Shown here one piece after another: positions 1 through 20,000 of a stretch of DNA of 20,000 bases. Under the pieces are notes generated by a model. It was not told the origin of the DNA. It saw nothing but the letters and a program-made list of their open reading frames with translations, and did no database searches. Source of the stretch: an uncultured virus (IMG/VR IMGVR_UViG_3300031625_000002) (lineage: Duplodnaviria; Heunggongvirae; Uroviricota; Caudoviricetes); IMG/VR virus record IMGVR_UViG_3300031625_000002, positions 53,011 to 73,010 of that record. The stretch is one strand, 5' to 3'. Within the stretch, counting starts at the first letter, position 1; every line of letters begins with the position of its first letter. The position numbers and the translations under genes were made by a program.

Positions 1-134
1 GATGGGTTGTCAAAGACGTGCTCAAAGAAGAGATCGATGTTATTAGCGATGCTGGTTTCGAACCAAAAGACGTTAATAAGAAGATTTCTGAAGTTTGTAG
101 AACTTGGTTCTTCGAAAGGGAAAGCCAGGTTTAA
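1..134 (+). CDS. 3' end of a gene entering the window; probable C-terminus of an Rnl2-family RNA ligase
   Basis: Frame 3 reads WVVKDVLKEEIDVISDAGFEPKDVNKKISEVCRTWFFERESQV* (TAA 132-134). The WV..DV.KEE...G.E.K.V.K.IS...R.WF pattern is what I recall for phage Rnl2-like ligase C-termini. Not in the supplied ORF track. Confidence 0.55.
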   Translation, partial: WVVKDVLKEEIDVISDAGFEPKDVNKKISEVCRTWFFERESQV

Positions 135-144
135 CAATCATAGC

Positions 145-222
145 CGGGGGACATCCGTCCCCCGATGCCTTAACTACCCCCCCCCATCGCACAGTTGGAT
201 GGGGTGTTGGTTATTTTATTTT
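145..222 (+). terminator. Two GC-rich hairpins followed by a T-rich run; probable intrinsic terminator
   Basis: CGGGGGAC-atcc-GTCCCCCG (145-164), then CCCCATC...GATGGGG followed by TTATTTTATTTT, directly after the stop at 134. Confidence 0.55.
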
Positions 223-554
223 ACAACTGTACTTAAAAGTAAGAAGGGAATTAATAACGATTTCAAAGTTGATAAGTTTGCCATAAACCTTATTGGCCAT
301 GGGTCAATAGTCGCTGGCAATTCAGTTGATGATTTGAAAGGGATTGAATTTGTTCGTAGACCATCACCAGAATTGTTGGATAATTAAGCATGTTTTATGC
401 AGCCTGGATGAAAAGTTTAAGATGGTATAATAATATTGATGTTTCCCATTTCAATAATAATATTTGGGATAACAGAAACCTTTAACCAATGGAATCATTT
501 CGGGTTAGCACTTATTGCAATCGGATTTATTTTCATGAAAATACTGAGTGGATC

Positions 555-965
555 ATGAAGGAAATTATAAAGTCAAAAGTTACGGGACATGATATGACTT
601 CCGTTCATCTTGAAGGAAGAAAGATTAGTATCGATGTCAAGATCGTATCATTGGTCAAATTGATCGATGGATTAGAAGGTGCGGAGGTAACATCCTCGTG
701 TCACGGTGATGCAGAGAGATCGCCATACATAAATTGGGTGTTGTATGACGAAGATGAGAACTCACAAGTAGACGACCTTATTGCTGTAATACATGGGTTC
801 AAGCATGAGGTAGATGTTGAATTTAACATGAGTATCATGCTCAAAGAGGGACACAGCGACATGTTGTTCACATTGACTTTTTTCGGCGGACAACCTCAAA
901 TGTTGCAGTTTTCTAGGTATGCTAAGAAAAAACTCAAAAAGAGGGTTGATATTCCGAAAAGGTGA
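555..965 (+). CDS. Hypothetical phage protein with a D..I..LV......G...TSSCHG motif
   Basis: ORF 489..965; ATG 555 is the more plausible start because the upstream part looks like promoter sequence. The T-S-S-C-x-G motif loosely recalls TYW3-like proteins. Confidence 0.6.
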   Translation: MKEIIKSKVTGHDMTSVHLEGRKISIDVKIVSLVKLIDGLEGAEVTSSCHGDAERSPYINWVLYDEDENSQVDDLIAVIHGFKHEVDVEFNMSIMLKEGHSDMLFTLTFFGGQPQMLQFSRYAKKKLKKRVDIPKR

Positions 966-982
966 ACTATGATAAGGTGTGT

Positions 983-1329
983 TTGAAACCATTACAATTA
1001 AATAGTAAACTACTTATTAATAATTTCAATCTTTATTCTCACATGCGGCTGTAAGAGCTTTGAGCCTGTTCAACAGGTGTGGGATATACTTACAGAGTCT
1101 GAGAAGTGATGGTTATGAGTGTGACATTATGGTTGTCAACTCATACTCTCCTAAACATTTGGTGATTGACAATTACAGAGTCCTTCATACTGTTGTACGA
1201 GTAGTAGTTGATGGTCAATACCGTTACATTGACCCCGCAAATTTCAAGTGGTCGGAAAACTTAAATGAATCCGCCGCATTTGTCAGAGTCGTTTCCGAAG
1301 AAGACCTATTAAGAAAAAATTTTCAATAA
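983..1329 (+). pseudogene. Probably frameshifted secreted/lipoprotein with transglutaminase-like His-Asp motifs
   Basis: ORF 1060..1329 has HTVVRV...YIDP. An upstream different frame reads YLLIISIFILTCGCKSFEP (signal/lipobox-like), and TTG 983 follows AAGGTG. Confidence 0.35.
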
Positions 1330-1334
1330 TTTTA

Positions 1335-1498
1335 AACAAGGCCGGTTGGCTTAGAAGCAGCCATCCCTTAATGAGTGACAAGTGAGATGTTAAGGCTGAC
1401 TAAGACGTATTCGTGAAAGGCCGATGCTCACGTTGGAGAAAGTTGATTGCGCAGTCAACCAGTATCTTGAAGTCTTTGGCGTAACAGCACACCTTGTT
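1335..1498 (+). ncRNA. 23S rRNA L11-binding-domain (H43/H44) mimic RNA with a ~100-nt structured insert
   Basis: GTTGGCTTAGAAGCAGCCATC (1345-1365) matches 23S H43 as recalled. CCTTAATGAGT follows, then GCGTAACAGCACAC (1479-1492, H44-like). The element is closed by AACAAGG/CCTTGTT (1335-1341/1492-1498). Intergenic, with no other rRNA sequence nearby. Confidence 0.8.
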
Positions 1499-1524
1499 CC
1501 TTTTAATCTTAACAGAGAAGAGCG

Positions 1525-1827
1525 ATGAATAACGAATATAAGAAAAAAGATTTTGAACACATGGCCAACAAACGGCGCAATGCCTTGAGTGTTATTGCAG
1601 ACAAACTCGGCAAAGAACATACCATTACCAAAATGATGGGTGGTATGGCTTGGGGGCGAAATAATCCAGAGCCACATCCTGGATATGGGGCAAAGGACGC
1701 CATAAGAGGAATGGGGTATCTTGATGGTTCATTTCATATCTTGAATATTTGGGCGCGTGACAATGATCGCACGGCACAAAAAATCATGCTCGCTATTTAC
1801 CCTATGAAATGGGAGTCTGCGAAATGA
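1525..1827 (+). CDS. Hypothetical protein (100 aa)
   Basis: ATG after purine-rich AGAGAAGAG; stop overlaps next start (ATGA). Confidence 0.7.
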   Translation: MNNEYKKKDFEHMANKRRNALSVIADKLGKEHTITKMMGGMAWGRNNPEPHPGYGAKDAIRGMGYLDGSFHILNIWARDNDRTAQKIMLAIYPMKWESAK

Positions 1828-2219
1828 GCGTCAAAGATTTAGTATATCACAAATTTAATAAGCGGTTCCCAAAAAAATTGTTAGAAGTTAAGTATGTGGA
1901 CCTCACTCTTACAAAATCTTTTGGAAGAGGCAACGCAAGACATACCGACTCGCGCAGGAGTGGGACTTGGAAAGAAACACATGGTTGGAAATATAGGTTA
2001 CCATACAATGTAGAGTCAGTTTCGGAGAAGTGGTATATCAAAAGATATATTTCCAGGAAGGTTCTTGGATTTGAATTCGTTTACAAGGAAGCGGTTGCCG
2101 AAGTCCATTTTGAAGAAATAAACAATCACGCTTGTTTTGGTGATACTTGGCCGCAAAGAGTTTGGGACGTTTGGGAAAAACATAATTTGGTAAATCAACC
2201 AACTGGAGATACTAAATGA
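1824..2219 (+). CDS. Hypothetical basic protein
   Basis: ORF 1809..2219; ATG 1824 overlaps the upstream TGA (ATGA coupling), and its own stop overlaps the next ATG. Confidence 0.7.
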   Translation: MSVKDLVYHKFNKRFPKKLLEVKYVDLTLTKSFGRGNARHTDSRRSGTWKETHGWKYRLPYNVESVSEKWYIKRYISRKVLGFEFVYKEAVAEVHFEEINNHACFGDTWPQRVWDVWEKHNLVNQPTGDTK

Positions 2220-2575
2220 AAAATCTTGATAAAATATTCTCGGAGGAAGATATCACTCTTCTCATTGAATATGCAGATGGGAGAAAGCATGATAATTTTG
2301 AATACGAAATAGAGACTTTTGATCATGAAAATATAGGTAGGACTATGCTTCACATGAAAAACGGTCTTTGTGAACAGAGGCTTATCGCTCGTTTTCACTA
2401 TCCTAAAAACGAGGGTTCTGATGATGGTTATGGGTATCCAGAAATGATGTTGGTAATAGGTAATGATGGCGATGTTTCCTTTCAAAATTTGGGGAACTGT
2501 CGTTTCCGTCTCCACGAACCTCTCAAGGCTTATGAATTGATGTTGAGACGATTAAGACCAGAACTTTTTGAATAG
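2216..2575 (+). CDS. Hypothetical protein (119 aa)
   Basis: GGAG RBS upstream, ATGA coupling, protein-like composition. Confidence 0.75.
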   Translation: MKNLDKIFSEEDITLLIEYADGRKHDNFEYEIETFDHENIGRTMLHMKNGLCEQRLIARFHYPKNEGSDDGYGYPEMMLVIGNDGDVSFQNLGNCRFRLHEPLKAYELMLRRLRPELFE

Positions 2576-2578
2576 GAC

Positions 2579-2607
2579 TTGACACAGGGTAAAGACTGTG
2601 TTATGTT
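2579..2607 (+). promoter_or_regulatory. Sigma70-like promoter driving the non-coding RNA region
   Basis: TTGACA (2579-2584), 17 nt, TATGTT (2602-2607) with extended TG. The inverted repeat ACACAG/CTGTGT (2582-2601) spans the end of the -35 box and the spacer. Confidence 0.7.
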
Positions 2608-2619
2608 GTATCATGTTAG

Positions 2620-3040
2620 AGACAATTGAATATCGAAAGTTTGATGGCGTGGAGACAGGATTATGGGTAACCGTAGAATTGATGTTAACGTAGCGCCAGC
2701 AGTGGAGTGGAGACGTACCACTATGGAGTGGAATTCATAGAAGCTGTGAGGGACACATAATAAGACTTTTAAAGAGGCTTGAGGATTAGGGCGTAACCCA
2801 CTCAAGTAACTATGTAGCCCTCTCGTTTTGCCGGTCAGAAGCGATAGTGTAGACCGGTGAAAGCTGGCATTTATGCCTAAATAAATAGGGAGACCGTCTA
2901 CCCGAATAAAGTCGGCACTCAGTTCCCCAGAGTTAATGGGGACGGGATTTTGGAAGCCTCCCCAGATTGGCTCTACGTTTTGCATTGTTCGGAAATTCAA
3001 TGTCGTAGCTGCGCACTACGTTAGGTGGCTCCAATGCGCA
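2620..3040 (+). ncRNA. Large structured RNA, family unassigned
   Basis: No credible ORF. Long-range pairings ATTGAAT/ATTCAAT (2625-2631/2995-3001) and AACGTAGCGCCAG/TTGGCTCTACGTT (2687-2699/2967-2979) enclose many hairpins (CTATGGA/TTCATAG, CTTGAG/CTCAAG, CCGGT-GAAA-GCTGG, GTTCCCCA/TGGGGAC). Confidence 0.6.
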
Positions 3041-3051
3041 ATTTTTATTTT

Positions 3052-3157
3052 GATGCTGTGAACGTAATTAATGCGAACAAGGGAGTTGGTGTCAGGGAGC
3101 GAGGGTAACGGAATGAGTACCGGTGAACCTAGCGGATGGGGATACTTGATCAGCATC
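3052..3157 (+). ncRNA. ~106-nt RNA domain closed by a terminal stem, unassigned
   Basis: GATGCTG (3052-3058) pairs with CAGCATC (3151-3157); flanked by T-rich linkers. Confidence 0.45.
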
Positions 3158-3164
3158 TTTGATT

Positions 3165-3435
3165 AACCGGATGGCGCTATCCTTAAAGTGTCGGAAAACA
3201 CTATCCTTAAGTGTGGGCAGAATATTCTTTAGGCCCTAAACTAAAAGATTATCGACATCGGATACAGATGGGGCCTGGGGCGGCATTGAGGCTTCCTTGA
3301 TAATACATATATCAAGTAAATAAAATGTGTCGTCATGGCGTATCGCGTTAGGATAGTTTCCATACGCCTTAATTTTAGGATCTAAAGCGCCAGCAAATGT
3401 CCACCTCCATACGGGGGGTGGACAGCGCTGGTGAG
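3165..3435 (+). ncRNA. Cluster of hairpins, possible third structured RNA
   Basis: Hairpins AGTGT/ACACT, CTTGATA/TATCAAG, GGCGTAT/ATACGCC and CGCCAGC..TGTCCACCTCC/GGGGGTGGACA..GCTGGTG; CTATCCTTAA occurs twice. Confidence 0.4.
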
Positions 3436-3475
3436 GAAATTTTGTGAAAGTTTTGAAATTTTTTCTCAAAGCGGC

Positions 3476-3503
3476 TTGCAAAACGGAAAAGTCACGGTAT
3501 AAT
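3476..3503 (+). promoter_or_regulatory. Sigma70-like promoter for the GOLLD-like RNA
   Basis: TTGCAA (3476-3481), 16 nt, TATAAT (3498-3503), with an A/T-rich tract upstream. Confidence 0.7.
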
Positions 3504-3509
3504 AAGAAG

Positions 3510-4450
3510 CATGTTGGAAGTGGTTAACGCCGCATCTAACAGAAAGTAAAAACTGAATATTTAATTTAAGGGCAGTATGATGTCCTCCTGTTCCCTTCGG
3601 GTAACAGGTTAAGATAAGCCATGGAAACATGGTGAAATGGGGGACCCGCTACGGGCCTCGCCAAACTCTTCGGAGAGTGGTCAGTTATGCAAACCAAGCT
3701 TCTGTGAATTTCCCTCTTGGGGAGTTATACTTGAAGGTGGAGATTAAATGAATGTGGTGGCCAACGGTGGCTATGTTCTACTAACGTTAGCGACGAGAAC
3801 TTATCTTATGCCAAACATCGAAAGTTAAGAAGCAAAGGGTAGTTGTGTTGTCTGAGTTTGCAGACAAAGGCTTCACAGCAGATTGTTGGGTAACAGGAAA
3901 CCATTTAACAATGGGGGACCTGAAGTCCTGTAAATCCGTCTGGTAGCCCGCAAGGCCAAAGATATGAGGTGTGTGGCATTCTACTTCTCAAAAGGAAGCG
4001 GAACCATCGAGAGCGCACATCTTGGTAGATTTATCTGTAGCTCAATAGCAGAGCTATTCCCTCATACGGAATCGGTTTTGGTGCAACTCCAAACGGATAT
4101 TTTTTAACGAAAATAAAAAAACGCAAAGACGCTCTCGGTAGTAGGTGAAAATGGCCTAATTCCAAATCCTTCGGGTAATTTGGAGACGTGAAGCTCGCAA
4201 GGCAGATCGTTTTAGGACAAGTTAAAATTTAGTGGATTAGCGTTCACGAACTGTTCATAAGGCAGGAATGGAAACGAGTTCTGATTAGCTTACTATGACG
4301 GCGCAGTCGCAGGCGCTTAATAAAATTGCGGTCATGATCGATGTCTGGTGTCCAGCTTGCTGGCCCAGAAGGAAATTAGGGCAAGGCACGTCGCAAGCGT
4401 ACTGTAATCCTGAAGAGTCGATTATTGAAGGTGTATTTCTCAACCTTTTA
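3510..4450 (+). ncRNA. GOLLD-like large ncRNA
   Basis: ~900-nt unit without credible ORF between a promoter and a terminator, rich in UUCG/GCAA/GAAA tetraloop hairpins. Motifs recalled from GOLLD: GGCAGTATGATGTCC (3571-3585), CCCGCAAGG (3947-3955), CTTCTCAAAAGGAAG (3984-3998), GCAAAGAC...GTAGGTGAAAATGGCCTA and 3' GAAGGTGTATTTCTCAACCTT (4427-4447). Contains a tRNA, as many GOLLD RNAs do. Confidence 0.75.
4031..4101 (+). tRNA. tRNA with CAT anticodon (Met/Ile2-type), atypical, embedded in the GOLLD-like RNA
   Basis: Acceptor TTATCTG/CGGATAT (1:72 mismatch); D-arm GCTC-aatagca-GAGC; anticodon arm ATTCC-ctCATac-GGAAT (CAT 4063-4065); T-arm TTTGG-tgcaact-CCAAA; no encoded CCA. Confidence 0.75.
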
Positions 4451-4456
4451 ATTTTT

Positions 4457-4491
4457 TGTCAGGTGACTTCGGTCGTCTGGCATTTTTTTTT
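4457..4491 (+). terminator. Intrinsic terminator ending the GOLLD-like RNA
   Basis: TGTCAGGTGAC-TTCG-GTCGTCTGGCA followed by 9 T. Confidence 0.9.
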
Positions 4492-4600
4492 GCCTATATA
4501 ACATAAGGAATATGAATAATGGAGGATACAGTAAAATAATTTTTCGATGAGTTTATTAAAAAGTTCGATCTAAAAGAGTTGATCATTGATACGTTCTATC

Positions 4601-5266
4601 TTAATCGTTCCAATAATCTTTCTCGTCATCGTCGTTATCCTCAAAGGCGTGAGGGCTTACTTCCCCATCCCATTCATAATCGATATTGAAATCTTCTTGA
4701 AGCATTTCAAAGTTGTTCAAATCATTATCTATAAGTGAATGTCCTTGACCGTGTCCAAAGACAACCTCTTGGACTCTACCTTTTGGCATTTCAACGCCAA
4801 AATATTCAATGCCATTTGGAATTACTCCATAAACTGGTTGGTCATTTGTTAAGTGTGAGGGAGTTATATCTATAACCTTTCCATTTAATGAATTCCACCC
4901 GTGATTCCTGAAAAATGTTCCGGCATATCCTTCAACATATTTGAAGTCATTGTCATGTAACATTAATAATTGAGAAGAGTAGAAACACTCTTTGACTTCC
5001 CCGCGTTTAAAAATACTATAAAGGCTTTCAATTTTTTCCTGTTCTTCAGGGGTCAATTCAGCAGACTCATACAGTTTGCCATGGGTCAAATAGAAATATG
5101 GCATCGTAGGATAATGAAAATCGCTTGTTTGAGAATTCATTCCTACTTGCATAATGTGTTGCATAGCCAGAGCAGTCATAATCTGGCTGTGTGAAAACTG
5201 ATTTTTCCAGGCCAATAATTCAGGCGTTATGTTCTCGATCCAATTTGATTTTTTGTACCAATTCAT
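4601..5266 (-). CDS. MNWYKK-start protein with a papain/transglutaminase-like Cys-His-Asp arrangement
   Basis: Start at ATG 5266 with GGAG RBS; motifs ECFYSSQ, YVEGYA and HGWNSLNGKVIDIT. Confidence 0.7.
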   Translation of the reverse strand: MNWYKKSNWIENITPELLAWKNQFSHSQIMTALAMQHIMQVGMNSQTSDFHYPTMPYFYLTHGKLYESAELTPEEQEKIESLYSIFKRGEVKECFYSSQLLMLHDNDFKYVEGYAGTFFRNHGWNSLNGKVIDITPSHLTNDQPVYGVIPNGIEYFGVEMPKGRVQEVVFGHGQGHSLIDNDLNNFEMLQEDFNIDYEWDGEVSPHAFEDNDDDEKDYWND

Positions 5267-5286
5267 AGGGTCTCCAATTCCACTTA

Positions 5287-5315
5287 TTATTCTTAACATA
5301 CACAGAAAAACCCTT
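5287..5315 (-). promoter_or_regulatory. Candidate phage-specific (late) promoter AAGG-N19-GAATAA
   Basis: The same motif and spacing recur at 12404-12432 (+) and 15049-15077 (-). Confidence 0.55.
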
Positions 5316-5379
5316 CCGGCAAAGCTTACTATATGGTCATGTGGCAGTATAGTATTACATGTAACAGGAGTAATGTCTT

Positions 5380-5739
5380 ATGGGAATTGAATATAAGAGG
5401 TATTTACTCTTTGACCATCGTGCTGTAAAGTACTTAAACGAAATACTTTCTAAAACAGAGGCTAATATCGTAATAAGTTCGTCTTGGAGAAAAATCCATA
5501 CTTTAGATGAAATTAGAGAGCAATTTAAGTCTCAGGGTATAATTGATGTCGATAGAGTCGTCAGTATGACAGGTGGGTCAAAAGACGGGATAAGAGGCGG
5601 AGAGATTCAAACCTGGATTGACAATAACCCATGTGGTAATTTTGTAATAATAGATGATGACTCAGACATGATTCATCTCATGGACCATCTCGTTTTAACA
5701 AGAAACGCGACCGGCTTATCTTATCGAAACAAACTTTAA
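5380..5739 (+). CDS. HAD-superfamily Swiss-Army-Knife RNA-repair-like phosphatase domain, N-terminally truncated
   Basis: IVISSSWR, RGGEIQTWID and FVIIDDDSDM motifs present; the N-terminal FLDxDGV motif I is absent. The frame continues IIRRLKRS* past TAA 5737-5739. Confidence 0.75.
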   Translation: MGIEYKRYLLFDHRAVKYLNEILSKTEANIVISSSWRKIHTLDEIREQFKSQGIIDVDRVVSMTGGSKDGIRGGEIQTWIDNNPCGNFVIIDDDSDMIHLMDHLVLTRNATGLSYRNKL

Positions 5740-5768
5740 ATTATAAGAAGATTGAAAAGGAGTTAAAA

Positions 5769-6023
5769 ATGGCGGCGACTAAAGAAAATATCAAGAAATG
5801 GATCGTCGATTCAAGCGACAGAAAAATGGATTATATGATCGTCGTTTGTGATCAATATGATTACGAAAATTTCCCAGTTTTTGTAACTTCTGAAAATCTT
5901 CACAAAGAAGCTAAAAGATATGGGAGAGATATGCATAAGGTCATGGAGATCTATGATTTGAATGGCGACATTGAGGCCCAATTAGATATGCATAGAGCTT
6001 TTCCGCCAGGATTCCCACTTTAG
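5769..6023 (+). CDS. Small phage protein (MIVVCD.YDYE.FPV motif), function unknown
   Basis: Strong AAGGAG RBS; 84 aa. Confidence 0.8.
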   Translation: MAATKENIKKWIVDSSDRKMDYMIVVCDQYDYENFPVFVTSENLHKEAKRYGRDMHKVMEIYDLNGDIEAQLDMHRAFPPGFPL

Positions 6024-6077
6024 CTTCCCGAACACATAGTATTAAGGAGAATAGTATGCTTACGGGATGCCGTGTAT

Positions 6078-6248
6078 ATGTTGGAAATAAATATGACGAA
6101 GGCTGCTGTGACTTTTGCTCAGATATCGATTCCAGCGGACGTTGACGATTGGATTGACTCTTTGTTGGAGGAAGCCTTGTCGGATAAAGATTTGTTGCCA
6201 CAGGCCGCAATCGATCAGAAAAAGCACGATGCGAAGCAATTTCGTTAA
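6078..6248 (+). CDS. Small hypothetical protein (56 aa), possibly frameshifted from ATG 6056
   Basis: MLEINMTKAAVTFAQISIPADVDDWIDSLLEEALSDKDLLPQAAIDQKKHDAKQFR*. The AAGGAG RBS (6044-6049) suits ATG 6056, which is one base out of frame. Confidence 0.45.
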   Translation: MLEINMTKAAVTFAQISIPADVDDWIDSLLEEALSDKDLLPQAAIDQKKHDAKQFR

Positions 6249-6303
6249 TTAAAATAACGTTGTATAATAGACAGTCAGACAACAGAAAAGTTTGCAACAT
6301 CGC

Positions 6304-6331
6304 TTGCATTGTTCCGAACCGATGCTATAGT
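6304..6331 (+). promoter_or_regulatory. Sigma70-like promoter upstream of the TerD-like gene leader
   Basis: TTGCAT, 16 nt, TATAGT with extended TG. Confidence 0.6.
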
Positions 6332-6347
6332 ATAGATGTTTGGTGTT

Positions 6348-6507
6348 AAGAAAGGCTATGATGGTTCTTCCTTCTAAAAAGATAATGGATAAACCAGAGT
6401 CATCAATTACCTTCTTTTTTTACATTTCAATTTTGGAGGGCATGAAAATTTTCTCTTCCTTCTAAAACTTCATTTAATAAGAAAACTTAGAGATTTCACT
6501 TCCCTCC
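6348..6507 (+). promoter_or_regulatory. Two tandem structured leader repeats sharing TCTTCCTTCTAAAA
   Basis: Identical 14-mer at 6366-6379 and 6454-6467, each at the stem/loop junction of a two-part hairpin (GATGGTTCT/AGAGTCATC; TGAAA..TCTCT/AGAGATTTCA inside GGAGGG/CCCTCC). Confidence 0.7.
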
Positions 6508-6548
6508 GATTTATTTCATAGACAAACAAAGCAACATAAGGATACACT

Positions 6549-8603
6549 ATGAAGCACTTCATTTTTTTGAGAAACAGTCTTGTACAATTCCCGGCCCAAG
6601 CCAAGGATGACCAAGCGTCAAGAAATATCGTCGGAACGATTTGTTCCAATTTGCTTTATTATGGGTATATATTCTCAACAGAAGCCTTGCGTGAATTCAA
6701 CAAGTTAAGCGATGAAAACGTCATTGCGTGGTGGGAGACCGTCGAGCCTGCATTTAAGGAAATCACTGGTGAGTCCAAGAATATGGGTGATCATGTTGTC
6801 TATAAGAACTTTCCAAAGGAAGTACTTGATAAGTCATTGGCCGAGTATTGGATTTGCCAAATCTTTATGTACCTTGGCGTTCCAAATGAATTTTTCACGA
6901 CCGAAGAGGTCGAAAGAGACCAGATGTTTGAAAGTATTTCTCTTAAGACACTTCAAGTCGCAAGAGCAAATAAGGAGCAGGACATCTGTCATGAGCTTTG
7001 TTTGACTCCGGCCAGATGGACTGATGAGCAATCAATGTTTGTTGAACATCTTATTATCAATGAGAAGTGCTATTTTAATTTGTCAAAAATCCCCTTCAAG
7101 GAAAACATGATCCAAGTCGCAGTCTTGGCCATGAATAATGGTTTGGCGGCGAGTGTCAATTCAGCCACGGATGTGTTGCGCCTTGCAATTGGATTGTCCG
7201 ATGGTGACATAACCATGCGAACCAACACGCCATTTAGAAACTTTACGCGGAAGGAAAGACGTTTCTTGCTCACCTTGATTGAAAATCAGAATGATTGTGA
7301 GGAAGACATCGCTATGGACAAGAATCGTTGGAAGAAGCTTTTAAACAGATTGCATCCAGGCGATTATAAGAATGCTTTCCCGAATGTGGTGAAGGCAAAT
7401 AACAACTTGTACAACAACAACGTTGTCAGCTTCAATTCAAAGCTTGAGAAATATCTTGAGACTGAAGACGCATACGCTCTCGTTCTTCTTAAGAGCAGAC
7501 CCGGTGTCTTTGCAAGAAGATTGTCTCACGCTATTTCAATATTTGGAAGCGCGGCCATCGACGCTTTCGCAGAAATTTGTCCAAAGCTCACGGTTATTAA
7601 ACTCCTTAAGGTGAAGAAGTTCTTTTCAACCTTGAAGGAAAGAAATCATCTTGTTTATCCGCCGAAGAGTAATTGGGCCAAGTTGCAGATCGTTGAAAAC
7701 TCAAAGGCGATACGTCACAATCCACAGGTCATAACTCTTATTGGGAAGATCGACGATGCTCTTAATGAGAAGATGAGTGGAATTTCTGTCAATCTTGATT
7801 CCAGAACGAGTCTCGTTAAAATCCAGGGCAACGACTCTGAATTAACGAACTATGGTCGTGGAACCGTGTTCCCGATTCCAGAGAATATTAATTTCATCAG
7901 AAGCGCAAGCTATTGGGAATTACCTGACACTTTTAACAATTGGTACGACAATGGTTGGAACTTCTTTAACAAGGATTGGAAGGAAAAGGGCGCGTGTTGC
8001 TGGGCGAATATGACTTTCGCCAGAAAGGGATGCGCATTCTCTGGCGATCCAACCAACTCAAAGACTGCTGACGGAAAGGCGTGTCAAATGATCGACTTGT
8101 ACATTGACAAGTTGTTAGCTTTTGGAGTACGTTATGCTGTTTGGAATGTCTTGTGCTATTCTCATAAGAAGTTCAGCGAGGCCACTGAGGTCTTTGGTGC
8201 GCTTCAATGGGGTGAGGCTCCGCAAAAGGGTAAGCTCTTCGAGCCAAGCCGTTGCCAACTCTCATTTCCAATTACTGGTGAATGCTATACCAAGTATATC
8301 GCATACATTGACTTGGAGAAGCGTGAACTTGTCTACATGGACGCTAACTTCAAGGCTGACGTTTCTTCCGCAAAGGAAAATGGTCGTATGCTTTCAGAAG
8401 TAATGCCAGCCTACATTGAATACTTGAATTCGTTGCCGAGCGTGTTCGATCTCTTCTCACATGCGAAGCAGGACGTGAATGGGACCGCTGTAGCCTATGA
8501 CGATAGCAATATCGATATCAAGGGCACAAGTGCCTATGTATTCAATCCGACAAATGAGAACAACTCGTTCGAGCAGCTTGAAGTCGCCAAATTTTTATCT
8601 TAA
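6549..8603 (+). CDS. Large helical protein with C-terminal TerD-like domain (Ter/RNA-repair-associated stress protein)
   Basis: 684 aa; SATDVLRLAIGLSDGD, LLKSRPGVFARRL, GRGTVFPIP and FSGDPTNS...QMIDL...GVRYAVWNV match the large TerD-fused family as recalled. Confidence 0.7.
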   Translation: MKHFIFLRNSLVQFPAQAKDDQASRNIVGTICSNLLYYGYIFSTEALREFNKLSDENVIAWWETVEPAFKEITGESKNMGDHVVYKNFPKEVLDKSLAEYWICQIFMYLGVPNEFFTTEEVERDQMFESISLKTLQVARANKEQDICHELCLTPARWTDEQSMFVEHLIINEKCYFNLSKIPFKENMIQVAVLAMNNGLAASVNSATDVLRLAIGLSDGDITMRTNTPFRNFTRKERRFLLTLIENQNDCEEDIAMDKNRWKKLLNRLHPGDYKNAFPNVVKANNNLYNNNVVSFNSKLEKYLETEDAYALVLLKSRPGVFARRLSHAISIFGSAAIDAFAEICPKLTVIKLLKVKKFFSTLKERNHLVYPPKSNWAKLQIVENSKAIRHNPQVITLIGKIDDALNEKMSGISVNLDSRTSLVKIQGNDSELTNYGRGTVFPIPENINFIRSASYWELPDTFNNWYDNGWNFFNKDWKEKGACCWANMTFARKGCAFSGDPTNSKTADGKACQMIDLYIDKLLAFGVRYAVWNVLCYSHKKFSEATEVFGALQWGEAPQKGKLFEPSRCQLSFPITGECYTKYIAYIDLEKRELVYMDANFKADVSSAKENGRMLSEVMPAYIEYLNSLPSVFDLFSHAKQDVNGTAVAYDDSNIDIKGTSAYVFNPTNENNSFEQLEVAKFLS

Positions 8604-8622
8604 TTGGTTATCTGATAACCAC

Positions 8623-8650
8623 TTGAAATTTTCTGAAACCATGTTATGAT
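8623..8650 (+). promoter_or_regulatory. Sigma70-like promoter
   Basis: TTGAAA, 16 nt, TATGAT with extended TG; RBS CAGGAGG at 8661-8667. Confidence 0.55.
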
Positions 8651-8673
8651 AATAAGGTAACAGGAGGATCAGG

Positions 8674-9015
8674 ATGGGTAAAGGTAAAAAAGAAATCAGG
8701 TGATTATTCCGGTCTTCGGTATTTAAGCGTGACGACTATACATGTGTATGTTGCAAGGTCATTGGGGATGTAGACGCACATCATATTATAGATCGGAATC
8801 ACTTTCCTGACGGCGGTTATGTCATAGACAACGGGATTACCCCATGTCCAGATTGTCACATCTTGGCAGAAGTTTATCACGATGGCGATGGCAGGGAGTA
8901 TTCAGAAGGGAAGCACCCTCTCGACTTGTTAAAGGCAATAGGGTCTTCATTTATAGACAACCCACCGTGTTCATGTAACAACTGTGTTGTTTGTGATCAC
9001 TTTATAAGAAAGTGA
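8674..9015 (+). pseudogene. HNH endonuclease gene interrupted by an in-frame TGA at codon 10
   Basis: MGKGKKEIR*LFRSSVFKRDDYTCVCCKVIGDVDAHHIIDRNHFPDGGYVIDNGITPCPDCHILAE...CSCNNCVVCDHFIRK*. TGA at 8701-8703; strong RBS; missed by the ORF track. Confidence 0.8.
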
Positions 9016-9022
9016 GGCTTAC

Positions 9023-10996
9023 ATGAAAAAAATTAATCGTGACGAGTTGATCGGTAAGATTAAGGAAAGAGAGTCGAAGCTTGAAAACGCTTCGATTGAA
9101 CTCAAAAAACATTTCGTTGGTCTTAATCCAACAATCGATGAAATAATCGATTCAATAAGAGTCTGGTACATTATGCCAGAAATTATCACACATCCGGTAA
9201 TCGTAAATCTTTGGGGAATGACTGGAGTTGGGAAAACCGATTTGATTCGTCGCCTTGTACAGCTTCTTGATCTTAGTGATCGTTTTCTTGAAATGCCAAT
9301 GGACATTGAAGACACAAGTAACTTCCACTGGCACAGTTCAATTCAAGGTGTTCTTGGATGTAGCAGTCTTGAGCCCGAAACTCCAGGCGTTGTTCTCTTT
9401 GACGAATTCCAACGTTATCGCACCATTGACGAGCATGGCCATGAGCGTACCGATCTTAAGAGGTTTCAAGATATTTGGACCCTTCTTAGCGATGGAAAGT
9501 TTTCAAACTCCGGCAAGGGTAAGAATGAGATCCTTGAGATGTTAATGGACACTCTTTATTATGAAGAGAGAAGTGGAGACGACGACGCCGATGTAGAGCC
9601 CCCTATTGAACATGGTAATTTGACAACTAAGAGTAAGAACAAGAAAAATAAGGAAGTCAGCACTAAGAAGCGCTTTAGCTTCAGTTTCTATTCTGCCAAA
9701 TCATTAAAGAAGACTCTCAGAATCCCTGACACCATTGAAACCATAATGAAATGGACCGCCGAAACCAAAAAGAAGAAAATCATGGAGGCAATGGAAAGAG
9801 ATGATATCCTTCATGGTGAAAGCTATTCCCAACTTTTGATTTTCATTTGTGGTAATCTTGATTCTGCATTCTGGATGGCCTCCCGCGCTGAAGATGCAGA
9901 TACCGATGCAGATATCTTGCACAAGCGAAGTCTTGATATTAACACAATAGATATCCGCACTTCATTGAAAACGAGATTCAGGTATGAACAGATTGCCCGA
10001 CTTGGCAATACTCATATCATTTATCCGTGCTTGTCTTCAAAATCTTACCGGGAACTTATTTCTAGAAAGATCATAGACGCAACCAATAGTTTTAAGGCAA
10101 GCACCGACATTGACATCAAAGTTGATCGTTCGGTAAACAATGTGATATACAGAAATGGGGTGTTCCCCGCTCAAGGTGTAAGGCCAGTATTTAGTACGAT
10201 CAACAGTTTGTTTACAACTTCAATGCCACCATTTATCATGGCGGCGCTCTTAGAAGACTGTAATCAAATTGACGTATCCTTCAAAGACAACAAAATGGTT
10301 TGTAAAATACGCGATCAAAATCTCAGTAAGAAGGTGACCTGTAGTATTGACAATATTAAGGGCAAGACTTCTGAGGAACAAAAGCATCTCGTGGCGTTGC
10401 ACGAAGCTTCACATGCTGTTGTTTATATGTTGAAGTTTGGCGTTGCGCCATGTCAGATTAAAAGTAATATATCAATGTTCTCTGGCGGCTTTGTAATGCC
10501 ACACTCTATGTTAGAGTCAAAGAATATCTTGATAAGCTTGATTCAGGTTTATCTTGCTGGCCGTCTCGGTGAAATCGCATTTTTTGGTGACGGGATGACC
10601 TCGTCAGGGTGCGCTTCCGATCTTATGGAAGCAACTAAGTTGGCCAGTAAAATGCTCCGTCGTTACGGCATGGGTGATAGCTTGTCAGTTGTTGTGACAT
10701 CTAACTTTGAAGATGCCAGTCTTCTTAATCTTGATGTTGACGGAACAAACAAAGATATTGATTTGATACTTGACAATCGAGCCAAGGAAACGTCTATTAT
10801 CATTAACGAAAATTTATCCTTCATTGGCGCAATCGCTGATGAATTGATGAGAAAGAATGGTGAGATGACAGATAAAGAGGTCGCTAAAATAGCCGAAGAG
10901 TTTTGTGAAAATAAAATTGAGTGTCTCCCAGCTGATCATAAAATCACTGAGAGTTATGTTGATAAGTATAATGAGAGGCGAACGGATGAAAATTAA
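9023..10996 (+). CDS. Soluble AAA+ ATPase fused to an FtsH-type M41 zinc peptidase
   Basis: Walker A GMTGVGKT, Walker B VVLFDE, HEASH (HExxH), LAGRLGE and SSGCASDL; no transmembrane segment. Confidence 0.85.
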   Translation: MKKINRDELIGKIKERESKLENASIELKKHFVGLNPTIDEIIDSIRVWYIMPEIITHPVIVNLWGMTGVGKTDLIRRLVQLLDLSDRFLEMPMDIEDTSNFHWHSSIQGVLGCSSLEPETPGVVLFDEFQRYRTIDEHGHERTDLKRFQDIWTLLSDGKFSNSGKGKNEILEMLMDTLYYEERSGDDDADVEPPIEHGNLTTKSKNKKNKEVSTKKRFSFSFYSAKSLKKTLRIPDTIETIMKWTAETKKKKIMEAMERDDILHGESYSQLLIFICGNLDSAFWMASRAEDADTDADILHKRSLDINTIDIRTSLKTRFRYEQIARLGNTHIIYPCLSSKSYRELISRKIIDATNSFKASTDIDIKVDRSVNNVIYRNGVFPAQGVRPVFSTINSLFTTSMPPFIMAALLEDCNQIDVSFKDNKMVCKIRDQNLSKKVTCSIDNIKGKTSEEQKHLVALHEASHAVVYMLKFGVAPCQIKSNISMFSGGFVMPHSMLESKNILISLIQVYLAGRLGEIAFFGDGMTSSGCASDLMEATKLASKMLRRYGMGDSLSVVVTSNFEDASLLNLDVDGTNKDIDLILDNRAKETSIIINENLSFIGAIADELMRKNGEMTDKEVAKIAEEFCENKIECLPADHKITESYVDKYNERRTDEN

Positions 10997-11156
10997 AGAA
11001 CTCCAAGAATTAGTCAATGGTAGATTCATTGACGCCTTTGGCAGAACACCACTTCGGCAGCGACAGGAAGATATTTTGGGCGAGGCGATTGAACTCAAAA
11101 ACGCAACAGATATTACGAATCTCAGAGAAGAGACGGGGGATTTGCTTCAACAATGA
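10986..11156 (+). CDS. MazG-like NTP pyrophosphohydrolase N-terminal fragment (split from downstream NadD)
   Basis: EDILGEAIEL...LREETGDLL matches the MazG ExxE...EExGD pattern; the helix continues as (AS)TMMLCSESGWSVEEL in the next frame. Confidence 0.65.
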   Translation: MKIKELQELVNGRFIDAFGRTPLRQRQEDILGEAIELKNATDITNLREETGDLLQQ

Positions 11157-11863
11157 TGTTGTGTAGTGAGTCTGGCTGGTCAGTAGAAGAGCTTGTGCAG
11201 TCAACTCTTAATAAGACAGAGAGAAGAAAGGAGCAATACCACACGTTGGGGAGAAAGACAAAGGTCGCTCTTCTTGGTGGGGCTTTTAATCCGCCTACGA
11301 TTGGCCACTTAAGGCTTGCACAGTTCATTCTCGATACAAGTAAGAACTTCGATGAGGTTTGGTTTGTACCGTGTTATCAGCACATGTATAACAAAGAACT
11401 CGTTACACCAGAGCATAGATTGGCTATGTGTAACTTGTTATGCGCTAACGATTGCAGAATAAAGACATTTGATTATGAGATCAAAAATCAATTACGTGGT
11501 GAGACTTACCATTTTGTAAAGAGATTGCTTGATGAAGACTTTGCAAAAGACCAATATGATTTTAGTATGATAATTGGGTTGGACAATGCTAACACATTTG
11601 ATAAGTGGGTGAACTACGAAGATCTTGAGAAGATGATGCGCTTTGTCGTGGTGTCTCGACAAGGGACCGAAAGAGATGAGTCTGTAGACTGGTACTTAAA
11701 GCCACCACACATTTATCTTTACAGTGGTGGTGATGTCCCAGAGATATCTTCAACGGAAATCAGAAGGTGTATCGTCGAAGACGACACATCACAAGCCGCT
11801 TACGTTAAAGAGTTCATGGATGATGGGGTATGGAAATACCTTTGTGATAACGAACTTTATTGA
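11153..11863 (+). CDS. nadD: Nicotinate/nicotinamide mononucleotide adenylyltransferase
   Basis: LLGGAFNPPTIGH (HxGH), DEVWFVP, HRLAMC, IIGLDN..TFDKW and ISSTEIR. Confidence 0.88.
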   Translation: MMLCSESGWSVEELVQSTLNKTERRKEQYHTLGRKTKVALLGGAFNPPTIGHLRLAQFILDTSKNFDEVWFVPCYQHMYNKELVTPEHRLAMCNLLCANDCRIKTFDYEIKNQLRGETYHFVKRLLDEDFAKDQYDFSMIIGLDNANTFDKWVNYEDLEKMMRFVVVSRQGTERDESVDWYLKPPHIYLYSGGDVPEISSTEIRRCIVEDDTSQAAYVKEFMDDGVWKYLCDNELY

Positions 11864-11875
11864 ATTAAGGCATAG

Positions 11876-11910
11876 AAAAGGGGCGGCAATTACTTGCCGC
11901 CCCTTTTTAT
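11876..11910. terminator. Bidirectional intrinsic terminator
   Basis: AAAAGGGGCGGCAA-ttac-TTGCCGCCCCTTTT between convergent genes. Confidence 0.9.
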
Positions 11911-11927
11911 TTAAGCTTGTCTTAAGA

Positions 11928-12275
11928 TTAGCTTGAGCTTGAGCTTGAACTTGAAGCAATGCTCTCTGGCAATTCAACGTCCAGGTTGGTCTTAAGTCTG
12001 AAACGATAATCAATTTCGGCGATCATCGAATCACTAATTGTTGAATACTGCCCATTGTCCATAATCCCTTCAAGGAAAAACTTAAGACTTTGGAATCCCG
12101 CATCGACAACAGCTGTGCCGCCAACGTCAAGGTATTCATATGATGTTTGCAATTTTCCAGCGGTCACGAGGGAAGTCAAAAAAGTCACAATTTCATCGAC
12201 AGTTGGACTGCTGTTGAAACTATTGTCATTGTCATGATCAGCCATCGCTGCTAATGTGTTGTATATTAGGCTCAT
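11928..12275 (-). CDS. Hypothetical protein ending in poly-Ser; possible virion protein
   Basis: AAGGAG RBS; 115 aa ending SSSSSSSS. Confidence 0.75.
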   Translation of the reverse strand: MSLIYNTLAAMADHDNDNSFNSSPTVDEIVTFLTSLVTAGKLQTSYEYLDVGGTAVVDAGFQSLKFFLEGIMDNGQYSTISDSMIAEIDYRFRLKTNLDVELPESIASSSSSSSS

Positions 12276-12403
12276 TCTTTAGTCTCCTTTTTAAATTAAG
12301 GCTATATAACCGTCCAATGTATGAAATCGGTCTTCATAAAATGAATATACTCGATCAAAGTGCCTGTACCCTTTAATTAGACAAGTTTTTTCATGGTATT
12401 ATA

Positions 12404-12432
12404 AAGGTATTGTTAAAAAGAAATTAGAAATA
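12404..12432 (+). promoter_or_regulatory. Candidate late promoter AAGG-N19-GAAATA
   Basis: AAGG 12404-12407 and GAAATA 12427-12432, just upstream of ATG 12442. Confidence 0.55.
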
Positions 12433-12441
12433 AATTTTATT

Positions 12442-12960
12442 ATGGAAGAACCTGAAGTACAAACCAATAAAAAGAAGTATAAAATAGTCATCTGGATAAT
12501 CACAACTGTGATGCTTCCAGTCATCGGCTATCTCGCTATATTCCTTATCCAATCAACCCTTCAATTGTCTAAAGATATGTCAGCTGTTCAAACAGAGATC
12601 ACTACTCTGAAAGAAGATAGCGATTCAGACAAGGCTATGTGGGCGACACTGTCCGAGCATAGAAAGAGCCTCGCGGCCATGGAAACCAAATTGGCGGTGA
12701 TGAAAAGTCTTACTAAGAACATCGATTCAAACAGAAATATCAATGTCACCATTAGTGGATTGAAGGGAAATGATTTCACCGCTTTCCCATTAGTCACACC
12801 TGATAATGCATTAATGCCTTCACCAGAAGCGCAAGGCCCAATAGGAGACGAGTTTCCAGAAGGGCTTATTGAAAAGCTTGAAGATTTTAATATGATTCAG
12901 CAAGAATCAGAAATTGACTTTAGGCAAAGAACTATGATGGAATACGAGCAGAAAAATTAG
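12442..12960 (+). CDS. Single-pass membrane protein with coiled coil
   Basis: KKKYK followed by IVIWIITTVMLPVIGYLAIFLI, then a heptad-like segment. Confidence 0.75.
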   Translation: MEEPEVQTNKKKYKIVIWIITTVMLPVIGYLAIFLIQSTLQLSKDMSAVQTEITTLKEDSDSDKAMWATLSEHRKSLAAMETKLAVMKSLTKNIDSNRNINVTISGLKGNDFTAFPLVTPDNALMPSPEAQGPIGDEFPEGLIEKLEDFNMIQQESEIDFRQRTMMEYEQKN

Positions 12961-13326
12961 CTATTTCAGCATCTTATGGAATGTTTCGCCATAAGTTTTC
13001 TTTGCGTAGTCAAGATAAGGCGTGATTTCATTCACTCCAACCACTTTAAGGGGCCTTCTGAATTGTTTTATCTTTGATTGGCTCTTCTTATCAAGCTTGC
13101 CCTTAATCTCTATATACTCGCCGTCTATGATGAAATCAGGGTAGTATTTACGCTTCTTACCATAGTACTTATAAACAAAGCCACGATTATTGCGCTTTAT
13201 GTCGGTCCCATGATCAAGATGATATAAGAGAAAGGCCAATTCCCAGGAGCTATCACACCAGATACGTTTATAGTATCCGCAATGCCCCCAACTCCACTTC
13301 TTTTGTCTTTTCCTATCGAACTTCAA
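12961..13326 (-). CDS. TnsA-like PD-(D/E)xK endonuclease (homing-endonuclease type)
   Basis: WCDSSWELAF, YYPDFII and IEIKG motifs; TTG start 4 nt after the upstream stop, so possibly a truncated remnant. Confidence 0.75.
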   Translation of the reverse strand: MKFDRKRQKKWSWGHCGYYKRIWCDSSWELAFLLYHLDHGTDIKRNNRGFVYKYYGKKRKYYPDFIIDGEYIEIKGKLDKKSQSKIKQFRRPLKVVGVNEITPYLDYAKKTYGETFHKMLK

Positions 13327-13330
13327 GGGA

Positions 13331-14992
13331 TTAACCGCTTGAACTGCTTGAGCAACTACTTGAACTGCTTGAGCAACTACTTGAACTTGAACTACTGTTA
13401 CATGCCGCCGCAGTTATAGTACAGCCACCACCATATCCATTATAGGCACCAGTGGCTGGAGAGGTTCCAGAATCGAACACGTAGCAACGTGGATTATCTC
13501 CTCCGTATGAGTTTTCATTAGCAAGAATCCATAATCCACCATCATAGTCACTGTAGAACAGTCTAAATAATTCATTGTTGTCTCTATGGGTATAAATCCA
13601 ACGACTTCCACCTGTTACAAATGACAACGTTGATGTTTGCCAGTATCCTTTACCACCAGTTGCACAGTAGATTCCAGAATATTCATCTGCGGTTCCAGTG
13701 ACCTTATATGCTTGTTCGATAATTGAATCGGCAGAACTCGAACTGCATGAGCAGCTTGAGCTACTTGACGGTGAAGGGTCAAGGGACATGCTACTACTAC
13801 TACTGCTTAAGCTACTTGAGCTACTTGAGCTACCACATGCTGCTGTAATTAATGTGAGGTCATCATTTCCCCAAACTCCAATTGGAGGCGAGTCGGCACT
13901 AAAAGGGATCGATACGGCTTTGTTAAAACCATTATATGTACTTGGAGCAAGAACCCATCTTCCCACTTCTCTTTCTTCATAAAATAAGATCTTGGTGGCA
14001 TCGGCGGCGTTTTCATAAACGAACTTGCTTCCGCCAGCAACAAATGCACCATCTAAGAAATAGGCGACATGATCAGGGCAGTAGACGCCATTGTATCCAG
14101 AGGTTTCAAATCCGGTTATCTTATATGATTGGGCTCCAAACGGATCGACGCTGGAACTACTTGAGCTACTAACCCAACTTGAACATGAGCTTGAACTACA
14201 TGAGTTTGAACTTGATGAAACCCAACTTGAACAAGATGAGCTTGAGGAACTTGAGGAAGATGATGAGCAACTACATGAGCAACTGCTTGATGAACTTGAG
14301 GATGAGCTACCACATGTTGCCGTTGCAATTACTGCGCTCCCGTCCCATGATCCAGTGGGTGGAGTCGTTCCATTGTCTTGTATTAAATCTATTTCGTTTT
14401 GGCCGTCATATAAATCTTCATTTGCCAATATCCACCATCCACCAGCATAATTGTTGTAAAACAAGAACAAATCATTAGTTGGATCTTGATATCTCAATCT
14501 GCTTCCACCAGATACCCATGAACCGTGATCATAATAACCAGAGTCAAAGGCGCAATAAACACCGTTCTGAGCTTGGGTTAAACCACCAACACTAAATGCT
14601 GATACAGCAAGATTGTCGAGGGAGCTTGAAGAGCTTGAGCAGCTACATGATGAGGAAGAACTTTGGGAAACTGAGGAACATGAGCTACTTGAGCTTGAAC
14701 AATCGACATTTTGTGTTATGGTAAGACCACCGTCACCCCAGACACCGGGTGGCGGCACTAAGGCGGAATGCTTCAGATTAGTGTATTGATTGAAGCCGTT
14801 GTAACTTTGAGCTATGGTCCATCTATTAATAGTACCGTAAATCTCATAAAAAATCTGCTTGGTGGCGTCATCTCTATTGTTATAGATTTGTCTTGTCCCA
14901 CCGCCAACGAAGGCTCCGCTTTCATAGTACCCTAAAGAGTCTTCACAATAGACACCATCAAAACCAGTTGAATTGCTAATTCGTATAGCCAT
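13331..14992 (-). CDS. Four-repeat protein with Ser/Cys-rich linkers; probable virion surface/adhesin protein
   Basis: GGAGG RBS. Four ~95-105 aa modules (G.YC....GY...G.FV.GG....Y......LFY.....W.LA......PP.G.W) separated by S(n)C tracts. Confidence 0.8.
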   Translation of the reverse strand: MAIRISNSTGFDGVYCEDSLGYYESGAFVGGGTRQIYNNRDDATKQIFYEIYGTINRWTIAQSYNGFNQYTNLKHSALVPPPGVWGDGGLTITQNVDCSSSSSSCSSVSQSSSSSCSCSSSSSSLDNLAVSAFSVGGLTQAQNGVYCAFDSGYYDHGSWVSGGSRLRYQDPTNDLFLFYNNYAGGWWILANEDLYDGQNEIDLIQDNGTTPPTGSWDGSAVIATATCGSSSSSSSSSCSCSCSSSSSSSSSSSCSSWVSSSSNSCSSSSCSSWVSSSSSSSVDPFGAQSYKITGFETSGYNGVYCPDHVAYFLDGAFVAGGSKFVYENAADATKILFYEEREVGRWVLAPSTYNGFNKAVSIPFSADSPPIGVWGNDDLTLITAACGSSSSSSSLSSSSSSMSLDPSPSSSSSCSCSSSSADSIIEQAYKVTGTADEYSGIYCATGGKGYWQTSTLSFVTGGSRWIYTHRDNNELFRLFYSDYDGGLWILANENSYGGDNPRCYVFDSGTSPATGAYNGYGGGCTITAAACNSSSSSSSCSSSSSSCSSSSSG

Positions 14993-15048
14993 GTAAAAAA
15001 TTTCCTCCGCTTGGGCTCAAGCCATTCTAAAAAGTTATAGTGTCTTAG

Positions 15049-15077
15049 TATTTCGCTATATTTCTGCTTGTTCCCTT
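15049..15077 (-). promoter_or_regulatory. Candidate late promoter AAGG-N19-GAAATA
   Basis: Reverse strand AAGGgaacaagcagaaatatagcGAAATA upstream of the Ser-rich gene. Confidence 0.55.
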
Positions 15078-15086
15078 CCTGAGAGC

Positions 15087-15115
15087 TTGACAGACACCAC
15101 AAGTGGTGCTATATT
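15087..15115 (+). promoter_or_regulatory. Sigma70-like promoter with palindromic spacer
   Basis: TTGACA, 17 nt, TATATT with extended TG; spacer holds CACCAC-aa-GTGGTG. Confidence 0.7.
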
Positions 15116-15162
15116 CCTCTAATTTGTAACAATATTACGACACGACCGCTTAAGGACATATT

Positions 15163-15723
15163 ATGAAAATAAGAAAAGCCGTATATGCTGGCAGCTTCGA
15201 TCCTGTGACCAATGGGTATCTTGATATCATCAAGAGAGCGTCCAAAATTTTTGATGAGGTTATCGTTGCAATTGGTATGAATCCTGGTAAAACACCAATG
15301 TTTTCTGCTGATGAAAGATATAAATTTGTACATGAAGCCACGTCAGCGAAGAAATTTGGATCGTTGTTGAGCGTGACATATTCGAGGAAGGATTCTAAAA
15401 AGATAGAAAAATTTATTCTTTCGACTGAGGCCGGGGTAGATTACAGTTGCTTGACAGAAAGACGCCTTCATGGTCTTGACTATTCAATAATTGCAGCCCC
15501 AAGGAATATTTACGAGAAGTACGCCAAGGCAATCGCCAGTGAATACATTGTTCATGGTGGTTGCACAATAAATGAATACGTGAATGGTAGACATAAGTTT
15601 TTGAAGAGCACAATAGAGTCGGATGTTTTCTTGACTGACGAATTTGCACCATCAGAAGCAATGGCTCAGGAAAACATGGAATGGGAAATTGAAAATCTTT
15701 ATAAAATAGCGGGGTCAGAATAA
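15163..15723 (+). CDS. Chimeric protein: CoaD (phosphopantetheine adenylyltransferase)-like N-terminal ~60 aa plus unrelated C-terminus
   Basis: [48 protein letters not shown] matches CoaD, but TNGH is TNGY and the RGLR...DFEYE and SSS motifs are missing. Confidence 0.7.
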
Positions 15724-16025
15724 TGGAATTCCCAACAGATCCAGGGAAATCAAGAATAGAAGACACAATAGGGAAGTCTTCAATAGAAAAAAAAGAAGTC
15801 GTATCATATGTTGATACTGAACATAGTGGGCTCCCTCCTGAACATCGTCCACATCCATTGGATAGAGTCCTTGTAGATTCTTTCTCTTCGATTAGTGACT
15901 CAGAGATTAATGAATTGACTTTTTACGTTCCCATCACGGTATCATTTAAGGACGCTGCCGAAATGGCTGAAAAGATAAAATCAATTAGAACATTGTTCCC
16001 TAATTCAACCTTGGAGAAAAGATGA
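15723..16025 (+). CDS. Hypothetical protein (100 aa)
   Basis: TAATG coupling to upstream gene and ATGA coupling downstream. Confidence 0.65.
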   Translation: MEFPTDPGKSRIEDTIGKSSIEKKEVVSYVDTEHSGLPPEHRPHPLDRVLVDSFSSISDSEINELTFYVPITVSFKDAAEMAEKIKSIRTLFPNSTLEKR

Positions 16026-16300
16026 AAACATTAGACCTCAAAAAAGTAGCTGAAAAGATCGTTAATTCAGGAGGCTCTCGTAAAATGCTCATGTCATCTA
16101 AAGATTTTTGTGAGGTGTCGAAGAATAGGGATGAGCGGTTTTGGGCTGTCCATTCTTCCTTTTGGGAAGGCGGTGAGAAGTTTGTCATGGTTTGCCCATA
16201 TATTATGTTGAAAATTTTGAGCCCTCGCCCCAGACGTGTCGTAAACATGGACCCTTTCCAAGTTATAGTGAAATATTTGTCGCAAACCCCTTGGAATTAA
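16022..16300 (+). CDS. Hypothetical protein (92 aa)
   Basis: GGAG RBS, ATGA coupling. Confidence 0.65.
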   Translation: MKTLDLKKVAEKIVNSGGSRKMLMSSKDFCEVSKNRDERFWAVHSSFWEGGEKFVMVCPYIMLKILSPRPRRVVNMDPFQVIVKYLSQTPWN

Positions 16301-16372
16301 CTTTTGCTGAGATATAGTGATCACGTTGATATTTAATCCAAACAATTTCTAACTCAGATCGGAGAATATAAC

Positions 16373-17815
16373 ATGGGCCTCAAAGCACACAAGTTTGGCA
16401 CACATCCGTTTGACACAACCTACGATGTGATTGATTCCGCCACACTCCAATGCACTGACCTCAAGAAAGGGTCTAACAAGTTCTATCAGATGGAGTTACA
16501 CAAAAACGCCTCTGGTTATTGGAGGATCTTCACAGCTAACGGGCGCACAGGCTCATACTCTACCCAATTGGAGCGTATGCCTGAAGACGAGACGGCAGGA
16601 CGCGCAGAGTACGCAAAGATTTTCCGCACCAAGACCACCCGCAAGAGTCAGCCTTATACTAAGGTTGATGTTGTGAATTCCAACCTTGGAACAGATGCTG
16701 GGAACCAAGTTGTTCAATCAGACGACTTCGATCAGAAGAACATCACCGTTGCCGACACAGGCAAAAAGAATAAATCAAAGAAGGTTATTCCAATCAAGAT
16801 TTCTCAGTTGGTTTCCAGGCTCTACAGTGAAGCCGGTAACGCTTGTAAAAGCCAGCTTCATGGAAGTGTTCAAGCGAGTGAAGAGAACCCTCTTGGGACT
16901 CTTACAAAAACTCAGATTGAAGATGGTAGAGCCATTCTTCAAGAGGCGAATGCCATCTTGGTCGCTGACGCCACTCGTATTGACTCAATTGAATCTGAGG
17001 TTATCGCTATAACTGACAAGTTCTACAGCACTATTCCACAGGAAATTGCTCTTCGCCCGAAAACTAAAGCCGGAGAAGATGCCCGTGATGATTGGATGCG
17101 TGGAATTGCCCTCAACAATGCTACAATCCTTGATGATAAGTTTGATCTTCTCGACCTTCTTGGTGATGTGAAGGGAATGATGGGCGGTTTCGCCACGACA
17201 GATGAAGAAAAACGTTTGAAAGAGGCGAACTGTGAGTTTTCTGAAGTGGACAGTGCCACTTTCAAACAGGTCTGCGATCTTATTGTCAATACTCAGTCGA
17301 AGCACCACAATTGGAAGTTGAATCCAAGGCGAATTTTTTCAATGAAAAGCAAATCTCAATCAAGTCATAAAAAAACAATGGGGGAAACCGGGAATTGTCA
17401 AGAACTTTTCCATGGATCTGGATCTCAAAATATTTTGGGAATATGTAAACGAGGAATTTTAATACGTCCTCCTGGGGTCTATATTACTGGCGCGTTATTG
17501 GGAAACGGGGCTTATTTCGCTAATAATAGTACAAAATCAAGTCAATATTCTACTGGCAGATTTGGTGGATCTGGATCTTCCAATGGAAATACTTCATTTA
17601 TGTTTGTTGCCAACGTGGCTCTTGGGAAAGTGAAAAAATTAAGCAAGGGTAGCAGTTCTATTGTCAAAGCACCGAATGGTTTTGATTCTGTTATGGGGGC
17701 TGCTAATTATACAGATTGTGGATGGAGTAAACTCCTTCATGATGAATTTGTAGTTTATGATGTTAAACAGCATACTCTTGACTACTTGATTGAATTTGAA
17801 CAATCTTATAGATAG
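16373..17815 (+). CDS. Poly(ADP-ribose) polymerase-like protein: WGR + helical regulatory + catalytic domains
   Basis: WGR-like SNKFYQMEL...NGRTG...F..KT; regulatory PLGTLTKTQIEDGRAIL...TDKFYSTIP; catalytic LFHGS, I...G..I.PP, GNGAYFA, TKSSQY, VALG and HDEFVVYD (H-Y-E triad). Confidence 0.92.
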   Translation: MGLKAHKFGTHPFDTTYDVIDSATLQCTDLKKGSNKFYQMELHKNASGYWRIFTANGRTGSYSTQLERMPEDETAGRAEYAKIFRTKTTRKSQPYTKVDVVNSNLGTDAGNQVVQSDDFDQKNITVADTGKKNKSKKVIPIKISQLVSRLYSEAGNACKSQLHGSVQASEENPLGTLTKTQIEDGRAILQEANAILVADATRIDSIESEVIAITDKFYSTIPQEIALRPKTKAGEDARDDWMRGIALNNATILDDKFDLLDLLGDVKGMMGGFATTDEEKRLKEANCEFSEVDSATFKQVCDLIVNTQSKHHNWKLNPRRIFSMKSKSQSSHKKTMGETGNCQELFHGSGSQNILGICKRGILIRPPGVYITGALLGNGAYFANNSTKSSQYSTGRFGGSGSSNGNTSFMFVANVALGKVKKLSKGSSSIVKAPNGFDSVMGAANYTDCGWSKLLHDEFVVYDVKQHTLDYLIEFEQSYR

Positions 17816-17933
17816 AGAGGGATTTAACTTTAAGGGTATACTATTGACGAGAGAGAGATTTCTGGTCCAGAAGTAGAGAAGAAAAAAAATATTTTTAATC
17901 CAGAGCTTGAATCACCGAGATGAGGGGGTTATA

Positions 17934-18554
17934 TTGAAAACAGTAAGAACAACAGTGGATGGAAAGACTGAGTTTGAGATGATCGAGGAAGGTGCGGTTG
18001 TGGCGGCTTGCAAATACACTCAGGGAAACGCATCGTTCATACCAACCATTTCAAATCTTAAGGTGAAGCTAAGTGAGAGAAAGAAAGGGTACGCTCGAAA
18101 ACTAATGATGAAGATCATGGAAGGGTTTGGCCCTCCGATCCAACTACAGGCGATACCATTTAGAGATTTGGGAGAGAAACAAGATCCTATCACAGTTGAA
18201 GATCTAAGAAAATTTTATGAGTCATTGGGTTTTGAAGGATTGCCAGGAACAAAGTTTATGCTCTGGTATTTGAAAGACAATGATGAGAACATAGCCACGA
18301 AGCAATTCTCTTTGTATCTATGGGAAGCGAGACTAACGAACATCGAAGGTATCTTTGGTACAGGAAAAACTGAAAAGGAATCAATTGGAGATCTTGTTTC
18401 AAGGTATCCAGTAATTTTCGGAGTCAAGAACATTGGAAAATCAGAAGACAACGATGCTTGGGCAACTGGAGATCTTGCTTCAAGGTATCCAACAATTTTC
18501 GGAGTTAAGAACATCGGAAAATCAGAAGACAAAGAAGTGGCGGCAACTCATTAG
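17934..18554 (+). CDS. GNAT acetyltransferase with duplicated C-terminal segment
   Basis: ISNLKV...ERKKGYARKLM and LRKFYESLGF motifs; TTG 17934 follows GAGGGGG (ORF track start 17907). Confidence 0.75.
   Translation: MKTVRTTVDGKTEFEMIEEGAVVAACKYTQGNASFIPTISNLKVKLSERKKGYARKLMMKIMEGFGPPIQLQAIPFRDLGEKQDPITVEDLRKFYESLGFEGLPGTKFMLWYLKDNDENIATKQFSLYLWEARLTNIEGIFGTGKTEKESIGDLVSRYPVIFGVKNIGKSEDNDAWATGDLASRYPTIFGVKNIGKSEDKEVAATH
18386..18532 (+). repeat. Imperfect 66-nt direct repeat, period 81 nt
   Basis: 18386-18451 versus 18467-18532, 5 mismatches by eye; encodes GDLxSRYPxIFGVKNIGKSED twice. Confidence 0.9.
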
Positions 18555-18753
18555 AGTGTTAAGTGTTGAGGGAGAACTTGTTAATATTGTCATCCCTGGA
18601 TTTAGTGCCACAGAAGTGATCACCATTACAACTGATAACATTCCATCCGAAGTTTTATCAATTTTTGAACCAGACACAAGGGTTTATGCAAGAGTTAATA
18701 TTGGGGTGGAAGATTCCCAACACCTTGATTTTTCAGATTGGAGTACATCATGA
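18532..18753 (+). CDS. Hypothetical protein domain lacking a clear start (WRQLIRV...YARVNIG...LDFSDW)
   Basis: Protein-like +1 frame relative to the GNAT ORF beginning right after the repeat; no convincing RBS/start, so it may be a frameshifted continuation. Confidence 0.5.
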   Translation, partial: KKWRQLIRVLSVEGELVNIVIPGFSATEVITITTDNIPSEVLSIFEPDTRVYARVNIGVEDSQHLDFSDWSTS

Positions 18754-18914
18754 GATATAGAATAACACTCTCAAACTCCACCGTCCCCTTGATTGCCAGA
18801 AAACATTTTTCAACCAGATGCCATGTTTGCAATAGTTTGTTTACCAGACATGGTTGTTCAAATTGTCCGCCAAGTCCAAGATATAACACCAAACAAAAAA
18901 CAGGAGAGAGCAAG

Positions 18915-19562
18915 ATGCAAAAGACATTGACAGTAGCAGTGAGTGACGAAATCCACAATGGATTTGTAGCCAACGGCTGTGAATTCAGCGCCCATGACAT
19001 CACCGTTGCCATTCGTAAAAAGATCAACGCGGGCGATTTGGAGATTCACGGTCTTCCGTTTCAAGATGTTGACGGGACTCCGAATACGCAGCGTATCGAA
19101 CATGACGCTGTACGAACTGAAGTTCATGGCGTCTGTGGTGTTGATAACATCACCGGATATGCTCGCAAGTGGAACAGAACTGTCGGCTATTTTAGCTGGA
19201 CCTTAGATGCTGCCACCGATGACGATGACGATGACTTCGTAAACATTGCAACCAAGGATGGCACTTCCGTTATCTGGAATTCGCAAACACCAGCGCCCGC
19301 CCTCCCGCCAAAGACGCCGACGATCAAGGCCAATGCGGCGGCAAATCCGAATGATCATATCGTCATCGGAAAGATCCTAAACTATGTCAATGGCAGAGTT
19401 AACGATGGTGTCAACCCCACGTTGAAGGCAACACAGAGTTGCATCAAGCGTAACCCTCTTACGGTCAGACAAATCTCTGATATCGTACAGAACAATGGTT
19501 ACAAGATCAGCAATGATGGAGGAAAGGCGTACTGTTATTCCGAAATCACACCCTCAAGCTAA
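18915..19562 (+). CDS. Hypothetical protein with acidic and Pro-rich linker
   Basis: ATG 18915 after AGGAG; the frame is open from 18738 and includes an upstream CxxC..CxxC segment. Confidence 0.75.
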   Translation: MQKTLTVAVSDEIHNGFVANGCEFSAHDITVAIRKKINAGDLEIHGLPFQDVDGTPNTQRIEHDAVRTEVHGVCGVDNITGYARKWNRTVGYFSWTLDAATDDDDDDFVNIATKDGTSVIWNSQTPAPALPPKTPTIKANAAANPNDHIVIGKILNYVNGRVNDGVNPTLKATQSCIKRNPLTVRQISDIVQNNGYKISNDGGKAYCYSEITPSS

Positions 19563-19583
19563 TTCGCGGGGTCATGGTATAAT

Positions 19584-19617
19584 AAGATGAGGGCTGCGAA
19601 AGCGGTCCTCATCTTTT
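19584..19617 (+). terminator. Intrinsic terminator-like hairpin
   Basis: AAGATGAGGGCTGC-GAAA-GCGGTCCTCATCTT followed by TT. Confidence 0.75.
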
Positions 19618-19653
19618 GGTTATAACTAAACTATTGCTAATATAGGTAAATAT

Positions 19654-19953
19654 ATGGATCAGTATAGAAATCAGGTAGACCGCTTCCTCATGGCATTTAA
19701 TTCAATGAGTGCCCTGGTGAAGATTCATATGATAATGTTCGATGTATCAACTAAAACATTATCATTCTCTGTCTCATTAGAGATTTATGACAAGTATCTC
19801 AATGATGATAAGTATGGTAGCATGAACAATTTCGTTCATTTGTCTCAGGCTTTTTTCGACCAAATACACGTGATTTCGAATTCATACTTCGGTGAATCTG
19901 TTGATTGGGACGAGGTCAATCAAATAGGAATGGTAAAAGTAGCTATAAAATGA
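19654..19953 (+). CDS. Hypothetical protein (99 aa)
   Basis: AGGT RBS and ATG; protein-like composition. Confidence 0.65.
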   Translation: MDQYRNQVDRFLMAFNSMSALVKIHMIMFDVSTKTLSFSVSLEIYDKYLNDDKYGSMNNFVHLSQAFFDQIHVISNSYFGESVDWDEVNQIGMVKVAIK

Positions 19954-20000
19954 TGCAGGGGTTTTAGATTCAATTAATGAATAAATATCTTGTGGTTTAA

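Follow-up and report, generated by a model that had tools for sequence, protein, structure and literature searches.

Does the long non-coding gap that precedes a GOLLD RNA in a jumbo phage encode a second structured RNA, and does such an RNA belong to a known family? GOLLD and ROOL are phage RNAs of unknown function that assemble into cages made of RNA alone and are located close to tRNA islands, and the linkers of GOLLD sometimes carry tRNAs (10.1101/2024.12.08.627333; PMC12286853). The window analyzed here, a stretch of 20,000 nucleotides, corresponds to the terminal part of a virus record of 73 kb (G000). A 235-kb record (G001) represents the same phage, is 93% complete, and is identical to the shorter one across window positions 2200-4700. 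An earlier reading of the window, referred to below as the preliminary description, had proposed an unassigned, multi-branched RNA of ~420 nt under its own promoter upstream of GOLLD. We named this region segment A, and the region between it and GOLLD segment B (Table 1).

The non-coding gap and its gene neighbourhood

The ~235-kb jumbo phage encodes DNA polymerase, DnaB, RecA-like, SbcCD and RecJ proteins as well as tRNAs, and its clade appears to be uncharacterised. No capsid, portal or terminase protein was recognised when 25 large proteins of the phage were analyzed by a PHROGs scan. Segments A and B and GOLLD are located in a gap of 2025 nt (2576-4600), which exceeds every other non-coding gap of the 73-kb record in length and in which a promoter, segment A, segment B, the GOLLD promoter, GOLLD with a tRNA-Met, and a terminator follow each other in this order. 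The upstream gene stops at position 2575, before the first promoter.

Genes related to RNA repair and NAD surround this island. An RNA ligase gene (1-134) ends at position 134, and an RNA-repair-type gene encoding a HAD_SAK_2 phosphatase is present at 5380-5739. Two cytidylyltransferase-like proteins (11153-11863 and 15163-15723) and a WGR-PARP protein (16373-17815) are also encoded near the island. A 553-aa protein encoded on the minus strand (13331-14992), for which no Pfam family was found, consists of repeated domains split by long Ser/Cys runs. Long gaps without a called gene are present in G001:C1 (215485-217096, 232203-233004 and 203586-205686) and in G050:C1 (18303-20000 and 146743-147699); beyond tRNAs they gave no Rfam match, some of them are GC-rich (0.46-0.53), and they might contain further ncRNAs or atypical genes.

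Table 1. Positions of the sequence features in and around the non-coding gap (window coordinates)
Feature	Position	Strand	Remarks
Inverted repeat spanning the promoter	2572-2611		z -5.06, reached by 0/200 shuffles
Sigma-70-type promoter with extended -10	2579-2607	+	same class as 35 other phage promoters
129-codon antisense frame, judged spurious	2611-3000	-	codon score -0.37
Segment A, candidate structured ncRNA	2613-~3045	+	non-coding, G-rich, promoter-driven
26-codon leaderless ORF at predicted +1	2613-2693	+	stop codon inside the two-partner segment
Closing helix, 5' strands (predicted)	2615-2631, partner 2995-3009	+	pair probability 0.86-0.92
Two-partner segment (predicted)	2686-2696	+	partners 2968-2979 (state 1) or 3013-3023 (state 2)
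Best-supported domain: three-way junction and 11-bp hairpin 2826-2862	2748-2862	+	main stems 0.88-0.99
3' element: putative H-type pseudoknot, or terminator-like hairpin 3010-3040 with a broken U-tract after it	3004-3052	+	
Segment B, second orphan non-coding segment	3050-3435	+	no own promoter, no Rfam match
Strong terminal hairpin of B	3388-3433	+	pair probability 0.94-0.99, z -5.51
GOLLD promoter	3476-3503	+	
GOLLD RNA	3510-4446	+	5' domain about 3510-3942, 3' domain 3966-4446
tRNA-Met(CAU) in the GOLLD linker	4031-4101	+	
GOLLD terminator	4457-4492	+	

Segment A has a promoter and lacks a coding signal

The near-consensus sigma-70 promoter that had been seen ahead of segment A consists of TTGACA (2579-2584), a 17-nt spacer containing a TG, and TATGTT (2602-2607). 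It matches the consensus at 10 of 12 positions and belongs to a class of which 36 promoters were detected in the 73-kb record and nine pieces of the 235-kb record. Judged by the spacing of this promoter, transcription would start at position 2613. The inverted repeat that spans the promoter, the sole copy in the phage pieces scanned, may form a terminator-like hairpin that ends the upstream operon, act as an operator that binds a repressor, or both.

The view that the promoter is followed by no credible ORF was borne out, apart from a frame of 26 codons that begins at the predicted +1. The codon score of this frame is above that of 24% of the coding chunks and is matched by 9% of the non-coding stretches. 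An ATG located 4-8 nt past the -10 is present at 8 of the 36 promoters, none of which opens an ORF of at least 50 aa. Since transcription usually starts at a pyrimidine-A-T sequence, these ATGs with their short frames fit such a start rather than translation. Stop-codon recoding opens no frame.

The preliminary description had named protein-level conservation of the minus-strand ORF as an observation that would speak against an RNA. Based on the codon usage of the phage, the score of this frame is lower than those of all 89 real gene chunks (89/89), and five short neighbouring genes score 0.08-0.28. A search among 5.8 billion proteins (size range 70-226 aa) returned only the frame itself, and it gave neither a Pfam family nor an Atlas hit.

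Segment A is separate from GOLLD

The GOLLD 3' domain matches the Rfam model RF02032 with 148.1 bits (E 6e-40). The gathering score of this model is 150 and, therefore, a default Rfam scan would miss GOLLD at this locus. Segment A lies upstream of GOLLD, which has a separate promoter, and the 3'-domain match is absent from the region 2590-3990. A profile of the GOLLD 5' domain, built without the sequence of this phage, matches positions 3565-3900 (E 2.7e-9) and gives no match in segment A; in segment B there is one weak match (2.6 bits, E 0.018). In 22 of 23 other distinct GOLLD loci with upstream DNA, the 5' domain starts 337-520 nt ahead of the 3' domain, and segment A ends ~900 nt ahead of it. 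Because the 5' domain is in its normal place here and the profile skips segment A, segment A is an extra element, and A and B together do not represent an extension of the 5' domain of GOLLD. GOLLD is full-length at this locus even if segment A is left aside, and its 5' domain has a normal length.

Segment A shares with GOLLD (RF02032) the island, the strand and the promoter class, a G-rich composition, an excess of tetraloops, and the character of a large phage ncRNA. It differs from GOLLD in that it has no tRNA-bearing linker and matches the profile of neither domain. Two antisense pairings with GOLLD that were striking in the folds were rejected: 2730-2745 of segment A with 3697-3712 was equalled in 75/500 and 9/25 shuffles, and 3326-3371 of segment B with 4258-4305 in 81/500 and 4/25 shuffles.

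The linkers of many phage GOLLD RNAs hold a tRNA, of His, Asn, Leu, Arg, Gln, Lys, Met or suppressor type (for example at loci L013, L016, L018, L023, L026, L036, L045, L046, L050, L061 and L069). The accessible text of PMC12990946 proposes "inhibited storage" for a tRNA within GOLLD. Caulobacter phage phiCbK (JX163858; L366 3197-4510) contains a GOLLD of 165 bits with a tRNA-Gly inside and, just upstream on the opposite strand, a permuted tmRNA (71 bits), both of which are unannotated in the record; phiCbK-type phages carry GOLLD and a permuted tmRNA. At locus L046 (381-847), a phage tmRNA is directly followed by an HDV-like ribozyme fold, ~2 kb upstream of GOLLD. This fold scores 37.2 bits, which is under the gathering score, and it matches the descriptor used below.

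Segment A matches no known RNA family

Scanning with cmscan against Rfam had been put forward as a check on novelty. A scan of the whole window at E <= 1 gave nothing credible in segment A or B, and a search of the region 2590-3990 with 4227 Rfam models at E <= 10 gave three short chance matches only. The models for RNase P, group I and II introns, OLE, HEARO, 6S, SRP and riboswitches did not match segment A, and there was no riboswitch or T-box match. The earlier statement that hallmarks of RNase P, tmRNA and group I/II introns are lacking agrees with these scans, and motifs typical of RNase P and of introns were not seen in segment A either. Rfam intron models can overlook divergent members. 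A group I or II context (an interrupted gene, a downstream exon frame, or an adjacent reverse transcriptase (RT) or endonuclease) was not found.

A divergent ROOL-like RNA had also been suggested. ROOL RNAs have an average length of 581 nt, six junctions and three pseudoknots and occur near tRNA islands, according to the accessible text of PMC5737381. Like ROOL (RF03087), segment A is predicted to be a large multibranched phage RNA with pseudoknots, and the size of ROOL lies between those of A and A+B. Segment A differs in size from the ROOL average and has no match to the ROOL covariance model in the Rfam scans, so the suggestion is unsupported. On whole records, the ROOL model gave no match in either of the two records (0/2) at E <= 1, where the control genomes were equally silent.

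We examined tmRNA closely because 4 of 23 loci carry one ahead of GOLLD and 2 of 3 clade relatives have one, and none is seen in this phage. A search with RF00023, which found the control in 14 of 14 genomes, gave nothing at the locus or elsewhere in the 93% complete record. ARAGORN at default settings reported no tmRNA, and a permuted call appeared only at threshold 70, among 14 noise calls. When segment A was aligned to five phage tmRNAs, the best alignment was equalled in 56/300 shuffles. The size of segment A, its GOLLD neighbour and its predicted long irregular closing helix recall tmRNA (RF00023; permuted form RF04321). The two defining parts of tmRNA are missing: ARAGORN, default and relaxed, found no tRNA-like domain (acceptor stem with G3.U70, T-arm), and no tag frame with an Ala-Ala-type degron is present among the ORFs of at least 20 aa or, by eye, among the shorter frames; the tags given by relaxed ARAGORN are noise. 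Finally, an HDV-like nested double pseudoknot (P1-P4 with catalytic C) was not found on either strand of 2591-3520 with a descriptor that recovers the L046 control; an earlier, stricter descriptor had missed this control.

Predicted fold of segment A

Both of the nested long-range helices described earlier are predicted. The outer helix (2625-2631/2995-3001, pair probability 0.87) extends outward (2615-2624/3001-3009), and the inner helix, which is irregular, is formed by 2681-2699/2967-2986 (0.58-0.63). The claim of six or more enclosed hairpins is likewise reproduced: a three-way junction (2748-2822, main stems at 0.96-0.99) and six hairpins are predicted as enclosed elements, the hairpins at 2662-2675 (0.96), 2721-2740 (0.61), 2826-2862 (0.88), 2866-2877 (0.43), 2888-2903 (0.63-0.69) and 2924-2942 (0.71). 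The best-supported domain, 2748-2862, has a folding z of -2.6, which is reached by 1/200 shuffles.

For the whole fold, the minimum free energy gives a z of -2.06 to -2.2 versus dinucleotide shuffles, a level (z <= -2) that 6 of the 26 control tiles taken from the phage also attain, and the minus strand of segment A has a z of -1.9. Since the GOLLD 3' domain itself has a folding z of +1.1, this z is a weak test here, which neither proves nor excludes an ornate RNA. Closure between the 5' and 3' ends of segment A (first 25 nt with last 70 nt), counted from a +1 that had been placed independently of the fold, is not reached by any of 60 shuffles; among 34 promoter-initiated 433-nt transcripts of the phage it ranks second, with 6/34 near it (score at least 11.8). 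Ensemble diversity is ordinary, at the level of 21/60 shuffles and not below the shuffles.

Stems capped by GNRA or UUCG number seven in segment A, versus 3.0 expected, an excess restricted to the plus strand that is equalled in 47/2000 shuffles, or in 200/2000 when the test is limited to stems of at least 3 bp. This resembles the excess in the GOLLD 3' domain (8 versus 3.4 expected). In composition, segments A and B are also like GOLLD (GC content 0.44-0.46, G over C skew 0.14-0.22); a GC content of 0.46 is found in none of the 26 control tiles (0/26) and a skew of 0.19 in 3/26. Most of these chance tests were framed after the feature had been seen, and with relaxed criteria the tests for the switch, the tetraloops and the pseudoknot give 8-15%. 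The single-sequence evidence is moderate and would place the predicted fold of segment A modestly above chance. A thrice-repeated 9-mer (59/200 shuffles) and a role as a CsrA sponge (13 GGA in 433 nt, versus ~9 expected from composition) were rejected as signals.

A two-partner segment and a 3' element

One segment (2686-2696) can pair with two partners, both of which are present as the preliminary description had stated, although the second is located at 3013-3023, one position off from the 3012-3022 given before. State 1 (2687-2693/2973-2979) has an ensemble energy of -141.2 kcal/mol and an occupancy of 0.64; for state 2 (2686-2693/3016-3023) these values are -138.8 kcal/mol, i.e. 2.4 kcal/mol above state 1, and 0.02. 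The two-partner arrangement is found in 3/300 shuffles with an 11-mer test and in 83/1000 with a 7-mer test.

The pseudoknot that had been proposed for the 3' hairpin loop is present as an H-type geometry at 3004-3040, with stem 1 (3004-3008/3016-3020), a loop 1 of 1 nt, stem 2 (3010-3015/3035-3040) and a loop 3 of 14 nt. Its ideal geometry (loops of 1 nt and 0 nt) is found in 21/2000 shuffles, or in 148/1000 with relaxed settings, and similar patterns elsewhere in the record amount to 11 rows per strand. The pseudoknot stem competes with the closing helix; a nested fold with this stem is 8.5 kcal/mol worse. The hexamer 3010-3015 is self-complementary and has a second copy at 3035-3040 (36/2000 shuffles; a self-complementary loop alone is common, 284/2000), which would allow pairing in cis as well as between two RNA molecules.

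The probability of the hairpin 3010-3040 falls from 0.98 to 0.00 when state 2 forms. As this hairpin precedes a broken U-tract, its removal would follow a terminator/antiterminator logic for read-through into segment B. The hairpin itself is weak (local z +0.9) and was not flagged by a terminator scan. A simpler account is that 3016-3020 would pair locally with 3004-3008 as stem 1 of the pseudoknot, for which no switch is needed; this pairing can coexist with state 1, at the expense of the outer closing pairs. Segment A had been called ornate or switchable. The corresponding folds are indeed predicted, from one sequence since the scanned collections contain identical copies only, and the second pairing accounts for ~2% of the ensemble.

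Segment B and the extent of the transcript

No promoter is present between segments A and B. Whereas a promoter-driven segment A stands as first described, the boundary of the ~420-nt unit may therefore be too short, and the RNA may be about 820 nt (A+B) instead of about 430 nt (A alone). The terminal hairpin of segment B is likely the 3' end of such an A+B unit; without this hairpin, the folding z of segment B is +0.1. Segment B also contains two adjacent hairpins (3173-3192 and 3197-3214) that have the same loop of 9 nt and, 150-180 nt downstream, two tracts complementary to these loops (3348-3356 and 3374-3383), an arrangement found in 9/1000 shuffles in a post hoc test. Pairing between A and B is not significant (487/500 shuffles). 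The loop of these twin hairpins is anti-Shine-Dalgarno-like: complements of its 6-mer are present upstream of 9/136 genes versus in 2/136 gene bodies, which is what any anti-Shine-Dalgarno-like sequence would show.

Searches for relatives

The homologue search that had been proposed yielded identical copies and no diverged relative. Fourteen loci contain the region, and all are identical where they overlap 2571-4500. Searches of viral contigs with the neighbouring proteins also returned identical copies only, and of 280 pattern matches to the antisense-frame translation in metagenomes two were confirmed, both identical. No homologue of segment A was found by motif scans, which covered 41 loci and at least 109 loci in viral contigs and 5 in GTDB genomes, by BLAST in 48 other records (49 were chosen from about 120 GOLLD-motif loci), by nhmmer in the upstream DNA of 36 GOLLD-matching loci, or in 50,697 phage records and 72,556 plasmids. 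A covariance model built from a single sequence (R1, 2745-2915) gave nothing in 45 records, in a run without a positive control, and segment A has no homologue in three distant clade relatives, where the covariance-model run included a positive control. The best R1 match in a gap (L350, E 0.25) turned out to lie antisense to a protein gene. A second model of this type (R2, 3160-3330) yielded no homologue of segment B.

A clade marker protein matched 114 clusters and has counterparts in three other viral-contig records at 31-35% identity and none in GTDB; the nearest clusters of a core protein are at 53% or less. The three clade relatives in viral contigs have no GOLLD. Even the flanking proteins find only identical copies, which means that close relatives of the phage are absent from the collections, and missing homologues of segment A are therefore expected; the negative results hold within the sensitivity of one-sequence models.

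In the literature covered, which largely leaves out subscription journals, no paper that deals with an RNA encoded ahead of GOLLD was found. Candidate viral RNAs in PMC10690425 are 29-151 nt long, and the DNA-virus alignment archive of that study could list a fragment of segment A. A term search of the accessible part of 10.64898/2026.10.21.760802 returned no mention of GOLLD, ROOL or phage.

Discussion

Segment A is preceded by a sigma-70-type promoter, lacks a coding signal, is separate from GOLLD and is absent from Rfam. With somewhat better than even confidence, we take it to be a standalone structured ncRNA gene, or the 5' part of one, in a phage island devoted to RNA handling, whose product would be a stable folded RNA like GOLLD and ROOL. 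The core of the earlier reading, a promoter-driven, non-coding and uncatalogued structured RNA, fits the data best; its likeness to ROOL is without support.

The main competing view, which we think unlikely, regards A and B as a transcribed but unselected spacer or relic of a decayed mobile element or RNA gene that folds by chance. It would account for the missing homologues, for a folding z of segment A within the range of the control tiles, for the z of +0.1 of segment B minus its last hairpin, and for the mostly post hoc nature of the feature tests. It is opposed by the strong, intact promoter, by a composition unlike that of all 26 control tiles and equal to that of GOLLD, and by several independent features that are each at the 1-2% level; moreover, the GOLLD 3' domain is also without a folding excess, and homologues would be missing in any case since close relatives of the phage are not in the collections. 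We consider it highly unlikely that segment A, alone or with B, belongs to or derives from a known family from which it has strongly diverged; the most plausible such family would be tmRNA, followed by ROOL, a self-splicing intron or a ribozyme. The presence of tmRNA in 4 of 23 other loci, at most 3 kb ahead of GOLLD, its presence in 2 of 3 clade relatives while this phage shows none, and the long irregular inner helix, which by eye recalls helix 2 of tmRNA, would fit this idea; it is opposed by the lack of a credible Rfam match, of a T-arm and of a tag, by the unremarkable tmRNA alignment, by the lack of an HDV-like fold in a scan whose control worked, and by the lack of an interrupted gene, RT or endonuclease nearby. 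We give hardly any credence to the minus-strand 129-codon ORF being a real gene with an incidental RNA structure: although 135 codons are stop-free and a gene caller called the ORF on two short contigs, 15 contigs carry a call of the neighbouring gene, the codon score is below all real chunks, no homologue exists in the proteins searched, and the strong promoter faces the opposite way.

Two further accounts make use of the two-partner segment. In one, which we consider improbable, segment A contains an attenuator-type switch: state 1 would keep the hairpin 3010-3040, state 2 would destroy it and allow read-through into segment B, and a ligand, a protein or a ribosome on the 26-codon ORF would set the ratio of the 430-nt and 820-nt products. 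The complete loss of the hairpin in state 2 at a cost of just 2.4 kcal/mol, the low frequency of the arrangement in the 11-mer shuffles, the stop codon of the ORF within the switch segment and the missing promoter of segment B are consistent with this account. State 2, however, makes up ~2% at equilibrium, and state 1 would form first during transcription. Blocking the stop-codon region leaves the hairpin at 1.00, so a ribosome there would not trigger read-through; in addition, the hairpin is weak and not called as a terminator, no coding target lies downstream, an ATG at +1 with a short ORF is common among the promoters of the phage, and there is no riboswitch or T-box match. The other account, to which we also assign a low probability, is that A and B constitute a new class of large RNA. 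Here, the switch at 2686-2696 would set whether a 430-nt form, ending in the pseudoknot with the self-complementary loop, or an 820-nt form with a twin kissing-loop domain is made, and the product would self-assemble or act together with the adjacent GOLLD cage.

If segment A is a standalone structured ncRNA gene, a host-type sigma-70 polymerase would start at about 2613, and the 5' end of the RNA would pair with 2995-3009, while the inner long helix would close a multibranched core with GNRA-capped hairpins. Most transcripts would stop at the hairpin and U-tract at 3040-3052, and some or all may continue through segment B to the hairpin at 3433 (~820 nt). The product might be an abundant, nuclease-resistant folded RNA that packs via tetraloop and kissing-loop contacts, perhaps dimerising via the self-complementary loop 3010-3015. 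By analogy, its function is most likely GOLLD/ROOL-like, and it could support phage translation as a scaffold or a decoy, together with GOLLD, the enclosed tRNA-Met and the nearby RNA-repair genes.

In summary, segment A probably represents a genuine phage ncRNA gene that is uncatalogued and of a kind known in outline; it is an orphan lead and not yet a family. If real, it would be another uncatalogued large folded phage RNA, of which few are known, arranged in tandem with GOLLD, and its position beside a tRNA-loaded GOLLD and RNA-repair genes would make it a direct candidate for a partner or cargo of RNA-only assemblies.
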